Part shown: positions 1-64,000 of the stretch, piece by piece
Layout: every line of letters begins with the position of its first letter
Numbering within the stretch: position 1 is the first letter of the stretch
Assembly: GCA_026025795.1 (NCBI GenBank)
Contig: JAPEUG010000039.1
Coordinates: forward strand, 1 to 64,000
Length of the DNA: 64,000 bases
Origin: Thelocarpon superellum
Taxonomy: Eukaryota
Direction: 5' to 3'
Notes under the pieces: model-generated
Told to the model about the DNA's origin: nothing
Database searches by the model: none
Seen by the model: the letters and a program-made list of their open reading frames with translations, nothing else
Translations under genes and position numbers: made by a program

Positions 1-623
1 CCGACGACAACCCAACCGTCGGTACCACGATGATTTATGATTGAGACCGTGGATCACAAGCCTGCTCGCCTGCTCTCGTTTCTCGCCGTGCCATCCACGC
101 TCGCCACCACCGCTTTGCCCCCCTCCCCCCCCCCCCCCGGCGCGGTTGGAGCCCCTTGTCATTGGACCCCGTCAGTCGACCCCCTCTAGGCCACGTTTGG
201 CACCATCGCAGCGACGCGGCCACCCTCCAATCCGACCTCGCCCTCGACTCGGTCGTCGACAAGCGATCACCTGCACGCCATCTGGCGCGCTTGCCTTGCC
301 TCGATTCCTATCCCTTCCGCACTCCACACTCCGCAACCCGCCATCCTCCGCCCACGCAGCGCGCCGCGTTCCGTCGCGTCTTCCCTCGCCTCCGTTAACA
401 TTCCTGTCAACGCGCCAGCTCTCGGTCAAGTTCTAGAAGCTGGCCGCCCCGCGGTGCGGCCCCACCCCCGCGCCCGCTATCGTCGCTGTCGCCGTCGCAT
501 CGCGGCCGACTGCCCAACTTCGATCCGTACCCCTTGCCCCGACTCTAGGCTCAGCACCTAGCAGGCGGTGCTCGGAACGCTGCTGCGGCTGCTGCTGCGG
601 CCGCTTGCCGCGCTTTCCTCGTC

Positions 624-1823
624 ATGGCCTCGACGGCCTTTCGAGACTCCATGAACTCGCTGGGGTGGTCACGGCGGGATCCTGACCTCCCGATTAGCAC
701 CTCATCCTCGTCGACGACACCGCTGCTCGCAAGGCTGCAAGCGCTTAATCCCTTCGGCAACGAGGGCTATGTACGCTTGCCCACCCATGAGAACCCCGGC
801 GCCGCCCTGCCGGCCCCGACAAGGCGTGAAGAAGAGGAGGGCTGGTTTGCGTGTAAGTCGGCCCAACTCGTCCTTGCCGTCTACATCCGAGACATCTCGG
901 CCGGTCCGTCGCTCTACTCTCATCACCTGAGACGTAGGAAGCAACCTCCCTCCCTTCCCCCCCCCACGCTTGACCGCACACGCCCACCACCTTCAATCTG
1001 CCCAGTGTGCTCCAGATGCTGTTTGGGAAGCATTCCGCTAATAGTGTACCCAACAGTGAGCCGATGGGACCGCCTCCTCGTATTCGGTGCCTGCAATCTG
1101 GGCGCGCTCGCCTGCTTTGTCCTCTGTTTCGCCCTCTGGCCGCTACTGATCGCGACTCCTACAAAATTTGCCATCCTGTACGTGGGCCCCGTCTCTCCTT
1201 CGCCGCCCCCCTCTCTCTACCTTGCCGATACCAACGAGCCCACCCTCTCCTTGGACGTGCATGCGTCTGCTCCGCTTCGCTCTCGACGTCTGGCCCGTGG
1301 AGGTGGCCTTTGCTCCTCCTCCTGCCGGTGTCGGTGCCTTCACCTGAGCTGGGCTTCTGCAGAGCAGTGACTAACAGAGGATCACGCGACTAGCTGGACC
1401 TTTGGCTCCGTTTTCTTTCTCGCCTCCTGGGCGGTCCTCATGGGCCCCATCGTCTATCTAAAACATCTGACCTCTGGCCCGCGGCTGCCCTTCACGGCCG
1501 CTTATTTTGGGTCGATTGGATTGACCATCTATTTCTCCGTCGGGGTACGTCTCCAGTCTCCCTCGTCCACCTCAATCTCCGCGGCGCCACCGTCATGTTC
1601 CGACGGGCGGCGCAAGAAAAGCAAGAAGCAAGGACGAGCGCTAACGTTGACGGTCCGCCGTGCATGACAGCTGCATAACACATACTTGACCCTGATCTCC
1701 ACCATCGTTCAGTTGACGTGCTTGCTCTGGTATCTCGTCAGCTACTTTCCCATGGGCTCGACCGGCCTCCGATTCGCCGCCAGCTTCGGTGCGCAGCGTG
1801 CGGCGGCGTGGATGACGGGCTAA
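624..1823 (+). CDS. SFT2: Sft2/Got1-family Golgi vesicle transport membrane protein; exons 624-852, 1057-1177, 1394-1544, 1671-1823
   Basis: The spliced product reads EEEEGWFALSRWDRLL...PTKFAILWTFGS...SGPRLPFTAAYFGS...LWYLVSYFPMGSTGLRFA. All introns are GT-AG with CTAAY branch points. Confidence 0.92.
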
Positions 1824-4800
1824 CAGACTGGCGGGCGGTGCGCGATGGATGGGCCGAGAGCGCGCAGCCACACATCATGTAGGGTTACTGGTCACATCGG
1901 CAACTATGATCGTAGAGTTCCGGTCTTACCAGCTCTGCGGCGCTGCTATCCTTGTCGAGATCCTTGTAGAGATCCTTGTGCCTGCTGCTGGGGCGTACTT
2001 GGGCGTGGTGAAGGGGGCCTCGTGATCCCCGAGCTGCATCACGCTACGGCGCCACAGGACGATCATCGGCTCGTCTGTTGACTCTCGCGTCCGCCCCGGC
2101 CCCGGGGCACTTGACACCACCCCACCGAAGGTCAGAACAATGGCCTCGCGGAAGTGCGACATCACCACTCCCTCTCCACCAATCGCAACCGCACTGTTTC
2201 CACGTTTCCCGCCATGGCGCTGGTCGATGAGCGTGCATTGCTTGGGTGTGACAAATGCTGCAATGTTCACGATCTGACCCGACCGGAAGACTGGCGCGTC
2301 GGGCGACTCTAACCCCAGAAGTCATCGAATTGACCACATCTGCTAGGACCATGACCAAGGCTTGGGACATTGCGGGGCCGTGGAACGCAACCGCAGGATG
2401 GTGACGCCCGCCACGGGTGTCACCCTACGGACACGGACGCCGCGTGTTGTGCGGCGGGCGTGGGACATGCTACTAGTCGCTTGGTTTCCATCCCATCCCA
2501 CCACATCCACTCACGATCACGCCGCGCGTTGCCAGGGCCGATGAAGGAGGGGGACTTGTGCTTGGGGCCCCCCATCAACCACGGACCATCAGGTGCACAC
2601 CGTCCAGCTGAGCACTTGGCGCACTTGCACTCTCGCGGAGGCTGTCGCACTGGTGTTTGAAATGCAAGTGCTCGAGGTGGTGGCCCTGCATCGCGGCAGC
2701 CTGCAGCAGCGCAACCGGGGTCACGGCGGGCGCAGCTTGCTTTCGGTCCACACCCCCCATCACCATCCCACCATCGCCGGCCGTCATCGCCATCTTCAAA
2801 TTTCCTTGGTGCTCTCGCAGGTCAGCAGCGCCGACCCGCTGACTGACAATGGCCTGATGCTGTTCGCGTGTCGGGTCCACGCTTTCCCGTCTGTCGATGA
2901 CTCTGGGTCCAGACGGTGCCCATGCCCCAACGCTGGCGAGCCTCCATCCGCGCTGTGACAGTCTCTTCACGCAACATTGCCCTGATCCGTCTGTTTATTT
3001 GTCAGCCAGCCGTTGGAAGCTGCCAACTTGGTACCTGCGCGTAACGGGTAACTGCGAGGAAAACTTCTGCGTAGAAGGTCTCCTTAGGTCACTGTACTCG
3101 TGTGCGAATTACGATGATGCTTGCCCGAGAAGGGACCACAAGGGGTCTTTGGCCTCTGGTAGGACAAGAATCACTTCATGCCGCATTCTGCTGAAGAATA
3201 CCTTCGCTCGAGATCAATGTCAAGGACGGAGGGAATTTGGAGGTGATACAGCGAGCAGATATCAGTACATGTAGCTCTAGTTGAGCGTAAAGTGTCCGTT
3301 GATTCGCCTGCTCAGGTCCCGGGAGACCTCTCATGGGCACCACCAGGCAATGAGCAGAGGATCATATGCAGGCGCAGATCTACCGACTCCCTTTGCGAGA
3401 TATTCAATAAACCCCCGGTCCATATCCACATGCTGATTTCTTTCGCGCTACATCCTGGTCGGGCGCAAATTCGGGTGTGTCGGCATTCGCCCAGCTGCTA
3501 CATGATGTCTGCTCAGGTGGTGTACGAGTACGAGCACATCCAGAGGCCCGTCACCATTCCTGGTCAACGTAATCCGTTCTTCGGTGGGGGACCAAGACGG
3601 ACGTTGTCATGGTCGGCATACGAAACGGCCCGAGGACTCGGCAGGTAGAGGCAATGGAGAGAACGAAACAGTGCGACGTCCTTTTGGCCGGAGCGTGTCG
3701 CACAGGCTCGGGAGCTGCCGTCCGGCACATGCGTTGGCGCGGGCAGCGTGAAGAGGAACGTACGACTGATGCGCGGTCGATAGTGCCAGCTCAACCTCAG
3801 CATTCATCGTTCGCATGGAACCTCATCCGCCTCATTAGGCAGTCATGCCAACGCTACGCGATCGAGGCGATGCGTGCGGCCAGGTACGCTGCGCCTGAGG
3901 GTTAAACCAGAGTGGGAGGCGAGATGCATTGATGCTCTCCCGGCACCGTTGCATGGCGGCAATTGGCACCCTCGTAGCATGTCTTAGTTGCTGCCATCCA
4001 CCACGGTCCGGAGACGAGCCCAGATGCAGCTTCAACCGGATCGAGGAGCATGTCGTCGGTCTACCGCACGCCAGCCCTGGCGGTCTCCGATGAGTCACAA
4101 ACAGCAAGACAGATGGCCTGGTCGGTAGGCAGGCGGGGGCCAATGGTAGCACTGGTAGGGCTATCGTCTTACGATTACGGTAGTTGGAGCCTTCCACGAC
4201 ATGCACGACGTGGACGGAGGTGTAGGATGACTAAAACGCCTCGAGCAAACGGACCAGCAGCGGTGATGCGTCAAGCCTTGAATCGGACCATGGCCGTGCA
4301 AGAGGGGTAGGGTGCTCATTTCGGCTTGTCCCCTTCGCGCGCGCGCACACACACACGCCCCAAGTGGAATTAGCCCCGGGGCCCTCGGGTCTTTGCGCGT
4401 TGAGCGGAGGCTGCGAATTTGGACGGGATTACGGATATTGTGATTGTTACCACCCAACCACCGCCGGAGAAAGCCAGCACTTGCTAGTCGAATCGTTTAG
4501 TTAACGAGCATAGCGAGAGGAGACAAAAACTGCTCGTTGGCGCACCGTCACTGGCAATGAAGAGTCGAAGTGCTCCACCCTCCACCGTGTCCTGGTAGAG
4601 CGTCTCGCGCGCGAGCGGCCTCTCGACCTCATCACTCCATTGCCCCATCGCCGTTCGCCTGCTGTTCCTCGCGGGCACTCCAAAGCCTCCCCTCCGTCGC
4701 GTGTCGGCGCCTTGGTGGCCTCTTTCTGCCCGATACTGGCGGAGCTCGCGGCCCTATCACGGCCACAACCGAGTTTCCTCGTGTGCGTTTTCCGCACCGG

Positions 4801-5686
4801 GACCCTGACGACATTGCGAAACGTGCCCTTCTCTGCCCAACACAACATCGACGTCGCCGACCGACGCCTCCTCGCTCACCACTCATCACCATTGGGGCCG
4901 TGGGTCAGCAGGCGACTAGCATCAGCCCGGCTGGCATACGCTCTTCCTCTTCCGTCGACAGGGTGAAGCCCTTCGTCCATCGCGTGAGTCCCCATCACTT
5001 TCTTTCGCTTCCGAAATATTCGCGCACCTCGACCTCGACTTCGTCCACATCCTCGGCCTGTCTCGCCCGCCACACCGCCGCTGGCGACCGTCTGTCTCAA
5101 GCTGTACCACGAAAGCTGCGGGGGCTGATACCATGTTGAAGTGACATCGGCCTATCCACAACCCGTTGAGCGACGTCAGGTCTCCGCCCACGCGCCACTC
5201 AGCAGATCGGCCTGCCCACCAAAGTGTGAAAGCCTCGAGTCTGTTGCAATCTGCCGTCGCGCTACCTCTCTCCCCGCGAAATCTACGACCGCTCTCATCG
5301 AGATCTCACAAAACCCTTGGACAGCCATCTACCCCTCCTCTGATCGCCGCTCGTATTCACCCCGTCCGATCCCGCGCCAGCGGCACCGCAGGCGACGGGC
5401 CGAAAGAGATCACGTACGTTGTCCTCACGTGCACCCGCCGGACTTCCACCATTGTCAGGGATCTCGACGCAGGATTCAATTGAGATTGGTTCCGTCAGAG
5501 TTGTCCAAGGTGCGGGGAGGGCGAGAGCGGCACCTCTCCGGACGCCGACGGCCGCACAGTTGGAGGTGGGCGGACCTAGCTGCGGGCGCGCGGTGCATCC
5601 GACGAGTCGGACGCGAGGGAGCCTTGGCTGCCCGACCGGTGCCGCACGTCTCCCTTGACCCCAACATCCATACTCCGACCCACAAC

Positions 5687-8600
5687 ATGTCGACCGCGGC
5701 GAACAAGACCACCGCCGACGCCGGCATCCCCCCCCCCGCCTTCTCATATGCACAAGCCGCCAAGGGCCGCTCCAGCTCGACCCCCAAACAGATATCATCA
5801 ACCCGGGGGGCCCCAGTCCCTCACGCACCAGCGTCAGAGCCAAGCTCCTCTTCAGCCACCGATGCATCAGCTTTGGCGGGCACCGAGGACCGTCCATCGC
5901 GCGAGGGTCGCCCCAGCGAGCGACGGAAGCACGAAGGGGTGAATGGCACCGATGCCCAGTCCACGCCGAACGATGCTCTTCCCGCGGCGAAAGGAGCGAC
6001 ACCATTACCACAGGTACCGCCGCCGACGCAGAAGCATCCGTCGGCGCCCTCATCCCCCAGCTTTGGCACGTCTTCTACCTCGACCTTCCCAAAAGAAGAA
6101 GATATGAGCACCACGCCGAATGCATCGTCCGACTCCACGTGGGACAAGCAGTCGCAGACGTCCACTGGTGCCGAGAAGGTGGGTGAACATGGCGCGGCCA
6201 ACAAAGAGAAGGAGCGAAATCAAGGAGACGAGAAAGACCCGCCGAAATCTCTCACGGCCGCGCCGTTACCCGCCGTCAATATCTGGCAGCAGCGGAGAGA
6301 GGCACAGGAAGCCGCCAAGGCCAAGTCCGCGACTCAACCGCCACCGGCATTGCCCGCCGTTCCCAAGACCCAGAGTGGCGTGACCAACGCACCGATTCCT
6401 CAGTCCCTTTCCTCGGACAAGGAGGGCGCAGAGAAGAAGCAGGACGTGATCAAGTCCGATGCGAAGAAGAAGGGGAAGCCCCCAAGCAGCGCGGTGGATG
6501 ACGGTGACAAGACGCCTACCTCCAACACTGGCACTGGGCCGGTCAAGGAGAAGAAGAAGAGCCTGGACGCGGGGAAAGCGGTGCGCGACGAAGGTGCGTG
6601 ACCACTCTTCCTGACAACGTGGACCGTCGAGCCTGTACTGACGAGAGATCTCAGTCCCCAAGAAAGTCCCGGCCCGCCAGCGCATGCTGCCAGAGAAGGC
6701 GGGCGCGAAGGAGCCAACTCTCCCCACCGCGCCGCCCCCGGTCCAAGACGCGGTATCGTGGCCCACGCCCGATACTGCACAGGATGAGGAGAAGCGGAAA
6801 GCGATGGAAAAAGGCGACAAGGGGGACAAAGAGAAGGTCGCACCGGCCAGCGGAAAGCCGCATGGAAAAGAGAAATGGACGCCCGTGCCCTACACCCCGT
6901 CGGTCATCTTTGAGACCCAGATCTCGACCCCGAAGCGAGGTGGCCGGCTCGGTCGCGGCGGTCGAGACGGCGTCGTCCGTGGCGGTGGCAGCCATCTGTC
7001 CAATGGCAGTGTGGGAGGCGACAAGGGCGTGGCACCGTCGGCCCCCTCCCTCGGCCCGGGCGACGGGATCGATCGCGGCCGGGTGGAGGCGGGTGCCGGG
7101 AAACCATCCTATGCGCAACCCAAGCAGGCCAAGAGAGCGTCAAGCGTTGGTGTGTTTTCCTCGAAAGAGCAGCGCCGAGCGCCGGCGATTCCTATCTCCG
7201 GACGCGGTCGGGACGGTGAGAATGCGGAGCCCAAAGCCGCGGACATCATCTCGCCGACGTCGACAGCGGCAGGTAGTCGACGGACCTCGATCGCGACGCA
7301 GACGGAGCAGGCGCCCCGCTTTCGGCATGACTCCAAGATGCACACACGCTCGGATCCGACCCTGTTCCAGGGCCCGGGCAATGCCGCCCCGTCGCGATCG
7401 GACCGATATGCGGCCAACGATGGTGATACCCATGCCCATCCGAAGTCGGCGGGGGCCGAACGCCGTGCCGACGGCTCCACCCGGCCATCGGAATACTTCC
7501 GCGAGAGCGGTAATCACCCCCCGGGGCGCGACCGAGGCGACGGCCGTCCCGATCGTGGTCGCGGCGGCTTTCGCGGAGGCCGAGGGGGAAGCAATGGCCA
7601 CGCAAATCCCTCACCAACCGCGACGCACGTCTCGCATCCGTCATCGCAGACGAACAGCGGATCGTCGGGACCGTATGGATTTCCGAAAAATGCGCCCTAT
7701 GGCGCGGCCCACTTGCCGCCAACACATCAGCATCCGACTGCTGGGGGCCAGTTTGGCTCAGGCCCGTCCTCGCGCAATTATCGCGGGGCATCACGTGCGC
7801 AGACGCTCCCCAACAGCCCGATGGCGGGCCGCATGTCGGGAGGCCCCGGCACGGCGCCAGGCATGACACCGATTCAGACGCACTTTGCCCCCGTTTACGA
7901 CTACCAAGCCGTGCAAGCGATGAGCGCGATGCCGTACAGCCCCTTTGCGGAACAGTATTCGACCCTGAGCATGGTCTCCTTGCAGTTGTGAGTGATGTGC
8001 TCTTCCGACCGGGCAGGGCGACGGCTGACCAAGCGCGCGCAGGGATTACTACTTCTCGGTGGACAATCTGTGTAAGGATGTCTTCCTGCGAAAGCACATG
8101 GACTCGCAGGGCTTCGTCTTCTTGGCCGTCATTCTGGAGTTTAATCGGATCCGCCAACTCACCCGCGATATGGAGCTGGTGCGGTACGCGTGTCTGCAGT
8201 CGCGTAAGATCGAGCTACGGACCGGAGCGGACGGGATGGATCGGCTGCGCCCACGCGAGGGTTGGAGTCAGTGGGTTCTGGGCATGGAAGATCGCGATCC
8301 GTCGGCACAGAATGACGGACCGGTTCTTTTGCCGCCGCCGTACTTGCCCTTTCCGCACGAGCTGGATGTCCCCTACCTCGGTCAGGCTTACGCTAGCCCG
8401 TCGGCGATGGACGTGCCCACGGACCGGCCCGGACCGGGGCCGGAGGCTATGTATCTCCCCATGAACGGCCTCAGCTCTCCCTATCTCCCCGCACCATCGA
8501 CGCCGAGCCTTAACGGCACGCTCAACGGCGACGGGCCGCCGACGCAGACACCGCTGTCCGCCGTGGTCCCCACCTTCTCGCCCATGCCTCCCGTCGTCAA

Positions 8601-9483
8601 TGGCTCCGGCGCGTCGGCGCCGACCACGACGGCGAGTGCGGAGGACGTCTTCTCCAACACGGAGGTGGATAACCTCGTGATCGTGATGCGGAAGCATGGC
8701 TCCAGCCGACCGGACGCGGTCTTTCAGCGCGCGGGCTGTCGCACTTACTCCAACGGGTCCATTGATGAGCGCACGATTGCCGAGGCGATCGGGGGGCCTC
8801 CACCCCCGCCGGTGGTCAACGGGACCGGCCATGGTGAACCGTAAGTGCCCGAACCGCATTCGGTGGACCGCAGGAGGGATCGACTAACCATGAGCAGATC
8901 GGACGCAGACGGCAGTGTGACGGTCCAATCCCCGAACCCCATGTACGCGCTCCAGGTGGGCCTGGGAATCGAGGAGAATGCGCCGCCGGTGTTCTGGATG
9001 AAGGGCTGCGATTCGCCCATCGACTCGCTGCCGCAAAACATCTCGCACGAGACGTACGAACGATTCCGCGGTGATGCTTTGCGCCAGCGCGAGGGATCGG
9101 CGATGGGAATGTGCCACCGCGACATGGATAACCTCTATCAGTTTTGGTCGCACTTCCTGATCCGCAACTTCAACCGGCGCATGTACGACGAGTTCCGTGA
9201 GCTTGCCTTGGATGACGCGGCGCGACGACACTCGGACGTGGGGATGAAGAATCTGCTGCAATACTTTGACGTCTCGCTCAAGGGCAGCAAGGTTGTGTCA
9301 GACCTCTTGGCCCGTCACTACGTCGAGTCCGTTCTAGCAGAAGCCGGCCGCAAGGAGCGCGCGGGATTCGCCAAGCTCCAGGCGGCGTGGACCGATGCCG
9401 GCGTCAACGCCAAGAACCGGGCGAAGATCGATGCGGTGCTCACGCCCGAGCTACGCGCCGAGCTCAATGGGAAGACCGGGTGA
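5687..9483 (+). CDS. La-related RNA-binding protein (LARP1/Sro9/Slf1-like) with La motif, RGG region and C-terminal DM15-like domain; exons 5687-6593, 6655-7987, 8043-8840, 8898-9483
   Basis: La motif [27 protein letters not shown] is formed across an intron. Also present are APLPAVNIW, KEKWTPV, RGG repeats and DM15-like LYQFWSHFLIRNFNRRMYDEFRELA. Confidence 0.9.
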
Positions 9484-10436
9484 GGGAGCATGCTACAGGC
9501 CCAAGCCCTCTTCCCACCAGGATGACTAGTCCCCACCCTTCTCCCGCTCATCCCCCTCTTTCCAGCCTTTACGACACTTTGTGCGTCTGGGCCTCGTGAC
9601 CGACTACAAGAACATTCGGACCGGTGAAATCTTCGTCGTGTGCGTTGTGTGACGGCGTTTGGGACTTGTGCCCTCGGGAGCTGGTGACGGTTCAACTTTT
9701 CGACTTCGGCCTTGTCCGCGTCCACGCGGCATCTCTGCCGGACCCTTCTCCAGGGATGGTCAGGGTGACCGTGATGCTCTTCAGCCGCGTCTCTCTCCTC
9801 CTACAGACTACGCCCTTGGTGCGACGGTCGGCGAACTGTTCGTTCAGCTTTGTCGACGTCCACCTACCGCTACTCATTCACTTCCACTTCCTCCATGCAT
9901 TTTATTGGCTGGGCTTTTCCCTTGCTCCCTTTCGGGCGATCCTTACTGGCTCTCTTCTTGCACTGCAACGCCGCAGACTAGCATCGGGCGGAAAATTAGC
10001 ATTGGGCCGGGGATTGTAACACCGTACATAGACCAAACAAATTCGCTATCTTTTACCTGTAGATGTGGGATAGGAGGGTACTGAACCAAATACTTCGTTG
10101 TAGGCCTATGTTAGCCATGGAAGTTGGTGGTGGTTGTAGATTTGGTGTAATGGTCTGCCGTAGTTGACACGAGTGGAGTAGTTCGCTCACCGTAGAAAGA
10201 TCATAGACCAGACCACAATCTTCCATCCTCCACCGCTTCCATCATCTTGCATTGCACTCATCCTGACGTGATCTCACCGGTCGTGCCCCATCGGCTCCAA
10301 CTTGGTTGAGAGCTTCGATCGTGGGGGCCGCCTGGTGACGGCCATTCCACTGACCACGGCTGGAATACGGAGCAACGGCGTTGCCACGTAATGTAAGCCT
10401 TTCCTGTCCCGCGCATCGTTTTTCCTTTTGCACCGC

Positions 10437-10521
10437 ACAATGATGAGACTTCATCCACGAACAATCCAACTCCTATAGCGTCATGAAGGATTCAACCAAT
10501 CTCTAGAATTACTCTGATTGT
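10437..10521 (+). ncRNA. Box C/D snoRNA 1, dual guide: 18S A in GGUAAmUUCUAGAG (human Am159-equivalent) and 25S G in GUUGmGAUUGUUC (human Gm4494-equivalent)
   Basis: C box ATGATGA 10440-10446 and D box CTGA 10514-10517, with an ACAA/TTGT terminal stem. D guide CTCTAGAATTAC is antisense to 18S GTAATTCTAGAG. D' guide GAACAATCCAAC is antisense to 25S GTTGGATTGTTC (the D' box is degenerate). It lies inside intron 10393-10581. Confidence 0.88.
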
Positions 10522-10680
10522 CCCCTGCAGATGACTCGTTGCTCTTTGTCTCGTCCGTCTGCTCAAGCTGATCTCCACTAGGGCATTCACCTTTGTTGGG
10601 TTGGCTGATCTGGTCCATTCTCAAATCTTCGTAAGGTAGGTCTGACCATTTTCTTGGTGAGAAACACAACCCTATCCTAC

Positions 10681-10766
10681 GTGATGACCACGAGACAAGA
10701 CAAAGGAATTCCTCATTCCGAAAACATCATGTCGAATCTGTTTCTATTAGTTTCAGCCTTGTCTGA
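10681..10766 (+). ncRNA. snR41: Box C/D snoRNA 2, snR41-like (18S Gm1126-equivalent)
   Basis: C GTGATGA 10681, D' CCGA 10718, C' ATGTCGA 10729, D CTGA 10763. D guide AGTTTCAGCCTTG is antisense to 18S CAAGGCTGAAACT, and the +5 rule hits the first G of CAAGG. Confidence 0.88.
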
Positions 10767-10884
10767 TTTGACAGCACCTCGTCCACCGCTCGGAGGAACG
10801 TCAGGAGACACCGCTGACGGCCCGACCGAAGTTACAGGTACGCCTCCGGATCCTTTCTGTCTCCATCATCACCAATCCTGTTAC

Positions 10885-11007
10885 ATGAGGAAAGCTAGAC
10901 GAACGGGCGGACAGACTGTGTACCTCTTTACTCCATCCATCAACTCAAGGCGTACAACCTTGAGGGTGGTCAGTGCAAGGGCGTACTTGTTGACAAGTCG
11001 TCACTGA
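10885..11007 (+). ncRNA. snR70: Box C/D snoRNA 3, snR70/U43-like (18S Cm1639-equivalent)
   Basis: C ATGAGGA 10885, D' CAGA 10912, D CTGA 11004. Guide ACGGGCGG plus accessory TGTGTAC is antisense to 18S GTACACACCGCCCGT. It follows the snR41-like RNA, as in the yeast cluster, inside intron 10838-11074. Confidence 0.82.
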
Positions 11008-11135
11008 TATGCCGATCTTTGGACGACATGCCTGGTCGATCTGTCACGATGACGCTGACACGGGGCCCTCATAGGTAGATATCAAGTCTCTTCCGTCGTC
11101 TCGAACTGTACCACCGCGCAAGGCCATGTCATAAC

Positions 11136-11227
11136 ATGATGATCACTATTCACACTGTTTGAACCGGACACATCCATGTAACGAGTGGACGTCTGGCGAT
11201 GAACGTACCAAACACTGAAAATTCTGA
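11136..11227 (+). ncRNA. snR51: Box C/D snoRNA 4, snR51-like (25S Um2729 via D') with a second guide for the 25S Um2724-equivalent
   Basis: C ATGATGA 11136, D' TTGA 11159, D CTGA 11224. Guides TATTCACACTG and ACACTGAAAAT are both antisense to 25S GATTTTCAGTGTGAATA. Confidence 0.85.
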
Positions 11228-11505
11228 TATAATGAGGTGAGTCGGCCGACTCCGACTCGCCTCCTGTCCGCCCCGCTAACCTATGTAGCCTGATATGCAG
11301 ATGGTTCTTCATCTTGTTGCAGCACCATGACTTCAATCCTCCGTACCAAGGCACGACGCAGAAGCTAATCGTTTGCGTCCCGTCTCGCTCCATAGAATCC
11401 CCTCCAGCCGACAGAACCGCAAATGCTCAGCCAAAAAGTAAGCGGCTCTGCACTCATCCAACCCCAGCATCAGCACCAATCGAAGCAAGCGCGAAGAAGA
11501 CACGC

Positions 11506-11586
11506 ATGATGAGTGCTCACAATTCGCTGTGTTCTTTCCGAATACCCTGTGTCGAGACATTAACAATTTTCACCTTGGAGAACTGA
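11506..11586 (+). ncRNA. Box C/D snoRNA 5, dual guide: 25S GGUCUCmCAAGG (U55-like) and 5.8S GAAGAmACGCAGCG
   Basis: C ATGATGA 11506, D' CCGA 11538, D CTGA 11583. D guide TTCACCTTGGAGA is antisense to 25S TCTCCAAGGTGAA. D' guide TTCGCTGTGTTCTT is antisense to 5.8S AAGAACGCAGCGAA (one G-U pair). A perfect 12-bp flanking stem GCGCGAAGAAGA (11489-11500) / TCTTCTTCGCGC (11591-11602) is present. Confidence 0.9.
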
Positions 11587-11868
11587 TGTATCTTCTTCGC
11601 GCTGCCGTCTTCCTATTCTTCTCTCCCATCCTTGACACCCAGGGAGTGCGTGGATGAACTGTGGTAACGGTGCGTGGTGCTGACTCTTCCATAGGGCAGT
11701 GACGTTCTTTGTGGAACTTTCCTCGCTAGCATAGATCATACCTCCATGTTCTAAAAATTCTAGATAATGCCCGCTATGCTCGACGGTGATGACGATGCAA
11801 TGAAACCCAATGTGAACTCGCTCAAGACTCCTCTGGTCCAGTCCAGCCCTCGTAATTATGGCGTCTCC

Positions 11869-12954
11869 TCAGCGCCACCCTCCCACTCTTCCCTCGTCCC
11901 ATCTGTCCTTTCGCTCGCGCCTGAGATAATAGACGCGCCGCGCGTCACGGAACCGACGCACCCACTCCGCCACCTCGCGATCACGCGCCTGCCACGCCTC
12001 GCTGTGCTCTCCCCTCTCACTCATGCCCATACCAGTCCCAGCGCTTCCATGTGGCGCCGAGCCCAGGCCCACGCCGACGCCCGCACGGGCCCCGCCGCCT
12101 TCGAGAAAACTCTCCTCGAGCGCATGACACAGGCTCTCTTGCTCCGCCACGGCCTGCGCCAGGTTCTGATACAGCGCCTGCGGCGAGAAAGGCGCCAGGG
12201 CTTTATCCATCTCGGCTTGCTTATTGCGCCATGCTTGGGCCAGGGCGTGCGACTGCAGCAGATGCGTGGACGTCGTCGCGCGCGAGCGCTCCAGACCGTC
12301 GTGCACCGGCGGAAGGTGCGCGCCGAGCGCGGCGTTGACCGCCAGAGCCGACGCCAGGTTGGTGCTTGTGGTCGTCGTGTGGGATGCGGGGACCGCAGAG
12401 GGCGCGGTGGAAAGCGCCTGGAGGAGCGAGGGGGTGGAGAGGGCGTCGGCCAGATCGGCTTTGCTGTTGAGAGATGGAGTTGTTAGTACTGGCGATGCAT
12501 GAAGCGGAGGTCGGGCAAGAACGAACGATTTGGACTGCAGGATTTGGGGCAGGTAGCTGGGTCCGGGGTCCGGGGTTGACGCGGGGTGGGTGGAGCCCGT
12601 GGCCGCGTCAGGTCCTGGGGGCGCCCCGAGCTGCCCGGGGGGATTGCCGGAAGAGTGAAATGGTGGGTCTGGCCATGACTGGGGTGTTCCCGGTGCCCCG
12701 TCCGCCGAGGTCGAGGTCACGGGAAGGGGAGAGAGAGAGGACGAGGCAGGGTGAGGAGGCGGGGGCGGCGGTGGAGGGCCGGTCTGGGGGCTCTGGATGC
12801 GGCTGGTGTCCTGGCTCGAGGTTTTGGGGGGGGGAGGTGGTGGGGCGGGAGCCGGGGAGCCATAGGGTGAAGTGGACGGATTCGCCCGGAGGTGTGTGCT
12901 GTTGCGAGGACTGTAGAGAGCTGGCACTGGTGAGATGGGCGGTTGGGAAGTCAT
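11869..12954 (-). CDS. VPS37: ESCRT-I subunit Vps37-like (Mod(r) domain); 63-nt intron 12464-12526
   Basis: Pro-rich N-terminus. The C-terminal LAPFSPQALYQNL...EQESLCHALEESFLE...WVRRFRDARRVYYLRRER is typical of fungal Vps37_C. Confidence 0.8.
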   Translation of the reverse strand: MTSQPPISPVPALYSPRNSTHLRANPSTSPYGSPAPAPPPPPPKTSSQDTSRIQSPQTGPPPPPPPPHPASSSLSPLPVTSTSADGAPGTPQSWPDPPFHSSGNPPGQLGAPPGPDAATGSTHPASTPDPGPSYLPQILQSKSFVLARPPLHASPVLTTPSLNSKADLADALSTPSLLQALSTAPSAVPASHTTTTSTNLASALAVNAALGAHLPPVHDGLERSRATTSTHLLQSHALAQAWRNKQAEMDKALAPFSPQALYQNLAQAVAEQESLCHALEESFLEGGGARAGVGVGLGSAPHGSAGTGMGMSERGEHSEAWQARDREVAEWVRRFRDARRVYYLRRERKDRWDEGRVGGWR

Positions 12955-13574
12955 ATCGCAGCTGTCTGATCGCTGTCCCAGTGGTCCAGGCTGGAGCGGC
13001 ATTGCCAGGGAGCGACCCTTGATGGCTCTCGCTGTGCGTACGCAAGCCGGGAGCTTCTTCGTTGCGATCCGGGTATGAAGTACTGTGGAGGCTCCATACG
13101 GGAGCTTGAGGCTCCTGAGTAAGCTGCCTCACATGACCCACAATAGCTGTATTTTAGAACAACAGATAGCTTCTGTAGAATAAACCACCCATCTCCAGTG
13201 GAATAACCGGGGTGCGTCAGTACGAAGTAACTACGAGTAAAGTTGCTCCCGCAGTCCGGTACAGGTACGGGCTAGATAGCGAAGCTACCTAGCATCCAAA
13301 CTCGTGTGGAGAACCCTGGTGGAGAACTCCGGTGAACTCCCAACGAAAAGTACAAAGTACCGTCCCGCACTCTCGTTTAGTCCCCATCTTGCACAAGTAT
13401 TGATGAGGATTTGATCGATACCAATTGCACTTCGTCGTCTCTGTCATACTAACAAGTGTGAGATAACGTACACTAGAACGCTCAAGATCCTTTGAGGGTA
13501 AAATTCAGCATCACATCTGGGCCTTGTCAAATCCCCATTACTGCATCGCACTCGTCAATCTCTCCCCATCATGG

Positions 13575-15389
13575 TTAATTGTAAGCAACCGCGGCCGATT
13601 GCCAGGTGGGGTTGCGAAACTCCACGTTCGGAGAAGAGATGCTAAGTCGCTTTGAAGCCACTCGAGCCACGACCTCCCTCTTGACGGTTTTGAAAGCCTG
13701 ATCGAACTCCTCTTGCTCGTGGGCACCCTGCGCGAACGCCGGGTGGTTCGGGAAGAGCGCGAGGCCGGGGTAAAGGACGGTGGGCTCGTTTTGCCCCTCA
13801 AAGTCGCCGATGACTCGAGGGAAGAGGCAGACGGATGGCATGTCAGTGTCGCGGGATGACCGTGTCGCGTCGGTCGTGCCCAGGTTGGCCTCAATCTCAG
13901 GTTCGTAGTAGAGCCTCCACCCTGGGTTCTGCGGATGAGGGTCGATGCTTATTCGGCAGCTGTCCGTGCGAAGCATCCGCCACACATGGAGGGCTTGTCG
14001 GGTCACCTGGAAGAGGTCTTCCTTGAGTCTTGGTAGCTCCGACGGCGTGACTAGCGGGGCGAGCTTGGCCACTATGTTTTCCACGGCCAACGTCTCCGCA
14101 TTGATCTCACCGCTAGGCTCCGAGCTCGACAGCCCTTGGAGCGTCAGTGACCTCCAGATGCTCTCGCTCCGTCTGCTAGACGTGGAAAGGCGCTCCGAGA
14201 TGTCGTTCAACATCTGTCCGTCGCCTTTCGAGTTGGCGTTGTTGGCGAAAAAGGGTTGCCCGATGAGCCCGCGGATCTCAGTCGAGATGACCTGCTGAAC
14301 ATTCGCGAGCCGCAAGAACTGTGCCGCGGGTGAGTCAGAGATGGGCGTCGAGACGAAGGCCGCCTTCGATCCGCCGAGTCTCTTTTGCGTCTCCTCCGGG
14401 TCCTGCATCGCAATCATTCGTCAGTCGGGAGGGGCAGCCCTTGCAACTCCTAAGTCTACTGACATGCTTGGCCTCTTCGGGCAGGGCCCTGAAGTATTTC
14501 AGGGCGGTCATGTGGATCGAGCGAGCGACTTGAGCCAACTGGTCGGTGCTAGAAAGGACTCTGAGCTCGCCCATGTCGACGCGCATCAGCGGGGCCCAGA
14601 AGTCACTCACTATGTGTCCGGAGACTGGGGGTCTATGGCAAACTCGGCCTCGGCCTTTAGCTGCTCCACCTCCTGTTCGAGCACCTTCTGGGCACGCTCA
14701 TGGTCCCTCCGTTGCAGGCCATGAGTTTCTTCGGCCGCCGCTAACTCTCGTCGGAGCTGTTCCACCGTCTCTGAGAGCGTGGCTGTTTGGAATTTCAATT
14801 CTCCAATCTCTTTCCCCTTCTTCGTCTCGAGCTCGGCGTGGCTCGTCTTCATCCGCTCTTCCAACCTGGCCCTCTCGTCCTTGAGGCGCTTATTGAGCTC
14901 GTCCTTCATCTGTTGAATCTTCTCGTCCCTGGCCTGGTCTGCGGCGGTGGCCTGGTCGCGCAAGGCGATCTTGGCCGCCTCGGAATGCTTTATCGCCTTT
15001 TCCGCCTCGTCCTGCCGGGCTGCAAGCTTTTCGTTCCTGCGTCGCAGATTCTCGGTCTCTTCGCTCTTGGTATGAGCGAGGCTGTCCAACGCCACCTTCA
15101 GATCATGAATCTTCTTCTCTTGACGCAGTTCGAGTTGACGCGTCTTCTCGACCTGGCGGAGGTCATGGAGAGCGGCCGGGGAACCTAAGTAGCTGGCAAG
15201 ATGAGCGACGCGTCCGATCGCCTCGCTGTAGGAAGCAAGTTTCAACTCGGATCTTTGCGCGCTGTCTCCTGCGGAAGCAACGTTGTCGACATCGCTGCCG
15301 GATGTAGCGTCTGGCTGCCGCTTGCGGTTGCCCAAACGCTCGTTCCGAGAGGATTTGGCGCCATTGACTTGGTCGGAAGGCTGAGGCAT
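13575..15389 (-). CDS. Hypothetical coiled-coil protein; exons 15389-14611, 14548-14464, 14402-13575
   Basis: Two long ORFs join in frame through a short middle exon and GT-AG introns of 62 and 61 nt. There is a long E/K/R/L-rich heptad region and a C-terminal VCLFPRV...VLYPGLALF motif. Confidence 0.75.
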
Positions 15390-17067
15390 GGTACGAATGT
15401 CCTAGGCCAGGTCCAGTCAGCAGGCTCGGGGGGATGCTCTTCATGGAACGCAGGTTCACCGGATGTTTCGGACGTCGGAGGGACAGGCAACGAACGACGT
15501 TGGTCACGACTGATTGAGACTTGGAGACGTTGGGATTTTTGGGGACACGAAAGGTATGGTTGGGGAGTTGGCGGCCCATTTAGTACTCTCCTGCCTGAAG
15601 ATACCAGTGGGGAGGCCCTTCGCTCCCGAGGTGTCTTATACAACGGGACATGCATCCTTTGGGACCACTCTGATTCGACATGATTGCTTTTTCTCATCCT
15701 AGGTACACTAAATGCGGCAAGTCTGAGCTGTTCACGCAGCCAATGCTCTGATGGAAGATGCAAGTCAATGCATGCATGACTTGAACGAGGCTGAGGCTGC
15801 CACATGAATCTGAGGCCACTGGTGCTCAGCGACGTGGCAGAGGTGCCCGGATGACCGATGGCCCCACCGATGGGCATGGTCACCGCTATCCATTGCATGT
15901 CGCCGAGATACGGTGGGGAAGCGCGATAGGGAGACGAGCGTGCCAGTGCCAATCCTCCTCTATCCATCGCGTAAACGGGAAACGGGCGTGTCCGCGAATG
16001 ATGTGATTGGACGTGAGCGAGGCGGGGATAGGGCGGATAGGGCGTGACACGGACTCGGCCCCTCTGCTCCGGTACTCGCTGGTGTGCGCGTCGCCTGTCT
16101 CCTCCCCTGCTCGTGTGCTCTCAACTATCCTATGGGCGAGCTGCTCCTCTCCTCGTACCTCTGCCGACCTAGGCAGAGAAGCACCGCCGAGGAGGGATGG
16201 TCGTCCGGTACCACGAGCGGTCCGTGCAAGAAGCCGAGGCGCGACTGCAGGCAATCCACGCGGGGTCCCTACGGATGATGTGCAGCAACGACCTTGTCCT
16301 CCTGCCCGTCCTCGCCGTCGACGGGCGCCGCTGACCACCTACTAGGCGACGGGTGCCAGCACATCTAGCAAGACCGACACCGTTGCGGGGCGGAGAAGGA
16401 CTCTGCCTAGCGACGTCGTCCCTCGTCCGCTCGTGCGAGTCTTTCCGGGGATCCTGGCCGCAGTGACGCAGGTTCTAAGAAAAGCTTCATGCCATGGAGC
16501 ACGGATGGAGAGGGACATGCCAAGACGGGTGCAGCATTGGGCTATTTCGAAGCGCATGGTAAGAGGCACAACGTTCGGCGAAGAGATGCCGACGAATATC
16601 GGCAGGGATGCAGTGCGTGGCCTCGCCGAGTCGCCTCGACCCACATCAGGAAGAAGCCGGGCGCGGGGCTCACGACCCCAGACGGATGGGGAACTACGGG
16701 GACGCCGCAAGTCGTAAGCCTGCGACTTGGATCTGCTTGTCCCAATCCGGCATGGACGTCCTCGTCCGACTCGTCCGAGTTGCTGGGGCGGGAGGAGGAA
16801 ACGTTGACGGTGGGGACGGCACGGTAGTTGCGCGTCACCAAGTTTCGAGGATCTCACACCTCCGGGGACCTCCACAGTCGCGGGAGCCAAGGAGAGCTTG
16901 GGCAGGCGAGGAATCATGCAACGGCCGTCACGGCCGTCACCTGCATTTTTGGGGGGGACCTCGTCACGCAGTCGGTCCGGTCGCGAGGACTGGCCCCCTG
17001 ATCTCCCGGCCCTCGTTTCGATGCCCCGTAGCGATGCCTCGGGGGGCCCCTGCGCGCACCAGCCCGG

Positions 17068-17240
17068 ACAACTACTACTAAGTAGTACTGCTACTTCGTA
17101 ACTGCTTACTGCACTTACTACTACTTACTGCTACTACTACTGCTACTACTCATACTACTTACTGCTACTACTACTGCTACTACTACTGCTACTACTAATA
17201 CTATTACTCCTAGTAGTAGTAGCAGCAGCAAGTAGCAGTT
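17068..17240. repeat. Degenerate (CTA/CTG)n trinucleotide tract followed by a complementary (TAG/CAG)n arm
   Basis: Directly visible: ctactactactgctactac...tagtagtagtagcagcagc. Confidence 0.9.
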
Positions 17241-17793
17241 GCCCAGTCACGCAGTTACGAAGTACGGGAGGTACGACGCTCTTCGTACAATTGCACCCTC
17301 GGCTGTTGGCGGCTTGGCACGCTACACATGGCCACGCGAGCACGCTAGTGGCCCGTGCACTATGGCCATCGTCCATTCCGTGCCCCGTGCTTGGCCCCCG
17401 TACCCGGGACGAAGGCCAAAGAGGCAGGCGGCGCTGCCCATCATTGGGTCGCCATCCAGGGGTTGTGCAGGGCCAGCGCCGGGCCATGTGCGTGCGATCG
17501 ACAACCGCTCATCCTGATCCCCCGATGCGATCGGGACTGTGCCGCCGTTCGGCGCCGGTCGGTACCAATATGTTTCGTCTGCTCCTCGGCCCCCCACCAC
17601 CCCTGCCCATCAGCACCACCTCCACACCGCTAGCTCTGGCCAGTCCGTCCAGCCTGCGAGGGCATGGCCGCGCCCGTCCCCTCGTTTTCCTCCATATCAT
17701 CCGTCGTCGCCGTTGTCGTGGGCGGGGTGGTGTTCGTCTCCCCATCTCTGTCGCTCGCGCGCACGTCCAAGCCAGCAGTTGCGGCGCTCCACG

Positions 17794-19845
17794 ATGGATG
17801 TGTCCAGCGTCGTCGGCTCCGGCTCGACCGCGGCCCTGGACGACCAGCTCCTCCACCTGCATGACAGCCGGCAGGCCACCCTGCTGGCCGCCCTCATCTT
17901 CGTCACCGTCCTGTCCAGCGTCGCCGTGGGGCTGCGTCTGTTGGCCCGGCGCATCGCCCATGTCGGATTGAGCTATGACGACTGGACCATCTTAGTGGCC
18001 CAGGTGCGCACCCTGCCACGCATGCGCCGCCTTTCCCCACTGACCCGGCACAGGTATTCGCGTATGGCTCCTTGGCCGCATGTGTCACCGGTGGGTCTTG
18101 TGCGATGGATGAGAGACGATGGACGGCCGACTGACGGCCGCAGCGATGCACTACGGGCTCGGGCTACATACGTTGGCCATCAACATCGCGAACATTGAGA
18201 AGCTCGAGCAGGTCGGTGTTGGTGAGCGATGGGAGTGCGGATGGACGTGCGGCTGACGGGGCCCAGCTCCACTACGCCATCAATCTCCTCTACAGTTTCG
18301 GACTCCTTCCCACCAAGATCGCCATCTTACTCTTCTATCGTCGCATCTTTCCCACGCCCGGATTCCTGCGGATGTGTAATCTGTATCTGGTCTTTTGGAC
18401 CATCGTCTGGACGAGCAATTTCCTTCCCGTGCTGCTCATCTGCCGTCCCGTCAGCTACTACTGGGACAAATCGGGGTCAGGCTCGTGTTTCGACGAGTAT
18501 CGCTTCCTCATGGCATCGGGAGCGATCACCATCTTCACCGACATCCTCCTCTTGGTCATGCCCATCCGCATGGTCTGGAGATTGCAGATCTCGAACAAGC
18601 AACGCTCGGCGCTATGTTGCATCTTCTTGCTCGGTGGCTTGTAGGCCTCGCCCAGCTCCGTGGGTTGCGACAGCGCTAACGAGCACCAGCGTCTGCGTCG
18701 CCAGCACCCTCCGACTCCCATATCTGTACCTCCTCTTCACCGATGATCCGACCTGTGAGTCTGCCCTGGCGCCGCCCTCCCTGCATGCTCGGACTAACCC
18801 GCGCCACCCAGGGGATTCGTACGAGCCGACGGTCTGGACGGAGGTGGAGTTGAATCTTGGCATCGTCTGCGCCTGTCTTCCCACCTTGCGTCCAGTCGCG
18901 CGCAAGATCGGCGGCTTCTCCATCCTCAGCACGTTCTTCAGCACCGGCACCGGGGACTCAGGCCGCACCCCTCCGCGACCGAGCTTTGTCCGCTCATGGG
19001 ATGGAAGCAACAAACCATCATGGCTCAGTCATCGATCGACGACGCTGGCGTCGGCGACCTACGGCAATCTGGATCACAATGACAAGGGAGCGTTTCAACA
19101 CATCGACCCATCCGCCTCCCACACCCCCTTTTCCAAGGATGCTCCGGCGATGGATACGGGGGTTGCGACCTCACGGAGCCAGGATGCATCGTATCCATCC
19201 AAGGAAGCGTTGTTGCACTCGCCCACGTCGACCGTCATGTCATCACCAAGTTCCCAGAAGACTCCCAGCAAGAGCGACTCCCCCCACGACCCTCCATCGT
19301 CTAACGGCGAAGTCGTCATCTCCATCTCACCTCCCCGCTCCCAACCCTCACTCCACGCGCGCCCGGCGTCACGCTCACGGCCGCCATCGCACACGGGCCA
19401 GACGCCACTCACGGCGCACCCGGGACGGATCTCACTGCCACTCTCCCAACACCCGCCAACGCCACCGCCTCCAGTCCGCACAGCCACCTCACCCGCCGCC
19501 GCCGCCCCCACCACCACTACCACCATAACCGACCTCACCGCCGCCCCGCCCGCACAAACACCCACCCCGCAACGCTCGCCACTCCGCACGCCCCTCGCGC
19601 CGCGCAACGAACTGGACGTCGAAGCCGTGACCAGCGTCGGGCGACCCGTGACGTTCGGACCACCGCGATCCGTCGGGGGCCGGACGATGGGCAAGTCGCG
19701 CGCGCTGCGGCTGCAAGACGTCGGCAGCCTGGTGGGCGAGGACGACGACGACTTTCGCACCGACGACGACTTTGACGATCCGTGGAACCGCATCGATATC
19801 CATTCGGGCATTGCTGGGGCCGGGCTGGGCGAGGGCAAATATTGA
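17794..19845 (+). CDS. PTH11-like integral membrane protein (fungal rhodopsin domain, no CFEM); 6 exons
   Basis: Motifs VGLRLLARRI..LSYDDWTIL, GLG.H, TKIAILLFYRRIF, ICRPVSYYWD, DILLLVMPI..VWRLQIS, WTEVELNLGIVCACLPTLRP. Introns 18004-18053, 18091-18143, 18212-18266, 18641-18689, 18755-18811. Confidence 0.9.
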
Positions 19846-20424
19846 TCATGACACCCAAGGCCGAGGATTACGCTAGAAACGGAGAGCGGGGTGGAAGGAG
19901 AAGTGGAAGCGGAAGTGGGGGTTCAAAGTACCTACGTGAGTGGATGGACTGTACATAGCCACCTCGTGTGCATACCCGCCGGCATATATCCTATCTTTTT
20001 GCTTTCTCGGATGGCTGGGGTTCGCAAGGGCGGCATTGCAAGGCGGGGCAGGGGTGGCATTACTTACTTGTTTGATCTTGTTCGGTTCCATTCTTTCTGG
20101 CGAGGGATACCCGCTGCTTATGCTCCAGCTCATGCTTCGCATACCGTCTTCCGGCCGGACATGCATGCTTCGTCCATTAACTACTTGCATACATACATGC
20201 CCGACACCATTGTATATTGACGAGGAATGAAGATGGAACGGAAGGGAGCAAGGATATCGCTCATTCAATAATGCTTCGGCTGCTGATGTCATACTAGTGC
20301 TAGCGAGGTCGATGATATGCCAATGAACCAAAGGGGGAAAAGAAATAGATGATAGAGAGCGTGTTTGTTGTGGTCACCATATCCTACTTCGCCTCCCCCT
20401 CCCCCATTCCTTTCCCTCCCGCTC

Positions 20425-21935
20425 CTAGTACCCTCCCCCTCCCGCATCACACTGGCTCAAGAATCGATGGATACCCTGCAACCCCTCATATTCGCGCGGC
20501 GTATGAGCCGCAGCAAAGTAGCGCGCCCCGCTCTCCTCCTCCCCCCCGTCTCCGTCCCATTCTCCCTCATCCGCTTCCTCCATCTCGCTGTACGAGAGGT
20601 GCGAGGTTTTGGACGAACGCAGGGGCGAAGACAGACGCCGAGAGGATGCCAGGCCGACGGCCGACGCGCGCGGGCCTTCACCGAGATCCGCAAAGTCGTC
20701 ACCCGTGTCGGACTCGTCAGAATAGAAGGCGGGCGAGTTCGGCGACGCGCTGGGCGACATCATCGTCTGCCAGTCGACGGGGTCGCGATGAGGAGGTAGT
20801 CTAGATGGCAGGTCGCGGGATGCGACCGACGTAGACGTGCTGGGCGCAAAGGGAAAGAGCAGCGCCAATTCCGCGCCCGTGGCGGCGTCAAAGTCTGCGT
20901 CTTCTTGCACCAGACCCCGCTGCACTCCGACCTCGTCGCAGAGCGTCTCGACCGTGTCGCCGTCACAGCCAGGAAAGTGCACGCGCACTGTCGACGGCTG
21001 GGGCATGCTCAGGTGCAGATCGCCGAGGGTTGAAAGCTTTCGCAGGTCCGCCAGAACCATGCCGAGGTCTTTCAGAGCGCGGGCAAAGTCGACGGAGAGG
21101 AGGTCCAGGAGACCGTCCGTGTGCAGGGATTCCTGGTCTCGGGTCGACGTGTTCGTGGTGGCGAAGCATGACAGATTGCTGAGGGGGCTGAGAGCAGTGA
21201 TGGTGGGGTTGACGTGAAAGTCCACCACGGAGCCCGGCGCCGTTCTCGGGAGAGATTGCATCTGGCGCCTGGTCTGCTCGCGGAGGGCACTGACGGCCCT
21301 GAAGCGGCTGGCGCCCGTAGAGGGGTCAGTGCCGTCAAACTGAGCCTTCTGGCCTGACAACCAAAAGGCACGCACGGCGGCCGACACGTTGTTGACCACC
21401 TCGGCCGGGGCAGCCGGCGTGTGCGAGAAGTGGCGTGCTCCGCCTAGCCGTCCAGTGCCCGCCGAGTATCCACCGGCGGTACGAGGCAGCGCGCCGCCAG
21501 TGAGGTTCGGACGGAGAGTCGAGGCGAACGGGGCGCGCGACGAGAGTCGATTGACGGCCGAGCCGATGCTTGACTTGGGGAACGAGGACCGGTCATACTT
21601 GGGGCCGTGAGTGGCCGACGACACGAAGCGTCGGAGCACGGCATTGACGGCACGGTGGGTTGTGTACCACCGTCCCTTGCTCTGGCGAAGGTAGGCCGCT
21701 GGATGGATGGGATGACGAGGGCCATGGCGGAGCAGGATCGGCTGTAGTTTGGATTCGAATGTGCGCGATGACGCCGGGAGCTTGGTACGGAGGAAATCCG
21801 CGGTTCGCCGGGTGGCGAATCTGCTGGTACCACACACTTGCATCAGCACGTTGGATTAAGTCTGGCCAAGATCGATACGTACCTCGCGAACCTCAAAGCC
21901 ATCGGCACCAGAAGGTGCCCGCCGGAGCTCGCCAT
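20425..21935 (-). CDS. Conserved filamentous-fungal protein of unknown function, possibly mitochondrial; intron 21821-21882
   Basis: Long ORF with FASTLRPNLTGG..RTAGGYS..RHFSHTPAAPA..NVSAAVRAFWLSG and VRVHFPGCD blocks. The N-terminus is basic, like a presequence. Confidence 0.75.
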
Positions 21936-22638
21936 GTTGAGCTGCTCCAACGCCGGTGGCAAAGGATGGACGATGCAACAGGAGTGGGGTGGAGAGATGG
22001 CGTCTGCCTGGGGGCTTCAAATCGACGGGGATTAGTCATGGCGGTGGATCTACGGAAGATGTGGTAAGCGAGGAAGACCGGATACACACCAATGACGGAA
22101 TTCTGGTGGAGTAGTGGGGGAGGTCCCCTCTGGCGCCGCCCGACGAGTACCTGCGACAGGTCCGACCCAGATGGTTCCGTCCAGCCAGAAACCCTCACCA
22201 GCGTACTGCCGGATGCTCTTACCGTCTGAGGCTCTGGCTACTCGTACCCTATTTCCGGAGCATCACATCGCTGAGTCTTTCGGCTGATTGCAAGGTCCCT
22301 GGTGCTCTTGTCTCCATCTAACATTACGAGCCCAAGTAGAGCTCCTGGAGATGCTATCTACTTTTCTCAAAATGTGGCTGGTTGCTAAGCAAACAGGTCC
22401 ATTGACGATGTCTGCAGGCGCCCCATGTTCAGAGTCCTCGTCCGTGCCGCCGCATAAGTGACCGTCGTCCGTCTTAAATCAGAGCTTGTCTGCTGGATAG
22501 TCTAGGGTCTACAGCTACCATGCTGGGCATGTTGGAGATCCCGTACTAAGTCGAGACCGATACACCTACTATAGACCTTTATATCTGCACGCCGACGCGT
22601 CGATGCTATTTCATCTCGTCTCCCTACCGGCGTCTCCA

Positions 22639-23861
22639 TCACGCATCCCGCCTCATCTTCTTGAAAAAGTCCGTGACACTGGTAAAGACGACGAGGAGAA
22701 TGCCTCCGCCGGGGCCGAGTCGTAAGACCTTGGGGAGGAAACCCTTGTAGAGTGCGCCGAAGCCCTCTTCCCGCAGCACCGTGCCGATGGCCGGCCATGC
22801 CCAGTTGTACTTGGGCGCCTGCCCCGGAATCCGCGGGGAGTTCTGAATTCGGGACTTCACCACATCCATGGGCGTGTTGAGGATGGTGCCAATGGTGCCA
22901 CCCGTCGCGCCCGAGATCAGGTCGTTTCGCATCTGCTGCCTCTTGTTCTCCGCCTTGGGGATCAGGGCGCGCACCTGGAAGATGCAACCAAAGTAGCCGG
23001 CGTTCCAGACAACGTGCCGCCACATGGTGCTCTCCGTGCCGTTGTACATGGCCAAGATGCCCTCGTTCCTGACGATCTTGACAAAGGCGTCCACCATGCC
23101 ATTGTATTTGCCGGCCGACGCGCGATCTTGTAACCGAATCTTGATCAGCTCAAAGGGCACGACGACCAGGGCCTCGGTCGCGCCGGCCGTGGCGCCCGTG
23201 AGGATGGAAAGTGGCTGAGTCATGGCCGGCGCGTTGAACAGCTTGCGATACAGCTTGCCCCACTCATCGTTCGCCGCGAATTTCGTCGCTCTGTCACCGA
23301 GTGTCAGCATCTGAGTCGCCGAATCATCGTCGTCCGCCTACGCCGTACCTCTTGGGCGCCTCCATCAGAATGGGCGCCGTGATGCCTCGATAAAGTCGTG
23401 AGAAGCTATTTCACCGTCAATCAGGACGGCATGTCGATGAACATTGGCACAGACGAACCCCTCATTTTTGATAATCTTCTGAAAGCAATCGACCATGCCC
23501 GTGTACCCCTCTCCATTGATACCCGTTCCTTGCTGCAGTTGCCTGGGGACGGTTCAGTGGGCATCCAAACGCCAAGTACACCTACTTACACTCGTGTCTT
23601 GACGACGTCTAGTGGGTACCTGTGGTCGCATCAGAGAGACTCCACCCGTCCTGGAGCGAAGGACGCAGACATAACCAGGATCTTCGCTCGTCCCGCATGT
23701 CAGTCTAGAGCGCTCTCGAACTTCTCCGCCAACGGTGCACTTACTTCTGACACGCCCGCCACCGCTCCTACAACATGGTCAGTGTCCGTGAGGGGGTAGG
23801 AGCTTCCGAGCTTACCGGCGGCGAACTGGTAGAGGAAGGGCAAAGGCTGGTCTTGAGCCAT
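22639..23861 (-). CDS. ODC1: Mitochondrial 2-oxodicarboxylate carrier (ODC1/2, SLC25A21-like); 7 exons
   Basis: PLPFLYQFAAGAVAGVSEILVMYPLDVVKTRVQLQ is rebuilt across micro-exons. Three Px[DE]xx[KR] signatures, EAPKRATKFA and KVLRLGPGGG are present. Confidence 0.93.
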
Positions 23862-24903
23862 CTTGGCGCCGAAAGCCCAATTGGCCGGGAAGATCACCGG
23901 CACGAATGGTGTGCACTACCCAATGCTCCCCGCAGATGCAAGTCAGATGCACAGATAGATGGCCCCGAGCAAGTTGTCGAGTGAATGTTGAGGAGAGTCA
24001 GGTCGAGCTTCTTCCACTAGACCGGCGACGGTCTACCCAGTCACATGGGCGATAAGGGTGCACCCGACGTTACAGTTACGAGGATCCGCTGCTCCGACGG
24101 ATAGAGTCCACCCTTTGACCGGGATCTCCTCCAAGGAAAGGCAGATGGAAATTACAGAGATGATCGTCTGAAGGGAGGCAAGATGAATGCTACCGTGACC
24201 ACCTCTGCCAGCAGTCGGAGGTGGTAGATTGGGCACGTGATGTCGAGAGAGATTCGCGTTGCAGCTGGCGAGAGGGCATACGAGTACGAATATTCGCTAA
24301 CTCGACGCCGCACTTGATGAGTTCGGTGTTCGTTCGGGACTACCCGAGCTCGGAGCCGTCGAGCGAATTAAATAATGCGGGACTCGGCCTCCGATTGCGC
24401 GTCGCGGGCGCGGCTCGCCGCTTGATTGGTGCAAGCGACCAAACATCAACACGACGTGGGAATCCACGGCCGTAGCTGAGCCGACTTATTACCAGCACTA
24501 CAAGTACTCGCAACACATAGTGCTTGCAGCTCTCCTCCAGCATGGCGAATTCGCTGATGGTAGCTCCCTCGCTACCTACGTAGGTGGCTCGCCAGATCAT
24601 GTCCACCCGTCAAAAATCCTTCTTCGAGCAGAAGCATAGCGGGAGGGTGAGCATGGCGGTGACATCCTGGTGGACTTCCCCCACACTAACTCCCCGTGCC
24701 ATTAGACTCGACCGGCATGGTATGGATCTTGCAAGGCCTCTGCTCCATCAAGCAACGCCTCTCTACCGCCCCGCATCCCATTTCCCGCTCCACCCATCCC
24801 TGCCTCCTCGACGAGCAAGTCGAAGCTGAGAGCGTTTACATTTCCTGGCCACGAAAAGGTCTCATCGACCACAAATCGCCCTCACGAACAAGACACATCC
24901 AGC

Positions 24904-27900
24904 ATGAGCCACGCACCACAGAAAGGGGCAATGGCTGGACCTCCGCACACACCTGCCACCCGACTCCCCTTGTCCGAATTGATCGCCAACACCGTCGACA
25001 CGATGGCCCAAGAGATCGGGCAAGAAACGTCACCGGAAGAACGAGTCCTCTGGAAACATTGCCGCTCCCCCGATAGCTCCGGCCTCACGACTTCCTCAAC
25101 CCCTCTGATCCCATCGATGGGCCGAGGGAAGAAGCGGGCGAGGAGCTCATCGCCCCTCGCGTCGCCATCCTCCAAGCCCAAGGACCCACTCGATCTCCAC
25201 TCGTTGCACAAGCCTCTGAATCCCTCCATGGCGGACCCGGCCGATGAGCTCTGGAACCGCTACGCCGTCAATTCCAAAATGAAGCCGGCCGCCGGTGCCC
25301 TCGCTGAATCTGCCATTGCTCACCTCATGCACTCGTCTTCCCCACGATCCAATCTCAAAACGCCCCCCGCCGCGGCCGGCTTACGACGATCGACTAGCTG
25401 TGGCACCGAGTGGCCAGCATCCAACGCCAAACGCCGCAAGCTATCGGCCTCCCACATCAAGCTCGAAGCTGATGTCATGTCGGCGCCTCTCCAGCCCATG
25501 CTGTCACAAGGCCCGGCCCGATCGAAGCTGTCGCGTGTCAGCCTGCTCGTCGACCGGATCCAACAGAGCCTCACGCACCCGCCAAAGCAAGCCGATGTCA
25601 ACGTGCAGGCGCCGGCACAGGCACGTCCCCGATCGTGTCCGTCGCCGGATTCAACGGCGTCACAGCCTCAGCATAGCTCTTTTAGCGACAGTGCTCTCTC
25701 GAGCTCCGCCTTACAACAGGCACTAGCCACTCTGGACGCATCCTCCGAGTTTGGTGATCTCGATGATGATGGCCTTGATCTGGCCTTGTGTGATATGGCC
25801 GATGCCGCCGCAGGACCGACGAATACAGCTCCAACCGATACCGTTCAACCTCGACCAGCACCGACAAAGCACGCCACATCGGATCCAACCGAACCCCACA
25901 GTGCTATTGCCGATGCCTCGGCTGTCAAGCCAGACATGGCTTCTGCCGCACACCAACCAGTGGATGACTTTGCCGAGGATGACGATGAAGATGACATGGA
26001 TGCGGCCGAACTGGAGACAGTCCTGGCCCAATTCGACAATCGAACACCGCAAGATCGGGCGACAGCAGATCACGACGCGGCGGGGAAAGAAGTGCAACCG
26101 GCCAGGGGAGCAGGAACATTGCAGGAACGTACGGACTGTGGCGGTTCGTCTGATGATGAGTTCGGCGACGTGGCTGATCTTGACTTTGATCTCGCGGCCG
26201 CCGACCTTCCTCCACAGCACCAGCTACCCACACCATCCTCTGTACGTACTGAGTCCCGCACGCCGACAGTCTAGCTACTAAGAAATCAAGAACGTACGGA
26301 ACGTCCGTGCCATCCAGCGCTATCTGATCAAATCCGTGGCCGAGCAACTATATTACACCTCCAAGAGCCAGACCCGACCCGAAAAGGTGACTCGATCCAC
26401 CAACCTCGTGAGGAAGGGTCTCACGCATCGATAGGTTCTGCTAGTGGAAGAGGAGAAGACCAAAGTGGCCAAGACCATCATCCTGCGTCAATCATGGTTC
26501 GACACGCCCTGCACTGTCGGCGCCTTTGTCCACCTGATCGGAGACTTTGCCCTCGACGGCCGCTGTGTCGTGGACGACGCACGACATATGCTCATCCTTC
26601 ATCCCGATCACCTCATCTCCTCCACGGTCGTCGCCGATTCCTTTGGCTGCACCCGACGGGCCGTCCTTCAAGACCGGGTCAAGGCCACGAATGAGGCGAA
26701 CCCTCCCCAAGTCTACGGCCACATCCTACACGAGATCTTTCAAGAGGCCATGCGAACAAATCGATGGGACGATGACTCGCTGGCCGCTCTGGTCGAGGAG
26801 GTGGTCATGCGCCATCTCGAGAGCGTTTACGAGGTCAAGCTGGAGGTCTCGGAGGCCATCGACCACCTCAACGGGAAGGTCGCTCAGCTGCAGGCCTGGG
26901 CCAAGGTTTTTGTCAGCGCAAAACCCAAGGTCCGCCCGTGCTTACGTCCATGCGAGGTGGATGACGACTGACGTGAGATAGGCTGGTGCCCTAATCAACG
27001 ACCGGAATGGACGACAAGCCCGGATGAGCGTGAACAAGCTACTGGACGTGGAGGAGCACGTGTGGTCGCCAATGTATGGCTTGAAAGGAAACATTGACGC
27101 CACCGTCCAAATCACCATGGACGATGACCAAGGGCGCAAGACCCTCACCGTTCCTTTCGAGGTCAAGACGGGCAGGAACACGGCCAATGCCGCCCACCGC
27201 GCCCAGACCGCCTTGTACACGCTGCTCCTCTCTGATCGCTATGGTGAGATTGCCCGTGTCACGACTCCGAAGGACTGCGGAGGCTGATCGTGCAGACATC
27301 GAGGTGGTATACGGTATCCTCTATTACATGGAAACGAGCGACGTAACGCGAATCCCCGCCATCCGCCACGAGCTTCGACATATGGTGATGCAACGGAACG
27401 AGCTGGCCTGCTACGTTCGCGATCGACTGGAGCTTCCCCCCATGTTGAAGAGCCCGCACCTCTGCGGTCGATGTTACGCCAAGGTGCCATGTTTCATCTA
27501 TCACAAGCTGATCGACGGCGGTACCAGCGAGACCAGCGGCGTGAAGGAAAAATTCAACGAGGTCGTGCAGCACCTCAAGCCGGAGCATCAGACCTTCTTT
27601 CAGCACTGGGACCACCTGCTGACCAAAGAGGAAACGGACATGCAAAAGTTTCGACGTGAGCTCTGGACGATGCTGAGCACGGAGCGAGAACAGCTCGGAC
27701 GGTGCTTTGCGAATGTCACGATCGAGTCGGGTGCGACACACGAGGCCGAGAACGCGCCCAAGATCAACCGCTTCCGATACACCTTGGTCAAGCAGGCGCC
27801 GGGGCCCAACTTCTCCTTTGTCGACTCACAGATCGCCGTGGGCGAACCCATTGTCATCTCGGATGAGAAGGGGCACTTTGCCCTGGCCAACGGCTACGTA

Positions 27901-29805
27901 ACGCAGATCCGCAAGCACAAGATCACGGTGGCGGTGGATCGACGTCTACATAACGCTCGGACCCGTCACCCGGGCTTTGACGCGGAGAAGAATCAGACCT
28001 TTGCCGGGATCATGGAGGTACTTGAGGAGGGCGAGTCTCCGATGGTGACACCGGCGCAGCCAGAGCCAGTGCTCTACCGTCTCGACAAAGACGAGTTCAA
28101 CAATGGCATGGCGACGGTCCGCAACAACCTCATCCAGGTGATGACCAATGGCCCCTTTGGATCGCGCGAGATCCGCAGTTTGGTGGTCGAAGGGCGACGA
28201 CCGTATTTCAAGCCCGTCTCGACCGCCTACACGCTACCCGACGGGTCCAAGCAAGCCAGCCCGAATGAGGACCAGAAGCGGGCGATTGAAAAGGTCATGA
28301 GCGCGCGGGACTACGCCCTGGTGTTGGGGATGCCTGGCACGGGCAAGACGACGACCATTGCGCACATCATCCGCGCCCTGGTGTCACAGGGGAAGAGTGT
28401 GCTGTTGACCTCGTACACCCACAATGCCGTCGACAATATCCTGCTCAAGATCCGCGACGACAACATTCGGATCTTGAGACTCGGCGCGATTGCCAAGATC
28501 CATCCGGAGGTGCAGGAATTTGCCGAGTTGGCCGGCGTGCCCAAGAAGACAATCGAGGAACTGCAGGCGACCTACCATGGTCCGCAGATCGTAGCCACGA
28601 CTTGTCTCGGGGTCAATCATGCCATCTTCAACGAGCGCGTCTTCGACTACTGCATCGTCGATGAAGCATCCCAGATTACCCTCCCCGTGTGTCTCGGACC
28701 GATCCGCATGGCCAAGACGTTTGTGCTGGTCGGAGATCACAATCAGCTGCCCCCACTGGTCCAGAACGCCGGGGCACGTGAGGGCGGACTGGACATTAGC
28801 CTGTTCAAACTCTTGTCCGACAAGCATCCCGAATCCGTGGTGAATCTCGAGCATCAATACCGCATGTGCGAAGAGATCATGACACTCAGCAACACCTTGA
28901 TCTACGACGGCCTGTTGAAATGCGGCAATGAAGCGGTCGCCCGTCGATCCCTCACCATTCCGCACATGGACGGACTCAACACGCAACATCGACCGTCACT
29001 CTCCGCGTCATCCCTCCAAGACCAGGGTCTTTGCCCCGGCGCCAAGTTGGGGACATGCTGGCTGCGCGACGTGCTTGATCCGACGGTCAAGGCGTGCTTC
29101 ATCGACACCGACGCACTGCTGCCCCGATCCCGCGAGGACGCCAAGGGCTCGCGCATCGTCAACGCGGCCGAAGCGGCGCTCTGCACGCAGCTCGTCAGCG
29201 CCCTGCTCAGCAGCGGCGTGACCGACGGGGATATTGGCGTCATCTCCGTGTACCGGAGCCAACTGGCCCTGCTGAAACACCACCTCCGACACCGCGTCGC
29301 CGTGGAGATGCACACGGCCGACCGGTTCCAAGGCCGGGACAAGGAGGTGGTGATTCTCTCGCTCGTGCGCAACAACGAGGCCCACAATGTCGGCGACCTG
29401 CTCCGCGACTGGCGCCGCATCAACGTCGCCTTCACCCGCGCCCGCACGAAGCTGTTGATTCTCGGTAGTCGCTCGACCCTCGCGGGCGGTAATGACCTCC
29501 TCAAGCGCTTCGTGGATCTGATGGACAGTCGCCGCTGGATATACCATCTCCCTCCGAATGCGGAGAGTATGCATGCATGTGACGACTCCGCCACTCAGAG
29601 CGGCTGTGCCTCGTTGGAGGTGAGATCCGTGAATGAGAGAGAGGGAGAGGAGAACATTCCCCCGGCCGACAGTGTGGGTGTAGTAGCAGGGGGTGGAGAA
29701 GGAAAAGCACGAGCAGCACGACCAAACAAGGGCCAGTTCTCGACGCGCGCACTGGGATTGGCGTCCCGACCTGTCTTGAGAGATTTGGTCAATGATTTGG
29801 CGTGA
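24904..29805 (+). CDS. DNA2: Dna2 nuclease/helicase; exons 24904-26241, 26291-26386, 26435-26929, 26982-27243, 27296-29805
   Basis: Fe-S cysteines (SFGCTRRAVL; CGRCYAKVPC), nuclease EEHVWSPMYGLKGNID...EVKTG, Walker A GMPGTGKT, DEASQ, VGDHNQLPP, QYRM and FQGRDK. Confidence 0.96.
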
Positions 29806-30087
29806 TGATGGCGACGACACGGAGTGTACGAAGGTAGTGTTGTTTACGTTACTAGACAGCATACAAGAACGCCTGGGTGGTTGGTTGGCTGCAAGTCAAG
29901 TGGATTGAAGCAAACTAGCAAGCCGATCTATCTCTATCCGATTGTGTGTTCCTTTCCCCTATCCTCCCAATCCATCTCCTGCACGGTTTGCACCGTAACA
30001 ATAAGCACGCACCGATCGCGAGCATCCAACCCTAACCCCAATCCTCCAACTCCAGCTCCGTATCCTTCTGCGTGCACAGAACAAACG

Positions 30088-30854
30088 CTAGAAGTTTCAA
30101 GACATCAGCATCAGACACAAAGGAGAAGAGCCCAGAGTGGGGAATGGAAAAAGGAGGGGGGGATGAACTGACTTGTCGTGGGTGACGGCGGCGCTTCATC
30201 CCTTCCGTGCCTCGCCTTTTTCCTCCGATGTGGTCAATTTTGACAAAGTCATGGTCGTGTGGGTGTAGACAATCTCTGCGACGGTTAGTATCAGAGTGAG
30301 CGAGAACGAGAACGAGAGAGCGCAAGGAGTGCGACAAAGGGGGTTAGATGAGAGCGGGAGGGAACTTGCTTGTTGTAGGGGTCGATGGCGCCCCGGCCAG
30401 ACGTGCCCAGCCCTTCCATCATGTTGTGTTCCAATCGGGTACAACTTCTACGGGTGTTCAGCATTGGAACGGAAAGGGGAGATTGAGAGAAAGGGAGATG
30501 AGACTTGCTTGTCGTGAGAGGCGATGGCATTTCATCCCTGACGTGCCTATCCCCTTCTCCTCCGAGGTGTTCAATTTGGTGGAGTCATGATGTTCGTGAT
30601 GATGTTCTCATCGTCTGCAATTTGCTGCAACAAGTCAGCGCAGGAAGAACAAAGGGGGAAAGAGCAACTCACTTGTAGTGGATGAGGATGGCGCTTCATT
30701 CCAAGATGCCAAGTCCTTTCCGTCCCGTCAAATTTGCTTGTCGAAGCCACGACCGGTCGCGTGGGCGCATCCGTTCATCTGCGTTCGTCTCAGCCAACTT
30801 GCCATCACACCGTGCTCGAGCACCACTCACCGCTCCACTCTCCCAGCGACATAC
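30088..30854 (-). repeat. Four paralogous exon-intron units downstream of the orphan ORF (probable spliced 3' UTR)
   Basis: Exons 30778-30673, 30624-30509, 30447-30370 and 30275-30173 share AAATTG..GGCAC..GGGATGAAGCGCC..ACAA. Each is followed by a GTGAGT, GCAAGT, GCAAGT or GTCAGT donor, a pyrimidine tract, a branch point and YAG. Confidence 0.75.
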
Positions 30855-30877
30855 CCAACAGAGTGCCCTGTCCGGCT

Positions 30878-32020
30878 TCAATCCTCCCCCTTGATCCACT
30901 TTCTGCGTAGTGGACGCGAGGCTGCGGCCCGGTAGTCGCGCCGGCTGTTGGCGAGCCGGACCCGCCCTGCCTCCGGGCATTCGTGGACCGTCCGTTGCTC
31001 GGCGAAGCCGGCGAAGGTGACCGGAATCGTGTTCCGGTTCGTTAGACCGATGGCACGGCTTGCTCGTTGTCTGGCGGCGGGAGTGGGACGGGGGGCGGGA
31101 GTGACCCTTGGTGGTGGTGGCGGTGGTGGTAGAGAGAGGAGGGGCCCCGGATCCACGAAGATGGGGCCGTACAACGTAGGGGGCGGAGGTGGAGGAGGTG
31201 GGGGAGGCAGGGGGTCCCAGGCGAAGGGGGCAGCGGGCGGCGGCGGCGGTGGTGGTGGTGGGAGGGGAGGCGCCGGCGGCGGAAAGAGAGAGGAGTCGTC
31301 GGCTACCCAGAACGGCGAGGACGACGGGGCCAACGAGGGCGGAGCCAGCGTGCCAGGGAGCAAATCGCCCGTGTTGGGGTCTGCCACTGCCGTGCGCGAT
31401 GGTGACGAAGCGGGGGCGCCTCCGCTTGACGCCCCCCCCAGAGTGCTCGTTTTTGTCCGAGACGCACCCACGGGAAGGACGTCCTCGTTTTCGGGCGATT
31501 CTGGGGGGGTGATTATGAGGCCCATGCTGATGAGCGAGAGCCTCAGGGCGTTGTTGGAGGCCACGTGTTGGGGGGGAAGGGCGGCAGGGGAGGCAGGAAC
31601 AGGGACAGAAGCGGCGGAAAGGGCCGGGGCCAAGGCCTGGTGGGGGGAGGTGGCCACGACGGTGGAGCCGACTTCGGGGGAGAAGTCAATGAAGTCGGCG
31701 TAGTTGGTGGCGTCGTCCGGGAGGGTGGAGTCGCCGTAGAGGGGAGTGACATGAGGGGTGGGAGCGGGAGCGGCGGGGCAGGGGGCGGCGGCCTCGGCGA
31801 ACGTGGCATCCGCCGGAGTCGGATCCAGGTCGCTCAAGTACCCCGGGCTTCGGGGTGCCAGGGCCCAGTCTGGCAAGTCGAGGGGGGTCTCCTCGGTCGT
31901 GTGGAGTTCCTCGACGTTGAAAATAGGGGAGGGCGACCGCTGAGCCGGGACGCCCCACTCGCTCGAAACATCCTCCTCCCCCATCTGAGGGAGGGCCGGA
32001 TTGAAAGAATATTGATTCAT
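30878..32020 (-). CDS. Orphan acidic/proline-rich protein, 380 aa, single coding exon
   Basis: ATG-initiated long ORF with an upstream TATAAA. It has polyproline tracts and a short basic C-terminus, and no recognisable domain. Confidence 0.65.
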   Translation of the reverse strand: MNQYSFNPALPQMGEEDVSSEWGVPAQRSPSPIFNVEELHTTEETPLDLPDWALAPRSPGYLSDLDPTPADATFAEAAAPCPAAPAPTPHVTPLYGDSTLPDDATNYADFIDFSPEVGSTVVATSPHQALAPALSAASVPVPASPAALPPQHVASNNALRLSLISMGLIITPPESPENEDVLPVGASRTKTSTLGGASSGGAPASSPSRTAVADPNTGDLLPGTLAPPSLAPSSSPFWVADDSSLFPPPAPPLPPPPPPPPPAAPFAWDPLPPPPPPPPPPTLYGPIFVDPGPLLSLPPPPPPPRVTPAPRPTPAARQRASRAIGLTNRNTIPVTFAGFAEQRTVHECPEAGRVRLANSRRDYRAAASRPLRRKWIKGED

Positions 32021-32108
32021 CTTGACGAATCAATAGAAAATGTCGAATACGAGGAAAGAAAGGGAGAAAGGAGAAGAAGATGGGCAGGGGTGTGCGAGGA
32101 CCCCTGTA

Positions 32109-32114
32109 TTTATA
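32109..32114 (-). promoter_or_regulatory. TATA box of orphan gene
   Basis: CAGTATAAATAC lies about 90 nt upstream of ATG 32020 and is followed by a CT-rich leader. Confidence 0.55.
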
Positions 32115-32780
32115 CTGCCAGAGGGCACTACGAGGTGACTTCTCCTGCTGGAAAAGTCTTCACTATCCCCCCAGGTTATCATGATGGGAATCATCATCTT
32201 GACTGTCAGGTGGGACAGTGCGGAGCAAAAAGACGTTGAGGGCGGGCTTCGTGCAGTCTTCTCGCGACAGTTTGCCTCAGACGGATGATGGGAGGCTCCG
32301 AAAAAGTGGTGATAACCGTTGGGCAGCGGACAAGAGAACATCATGGAGCGCTGAGCAGGTTTCCGCGCGGGCGCTTTGACTGATGCTGGCTAGAATATCA
32401 CGATGTAAACGGGGGGGCGGGGAGAGGCCTTGAGGGTCATGTGAAACGAACGCATTCTTTCTCGTTCCTGTTCATACACGGGCCGCTAGATGCCAACACG
32501 ACGAGTAGAAAGTGAGGCTGCAGCGCTATAAGAACCGGCGTTGACAGGAGATGCTTTCTGGAGGGACACCCTAATGTTTTGATCTCGACAAGCGCGAAAG
32601 AAAGGAGTCCCAACGTCGGCAGGGTAAAAAGGAGAGCCAGGCGAAAGAGGCATGGCTTGATAAAAGAGCCACCAACGTGAACACGAAACAAGACCTGCAA
32701 GAAACGGGTGATGACCCTTGAAGTTTTGGAGCGGAGCCTGATGCATCTTTCGGGACCCCTATCTTGGGCGTTCATCGCGG

Positions 32781-34471
32781 CTATGGGCCGTTCATCTCCC
32801 ACACGACAAAGGAATCTGGAGAGGGTGGGGGTAGGGGCAGCGAGGCGTTGGCGCCAATATAGGGCGGCCCGTCAGCGGATCGGGCCGGCGACGGTAGTCG
32901 AAGTATGGCGTATCCATTCACACCGTTGGGGGAGCCGCTGCCTAAGCTATACACATTTATGGCAAACCAGCTCTCCGGTCGAGCCTTCCGGATGAGTCGT
33001 CTGGGCGCCCGTCAGGTTAGCCGCCAACACACACTCTCTGTGAGCGAGAGTGGACGGAAGGACATACAGGCTCGTGAGCCAAAGCTCCGTAATCCACCGT
33101 GCCGACAGGAGACCGCGCCATCGGAGAAGGACCACCCGAGCCGACTTGGCTTCCTCTGACCCGGGCACTTCGTACCGAGAGAGATAGGGGTCGACCGTAT
33201 CAGACGCATCAATGCGGGGTGAACGCAGAGATACCAAGCTCAACCACTCAAAGATGTCGGTCATATGTTCATCGAATGAGGGCTTTCCAGCCTCATCATC
33301 CAGCGGCGGCTGAAGCGTCGGGATGAGGACTGGACCAATGCGAAAGACCTCAGCGGCGTTCACGCTGATCGAGGGGTGATGCGTTGCCAGTGGAGTGGCG
33401 GGAGAAAGTTCATCTAACGGCCAGTCAGTTTCTGCCCACGGGAGTCCACGATCGAGCGTTGATCACGACCATAGCCACGATCGTGGTGTACCTATAGTTC
33501 CGGGCACGATCATGACTTGATCAGATCAACAGCAACGACCAAGCGTTTCTTGTCGCCACAGCCACGATCGAGCTGTGGTCAACGAAGCAGTCACCGTCGA
33601 GCGTCGATGACAGATACAGCCACTCGAGAAAAATTGTCACGAACCTTTTGCGTCAAGATCATGATAGAGCCAGGTGACAGAGCGAGTCAAGACATTCTTG
33701 AAAGCCCACACGATTCGTTCAAACCCCTTCTTCCCATGCACCATTGACGGTAACCGCAGGTTGATCTCCACCTCTACCCGATATTAGCCTTGCGAGTGAC
33801 GGTCCATCATATCGATCCTCTCGCCCAACATACTCCATCGTGCCTTGGATCGCTTGGTACCCGTCGTGCCGGTCGGAACCCCCACCAATCCGGCGCGTTC
33901 GTAGCTCTCCTTGTCCAACAGGAGAGTCAAGAGGCCTGGAAAGGAAGACACAGCGAGACGTTAATCACCGTTGAGAAAGCGGAACGCTAGCTCTGAACGA
34001 AATTATGCCTACCATCGCAGAGCGAGAACGTATTGTCAACACCCACCCGTCCCTCCGTGAACATGAGAACATTACCTGGCCGGCGTTAGAAAGAGAAGGA
34101 CAGCTTGTTCCTTGGGACAAGCAGCCTACCCAACTTGACAAAGTCGTGAAAGAAAGCGCCGTCCAGCAGCTCCGACAACGACATAATCACCCTCGACGTC
34201 GTGCCCCGAGGGACGGATGCCTCGAGGTCGGTGGCAATGACATTGTATACGTCTTCCTCGAGTACTAGCTCAACCTGTCCGCGGTGTGTCAGCACGCAGA
34301 TCAGCGGACTGAAAAGAGCGACAATACAGTGTGGTTGAAGCGATGTGAGCAGATAGTTGAGAAGGGCTTCCTTCGTTGAGGAGGCTGCTTGGGGTCGATG
34401 ATGGGGGGCAGCGCAGCATGGGTGGCGAAGCAATTGGTCGTTGGCTTCTCAATCTCCTCAAAGCCGAACAT
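32781..34471 (-). CDS. RPP40: RNase P/MRP subunit Rpp40; multi-exon
   Basis: Spliced motifs GNVLMFTEGRVGVDNTFSLCDGLLTLLLDKESYERAGLVG, INLRLPSMVHGKKGFERIVWAF and EWLSLVSLRSPRIDASDTVDPYLSRY. Confidence 0.88.
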
Positions 34472-35136
34472 TTGGCCCTCAGGTCGGCGTCATTGAAGCT
34501 CACGGCGACGGTGAGGAGGCAGGTGTCAAGTCTTGAAAGAGAGCGATGGGAAGAGAGCTTATACTGTGCAGAGAGCCACCGAAGATGGTTAAGTCTCTTA
34601 CAGGAGCCCTATCTCAGTCCACGCCGAGTCAATGCCAATTGCACACCTACTTGCACTCGTACAGACCGCGGCGTGATGGCGTATGACAGACGCCACACCC
34701 GCTCGGGATAAGCGATCGAGAGCCCGTCGATCAAATCCGGGCAAGTATCGAAGAGACTTGGTAGCTAAGTTACCAATTAACGAACGGAGCTCTCCAAGCG
34801 GACCATCAGGTACGGCAAAGTCTGGTCTCAACGATGCGACCAAGATGTACGGTAAATTGTCCCAGCAATCGGCGCATTGTCGACGGAATCCAAGACGAGG
34901 AGTACTAACTCCTCGTCGGCAGTAAAACGAAGTATCTATGTACCGCTCTTTCGAAGAGACGGAGCTTCTCTTGCAACCTGCGAGCTTAAGCGAGTTTCAG
35001 CCCTAAGTCTCAGCCCTACAGGCTCCGATGAACCCGTATCCGCGGACAAGGCCCCGGCCATGTCTTGACCCAGAGGTTTGTTCAGGACATGAAGCGCCGC
35101 GTCTTGGAGTCGTAGCCAGAGCGGCCTTCAATCAAC

Positions 35137-36400
35137 ATGGTGCCCGCGCTGGTGCGACGTTCCGTCCCCAAAGACCGTTTCTCAACCTTCTTCGCCTCGC
35201 AAAAGACCCAGACATACTATGACCCCGCCAGCCGGGGCCCAGGCTCTCACTCGTGAGACCTCCCTGCTCCCCCACACTCTCTCTTCGTTGACGATCAGAC
35301 TAAGTAAAGCGTGCTAGTATCCGGACGCTCGCGTGGAATCCCACGGGCCATCTGATCGCCACGGGGTCCGTGGACCGCACGCTCCGAATATGGAATCCGG
35401 AGCGGGCCAACGTGAAGAATTCGACGGAGCTGCGGGGCCATACCGGCGCGGTGCAATGCGTGGCGTGGAACCCGGTCAAGGAAGCCGAGCTGGCCAGCTG
35501 TAGCGCCGACGGCACCGTGCGGATCTGGGACGTGCGAAGTAAAGGGTGCGTGGGCGAGGTCAAGACGGGCGGGGAGGGCTTCACCTTGGCCTGGCATCCA
35601 GACGGGAGCATGTTGATGGTCGGGCGGAAGGTATGCTTCCCCTTCCTTCCTTCCTCCCGTTCTTCTCTCACCTCCCTCCCGCCATACTTCCAACGGCTTC
35701 CGCGAGGAGGGCCGCGGCTGACGAGTCGGCCCCGGGGGCCATCCTCGGACAGGACGACGCGCTCCTTCCCATCCGCTTCGGCAGCGACGGGCCGGCCCAA
35801 GCCTCCACTGCGCTCCCGCAGCCCGTGCAAACGAACCAAACGACCTTTACGCATTCGGGGAAGGAGCTGCTGCTCACGACGGGCCTCGGCACGATCGAGG
35901 TGCTGTCGTATCCGGACCTCAAGAATCTCCACACGCTCAACGCGCATACCTCGTCGTGTCTGAGCCTCGAGCTGTGTCCACGCGGCAAGTACCTCGCCAT
36001 CGGGGGCAGCGATGCGTTGGTGAGCCTCTGGGATACCTGGGAGTGGATCCCGCGGCACGGCTTGGCGGCCATGACGGGCCCCGTGCGGAGCGTCAGCTTC
36101 ACCTTCGATGGCGCGTACGTCTGTGGCGGTGGGGACGAGGGCTTGGGGATTGACGTGGTGAGTTGCGTTGCGTTGCGTTGCGTTGCGTTGCGTTCAGGTC
36201 TCACGACGACTCCCCTCCCTCCCTCGTCGACGATGCATCTACGCTGACCATGCATCTAGGCTCACGTCGACACGGGCGAATACGTCCACACCGTGCCGAC
36301 GGCCCACCCGGCGGCCTGCGTCGCTTGGCATCCCGCTCGGTACTGGCTCGCGTACTCGGGGGATCCGATGGGCTTGAAGATCGTGGGGGCCGGGTTGTAG
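35137..36400 (+). CDS. TEX1: WD40 protein, THO/TREX subunit Tex1/THOC3; introns 35253-35317, 35631-35752, 36158-36259
   Basis: IRTLAWNPTG..ATGSVDRTLRIWNPE, ELRGHTG, AHTSSCLSLELCPRGKYLAIGGSDALVSLWD, IDVAHVDTGE and VAWHPARYWLAYSG. Confidence 0.85.
36163..36194. repeat. (TTGCG)6 microsatellite in TEX1 intron 3
   Basis: Directly visible. Confidence 0.95.
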
Positions 36401-36715
36401 GAGAGAAGAGTTTGCTGATCATGCTCCTCCACCGGCGGGGCCTAGCCCTTCGCCGGCATGATCCCGTATCTAGATCCCATGTCCCATCCGATACCCTTCC
36501 TCATGTGCCCTTGTAACTACAGCATATATACTCCCATCCCAAATCCGTCCTGGTCCACGCGACCGGCCGCGAAGATCCGGGCAATCGCCGCAGGACCGAC
36601 CGCACAAGTCTCCCAAAGGAACGCCCGGTAACGAGTGGGAAATTACAGGCATCTCAGCGGCCGTAACGACTCCATTCAACATTTCCCCCCTTCACCGCAA
36701 CCCACGGCGTCACCG

Positions 36716-39619
36716 TCACTCGTGTGGCGGCTCGCCCGGCGGATTGCCTAGGGGTCCGCCCGTCTCCCAGCCCATGTTCATCTCCATCAGCTGCGAGAAC
36801 ATGCCGTCGTTGGATCCGGGCGTGAAGCCGGAACTGCCCATGTCCCAGGTGGCAGGCACGACAAAGGTCGAGGACCCAACGCCGGAGCTGATCGGGTTTG
36901 CGTGGTCAGACTCCTTGCCCGGGGTCGGGGGCAAGAAGGAGGGGGGCGAGACGCCATTCAAGCTGGCAAAGTCGTTCGCGTGCATGAACTGCGTGAGGTG
37001 AGACTGGCCGCGTGACGCTTGCGGCACCGCTTGCGCTTGCGTTTGTGCATTGGAGGGGAGGTCGTCGTAGTTGGGCGGGGTGTAGGAGCTCTGCCGCATC
37101 GTCGGCCCGCGCGTCGAGTGGCTGGAGGCGGCGGGCGAGGGCCGACCGACGTGATCGCCCCCGCTGCTGGTACTGGTGCTCGCGTCCGGCGTGAGGTCCA
37201 TGTCATAATTGACGGGCGAGGCCTCGGTGAAGATGGACCCTTGACTGAGGTAGACACTCTGACCCGGGGCGTACGGCTTGGCCGGGTCGGCGGCATGGGC
37301 TGGCCGCGAGCACGGCATCTTCTGCCGGCTGGGCAGGTCGACGCTGCTATCCGGCGTCGCAAATGAGTAGGGCCCCTCGGGATTCGGCGTTCGCTTGATG
37401 CCAACGTCCGCGTCGGGCACCCTCGAGGCGGACAAGGCCGCCTGGGCGGCTTTGGCCTGCGCCTGCGACGGTTGCACGATCGGCGTGCACTCGCTAGTAT
37501 CTCCATCGAAGACCCGCAACTGCTCAGGAGTTAGCGCGCACGAAGCACTCGTTCACGAGGATCGCTCCGGTGGGGGATCCAGATGCCAACTTACAGTGGC
37601 TCGCTTGTAGGCCGAGAACTTGCTGTACTGGTGCCGGATCTCGATACCGGTGCCCTCGAGCTCCACCTCGAGCTGGACGAGGAACGATTCGGTGAGGGGA
37701 TTCTTTCGCGTCAAGGCCTGCATGGCGTTGAGGAGGAACTGCAGCGACGCCCGGGCTTGCTCGTCTTCCGGCCGCGTCTTGAGGAATTGGATGAAGACGC
37801 GGGCGGAGACGTAGAGACAGAAGGAGATGAAGGGATTCATGGCGGAGAGGTCGAGGTGGCTGACCGTGCGCATGGTGCTGGCGATCTCGGCGGCGGCGGC
37901 GACGCAGCGCACCTTGCTCTCGGTGCTGACGCTCCCGGGCAAACGATTCTTGTTCGCCTTGAAGATGGCGGCCTGGTGCAGGCAGATGGTGGAGGCGTGG
38001 ATGTTCATGTTCAGGAAGACGATGTTGGTGTCGTTGATGCCGGCAGGCAGCTTGAGGTGATTGGGTAAGGAGAGGGTGGTATTCGCCAGGATGGCATCCA
38101 TGCGTCGATGTCGTCGCCAGAACTCGCCGTTGAGATCGTCCTCGTTGTCGTTCGGGTCGGGCCGGTGCAGGTGGATGAGGTTGAGCCCGAAGAGGCTGGC
38201 CATGAGCACGACGGCGGCAAAGCTGGACAGCGAGGTGGCGCCCGAGGCGGTCATGGCCTGCTTGAGCGACACGGTCGTCTCCGTCTGGCTCTTGTCAAAG
38301 GCTTCATCTGACGCCGGCAGGTTGGTCATGATGTCACTCTCGTCGATGGTGACGGGCCAGCCCGTGCCGATGCTCGCGTAGCGGTCTTCGCAAAAGGCGA
38401 GCCAGAAGGTGCGCCGTCGCTCCTCCCGTTCCGTCCAGTCGCGGGGCGGGGCGATGCACTGCTTGACGTCCAGGCCGACGCCGTCGAGGCGGTGCAGGCC
38501 CATCATCTGCGCGAGGCGCACCCCGCGACCGGTGCTCAGCCAAGCACGGGGAAAGTACATCTGCTTGAACTCGTACGTGGAGATGAGCGTCCAGGTCTGG
38601 GAATGAGCGATGGTGATGACGCTCTCGCCGTGGCCCCTCATCTCGTCGGCCTCGATGTACTTGCGCGAACGCTGGTAGAAATGGTGCTGGAGCCCGAGGT
38701 ACTTGTCCGTCACCGAGGCCGCGAGACACCACATGATGTAGCGCAGGCACACCGGCGGCCGCATGTAGGGCGAGAGGTTCATGGCGGCGTAGAAGCGACG
38801 GCGGTGAATCATGGGGACGGAGGGGTGGATCTGGTCGAAATAAATTTGAAACCTGCGGCCGCGTCAGCGTCAGCGTCAGCGCATGCGTCCACACGGATCC
38901 TCATCGAGCGCACGCACAGCTCGTCCGTCACGTCTTGTGCGGGCAACGGCTCGTCGATGCCCAGGCCAATCATCTCCCAGGTGAAGGTGGTCTCATCGGG
39001 CATCGCCGAGGGCATCGGCATGGCGTCGAGGCCGGGCTGGGTGGTGGCGGCAAAGGCGTCGTGTCCGGCCATCAGGTCGGGCACGGCCTCGTTCGCCGCC
39101 AGGGTGAATTGCATCGACGTACTCGTGTCGTCGAAGCCGGTGCCGGACAGCATCGAGGTCTGCGCGGACTCCAGAAAGGCCGTGCCCGACTCGTCCTGTG
39201 GGGCATCTTGCGGATCCTGGGTCTTCAACAGCGTCTCGACCTGGGCTGCGTGACGATGATCATTAGCCGTGATCGCGGGCGCTGTCTCCGCCGCTCGGCA
39301 GGCACGTACCCAGGCGCGCTTCGAGCTGCTTCACATAGCCCCGCTTGGGGCCACTCTTCCGGCGCACTTCATCGTAGGCACATTCGTGGCCGAGGCGGGC
39401 GCAGGTGCCACAGCTCGGCTTGGAGCCATCGCAGCGCAGTTTGCGCTTGCGGCAGACGACGCAGGCGATGCGCTTGGGTCGGGGCACGGCATCGGGGCTG
39501 TCGGTGAAATGGCCCAGGCCGGTCTGGCTGTCGGACGAGTGGGTGCCGTTGGAGATGTTCCGACTCAAGTCGTTGAAGTAACCATCCTCCGGACTGGACT
39601 GGTGGGTGACAGCCGCCAT
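36716..39619 (-). CDS. Zn(II)2Cys6 transcription factor with fungal-specific TF domain; introns 39246-39309, 38853-38917, 37520-37594
   Basis: ACVVCRKRKLRCDGSKPSCGTCARLGHECAY, YVKQLEARL, AWLSTGRGVRLAQMMGLHRLD and EERRRTFWLAFCEDR. Confidence 0.93.
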
Positions 39620-41414
39620 AGTGCGCGACCGACGGGCGTGGACCGGTCAGGAAAAGTCCCGGTCGCGATGGGATGGAATGAATGGTCGCAAGGTCGGATA
39701 TGTATCGCCCCGACCCCATGCACTTCCACTGGCGTCGGGTGGTGAGGTGTGACCGACGCGGGCGGATTGAGCAACGCCACCAGCGTGCGAGACGTTGCCG
39801 CCAACTGCTTACGGGCGACGGGCAAACGGTCACGGCTTGCCACTGCCACGGTGCTGGATGTGCGAGGTCAGGGCGGGAGGAGGGCGTGGGCACGAGTCAG
39901 TTGGGCCCGACGAGGGAGTAAAGAAGCCCATGCCCTCCGTCCATTAGGTTCACGTTCGTGCGAGTCCACCGACTACTAGTCTGTAGCCACCATGCGCAGA
40001 CCACCCTTACGACAGCCCTGCGCATGGCGTCGACGAGCTTAAAGTACCGAAGCCACCGCCCGGTCCTTGTCGGTGGCATCGAGCCATCTCCAGCTACGAA
40101 AGTCCAAAGTACCGTTGTACCATACTATGGTACTTACTTTACGAGGCATGGACGCCGCCTTCCACTTTGCCGGTGCTGGGCTCGAACAACGTGTTCAGCC
40201 TGCAGTGAGCTCCAGGGCATGATGGCGATCGAGCGACGGGTCGTCCGAGGGGCTGGGGCAGGCGTGGAAGAGGCACGTCGTCAAGCGTGGGACGAGTACT
40301 CGTAGTGCGAAGGTTCCGCCAGCTGATTTACTTGACCGTTTGCACGGGTCCACGCACGGGGAGACGACATGCGCCATCCCAAGCACGCCGGAAGTCAGAT
40401 TGGTCTGACATACTCCTGACCCGAATTTCTACCATGCAACCCAGCTCATAAGACGGGGTGATTGGCTGGGGGACGGGGTCCAGATACCCGCGTCGCCCCT
40501 AGGCCGGTCCCACCTGTGCTGATGTTCGTCGCTGAGAGGGAAAAGCGCGGCGTCTTGGGATTGGCGGGACGGGAAACGCTCGCATGCCGGAGCTCACGGT
40601 CCAAGTGCGAACGCGACGGCGTTCCCCGTCACCTAGCTGTGCGCACTGTTCTACATTTGATCCAGTGGTTCAGCGGCGTACTCGCAAGCATAGGAACCTG
40701 CCTCTTCATTTGAATGGTTCTACCGCTTGCAGTAGGTAGGAAGTTCCGTCGTACGTTATTGCACTATGCTCCGTCATGGTGGCATACCGTATCCCGTGTA
40801 AGCGGTGCTTCGACTTCATCCGCATCATGGCTTCAGCTGGAGCTCGATGACCAACGAAGATGACCGCAAGGTATCATGCTGGATAGAGGCGTCGAGGCGT
40901 TGCATGTTTCTCGACGGGCCATCAAATTGCGCTGGCGGTCTGGGGAACGATGGGAGCTGCAGGTGGGGGCGAGACCCGCCAAGTCGGTCCAATGTTCCCC
41001 CGAATGATGACGAGGCGATGGTAGCCTATTGGGCGTGAATGACAAAGGACGGCCACCACCACCTGAGGCGCCCAACTATGGTAACCACCAGCGTCTTGCA
41101 TGCGCGCGGGACGAGCGACGCCTTAGCTTCCGCCTAAGTGATTACTCGTACCTTCGCACGTCGAGCATGAATAAGGTAGTACCTTCAAGCTGAGTCGGAT
41201 CTTACGAATAGTCGTATGGTCAAACGTCGGTACATTTCGAGAAGACATCTTTAGCTCACCTCATCCATGGTACCAGGGGGCGATTGCAGCGGGCAGGAGA
41301 TTGAGAGACGAGCAGGAAGAAGAAAGCACATGTAATTGGTCGCTCCGTATGTACTTCCCACAGATGGGTCATCTATCGACACTAGCGTGAGATGCGGTGG
41401 TCGAGCCGGTCCTG

Positions 41415-42658
41415 CTATTGTTTGTTCCTTCGGCGACCTTGATTTCGAGCCCGCGGCTGCACCACCCATCGATTGGGATGCTTCCGTTTGCGCGTCTTGT
41501 AACCGGATTTCGTCTGCCGAGAGTCCGGGTCAGGCTTGGCCGTAGGCGGCGTTCGATCATGGAAGGCACACTCACGGGGACGCCCCAGGGGCTGACGGGA
41601 TGGACATTGCCCTTGGATTTGCCTCGGCCTCCACCATGAGGGTGGTCGGCTGGAGCGGGGAACAATCAGGGCCGGACCAGCCTTGGGGCGGGGTGTCACT
41701 CACCGGCATTCATGGCCACACCACGTACCGTGGGCCTGATATTCAGCCATCGACTCCGCCCGGCCTTGCCAAGTTGGCGATGCTGATGATCGGCGTTGCT
41801 GGCGACACCGACGGTGGCGCAGGCATCACGACTGACCTTGCGCACCTCGCCGCTCCGCAAGCGCACGGTGACGTAGCGGCCGACGGCGCCGTCGGGGCCG
41901 TCGTCCTTGGCCACGACGGTGGCAAAGGTGCCGGCGCTGCGGCAGAAGACGGCGCCACGCTCCTTGGAGGAGCCGACGTTGAAGACCAGAGTGCCTATGG
42001 GAACCATGTGCAAGGGAAGGCAGTTGCCCCGCCAGGCGGTGCGCGCGGCCAAGACACCGGGGTCGACGGCGCCGCCCATGCTGTCCATCAGGTCCTGAGG
42101 GATGCCGGCCCGATAGCTCTCTACCGCGTCGCCCGCCCTCATACCTTCGGCCGCAACGATATAGCTCTTCCGATCGGTGCCCTCGTGCGAGAGCAAGGCG
42201 ATGTGGGCGCTCCGGCCGGGATCGTGCTCGATGCGTTCCACCACGTGTTTCCCCGGGGTGGTGCGGGCGAAGTCGACGGTGCGGATGCGTCGTTTGTGGC
42301 CGCCGCCCCGATGTCGCACCGTCACCCGGCCCGTATTGTTCCTGCCGCCCTTACCTTGGCCCTTCTTGGCCCAGGTCAGCGGGAGAAAGGGCCGGCCTTT
42401 CCAGAGGTGGTCATTGATGGGTCGGCGAAGATGGCGCACGCCGGGGGTCCGGGGTTTGTAGGTCCGCAGGGCAAAGGTCCCCCGCTCATCCCGCACCGGT
42501 GGGGGCAGGATGACAGAAGTGGCTGGCAGACCGCTCTCGACTGGGTCTGGGGGTGGAGGTTCGATCACGGTGGCGTACAGACGTTGGAAGAGGTTGCGGG
42601 ACAGGGGACAATGGCAGCGGAGCGATGTGGACCGCTGCCAGATCCTTGGCTGCAACAT
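41415..42658 (-). CDS. RML2: Mitochondrial ribosomal protein uL2m; introns 41650-41703, 41514-41575
   Basis: [55 protein letters not shown](A)DHPHGGG and an N-terminal presequence. Confidence 0.95.
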
Positions 42659-43833
42659 CTTTTCACGACATCAAAAGATCGTAAGTAGCGTGGAACGGGC
42701 GTGCAACATGCACGGATGCGAGGCGGTGCGCTTCAATGGTCGTCCGAGCTGTCCGGTGCTGGTACGTGGTACCGATTCGGAATGGTAATGGAAAAGTTCA
42801 CGCTCGCATCAGGACCAATGAGCTGGCTGTTGAAGTCGCGTCCCACCAGCCACAGCGCCTGTTGTTGTAGCGACCACGCCTGCACTGCCACATGTTGATG
42901 GAACTGGACTGGCCACGCGTGACCGTGCGCTGAGGCGGCCAACCACCGAGACAAAGGGAATTTCGTGACAACAAAGTAACATGGGAAATTCAATGATCAC
43001 TGCATCAGACCAGAGCCAGACCATCTCCTGGGTCCACGGTTGACGTGGGGTACGGGATTTTGCCATCGTGGCCGCACACGGTCGCGGGCGAGGTGTCGGG
43101 GCGTGGCGAACAATTCGCGCTAGAGGGTGACCCGCATTCCAAACAAGCAGCTCGCAGCACCACGGCTGAGGCGACGTGCTGCCACTACCGACATCCACCA
43201 CACCGCAGTCCACACTCCACGCACCACGCACCTCGCACCACTCGAGTACTCCCGCTGTGTGTACACGACCACGACTACTACTCGTACTCGTTCTCGTGTG
43301 TCCCCAGACTCCGCGGCCGCCCTCATCAACCGTGCCTCCTCTTCTCCGCTCTCCCCCCTCCTCCCCGTCTCGTATCTTCCGTTGCTCCCGACTCCCTGCT
43401 CCCACACCGGATCGCACCCTCAGCCGGTTCGATCCTCGTGTAGAGGGTGTCCCAAGCCATTCGACTCGCACCCTCGCGTGTCGTCTCGACCACTGCTTCA
43501 TCGAGCCTCAGGCGTGCACAAGATGCAGTCGAGTTGACCAATCATTCTACATTCGGCCTCTCAATTGAGCGGGTGACTGTTGAGCCATTCCACCGGCTTG
43601 CCCTCCGGAGACGAGCTGGATTCACTCGAGGTAAATACGCTGCATCGCCCACGCACTATGAAGTTCGCGGCGACTAAGTATCACCTACCCAACAGTCGTG
43701 ACGGTCAACAATAACAAATCGTCCTCACCGTCTCACCTCCACACCAACCATTGCACCACCACGATCCATCTCCCTTCCAGTGCAGTGATCCGTAACGCAA
43801 CCTCGTCCGCGTCTCACGACCCCGACCGTCATC

Positions 43834-45484
43834 ATGCCTCCTGTAAGTGTGCTGACGCGACCGAGCGGGTTCAATGCCCATGGCTAACCCCTCTCCGCAC
43901 CGTGCAGGCTCGACCTGGACGAGTCCGGATGGCGACGAACGAGAACGATGAGAATAGTGCATCAACGAGACTCACGCGGGCCAAGGCGGCCGCACTGGCG
44001 ACCGACGATGTCACCGGCGGGGCCATGAAGAAGGCGCTCCAGTCCAAGAAGTCATCAACCAACGCCGTCCAGGCCCATGCGGCCCCGCTCCAACGAAAGC
44101 GTGCCGCTTTGGGCGACGTCAGCAACGTGACCAAAGGCGAAGTGGAGAGCAAAGACGCGAAAAAGGCCTTGGGTGGTGCCAAGCTGGGGCTAGTGTCCAA
44201 GGCCACGCAGAACGCCGGGGTGCACAAACCGTCGCGGACCAGCTCCAATCGTTCCATCCTTGGCAGCAAAGACAACAACAAACGCGGCACCACGGCCGAC
44301 CTGAAGCGACCGGCGAGTGGGTCGGGTGTGATGGGCGGCGTGCCTAAGAAGCGACACACCAGCTCGAGCGGGAGCCAACCATCCATCAAGGAAGACGACG
44401 CGACCGCGGCCGCCGCCGGTGTGGACGAGACGGAAGCTGCGCGCAAGTTCGCCAGCGTGCCCAAGAAAGTCGGCACGGTGGAGGCGAGCGTGGACGTCGA
44501 GGACGAGGTGGGGCTCGAGGATGAGGAAGTGAAGAACCTCGACCTGGAAGATGTTGACGACCCGCTCATGGTGGCGGAGTATGTGGTGGACATCTTCGAG
44601 TACCTCAAGGTGCTGGAAGAAGCGACGATGCCCAACCCGGACTACATGGACCATCAAGAGGATCTGGAATGGAAGATGCGCGGCATCCTGGTGGATTGGC
44701 TGATCGAAGTGCACACGCGCTTCCACCTGCTGCCGGAGACGCTCTTCTTGGCCGTCAACATCATCGACCGCTTCCTGTCGAGCAAGGTGGTGCCGCTGGA
44801 GCGTCTGCAGCTGGTCGGGGTCACGGCCATGTTCATCGCGTCCAAGTACGAGGAAGTGCTGTCGCCGCACGTGGCCAACTTCCGCCATGTGGCCGACGAT
44901 GGCTTCACCGAGGACGAGATCCTCAGCGCCGAGCGCTACGTGCTGGCGGCCCTGAACTACGACCTCAGCTACCCGAACCCGATGAACTTCCTCCGCCGCA
45001 TCTCCAAGGCCGACAATTACGACATTCAGACGCGGACGCTGGGCAAGTACCTGATGGAGATCAGCCTGCTAGATTACCGCTTCATGAAGTTCCAGCCGAG
45101 CCATGTGGCGGCGTCGTCCATGTACTTGGCCCGGATGATTCTCGATCGTGGCGAATGGGTACGTCGGACGTTCTCATGGGTAGTGACGCGGCTGACCATG
45201 ACAGGATGCCACGCTCAGCCACTACGCCGGCTATACGCCCATGGAGATTGAGCCGGTATTCCAACTCATGATTGACTACCTGGCCAAGCCCGTGGCACAC
45301 GAAGCCTTCTTCAAGAAATACGCCAGCAAGAAGTTCCTCAAGGGTGAGTGACGAGCCACGAGCCACGAGCTCTGCGACAAGGTGATGATCTCACGCTGAC
45401 ACGTGCATAGCGTCGATCCTGACACGCCAATGGGCCAAGAAGCACGTGTCGCAAAATCTCAACACGGCCAAGGTCCCACAATAA
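43834..45484 (+). CDS. nimE: G2/mitotic B-type cyclin (NimE/Cdc13/Clb2-like); exons 43834-43842, 43908-45158, 45205-45343, 45411-45484
   Basis: D-box RAALGDVSN, cyclin box MRGILVDWL..LQLVGVTAMFIASKYEE and C-terminal FFKKYASKKFLKAS. Confidence 0.95.
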
Positions 45485-46389
45485 TCGGGCCCTGGAGGGA
45501 TCGGGTGCGGGGAGGGGAGGCTTTAGGATAATGACCTGGAATGACGACACACCTGGACTGCTGGACTGGTGAATTGTGGTGCACTTGACCGCGGTGGGGT
45601 GGACCTTGCTCTCCGATGCTTCACTGCACTGCAATTCACCCTGCACCTTTGCATGGACATGGAACATGGAATAGGGCACATACCTCTGCCTTGCCTCGCC
45701 CTTCCCCATCTGACGATGTGCCGATTCATCGGGTTGGGTGTTCTCGCCATGATTGAATAGATGCGTCGATGTGGGTGGGACGGGGAAGTGGAAGATTGGA
45801 CGACGGGGCGATCGGAGAGGTGCGGGAGCTGGGGGGATGAAGAGGGGCGGAGGAATGTCGGAGCAAAGGTCGGACCGGTCATCTGGATGGTTGGACCGAT
45901 ACTTCTTTTTCTTCCACGTCCCCTCAATCACCTCTTCCCACCTTCCCACTCTCCTACCTTCCCGCTTCTCCCCATCTTTGACCACTTTCACCTATGCGCC
46001 CTTTCCTTCTCGACTACATTCCGCTACAGATCGAGATATTTCTTTTCTTTTTTGTCTTCTTCCATTCGTGGGGCTTGGCGAACGGACGGGAGCAAAACCG
46101 AGTGAAGCGCACCTGAGCTCGAGCTTGAGCCTCAACTTGAGCTTGAGCTTGAGAATGAGCATGAGCAGCATCGAGCACGACGACGAAGAAGGAGAGGGAG
46201 GAGAACAAGAAGGGGAGTAGATGCATAGCTCAGACTCTACAATTGCATTATTACATACACGGGTACACGTATACGGGAGTGAGAGTGAAGACGTGCGTTG
46301 CAGCAGCGAGGAAAGGAAACTTCAGGTGCGTGGGTAGAGTGTGCTTAGTAAAGGGGAGGGATGTGGAGGATGAAGCACGAAGGAGATAT

Positions 46390-47298
46390 TCACAAACGAC
46401 CCTTGGGAAAATGAGGCGTGATAGGGTTGACGAGAGGAGTACGAGGGGGATTGGCCCGATCGGCACGACCAAGCCAGTCAACGGCGCGTCTCAGGTCCGT
46501 CACCATGGCCTGGCCTTCGTCGTCGTCGAGATCAGTCATGCGTGGTCCTTTGCCGAATATGACCGTGCTTCTGCTCTCTTGCCTTTTCTCTTTCGCTCCT
46601 CGGTCTCCTCCTGCTCTTCTCGTAGGGTTTATGTGTGCAGTGGTGGTCTCTGTCTCTGTCTCTGTCGAAGGAGACGGAAAAGGAGAAGGAGAAGGGAAAG
46701 AAAGGCGAGGAATGATGTGGAAATGAACATGCGGTATTGTCTGTGCTGCTGACGGACCTGTTCTCTCTCCTCCTCGTTAGCTGGTCTCGATCACCAAGTA
46801 CAACCAGGTTGGGTCTCGACAGCTTGGGAGAAAGTACGGGGAGAGGAGAGTGGAAGAGAGGAGTCGAAGTCAACGAGTGACGGAGAGAGAGAGAGAAAGA
46901 AGGAGGGGGGACGTACCGTTATTCTGCACGACATTGTAATCCACCCGCCCTCCTCCACCTCCTCCTTCACCTCTTCCGCCCGCATCTTCATTCGATTGTA
47001 CAGTCAACTCCAGCGCGGCACAAAGCAACGTCAGTTCGGCGCCCAGGTCCGCCGCCACGTGCGACGGCAACATCGACATCTTCTCCACGTGCAGGCGCGG
47101 GACGAGGAGGATGTGGTAAGGCGCCAGTGGCATGATGTCTAGGAATGCGAGCGTGGAGGGCGTAGAGTGGATGATGCGTGTTTGTGGCTGTACTTCGGGA
47201 GGAACAGATGGAGATGTGAAGGGCGGAACTTCTTCGCATATTTTGCAAAAGGGGCATGAGACTCCGGAAGCTTCTACTGGAGGGTGTGAAGGTGGCAT
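46390..47298 (-). CDS. HIT-family nucleotide hydrolase; intron 46758-46916
   Basis: CPFCKI, LAFLDIMPL..HILLVPR.H and YNVVQNNG|PSAAQTIPHVHFHIIPR (the histidine triad is in exon 2). Confidence 0.88.
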
Positions 47299-47637
47299 TG
47301 TATGATGTAAACGAAGTACTCTTGAGAACGGTTGGTGAGAGCTATGGGGAGAATGAGAGTGGGAAAGAGGGCCAATATGGATCGACGCGGAGCTGGTGTA
47401 CTTCCATCAGAGCTTCGCAGGCCAGACAGCGAGATATGTGGAGCTGCATAGTGATGGTGGGGCAGGGTGTTTGGGGGGCGGAGGGGAGAGTGGGGAGGTT
47501 CGTATCTGCTGCCTCACAGCCGAGGTTCATGCTCTCCAATACTTCACCACCGTCTAAATCTACACCTCTCGACATCACATCGCTTCATCAACACTCACGC
47601 GAGCAATCTCTTCATATCTACATCTTGATCACATCTC

Positions 47638-49268
47638 CTATGAATCATACGTTACTTGTTCTGATTTGAACCCTTGGAAATACTGCCATTGTCAGCCCTT
47701 TCCCCCTCGCCGTGCTGGTCTCAGATGCCGACTCGCTGGAACAACTTACCCTCTTTCGAAAGTTGTTCAAATCATCTGCTGCTCCTCTCTCGGCCGCTAG
47801 ATTGTTCATGGCGGAAGTCGCTCGATGTCTGTATTCTCCCGTTGCTGAAGCCGGAAGTCGTCGATAGGTGAGGAGTCGACGCGACCCTGCCTTTGTCAAT
47901 CACTCCGTCTTGGCAGGCACAAAGATACGAGATAGAGGTATCGTGATGATCGTGAGAGAGCGCTCACATCGATTGAATGGCTGTACACATGTACTGACCA
48001 CCTTCAGATACTCATTCAAAGGGATAGCCAAGTCCCCCATCTCCTCATTGGCCGTGGGCATCCATAGTGACAACCTGCCGCCATCGACCAACATCATGGC
48101 GGCAAAGTCCAAAATATCCTCCATCATGGCCTCGAAGCTATATGGCCGTTTGGGTGGGATATATCCTGGTATCCTGGGAATCGCTCGGTCAATGCCAGAG
48201 TCAGAGGCAGAGGCAAGAGGGAAATGGAACGGACTTACTGATGCGCCGGGACCCCATCAATATAAACCGTCTCTTTCCCCTCCACCGGATCGCGACTCCC
48301 TAGGACCTTCAGCCCCTCACGTACCCCATATGGCGGATCGCAGACGATGCCATCGAGCCATCGCCCCTCGCGGACCGGCGAATGGGTAAGATCAGCCACG
48401 AAACCATCGAGCCAGTGCGCCACCAGGCCATATTGCACGAAATTGCCCAGCACGCTCTTCCCTTGCCCCGCCCTCCCCTCCTCCTTTCCCTCCCCCTTGC
48501 CCCTGATGCTGCGCCCGTCGATATCGGACCCGATGCAAATGGCGCCAAGATGCGCACAAGCAATAGGAAAGCCCCCCGTGCCCACGAACGGATCGTAAAA
48601 GAACTTGCCCGGGCCCGCGAGCGCCAAGTTCGCCGTGACAAGAGCTAGCTCTGCATCCATGGACGTAGTCGAGATGTACCTGCGCTTCTTGAGATCGTAT
48701 TTCTGCACCGCCGCCCTCCCGCTCCTCCCCACCAGCCGGCCGAGATAGGCACGCTGCAGTCGCGTCGCATCGCCGTCCCAGGCTTCAAAGATGCAGAACT
48801 CTTCCTCGGCTCCCCTCATCTTGATCTCCCCCTCCAGGCCCAGGTAGCGAAACGACTCGATCAGCGACCGCTGCTCCGTCGCGCTCCGCTTGCCTAGGTA
48901 CGCGTCCACCTCGAATCTGAACGAGCGATGCTGGTACCGTGCCCGGCGAGCGGAGGCGGTGCTCCGCACCGTCGCGTGCAGCTCTTCGTACGTCTCCCCC
49001 TGCCCCCATAGCTCGTAGATCCCTTTGCTGAGGATGCTACGCTGGATGAGCGTCGTGGCTTGCTTCTCGTCCGCTACGCGAATCAAGAGATGGGGGGTCT
49101 GCGTTCATGAGAGAAGTGGTCGTCGGTATGCGTGCGGTGGTGGTGGTCACTTACTTTGGGGTCGTACGCAAGGATCGTCAGTGGGAGGTTGGCATTCTCT
49201 GCCAGCGCGCGGATCTCGGGGACCCGGAAGGACTCGTGTACGTGGACGAGACGGATGAGGTAGTCCAT
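47638..49268 (-). CDS. TRM11: tRNA m2G10 methyltransferase Trm11; 5 exons
   Basis: YLIRLVHVHESFR, YDLKKRRYISTTSMDAEL, YDPFVGTG, GSDIDGR and IVCDPPYGVRE. Confidence 0.94.
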
Positions 49269-49280
49269 TCGACGCTGGGC

Positions 49281-49314
49281 CCGTCCGTCCGTCCGTCCGT
49301 CCGTCCGTCCGTCC
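49281..49314. repeat. (CCGT)8 microsatellite immediately upstream of the TRM11 start codon
   Basis: Directly visible. Confidence 0.95.
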
Positions 49315-49641
49315 TGTCTACTGGATGGATCGTGTCGATGGAGATTTTCAAATGGGGTGTCGTGGACAGAAAAGCCGAGTGACTTGCTGTCCATCAACTA
49401 CAGATGTTCGGTACCAGGACCTTGCCCACTCTTTGATATCGCCATCCTTGATGATTTACGCCACAGGCTCTAGTGGCCTTGGTCCGCTGTCCGCGCGACA
49501 CTCTGGACCAATCTTCAAGGGACAAGGACATGCATGCCAGGTCCACTCTTCTCCACCGCCTTGCTTCGGTCAACTCCGGCAAAGACAGGTAGATGCAGTG
49601 CAAACGTAGGACAAGGACATGGCAAATACGATCAGACCCGC

Positions 49642-51422
49642 CTAAGGCTCATGCACACGAAACAGATGCCGAGACTGATGGCCGCTCTGAAGCTCAATCT
49701 CCACTTGTTGACCCTTCGGTACCATCTCATGCTCCAAGTCCCAGCCCGCTCGTCGACACAACTCCGCCACCACCACGTCGCAATCGCCCAGCATGTCCAC
49801 GTCGAAGCTAATGTGAGACACGGGCTGGAACGGTCAGCCACGTTCGACCGTCCGAGGGGCTGCCAAACCTACCGTACGAGAAATGTACACCTGTGGCACC
49901 GTGGGCGGGAGAAAGCCCGCGATTTCCGAGACCGGCGCCACCTTGAGCGAGGTCCCAATCACTATCACCAGGTCGACTCGCTCGCGGTCATGCTTGACCA
50001 GTCGATCGTGGAAGGTGGACGGCAGGTCCTCGCCGAAGAACGTGATGTCCGGCTACTCCCATCAGTATCCAACGACCGAGACATGACCGGAGACAACACT
50101 ACCTTCATGACCCCCGCCTGTGGGACATCGTAGTCGCCGTCATCACTCCCGTCACCCTCGCTCTGCCACCCCGATTTCTCTCGGCCCGTCTTCGACGTCG
50201 CCGTCGTCCGCTTCCGCTTGACCCCCGCGTTCTTGGTATCCAGCAGCTCCTGCAAGCAGCGGGAACATTGCGCCACCTTGCCGTCCTTGAGCTCGGGGTA
50301 GATCTCCTCGCCCTTGACCTGGTACCTGCATTTGACACAAGTGGCCGTGGCAAAGGACCCGTGGCACTGGATCAGCTTCTCCGGCCGAATGCCCGCCTTG
50401 GCTTCGAGGTTGTCAATGTTCTGGGAGAAGTTGGTCAGGAGCTTGCCCTTTTCCTGGAGCAGATGGATGAAGGCGTGCGTCGGCGACACCTTGTCTTGAG
50501 ATGGGAGGATGTCGCGGGCGATGGAATAGAAGATGCTACGACCCCACAATCGTAAGGCGGAGGTGACATGTCACCAGAGACTGCAACGCCTACCTCGGAT
50601 CCTCTCGAAAGATCTGGATATCAAACACCTCCTGCGGATCGCTGAGCCCGAGGTGCTCCAATTTGGTGTACAGGCCGGTCTCTTTCGACCGGAAGTCGGG
50701 GATCCCGAGGCTGGTCGAGATCTACGAACAATGAGCGTCGAGCCAAGATAGCACAAGGCTACTTACGCCCGCCCCGGTGAGAACGATGATGTTCTGTGAG
50801 CTCTGCAGAAGCTCCACCACGTCATCGACCGTGTTGTAGTGCGGCAGCTTCAACCGCTTCGATAGCTCTCGCGAGATGCCCAGGCCGAGGAGAGGGAAGA
50901 AGGCTTCGTCGGGAGCTCCGTCCAGGAAAGGCGGCGGCCGGATACCGAACGCCGTGCAGAGCTTCTTGGCGGAGATGACGCCGGCGGCCACGGTCTCGGC
51001 CACGAATAGATCGGCCCCGACGGCACGTAACTTCTGTCGAAAGGCGTGGGCCTCTTCGAGCGTGCAGGCATTCTCCTCTTCGTCGTATCAGTAGCCATCC
51101 AATCCGTCACGACCATGGGAACTCGGGACCGACCGCCGTGGAACAGGTGTTCGTCGCCCATACCCTCCAAGGCATCGGCGTAGAGGGACTCCGTCTCCCA
51201 TGCCTCCTCGTCGTTCTCCTCATCGTCGTCCGACGCTTCATGACCGTCGACAGCGCCGATCCCGCCATGGGTCGGTGCATGGGTGGACGGGACGCCGATG
51301 GCCTCATGCGCCACCCCAGTCTCATCGTCAATAGAGGAGCTCGAAGCGGAGAGCAGATCGGCCACCTCGATCGCAGGGACGTGCAAGGCCTGATCGTCCA
51401 CGACGGGTTGATCGGCCTCCAT
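49642..51422 (-). CDS. SIR2: NAD-dependent deacetylase Sir2/Hst1 class; 6 exons
   Basis: [40 protein letters not shown] zinc ribbon, [10 protein letters not shown] and [10 protein letters not shown]. Confidence 0.94.
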
Positions 51423-51890
51423 CTCATCAGCAAGGCCAATGATGAAGAGGCGCGGTGGCAGATGGACGACTCGTTGGCTACATCATGCACCTGCGTAAAT
51501 CAAAGGAGGTGGATGCGAAGGACAGCGCGTCGCGCTTCATGCTTTAGACGCGCGGGTGGGGCGGCCCAGCCTGTCTACGGTATTGACGCATTCACGGTGT
51601 CATATGTCGTGCTACAGAGAGGCTCACGGCACGCATCGTTTCGTCCATCATGGGATCATCTCATTAATGGTATGGTGTAGGGATCCGGTCGCTGGTGCGT
51701 CCCGGTAATAGGGGAGATGAAGCGCGTGGATGAAGCGGGCTTTTCCCAAATGATACTCGTACATGATGCGGACATGACCGTCGCGTTTCCACCCATAATG
51801 GCCGACCCCCGCTGGCTAGACGACGCTGAAGGAGCAAAGGAGCAAAGGAGCAAAGAGCAATGGAGGAAGAGAAGAGAGCGGATTTTGCAT

Positions 51891-54579
51891 CTAACACAAG
51901 TCGGAACCCTCGTCCAGCACGCTTTTGACCTGATGGAGTCGCTTCCGCCACCGCATCATCTCACTTTCGTCCACGTCTTCGTTCTCCACGTGCAGATGCA
52001 GGCACACCTTGCCTAGGCTCTCTAGCACCTGCTCGAGAAGCATGCGATCACCCGGGCCCAGCTTGAAACTGGACGTGCCGCCAAAGGATGACGAGGAGCC
52101 AGTCGTCTCCTGCATTGGGGGTGCGACCGGGGCCACAGGGCTCGTGGAGATCGCAGCGGGTGGGATGGCACCACCGTTGGCGACTACAGCGGAGCGTCGG
52201 TCACCGCGACGACCCTTCCCCACCGGCCGTGGAGTCCGCGCGCCCGCGGACGGCTCACTGGTCGCCTCGGCAGAACGCCCGCTATCCGCCGCGTCGTGGC
52301 CTTCGGTCGCCGTGGCAAAGGTGGCCACGGTGGAGATGGAGTCAGTGCTCACGTTGCTGACCTGTCGCAGGTGCACGAGGTTGGAGGATCCGTTGGGCCG
52401 CTTGGCGGCCGCCTTGGGCGACGGGAATTGATTGACGGCTTTGGGCAGGCCCGGGGTGGAGACCTCAACCGCTCGCGCCGTCTCCACCGAGTCCGTCGAG
52501 CCGTAGCTCGCCGTGCTCTGGCGCCACGCCACTTTGTTCTGGCTGTAGTGACCCAAGCCGCTGTGGAGATAGAAGTGCTCGTAGTCAAAGGCGTCCGCCC
52601 GGTCCTCGTGCCGCTCCCCAACCGCCAGGGACGTCTCCTCGGGTTCCACTTGGGCTTCCGTTTCCATCATTAGCTCATCCTCGGCGAGTCCGTCGTCTTG
52701 CATCTCGTCTAGGTCCATGATCTCCGCCGCCTGCTCGGGCCCTTCCAGGTCGGGCTCCACCTCGTCCTCGGCATCGGCGAACTTCGATGCCTCCGTCACT
52801 TCCTCATCTTCGCCGTCGACGAAATGTCCGTTCATCTCCTTGGCCAGGTCCATTTCTGGCCGCACACCGACCTCAAGAGCCTTGTACCCGTTGGCCCCAA
52901 GGTACCATTGCTCGGCCGCCGTGAAAGGGCTGGGGGTGCGGAGGCTCTGAAGGCTCCGTCGCCGCAGGTGGTCCTCGCGGGCGCGCTGTCGCAGACTGGA
53001 GATGCGACCCTTGAGGTCCTTCATCTGATCGCGCACGTCGCGCATCTGCATGGTGGACTGCGATCGGGACAGTCCCGATGGTTTTCGCAGGCCGTGTGAC
53101 GCCTCGTGCTGCTCCGTCTCGAGAGCGAGGGACCCGACCGATCGGTTGTGTGGCTTGACGCCGGAACCCCGGATCGAATGGTGGTGCCCGTGTGTCGGGA
53201 CCGCCTCGGGACTCGGGGTGAAGCGATTGTACGACCCTAGGGCGCTAAGATAGTTCCGCGTGCCAATCTGCTCGTAGTAGTCCCGCGTCGCGGTGCTATC
53301 CTTATACCGGACCTCTCGTACCGAGCTTGACTTGGCCAAACCGTGCGCGCTTCGAGGTTGACGATGGGTGAGCAGACCACTCATGACGCTCCGTGCCCGG
53401 AGGCCTCCATGAGCCTCGTCGCGCGGCGGCGTCTCCACGGTCTGCAGCGAGGACGGCACTGAGGTCTCGCTGAAGACGCGGGCGTGATTGGACGTCGTAG
53501 CGTCGGCCAACGGGGAGGCCCGATGTTGCCGATGTTTCGCGGGCGAGACGCCCACGCCCAGATGAACCCGCACCTCGCCATTGGGCGGAGAGCCCGGGGT
53601 GGTACGGGTCGAGGCGGGGCTGAGGTTCCATGACGATGGCGACATGGACGGCGAGGGCGAGATGATGAGCGAATGCCGGGCGCGATTGAGATTGCCCTCC
53701 ATATTCTGTGCACGACACATCAGTTCGGATCGACGTTGTGCGTTCGCCATGCAGGCCGTCACTCACATCGAGCCTCTTCTTGGCGTTGGCCAAGATCCGC
53801 TCCGCGCGCATACCGAGCGCCGCCGACGACGGCCGTTCCCCCACCTCGTCGTCCTCCGGGCTGCTCAGCGAGCGTCCGAGATTCGACATGGACTGAGCGC
53901 CGGCACGATAGTGTAGCATGTCGCGGTCTGCGTCGGGCAGCAGCGACGAGTCAGGTTCCGCGTCCCGAGATGGACCGTGACCATTGGCGACGCTCTCGAT
54001 CCGTCCGTCGCTCTCGTCTTCGTCCTCCCCCTCTTCCCCCTCCTCATCCTCGTCGTCCGGGTCGAAGGCGCTTTTGGGCGCGGGCGCAAAGGTGATGATG
54101 GACATGGCAGTCGTGGGTGGGGGTGCGTCATCGGGATGGTGGGGCAGATAGTCCTGCTTGGCCACGAGTCGAGTCACCACGGAGGGTGATGGGGTAGCGC
54201 GGGGGGCGGTGGACGAGGAGGACGGGGAGGCGCTAGCGTGATAGTGATTCAGCGACCCAGGATCCCGCGAGCGTCGCTGCACGGGAGTGTTCTCGGCCGT
54301 ATCGATCTCCTCGATGTCGGAGAGCTCGGTGCCATCGCCATACGGGTCCATGGGTGGCGTGACGGGCCGGGCCATGCTCAGCGCTCTCCGGCCAGGCGGG
54401 GCCCGCGCGAGTTTGACGGCGGAGAAGTTGGGCGCGAAGGCACCCGCCGCGACCGAGCCAACGGGCATGTGCATTGACTGTGGGGGCGGGGAGGGTGTCG
54501 AGGCTCGGGAGATGTCGCCATAGGGGAGGATCATATCAGGGTTGGTGAGCGTGGGCGAGGGCGCATCGGTGGAACGCAT
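51891..54579 (-). CDS. Conserved fungal hypothetical, largely disordered protein with coiled-coil segments; intron 53706-53766
   Basis: Two long ORFs join as RAERILANAKKRLD|NMEGNLNRAR. Other blocks are LRRRSLQSLRTPSPFT and HEDRADAFDYEHFYLHS. Confidence 0.8.
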
Positions 54580-56169
54580 TGTGCCGGTTAACGGACGCGT
54601 ACGCCCGGGGAAGCAGCGGGGCGGGCGTGTCGTGTCGGTGTTTGGAGCAGGATCGGGGGTTGGTCGTGGCTCGGATCGCGAAGACGAGAGTCTGCACCGC
54701 TAGGCTGGTGGGAAGGGCCTGCGATCAGGGACGGGACCGCTGAGACGCCGGCGGCTCGCGGGGCCCAGAGCTCCGCCGGGTCACGAGGCAAAGAGCGTAG
54801 GGAGCATGGTTGAGCGAGCAGGGTTGGTCAGCACGCATTGATGCGAAGGCAGATGTGGACGATGAGGGTTAAAATTCGCGACGAGAGGTGTCGCCGTGAT
54901 GATGGTGATGGTGGAGGAAGAGGTAGAGGTAGAGGTAGAGGTAGCCGTGGTGGTGGCCATTTTGGTGGTGGTGGTGGTGGTGGTGGCCGACGATGGCCGG
55001 GCGTCGGACGGACCGCACGGACGACCACGGCCAATTAGACGGCGGCAGAAAACCGGAGCAGGCAAGATGCGAGGTGAGCGAGGTGCGCAGGCGTCGGCCG
55101 ACGATGAACGCGAGCGAACGCATATCCCTGCCAATCGGGTCTACGGGCGGTGGCCGACGATAGCGTCCGCCGGGTCTGGCGTCTGGCGGCATCCAGCAGT
55201 GGCGGTTGAGATTGGCGGTGCACGGTCAAAGGGTCTAAGGGCCGGTGCAGGGCCGGTTCAGGGCCAAGGCGTTCGTTTGCGTCCGCTGGTGGATCTGGGA
55301 GACGAATGACGGCGGGCCAATGGGCCTTGCCCCCCGTCGCCCAGGCGAGCGAGCGTCAAGCGGCGCACAGGCTAACCGGGGTCGGAAGGATCGCCCCTAC
55401 CCAACCCTAGATGCACACGCTACTGTCAGGCGACAGGGACAGGACGGCGACCCGACAGGGAGGCCGCTGGATGGCACGTCCTTTGTGCGTCGCGACTCCC
55501 GGGATCAGGCCGAGCTCGATCCATGGACCCGCGGACCCTGTGCCCTCGCGTCGCTCCATGGCCCGCTTGTTCGAAGGAGCTTCTGGCGCGCAAGTAGAAG
55601 TAATCATGAACACCGGTCGCCATTTTCCGTGTCGCCGGGGTTCTTCGCGTCGATTTGCCCTTTCGCGGGCCCTAGCTCTACCGCAGTTCGTAGGATGAGG
55701 ACGGGAGTGCATGGGTGCAGCCGCGTCTGGACGGAATGACGATAGAGATTGCTTAGCCGTCGGACCGATGTTGTGCGTCAGTCATTTCGGACGAGGGGAA
55801 TAGACCTCGCATCGCCCGTCCGTATGCCACACCAGTACAGCTTTGTACAGGACATGCGAGTGATGCGTCAGGAGCCTCTCCACGATCACAGCCAGAGGCA
55901 GAAAGACGCGACTAATGTCACGCCACTTTCCCGAGTGGGAGAAGCGAGCAGTCACTCATCAAACTCCACTCCCCACCACCACACCCATCCTGCCGTTCCG
56001 CTCTATGAGTAGCTCAGGTGAGCCCAGGTGAGCTCTGCAAGTATCGCACAACAGCACGACGTGATTACTCATTCGGCCAGTACACTTACAAGGCCTCCAG
56101 TCCGCTTCTCGCCACGGGCCAATTCAGAAGTCATCCTGCATGTCGTTACAACGCACCGCACAGATGTTG

Positions 56170-58364
56170 TTATGGTCGAGACTCCAACAAGGCTAAGATC
56201 AGCCTCGCGCCTTGGTTCCCCTTGACCTCGTCACGTCGTTTATGCGAGCCCTTCTTCCCTTCCACCTCACTCGTCGTCCGCCGCAGCTTCTGTTCCTCTG
56301 TTTCCTCCATTGCCACTTTGGCGATCACCTCACGATGTTTCTGTAATTCCCTCAAGAGCTCCTCTCTCTGCCCAAAGCTTGGGGTTTCGAGCATGGCCAG
56401 AGTCACAAACGAACCGGCGCCTGTCGCCCACGCGGCCAAATATGGCTTGATGCGCGGGTAGAGGAGGTTGTGGAAGGCGAGCGCGGGCTCCACGGCTAAA
56501 TTCTGGTCAGCGACGTTCATGTCAGACTGCGCCTCAGATCCAGCTGGCCAACTACCTTCGATTGACGATATTTTTGGATTGAATCGTCCGCCGAGAACGA
56601 GCGTCTTCAGCATTCGGCCCGCCGCGGCTCTTTTGACCATGTGCTCGTCGTCGCCAGGGTCGCCTTTTGCCAGGTCGGCGACCTGCGCTAGTGCTTTGCT
56701 TTTCTCGCCCTCGCAGCCCAACAGCACCTCCATTACGAATTGGCAGCCGAAAGAGCTTTGACACAGCGGCGTCGCGTGCGTCTCGACGGCGTGAAGCAGG
56801 TTTGGGGACAAGGCGCGCAGGAGCTCCTGCCGTCGTGTCACGGGATCTTTCTTGCTAGTGCTTGATCGGATGTGCTCGATCTCTTGTAGAATGGCGACGT
56901 CGTCGGCAGAAAGTAGCCACTTGGCCGGGCCGGCCAGAAGGTACAAGAATGGGATTCTCGCGTTGAGATGGACCGCAGCCTGGAGGATGGTCTCCTGCTG
57001 CGTCGCTTCGTCCTTCCCCAAGAGCTCAGGGAAGATGGCTTTGTATGTGAGGACGGTGTCGTCGATCAGGTCTAAGGCGGCGAGGATGACGCGATGGCCA
57101 TGCAAATCGTACGCCAGCAACGAGATGGTGTTCTTGTAGCTCCGCAAGATGTGCTTGCGATCTTTGGCGCTGCCATAGGCCAGCGCGAGACACACCACGC
57201 GCGAGCCGGACTTGGTAAAGGCCAGATTCTTGAGCAAGTCGCCCTCCTCGTCTCCCTTGAGTAGCTCCATGAACTCGTTCGCCTCGTCACCGCCCGGCTT
57301 GGTGTTTTGAAAGTACTCGAGCATCGCGTCGTGCAGCATGGTGAATCCCGTCATCTTCTTCTGCACCAGATGATTGATGAGGTCGTGCAGGGCATGCATG
57401 ATGGGTGTCCGTTTCTCCGGCGATTGCACCAAGATCTCGGCCAGTCGCGACGTGGTCTCTGAGGAGGCCGTGTTCTTGAACAAGGCGAATTCGGCGCCGT
57501 ACCACTCCCGCAACAAGGCGGCCTTTTGCGGCGGCGTCGCGATGCCGCGGTAGATGTCATCCAGAATCCACGAGGCTTCGGGATGCTTGATGGTGCGTCG
57601 GACGCTGCCGTAGAACTCGGGGATAATGAGATCTCGAACCTCCTCGTCCCCGTGCACCAGCAGCTTGCCGATCAGAAACTTGGCATATCGGCTTTCGGCC
57701 AGCTGCCGGAACTCCCCCTTGAGCTCGTGTGCGATCATCTTCCGCTGCGACGGATTTGCGTACTTGATGGCCGTTTGCACCACGCGCACCGCATCATGCT
57801 TTAAGACGAAATCCTTAACCCGACCCGTGACAATGTCAAACAGCTCCGCCACCAGCCCCTTGCGCTCGGCCAGCGGCACATGGGACTTCCGCCGTAGTCG
57901 CTCCCAGAGCTTCTTGGACTGAAGGATGAGGTCGGCGTTCGGCTTGGCCGCCTTGCGCTCCTGGATCAGCGCCTTTTGCTTGGCATGCGCTTCTCTTGAT
58001 GACGTTGCTGTCATTGATGAGCACGAGCATATTCGCGCCGTGGTCGACGGGCAGACTCACCGTTCGCGTGCGCTGCGGATGAGCCCTTGCCCGGCTTCCG
58101 TCCAGCGTCCCCATTGACAGGAGCTTCGTCGAAAGTGGACGAGTGGTCTTTGCCCAGAGTCACAACTCCATCAGCCTCACCGTCTGAATCCAAGCCCTCG
58201 AAGCTGTCGATCTCCTTGAGTGCAGAATGATGCGACGCCGTTCGAATGGGTTTCGTTCGTATCCGGTTTCCCTGCGTTTCGAGACCCCGTTTGGCCTTTT
58301 TCACTTTCGAGGCACCATCGGTCGAGTTCTTCTCACTGCTTGCTCTTCTCTTCATTTGTGCCAT
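56170..58364 (-). CDS. PUF6: Pumilio-homology nucleolar protein Puf6; introns 58008-58060, 56496-56555
   Basis: SKKLWERLRRK, FVLKHDAVRVVQTAIKY, LAESRYAKFLI.KLL, AFTKSGSRVVC and a CPL-like SKKDP..RRQELL. Confidence 0.92.
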
Positions 58365-58705
58365 GTGGACAGGCATTGGGTTCAAAGCATGTCCCAGATG
58401 TCTGACAAGGTCGGAAAACGGTGCGATGGGACATTGGGGGAAATGATTAAGCTTCGGTTTGGTGTGGTGCAAGGGATTGCTCGCGAAAAACTGCCCGCCA
58501 TTAGCCGGAGGGTGCGGCCGAGTTCACGGTCGAGGAGAGTCGCCAGTCACTACGTCGAAGTAGGTCAATTGGGCCATAGCTCCCGAACGGCCCCGCTTCT
58601 CTACTCTATATGTGTAGGCTGTGACCGCGTATAAGAAGCCCCGGAGATCCTGCGAGGGTCGGCCACAGATGTCCATCAAACCGAATCCTGACCAATCTCC
58701 TCAGA

Positions 58706-59157
58706 ATGGGTGTCGTCCACATTGTGTTATTCCACTTCAAGCCAGACCGCGACCAGGTCTTGGTACAAAGCGTACGCTTGGGGCATTTTCCAATGACCGC
58801 GGAGAACGTGTCTCTGATGTTGGCTAGGTGTGTGATAAAATGCTGGGCTTGAAGGAAGCATGCAAGAAACCAGGGACCAACGAACCCTACATTAAGTCGT
58901 CCGTCGGCGGGCTGCAGAATAGCATCGAAGGCCGAGCGGTATTCTCCCACTGTCTGAGCATCGACCGATGAGCCATATTGATGATGCCGCGCCTGCCGTA
59001 GGATGGTGTCACGCATGCTTTCGTGGTGGAGTTCCACAACGTTGCAGATCGGGACTACTACGTGAAAGAGGACCCAGCGCACCGTGCCTTTGTGCAGAGC
59101 GTCGCGGATGACGTCGTCCACGTACAGGTGGTCGATTTTGTGCCGGGTACCTGGTAG
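58706..59157 (+). CDS. Stress-responsive A/B barrel (Dabb) protein; exons 58706-58771, 58828-58938, 59002-59157
   Basis: Spliced MGVVHIVLFHFK...LGLKEACKKP...PYIKSSVGG.QNSIEG..DGVTHAFVVEF.NVADRDYYVKEDPAHRAFV...VVDF. It is not in the ORF track. Confidence 0.9.
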
Positions 59158-59370
59158 CGAGAGTCCTTGGGGACAGCGGTTGGTGTCATCAACTATTACG
59201 AGTATAGTTACATCGACGCACTCAAAGCTACCGTATCAATCCCACACGCACGTCCCGATGCACCGACGCCTCGTAGATGCTGAAGCATGATGCGACAAAT
59301 CATAAGCCGCCGACACAAGTCCCTCGTCCTAGATATCCCAGTTCCTTGGGATATTTGTGAAAGGTCAACG

Positions 59371-60589
59371 CTATTCCTTTTCGAGGTCCTTGGGACTGGG
59401 GTCACCAATGCCATCCTCATTGATGGCAAAAAGGCAGTCGCTCTCCGGCAGACAGGGGCTGTCATAGATCTTGCAGATCCGCGTCTCTCCGCGACCTTTT
59501 TTCAGGCTGAGACGGGTGGTGGAAGCATGCGCGATGATGTTGCCACCGATGGGCTTCTTCGGATCGGGGTTGAACATGGCCGAGGGTCCACCGTCCACCT
59601 GCGCCACCACCTGGTTCGTGATGACCACCGCGATCCCAAACTCGTCCGCCAGTCGTTGGAGCGTGCGCATGAAGCGGGCCAGATGCGTCTGACGCGAGCT
59701 GAGCTCGCCACGTCCCGAGAAGTCGGTACGATAGAGCGAGGTCGCGCTGTCAACGATGAGCAGCGAGAAGCGTGTCTCGCACATCATGGCCGACGCCTGA
59801 TTCAGGAGTTGAAGCTGGTGGTCCGAGTTGTAGGCGCGCGCGTAGGCTACGTTGTCAAGCACTTCCTCCCCGGACAGGCCGTATCGATTCGCCACCGCGA
59901 GCAATCGCACCGGACTGGCGCGCCATCGTCAGCAGCGGACGTTGCATCAGGGCAGGAGACACGCACCGGAAGGTTCCTTCGGTGTCAATGTACAGGCACT
60001 TGCCCTCGCCGCCACCCATGTCGAAGGGCAGTTGGCAGGTCACGGCGAGGGTGTGGCAGATCTGACTCTTGCCGGTGCGAAACTCTCCAAAGATCTCCGT
60101 GATGGATCCCGTCTCGACGCCACCCGCCAAGAGTGTATCGAGCTGCTTGGAGCCGGTGGTGATGGAGATCAACTCGCTCCGACGTTGGTGCATTTCGGTC
60201 GCGGTAGTGAAGCCCATCGGCACCAGCTTCGACGCTTCGGCGAGAACCTTCGTGGCCTTTTGCTCCGAGATGCCCTTGATCTGCTCCAAGAACCGTCGCG
60301 GCCTGGTCTTGATCAGCGTGCGGCCGTCAGGACTCGCCGGGACGAGTGTCAGAGGACACTGACGTATATGCGACCGACTCCACCGTATTGTATCCGCCAT
60401 CGACGATCAGCTGGATGTCGCGCTTCGAGAGGCCAGCCACGCCCTGGCTAGGGTGAGCTTGCGCGTTGCGCGACCGACGCATCTTTCACCACGTACCTCG
60501 AGCGCCGAGAGAGGCGTTGGTGCTCCGGGCCCCGCCAACCCGCCATCTTCCACACCCATGTCCACCTGCTCTCCGTCCTCGGTCGTCAT
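59371..60589 (-). CDS. RAD51: Rad51 recombinase; introns 60444-60496, 60303-60363, 59915-59966
   Basis: GFTTATE, Walker [18 protein letters not shown], Walker [19 protein letters not shown] and [13 protein letters not shown]. Confidence 0.97.
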
Positions 60590-60675
60590 GATGTTACTGT
60601 GCGACTTTGCACGATCGCTGAAGATCTGAGGGAAACAAGCAGCAGAAGTGGTGCCAGTTGCGGGGTGAGGGAGAT

Positions 60676-60681
60676 ACGCGT
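60676..60681. promoter_or_regulatory. MCB (MluI cell-cycle box) ACGCGT upstream of RAD51
   Basis: Exact ACGCGT about 87 nt upstream of the RAD51 ATG. RAD51 orthologues are known MBF targets in yeasts. Confidence 0.4.
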
Positions 60682-60986
60682 GTCGACAGGAGGCAACAAC
60701 ACGCTTTCACGTGACTGTCATTACACCATTCTCGGGCGATAGGGGCCAAACAGACGAGATCGACGGACCGACTGCCACCACATCAACGTCCCAGGTAGGA
60801 TCCGCGAGACGTCATATCTACAAGCGATGCCAGTCCGCCAAAGCAACCTCTGATTTTGCGTCACAGGATATGGAAGCCAATGGACCTCGAGGGGTCATGA
60901 TGCCATTGAGTTGATCAAAGTACGGATTTTACTTCTTAGGAGCAAGCAGCTGAAGCCCCATTGAGGGCATGCCTTTTCCGAGCCCA

Positions 60987-62419
60987 TCAGAGAGATTCGA
61001 TGAAGCTCGAGATTCGCCCTTTCTTGATCGAAGTGGGTCGGGCGCGCTTCTGTAGCTTCTTCTGTCTCGGCTGCCTCCCATCCACCGCTTCAAGACTCAC
61101 GACGTGATACTCCGACGGATCCGGCTCCCCACGCATCCCGTCCATTCCCGTGAAGGTCCCGGCAGGAAGAACCTCGAAGCCAGAATTGACCTTGCGAATG
61201 GTCTTGTTGCAATGAAGGTGCTGGTTGAGATCTTCGGGCCGCAGCTTGCGCGTCCCAGATGACAACATATCACCGTCACCGGCCGGTAGGAGTGGCTCCG
61301 ACACCATCGCGATATCCTCCTGTGCCGCGCGATCGGACAACATCGAGCTGCCTTGAGTGGCGGATGTGGCGGCATTGTCATTCGCAACTTCACTGGGGGC
61401 TAGAAACGGGTCAGATCGATTCTTGCGGATGTCGGATGAGCTTGTCCCTGCACCGATCCCGGCCAGATGAGTGGGCTGGTTGTTGCAGGGAGCTACCGGC
61501 GGCGCGCCTGTCACGAATTCGATGTCGGGATCCCTCAAATGGATGTCGTCAAAAGGGTTGGAATGCGAGCTTTGGGCCGACCGGGAACGAACGCTGCGAC
61601 GAAGTGTTCGGGACTTTGACCTCGTCTGGGTCAGGGCCGTCAAGAACTCCTCTTGGCCCTGTCCTCGCCCCTCTAGATAGCCGAAGGTATGGTGGTCTGT
61701 CAGCAACGGGTTATGGCCATGATGCACCGGAGAGCGTGGTTGGACGTAATGGCCGGCCTCGAGCGTGAGCGGGATCGTATGCATGGGCATGAGCGGAGCG
61801 GTAGATATGGGACTTGGCTCACTAGAGCGGCTTCTCCGCCAGTCGGTAGGGTGCGTGGTTGGAGTCGTCTCTGGGTCGACGAAGTTGTAATGCCTGTGAG
61901 TCACTTGCGGAAGCGAGAGTTGTCCGGACCCGGATGGCCGAGGCCCGCGGATCGTCGGATCGGCCGGTGCCATCATGGGTGAGGCGGGACCGGCGGAGCG
62001 AAGACTCGGAACCGGGCTGTTTGGTCTCGAGATCCATACGCCTTCGACCTCGATGCCGCTCTCGATGGCCCGCACGCCAAAGGGAACGTCCTCTCCCTTC
62101 AGCTGGATAACGTCACGGCTCCGGCGCATCTCCAACAGGTGAGTCTTCCGGGCCTCGGCGATGGCCGTGTACTTGCGAAGCCGCCAGTGGTTCCACGCCA
62201 ATTTGGCGAAGCCGGCCATGAAGGTGAGAATCTAAGATGAATCAGTCGTGTCAATCGGTAGACAACGGGCGATGAAGGGGCCGTACGATGGTACAGCCCA
62301 GCACCTAAGCCATGGAAGAGCGTTCGTCAGTCATGGAAGTTCGGGATCAGCGAGAAAGAGACTCGTACGAAACACATCTGAGCCCACAAGGCCCAGTCGG
62401 TAAAGAATCGCCCGCCCAT
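60987..62419 (-). CDS. Conserved fungal single-pass membrane protein; exons 62419-62369, 62304-62287, 62231-60987
   Basis: MGGRFFTDWALWAQMCF|VLGCTI|ILTFMAGFAKL transmembrane segment, plus DVPFGVRAIESGIEVEGVWISRPNSP and RKVNSGFEVLPAGTF motifs. Confidence 0.82.
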
Positions 62420-63710
62420 AGCGCGTGCTCCAACGAAGGGCAGAATGCCGGATGCGTCACTAGAATTCCTGGCGGACTCTGACGGTAGTGTGGATATGCC
62501 TCGGAGAGAGACGGGGCAGAGAGTCAGGCAAGAGAAGGTGCATCTACACCTAGAGGACCTTAGGTAGGTAGGTAGGTAAGGGAACAAGACGGATGATTTC
62601 ATAGGAGAGGGGAAATGACTGTGGGGACCCGCCGGAGTCTTGGCATGAAAGACAGCCGATGGGACTGTGCTTCTTGAGGGCGTCGGAGGTCGGTCTGGCA
62701 GGTGGGCAGTCCTCCGTAGATATGGAATCACCTGGGTTCGCCCCACTTGAAGACGGAAGTGGGAGCACGTTATTACGCGGAGTAGGTCAATCTTATCTGG
62801 CGTGAAAAGCCTCGGTATCACAGTAAATGCTGATTGAAAACGACATCGAGAGAGCCCGTCACACATTTGCGGGTTGTGCTAGGTCATGCTGAGAAGATTG
62901 CCTAGCACGGCTGCCGGCAGTGAATGACAGGAATAGCAACGGTCAACTAGAAGAAGCGGAACACAACTGCCCACAAAAACATCATCAGCGCCTACTCGCG
63001 CGCTCATGCCGGAGTAGTTTCGCCAAATTCTTGGGCACATGATCCATCTAGGTCGGTGGGGAGGTTGATTTGATCCATGCAGGCATCGCGGCTTTGCGAT
63101 GTATCATCATTCCGTTGACAGGGTTGATACTAGGACGCAGGCGACCCGCGATCTCTAGACCACCAGCCACCCCAGTCGCCGTCTCTGCAAGGGGCGGAGG
63201 TGGTCCTGTCAATCAGGCTGCGGATTAGCATCAAGGCTCGCTGCATTTCACTAGAAATACGGCCAATCCATTCGATGTTTTCTATGCCTCAGTGCCGCCG
63301 TTTGCTCAAGCCTCGGAGGAGCAATTGCCCCAGTACTCGCATTTCGCCCCTCTCGTGTCGCAGGTACGTCGGCGGTTCCCGGTCAGCCGGAACAGGGTCT
63401 TTCCGGCTGGGGTCGTTAGTCACATCCGCCTACCACAGGATGCGTACCAGAGTCGGGGGCAATTACCGGTACGAAATACGAATCACGCGGCCATTTTCGG
63501 CATGAGCACGTCCTTGGTCGCGATTATTGGGGGATGGCGTGTCAGCACGATCGAACAACCGGGCGCTGGAGAGTCGTCCACCGCATCTTCGTCGACACCA
63601 ACAATTTTCATGCTTTGAATCGCCACCTTCCCCATCATTTCTCACATCCGTAGCCTTTCATCGCATCGGCTATCACATTGTTCATCGGCTTGCGTCTCCG
63701 GTCCCTCATC

Positions 63711-64000
63711 ATGCCCATCCGCAACCCTTTCCGCCGGGCGGGCGTCAATCCGGGCGTGGACACGCTGACAGACGAGCACGGTCGGTCCTCGTCACACGAT
63801 GGCAGCGAACACGGCTCGGACCGGATCCCGGTGGGAGGCCCGAGTCCATTGGCTGCGTTGAACATCAAAGGTCGGAGAACGGACTCCAATGAATACAAAT
63901 TGAGTGGTACGCTCAACCTTTACACAACGTCATGGCGGGCCTTGCTAATTTGACGGTCTTGGGCGCGTAGTGGTCAATGATAGTGGGGTGTATCTGCCTG
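63711..64000 (+). CDS. Conserved fungal hypothetical protein, 5' part (runs off window); intron 63907-63970
   Basis: MPIRNPFRR...NEYKLS|VVNDSGVYLP with a clean GT-AG intron. Confidence 0.75.

Follow-up and report, generated by a model that had tools for sequence, protein, structure and literature searches.

We analyzed a window of 64,000 nucleotides from Thelocarpon superellum (contig JAPEUG010000039.1, positions 1 to 64,000 of the forward strand), in which a non-coding host gene carries box C/D snoRNAs in five of its introns, a single one in each. The locus appears, from its gene order and layout, to be the form that the host gene of snoRNA 'cluster III' (snR41-snR70-snR51), conserved in fungi, takes in Pezizomycotina. 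The host RNA is most likely transcribed by RNA polymerase II, does not code for protein and yields nothing useful but the intronic box C/D snoRNAs. Three open reading frames in the region, at 10654-11007 (+), 11082-11393 (-) and 11314-11586 (+), were deemed spurious because they traverse snoRNAs. The features are the following (a slash in a motif below marks the boundary between two abutting splice sites or between exon and intron):

About 10393-11694, + strand: host gene, non-coding.
10393-10581, + strand: intron A; donor GTAAGC 10393-10398, branch-like GCTGAT 10567-10572, acceptor TAG 10579-10581 (signals assigned by eye).
About 10436-10521, + strand: box C/D snoRNA of intron A; box C ATGATGA 10440-10446, box D CTGA 10514-10517.
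10582-10635, + strand: exon 2 of the host RNA, 54 nt, ending in CGTAAG, the last three bases being AAG.
10636-10837, + strand: intron I, 202 nt; donor GTAGGT, branch GCTGAC 10813-10818, acceptor CAG 10835-10837 abutting the next donor.
10677-10768, + strand: snR41-like snoRNA; Rfam Afu_455, 71.5 bits, gathering score 48.
10838-11074, + strand: intron II, 237 nt; donor GTACGC 10838-10843, branch GCTGAC 11054-11059, acceptor TAG 11072-11074 abutting the next donor.
About 10883-11010, + strand: snR70-like snoRNA; box C variant ATGAGGA 10885-10891, box D CTGA 11004-11007.
11075-11395, + strand: intron III, 321 nt; donor GTAGAT 11075-11080 (weak), branch CTAAT 11365-11369, putative acceptor TAG 11393-11395.
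11130-11236, + strand: 5' part of the snR51-like snoRNA; terminal-stem half CATA 11130-11133, box C ATGATGA 11136-11142.
11237-11288, + strand: intron B, 52 nt; donor GTGAGT 11237-11242, branch GCTAAC 11275-11280, acceptor TAG 11286-11288.
11289-11297, + strand: 3' part of the snR51-like snoRNA; C, box D CTGA 11290-11293, terminal-stem half TATG 11294-11297.
11396-11437, + strand: predicted exon 3 of the host RNA, 42 nt, placed between the orthology-assigned acceptor and donor GTAAGC 11438-11443.
11438-11694, + strand: intron C; donor GTAAGC, branch GCTGAC 11679-11684, acceptor TAG 11692-11694 (signals assigned by eye).
11502-11589, + strand: Afu_294 snoRNA of intron C; Rfam 64.8 bits, gathering score 43.

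The splice motifs listed in the original prediction are all present: GTAAG 10631-10635 followed by GTAGGT 10636-10641, both GCTGAC branches, GTACGC, GTAGAT 11075-11080, GTACCA 11108, GCTAAC and TAG 11286-11288. The snR41-like RNA scores above its Rfam gathering score. The snR51-like RNA has sub-threshold Rfam matches only (snR67, 30.3 bits; snR51, 28.6 bits; at 11132-11229/11242). The snR70-like RNA has no Rfam match at E up to 10; its guide core GGGCGGAC is nearly universal, a single locus among those with sufficient sequence lacking it 3' of snR41. Its name follows from the gene order in cluster III together with what we take to be the yeast guide. The snoRNA of intron A likewise gave no Rfam match at E up to 10 and was recognized by position and conservation: in 49 of 52 orthologous loci the DNA upstream has exact 9-mers in common with it, in two guide-like blocks. 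For the snoRNA of intron C, Rfam also returns snoZ101 below threshold. By position, introns A and C would correspond to the 'U45-associated intron A' and the 'U55-associated intron C' of PMC3596301, respectively.

The sections on this cluster in Luo et al. 2013 (PLoS One 8:e58547; PMC3596301) describe cluster III of the Euascomycetes as 'intron-intron-intron', with two interior exons missing in all those studied, and with a small intron B that holds no snoRNA and separates the snR51 antisense element from box D. The same anatomy is found in the window: the snR41-like, snR70-like and snR51-like RNAs follow one another in this order on one strand (as shown by Rfam matches and the conserved snR70-type guide core), the two interior exons are missing so that acceptor abuts next donor, and intron B splits the snR51-like RNA 3' of its last antisense element, ahead of box D. 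Nothing substantive differs between the window and the cluster as described there: gene order, missing exons and intron B are shared, and snoRNA introns, putatively those of U45 and U55, flank the three on either side. Particular to the window are a GT at -5/-4 of the exon and a single altered base within the A100-type guide. The same sections report 42 spliced ESTs, of which 18 lacked intron I only, 14 lacked I and II, and 10 lacked all three, while none of the 42 had lost II or III and retained I. This distribution fits stepwise 5'-to-3' splicing.

We compared the window with orthologous loci from metagenomes. Loci with an snR41 ortholog numbered 105. With the window counted, they collapse to 90 distinct sequences and further to 78 clusters, which gives a comparison set of 77 distinct orthologous metagenome loci besides the window. 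Between snR41 and snR70, a branch site and AG/GT are present in 73 of 76 assessable clusters (10837/10838 in the window). At the snR70/snR51 junction (11074/11075 in the window), a branch site with AG/GT or AG/GC was found by script in 47 of 49 clusters, and the remaining two loci have AG/GT too when inspected by eye. These junction calls were automatic, and at one locus at least (L005, second junction) the script took the less likely of two candidates. The spacers surrounding both abutment sites are otherwise unalignable among orthologs. Both window junctions have the composition of a zero-length-exon recursive site, namely AG/GT, a branch site upstream, and the conserved exon end AAG. The original prediction had seen no good donor after 11074, but GTAGAT sits exactly where 47 of 49 orthologs have AG/GT or AG/GC, and the donor at this place is weak generally (G at +5 in 19/47). 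GTACCA 11108, considered as a donor for the snR51 intron, was ruled out because the orthologs place the donor directly past the AG.

The composition of the donors is also informative. Position +3 of the internal donor, which was not imposed by the search, is A in 73/73 loci at the first junction and in 41/47 at the second, indicating that the internal donors themselves are under selection. G at +5 occurs in 68 of 73 loci for the first donor, and in 15/73 and 19/47 for the two internal donors. Exon 2 ends in AAG in 69/73 loci and in AAAAG in 44/73. A strong first donor, an AAG exon end and weak internal donors form the pattern that would be expected if the internal donors depend on a re-used exon end.

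These numbers bear on an alternative scheme, in which GTAGGT 10636 is the only functional donor and pairs with the acceptor at 10837, 11074 or 11395, while the internal GT sites lie idle. In PMC3596301, whose authors could not rule out one donor selecting among three acceptors, the EST classes I, I+II and I+II+III are accounted for equally by such a donor, and the RT-PCR intermediates from D. hansenii and Y. lipolytica are undecisive, being equally compatible with stepwise removal and a single donor. The low frequency of G at +5 in the internal donors would also fit this scheme. However, acceptors alone need neither the near-universal GT past each internal AG nor the A at +3, and a lariat carrying two or three snoRNAs would, judging from exonucleolytic trimming, need extra endonuclease cuts. 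We consider use of a single donor very improbable.

The original prediction had favored a split-donor [D5,6] stwintron, in which removal of 10636-10831 would join GTAAG to T 10832, creating GTAAGT as the donor of an outer intron that frees snR51 and ends at 11288. The letters permit this: GTAAG stands directly 5' of the donor of intron I, and AAG 10829-10831 is the first AG past the branch in this intron, 14 nt from the branch A and followed by T, a distance at which AAG 10831 may be usable as an alternative acceptor in the window. Moreover, a 5' splice site that is destroyed and regenerated by splicing is documented in the Candida snoRNA cluster II (PMC5033589). The orthologs point elsewhere. 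The proposed conservation check of the GTAAG/GT tandem finds it in 1 of 73 loci, the window alone, because GT at exon -5/-4 is confined to the window and AAAG is the conserved exon end, and lack of such conservation is an outcome that the original prediction had itself named as refuting; given an exon end of AAG/GT, the tandem needs only GT at -5/-4, about 1/16 at random. The [D5,6] split is allowed by the letters only with AAG 10831 as acceptor, whereas the orthologous acceptor is CAG 10837, the AG abutting GT that is conserved in 73/76 clusters. An AG between the branch and the abutting AG is present in 21/73 loci, none of which has an upstream GTAAG. As an acceptor, CAG is usually favored over a nearby AAG. 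The acceptor proposed for the outer intron, at 11288, is that of intron B, for which a separate donor exists (GTGAGT 11237, with a GT donor in all 41 orthologs), and an outer intron ending there would strand the conserved box D at 11290-11293 and its terminal-stem half in an exon. With ordinary donors at 10636, 10838 and 11075, a split donor is unnecessary. We therefore regard this scheme as unsupported and very improbable, and GT 10631-10632, which mimics a second donor at the exon end, as probably a lineage-specific accident. A potential third overlapping donor, GTCTGA, is present at 10640.

By definition, the internal intron of a stwintron must interrupt a splice signal of the external intron (PMC8469720). 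GTAAG plus intron plus T is formally a possible donor of this kind, but it is neither conserved nor needed. Intron B is genuinely nested in another intron, but it leaves every splice signal of intron III intact. The fallback offered by the original prediction, zero-exon AG/GT recursive sites, agrees both with the conservation found here and with the cluster description in PMC3596301, and its general idea that one compound intervening sequence releases three snoRNAs through ordered splicing holds.

Intron III contains the body of the snR51-like snoRNA, the nested intron B and box D. The layout of this RNA was derived from a by-eye alignment with 48 orthologs. Its 5' part carries an snR51-type guide, then an snR67-type guide followed by an internal CTGA (11224-11227), and then an 18S-A100-type guide ending in AATGAG at 11236; the rRNA targets of these guides are presumably those of yeast. 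Intron B is nested in intron III and interrupts the snoRNA between the snR51-like 3' guide and box D. It is found at the same place in 41 of 44 assessable loci, with lengths of 46-76 nt and a GT donor in all 41; in 1/44 loci it is shifted by a few bases, and in 2/44 it is absent, with guide and box D contiguous there. N-CTGA directly follows the acceptor of intron B in 41/41 loci. The branch and acceptor at 11275/11288, previously read as the end of the intron that releases snR51, are thus part of this 52-nt intron, whose strong donor GTGAGT 11237-11242 had been overlooked.

The position of box D is supported by base pairing. In the window the terminal stem CATA 11130-11133 / TATG 11294-11297 adjoins box C and box D, as in a box C/D snoRNA. 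Among 42 loci, the 5' flank of box C forms a mean of 5.81 bp with the DNA past box D, compared with 4.41 ± 0.16 for permuted partners, and none of 1000 permutations gives a mean as high. This covarying terminal stem supports box D at 11290-11293, and it requires the removal of intron B. Orthologs have a branch site and YAG 50-100 nt past box D, and the 3' end in the window was assigned by that orthology only; CAG 11300 and CAG 11320 are possible alternative acceptors. Splice coordinates in the window may deviate in detail from published ones, chiefly at this end.

In another reading, the snR51-like RNA is encoded in an exon. If 11075-11236 stayed in the host RNA and only intron B were spliced, the snoRNA would be cut or trimmed from the host RNA rather than from a lariat. 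Liu et al. 2009 (PMC2780460) give the N. crassa homolog of snR51 (CD6, 76 nt) as 'Exon' in cluster III; in PMC3596301, intron III is kept in 14/42 ESTs and the yeast cluster is processed without splicing; and the weakness of GTAGAT would be in keeping with such a route. However, AG/GT is conserved at the II/III junction (47/49), the branch site and YAG past box D recur in the orthologs, and intron III is gone in 10/42 ESTs (PMC3596301). We consider an exon-encoded snR51-like RNA very improbable; the two routes may coexist.

We consider it very probable that the locus as a whole is a cluster III host gene in which the abutting introns I-III are removed stepwise from 5' to 3' and intron B is nested in the third. 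Introns I, II and III abut one another directly, the exons between them having zero length, at CAG/GTACGC (10837/10838) and TAG/GTAGAT (11074/11075). The order of removal, most likely stepwise and 5' to 3', comes from ESTs of other species, and we infer that it is the same in Thelocarpon superellum. In the first step, exon 2 with its AAG end would be joined to 10838, placing AAG before GTACGC and so giving intron II a 5' splice site that can be used. Removal of intron II would then bring the same AAG exon end before GTAGAT, and intron III would be removed last, through TAG 11395. For the guide to be joined to box D, intron B must be spliced before intron III is removed, or independently of it. 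Each lariat would be debranched and then trimmed back to the snoRNA protected in its snoRNP; debranching followed by trimming is the established pathway for intronic snoRNAs.

It is instructive to compare this arrangement with other known systems. In the long introns of Drosophila and vertebrates, an AG/GT ratchet site serves first as an acceptor and, after ligation to the upstream exon, as a regenerated donor. The segments in the window are about 200-320 nt long and each holds a snoRNA; the purpose of its zero-exon sites is likely to be one snoRNA per lariat, and not the removal of a very long intron. A further likeness is provided by the polycistrons of the Candida clade (Donovan et al. 2016, PMC5033589), where, in the parts of that report that concern us here, snoRNA introns are separated by exons of size zero, one or 'negative', intron removal regenerates the next 5' splice site, and snoRNA release depends on the sequence in which the introns are spliced; Mitrovich et al. 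are cited there as the source on C. albicans, where splicing is ordered. The Candida case is cluster II (snR57-55-61) of Saccharomycotina and involves a G shared by two introns, whereas the window needs no shared base. In S. cerevisiae, homologous snoRNAs occur in the same order (snR41-snR70-snR51) but lie in an unspliced primary transcript, unlike those of the window (PMC3596301). Compared with these systems, the window combines features of cluster III that have already been described. That exon-less snoRNA introns abut and are removed in order, and that a further intron is nested in snR51, has been known since 2013 from the same cluster in the same fungal group, and donor-regenerating nested splicing in snoRNA clusters since 2016, according to the passages on these clusters in PMC3596301 and PMC5033589. 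The original prediction knew of no stwintrons used for snoRNA release; juxtaposed introns, stepwise splicing and 5' splice site regeneration in snoRNA polycistrons are all in the literature. For the three snoRNAs of S. cerevisiae, release is by endonuclease cleavage.

The position of intron B suggests one further, tentative idea, to which we assign a low probability: by being spliced or not, intron B could decide which of two forms the snR51-like RNA takes, the relative timing of intron B and intron III splicing deciding which rRNA site is served. If intron B remained unspliced, a short RNA would end at the internal CTGA 11224-11227 and use the snR67-type guide just upstream of it. If intron B were spliced first, box D at 11290-11293 would be joined to the 18S-A100-type guide, giving a longer RNA with a different target. 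Several observations fit this switch: 25 of 48 orthologs carry both guides, two lineages (L050 and L060) have the short-form layout only, the Rfam snR67 model is aligned over its full length by the stretch reaching to the internal CTGA, and the cloned N. crassa homolog is reported to be only 76 nt long with a single D' guide (PMC2780460). The sections of PMC3596301 on this cluster do not mention such a switch.

The arrangement carries little weight as a discovery, but the survey shows that it is a near-universal architecture across 77 independent metagenomic loci, and it corrects the earlier map by adding the 11237 donor and the box D that starts at 11290. The contrast in donor strength and the near-invariant AAAG exon end are a quantitative addition that we did not find stated in the sections of PMC3596301 on the cluster. 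Gene-prediction pipelines that demand exons of non-zero length will mis-annotate loci of this kind.

Reading of the window between positions 9800 and 12200 for splice signals and snoRNA boxes confirmed the motifs listed in the original prediction. The host locus sits in a gap of ∼2.2 kb separating two protein genes, and comprises introns I (10636-10837, snR41-like RNA), II (10838-11074, snR70-like RNA) and III (11075-11395, snR51-like RNA), preceded by exon 2 (10582-10635):

8059-9483, + strand: upstream neighbour, gene for a La-domain protein with a LARP1 HEAT region
∼10436-10521, + strand: upstream box C/D snoRNA, recognised by eye
10631-10635, + strand: GTAAG, adjoining GTAGGT (10636-10641) on its 5' side
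10813-10818, 10829-10831, 10835-10837, + strand: end of the snR41 intron (branch GCTGAC, AAG, CAG), then GTACGC (10838-10843)
11054-11059, 11072-11074, + strand: end of the snR70 intron (branch GCTGAC, TAG), then GTAGAT (11075-11080)
11275-11280, 11286-11288, + strand: branch GCTAAC and acceptor TAG, from sequence reading
11365-11369, 11393-11395, + strand: 3' end of intron III (CTAAT, TAG), assigned by orthology only
after intron III, + strand: exon of 42 nt, then donor GTAAGC (11438) of the Afu_294 intron
11869-13002, - strand: downstream neighbour, gene for a Mod_r-domain protein of the ESCRT-I Vps37-like family

At the gathering threshold, Rfam matched the families Afu_455 (10677-10768, 71.5 bits; the snR41 model matches the same stretch weakly) and Afu_294 (11502-11589, 64.8 bits). 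At a relaxed threshold, 11132-11229/11242 matched snR67 (30.3 bits) and snR51 (28.6 bits), both under gathering, and there was no match for the snR70-like RNA or for the snoRNA at ∼10436-10521. For the latter, exact 9-mers from two guide-like blocks are common to 49 of 52 orthologs with at least 350 nt of upstream sequence among the matches listed. TGCAG occurs within 8-13 nt after box D of both this snoRNA (10525-10530) and the snR51-like RNA (11294-11300), in the latter as part of the terminal stem region; it could act as a cryptic acceptor.

Orthologous metagenome loci (L numbers below) were retrieved with a pattern of box C, the snR41 3' guide and box D, which yielded at least 105 loci; among the matches listed, 80 carry flanks of up to 2 kb and 25 carry 300 bases. 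Together with the window these give 106 sequences, 90 of them distinct over the compared stretch, and a cut-off on 10-mer sharing grouped them into 78 clusters, of which one representative each was analysed, the window among them.

The original prediction held that removal of the snR41 intron rebuilds a split GTAAG|T donor, as in a [D5,6] stwintron. The junction between exon and intron I was assessable in 73 of 78 clusters among the matches listed, two being too short and three (L001, L007, L061) having no AG|GT. AAG closes the exon in 69 of these 73 and AAAAG in 44, and 68 of the first donors carry G at +5; GT at exon positions -5/-4, the source of the tandem donor, occurs in 1/73, the window itself. 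The tandem is thus not conserved, an outcome that the original prediction had itself named as refuting it, and the split-donor reading is not supported. AAG 10831 lies 14 nt from the branch A, a distance at which it could be usable as an acceptor; it is unremarkable, since in 21/73 loci among the matches listed an AG likewise falls between the branch and the abutting one (AAG in several cases, and never with a GTAAG upstream). Literature on stwintrons or fungal recursive splicing with snoRNAs gave no link of stwintrons proper to snoRNA release. In the three snR41-bearing exceptions, which appear to be built differently here, an AAAG|GT exon end, abutting junctions and the snR51 anchor are missing as well; they probably stem from lineages that fall outside the exon-less group.

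At the I|II junction, a branch-like CTRAY or TTRAY is followed by AG|GT in 73/76 clusters among the matches listed, with a median of 15 nt from branch A to AG; L087 has AG|GT as well, after a CTTAC-type branch (by eye), and L001 and L007 have none. The intron II donor has A at +3 in 73/73 clusters and G at +5 in only 15/73. The II|III junction, counted after leaving out 23 clusters that are too short and 6 without the snR51 anchor, abuts in 47 of 49 with both anchors among the matches listed (45 AG|GT, 2 AG|GC); L022 and L038 show AG|GT by eye, though failing the branch filter. Because G at +5 of the intron III donor is found in just 19/47 of these clusters, GTAGAT at 11075 is a typical donor for its position, contrary to the earlier view that no good donor follows 11074. 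The fallback reading, zero-exon AG|GT recursive sites, appears correct. The near-identical L013 and L044 have a GC donor at this zero-length-exon site, as against the AG|GT of L034, a close relative.

A consensus donor, GTGAGT (11237-11242), lies directly 3' of the snR51-like RNA body, 52 nt before TAG 11288, with branch GCTAAC 11275 between them. Right after acceptor 11288 come C, CTGA (11290-11293) and TATG, the complement of CATA (11130-11133), which stands shortly before box C (11136-11142). Thus branch 11275 and acceptor 11288 close a small separate intron, intron B: the original prediction had described real motifs, but overlooked donor 11237 and mis-assigned branch and acceptor to the snR51 intron. 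The true box D lies past 11288, and an outer intron ending there, as the original prediction had it, would cut the snR51-like RNA off from box D and terminal stem.

Intron B was surveyed in the 78 representatives, less 29 that lack the snR51 anchor or are not long enough, 4 with the anchor but without the A100-type guide as defined (guides are named after yeast counterparts), and 1 too short past the guide. It is found in 41/44 loci among the matches listed, where it measures 46-76 nt, begins with a GT donor, contains a branch site, ends in an AG acceptor and is directly followed by N-CTGA. Guide and box D are contiguous, intron B being absent, in L008 and L038 (2/44 among the matches listed); L015, a guide variant, apparently lacks it too (by eye). 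In L022 and L029 (the latter 1/44) it is shifted by about 2-3 bases relative to other loci (intron sliding), which would leave the spliced guide and box D unchanged. In 42 loci among the matches listed, the 13 nt preceding box C can form on average 5.81 bp with the 14 nt that follow this box D, versus 4.41±0.16 bp with partners permuted 1000 times (0/1000 reach the observed value).

L066 has, in addition to intron B, an intron-like insertion (GTGAGT, branch, CAG) between the snR67-type and A100-type guides, so that this one snoRNA would hold two introns. In L050 and L060 the snR67-type guide is followed by CTGA, with neither A100-type guide nor intron B at that place; their snoRNA appears to end at the counterpart of the window's internal CTGA. 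It is conceivable but unlikely that intron B splicing decides whether the snR51-like RNA takes a short or a long form, the two carrying different guides. The window's 18S-A100-type guide (11224-11236) reads CTGATATAATGAG versus CTGATTTAATGAG in almost all orthologs; the A at base 11229, shared only by L047 among the matches listed, is either matched by a change in the 18S rRNA of this lineage or a mismatch that is tolerated.

Orthologs show, 50-100 nt downstream of box D, a branch site with its YAG as the end of intron III; CAG 11300 and CAG 11320 are possible acceptors in the window. GTA again follows this acceptor directly in L003, L016, L019, L023-L025, L028-L031, L035, L036, L039, L043, L045, L047, L049, L053, L066, L068, L073 and L078, with a second, stronger donor 30-50 nt on, so there may be a third site of zero exon length, or the Afu_294 intron may have alternative donors. 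At 11393-11396 the window has no GT after the acceptor, and it seems to keep its 42-nt exon.

The zero-exon recursive architecture is already published for cluster III, the snR41-snR70-snR51 host gene of Pezizomycotina. Luo et al. 2013 (PMC3596301) describe the same locus type as the window, an intron-intron-intron series lacking two interior exons, with U45 and U55 snoRNA introns inserted one on either side and an intron B without snoRNA inside snR51, between its antisense element and box D. Liu et al. 2009 (PMC2780460) had placed the N. crassa snR51 homolog of this cluster, CD6 (76 nt), in an exon. Among the 42 spliced ESTs that Luo et al. report from exon-less species, 18 lack intron I only, 14 lack I and II, 10 lack all three, and in none is II or III gone with I still present (PMC3596301). 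Luo et al. concluded that the introns are removed stepwise in the 5' to 3' direction, but did not dismiss one donor serving three alternative acceptors. In snoRNA polycistrons of the Candida clade, taking out one intron restores the 5' splice site of the next (Donovan et al., PMC5033589); that study cites ordered splicing in C. albicans. With a single donor the internal GT sites would go unused, and the GTA conserved after each AG speaks against this, making it very improbable.

Stepwise, recursive-type splicing of introns I-III is the reading best supported by the compared sequences. The conserved AAG end of exon 2 would be spliced first to 10838, then to 11075 and finally to 11396, each joining completing a 5' splice site; the intronic half of such a site, GTA followed by variable bases, would be weak alone. 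A strong first donor, weak internal donors and a near-invariant exon end are as this mechanism predicts. Each lariat would yield one snoRNA, and intron B would be taken out separately, so that the 3' guide of the snR51-like RNA meets its box D.
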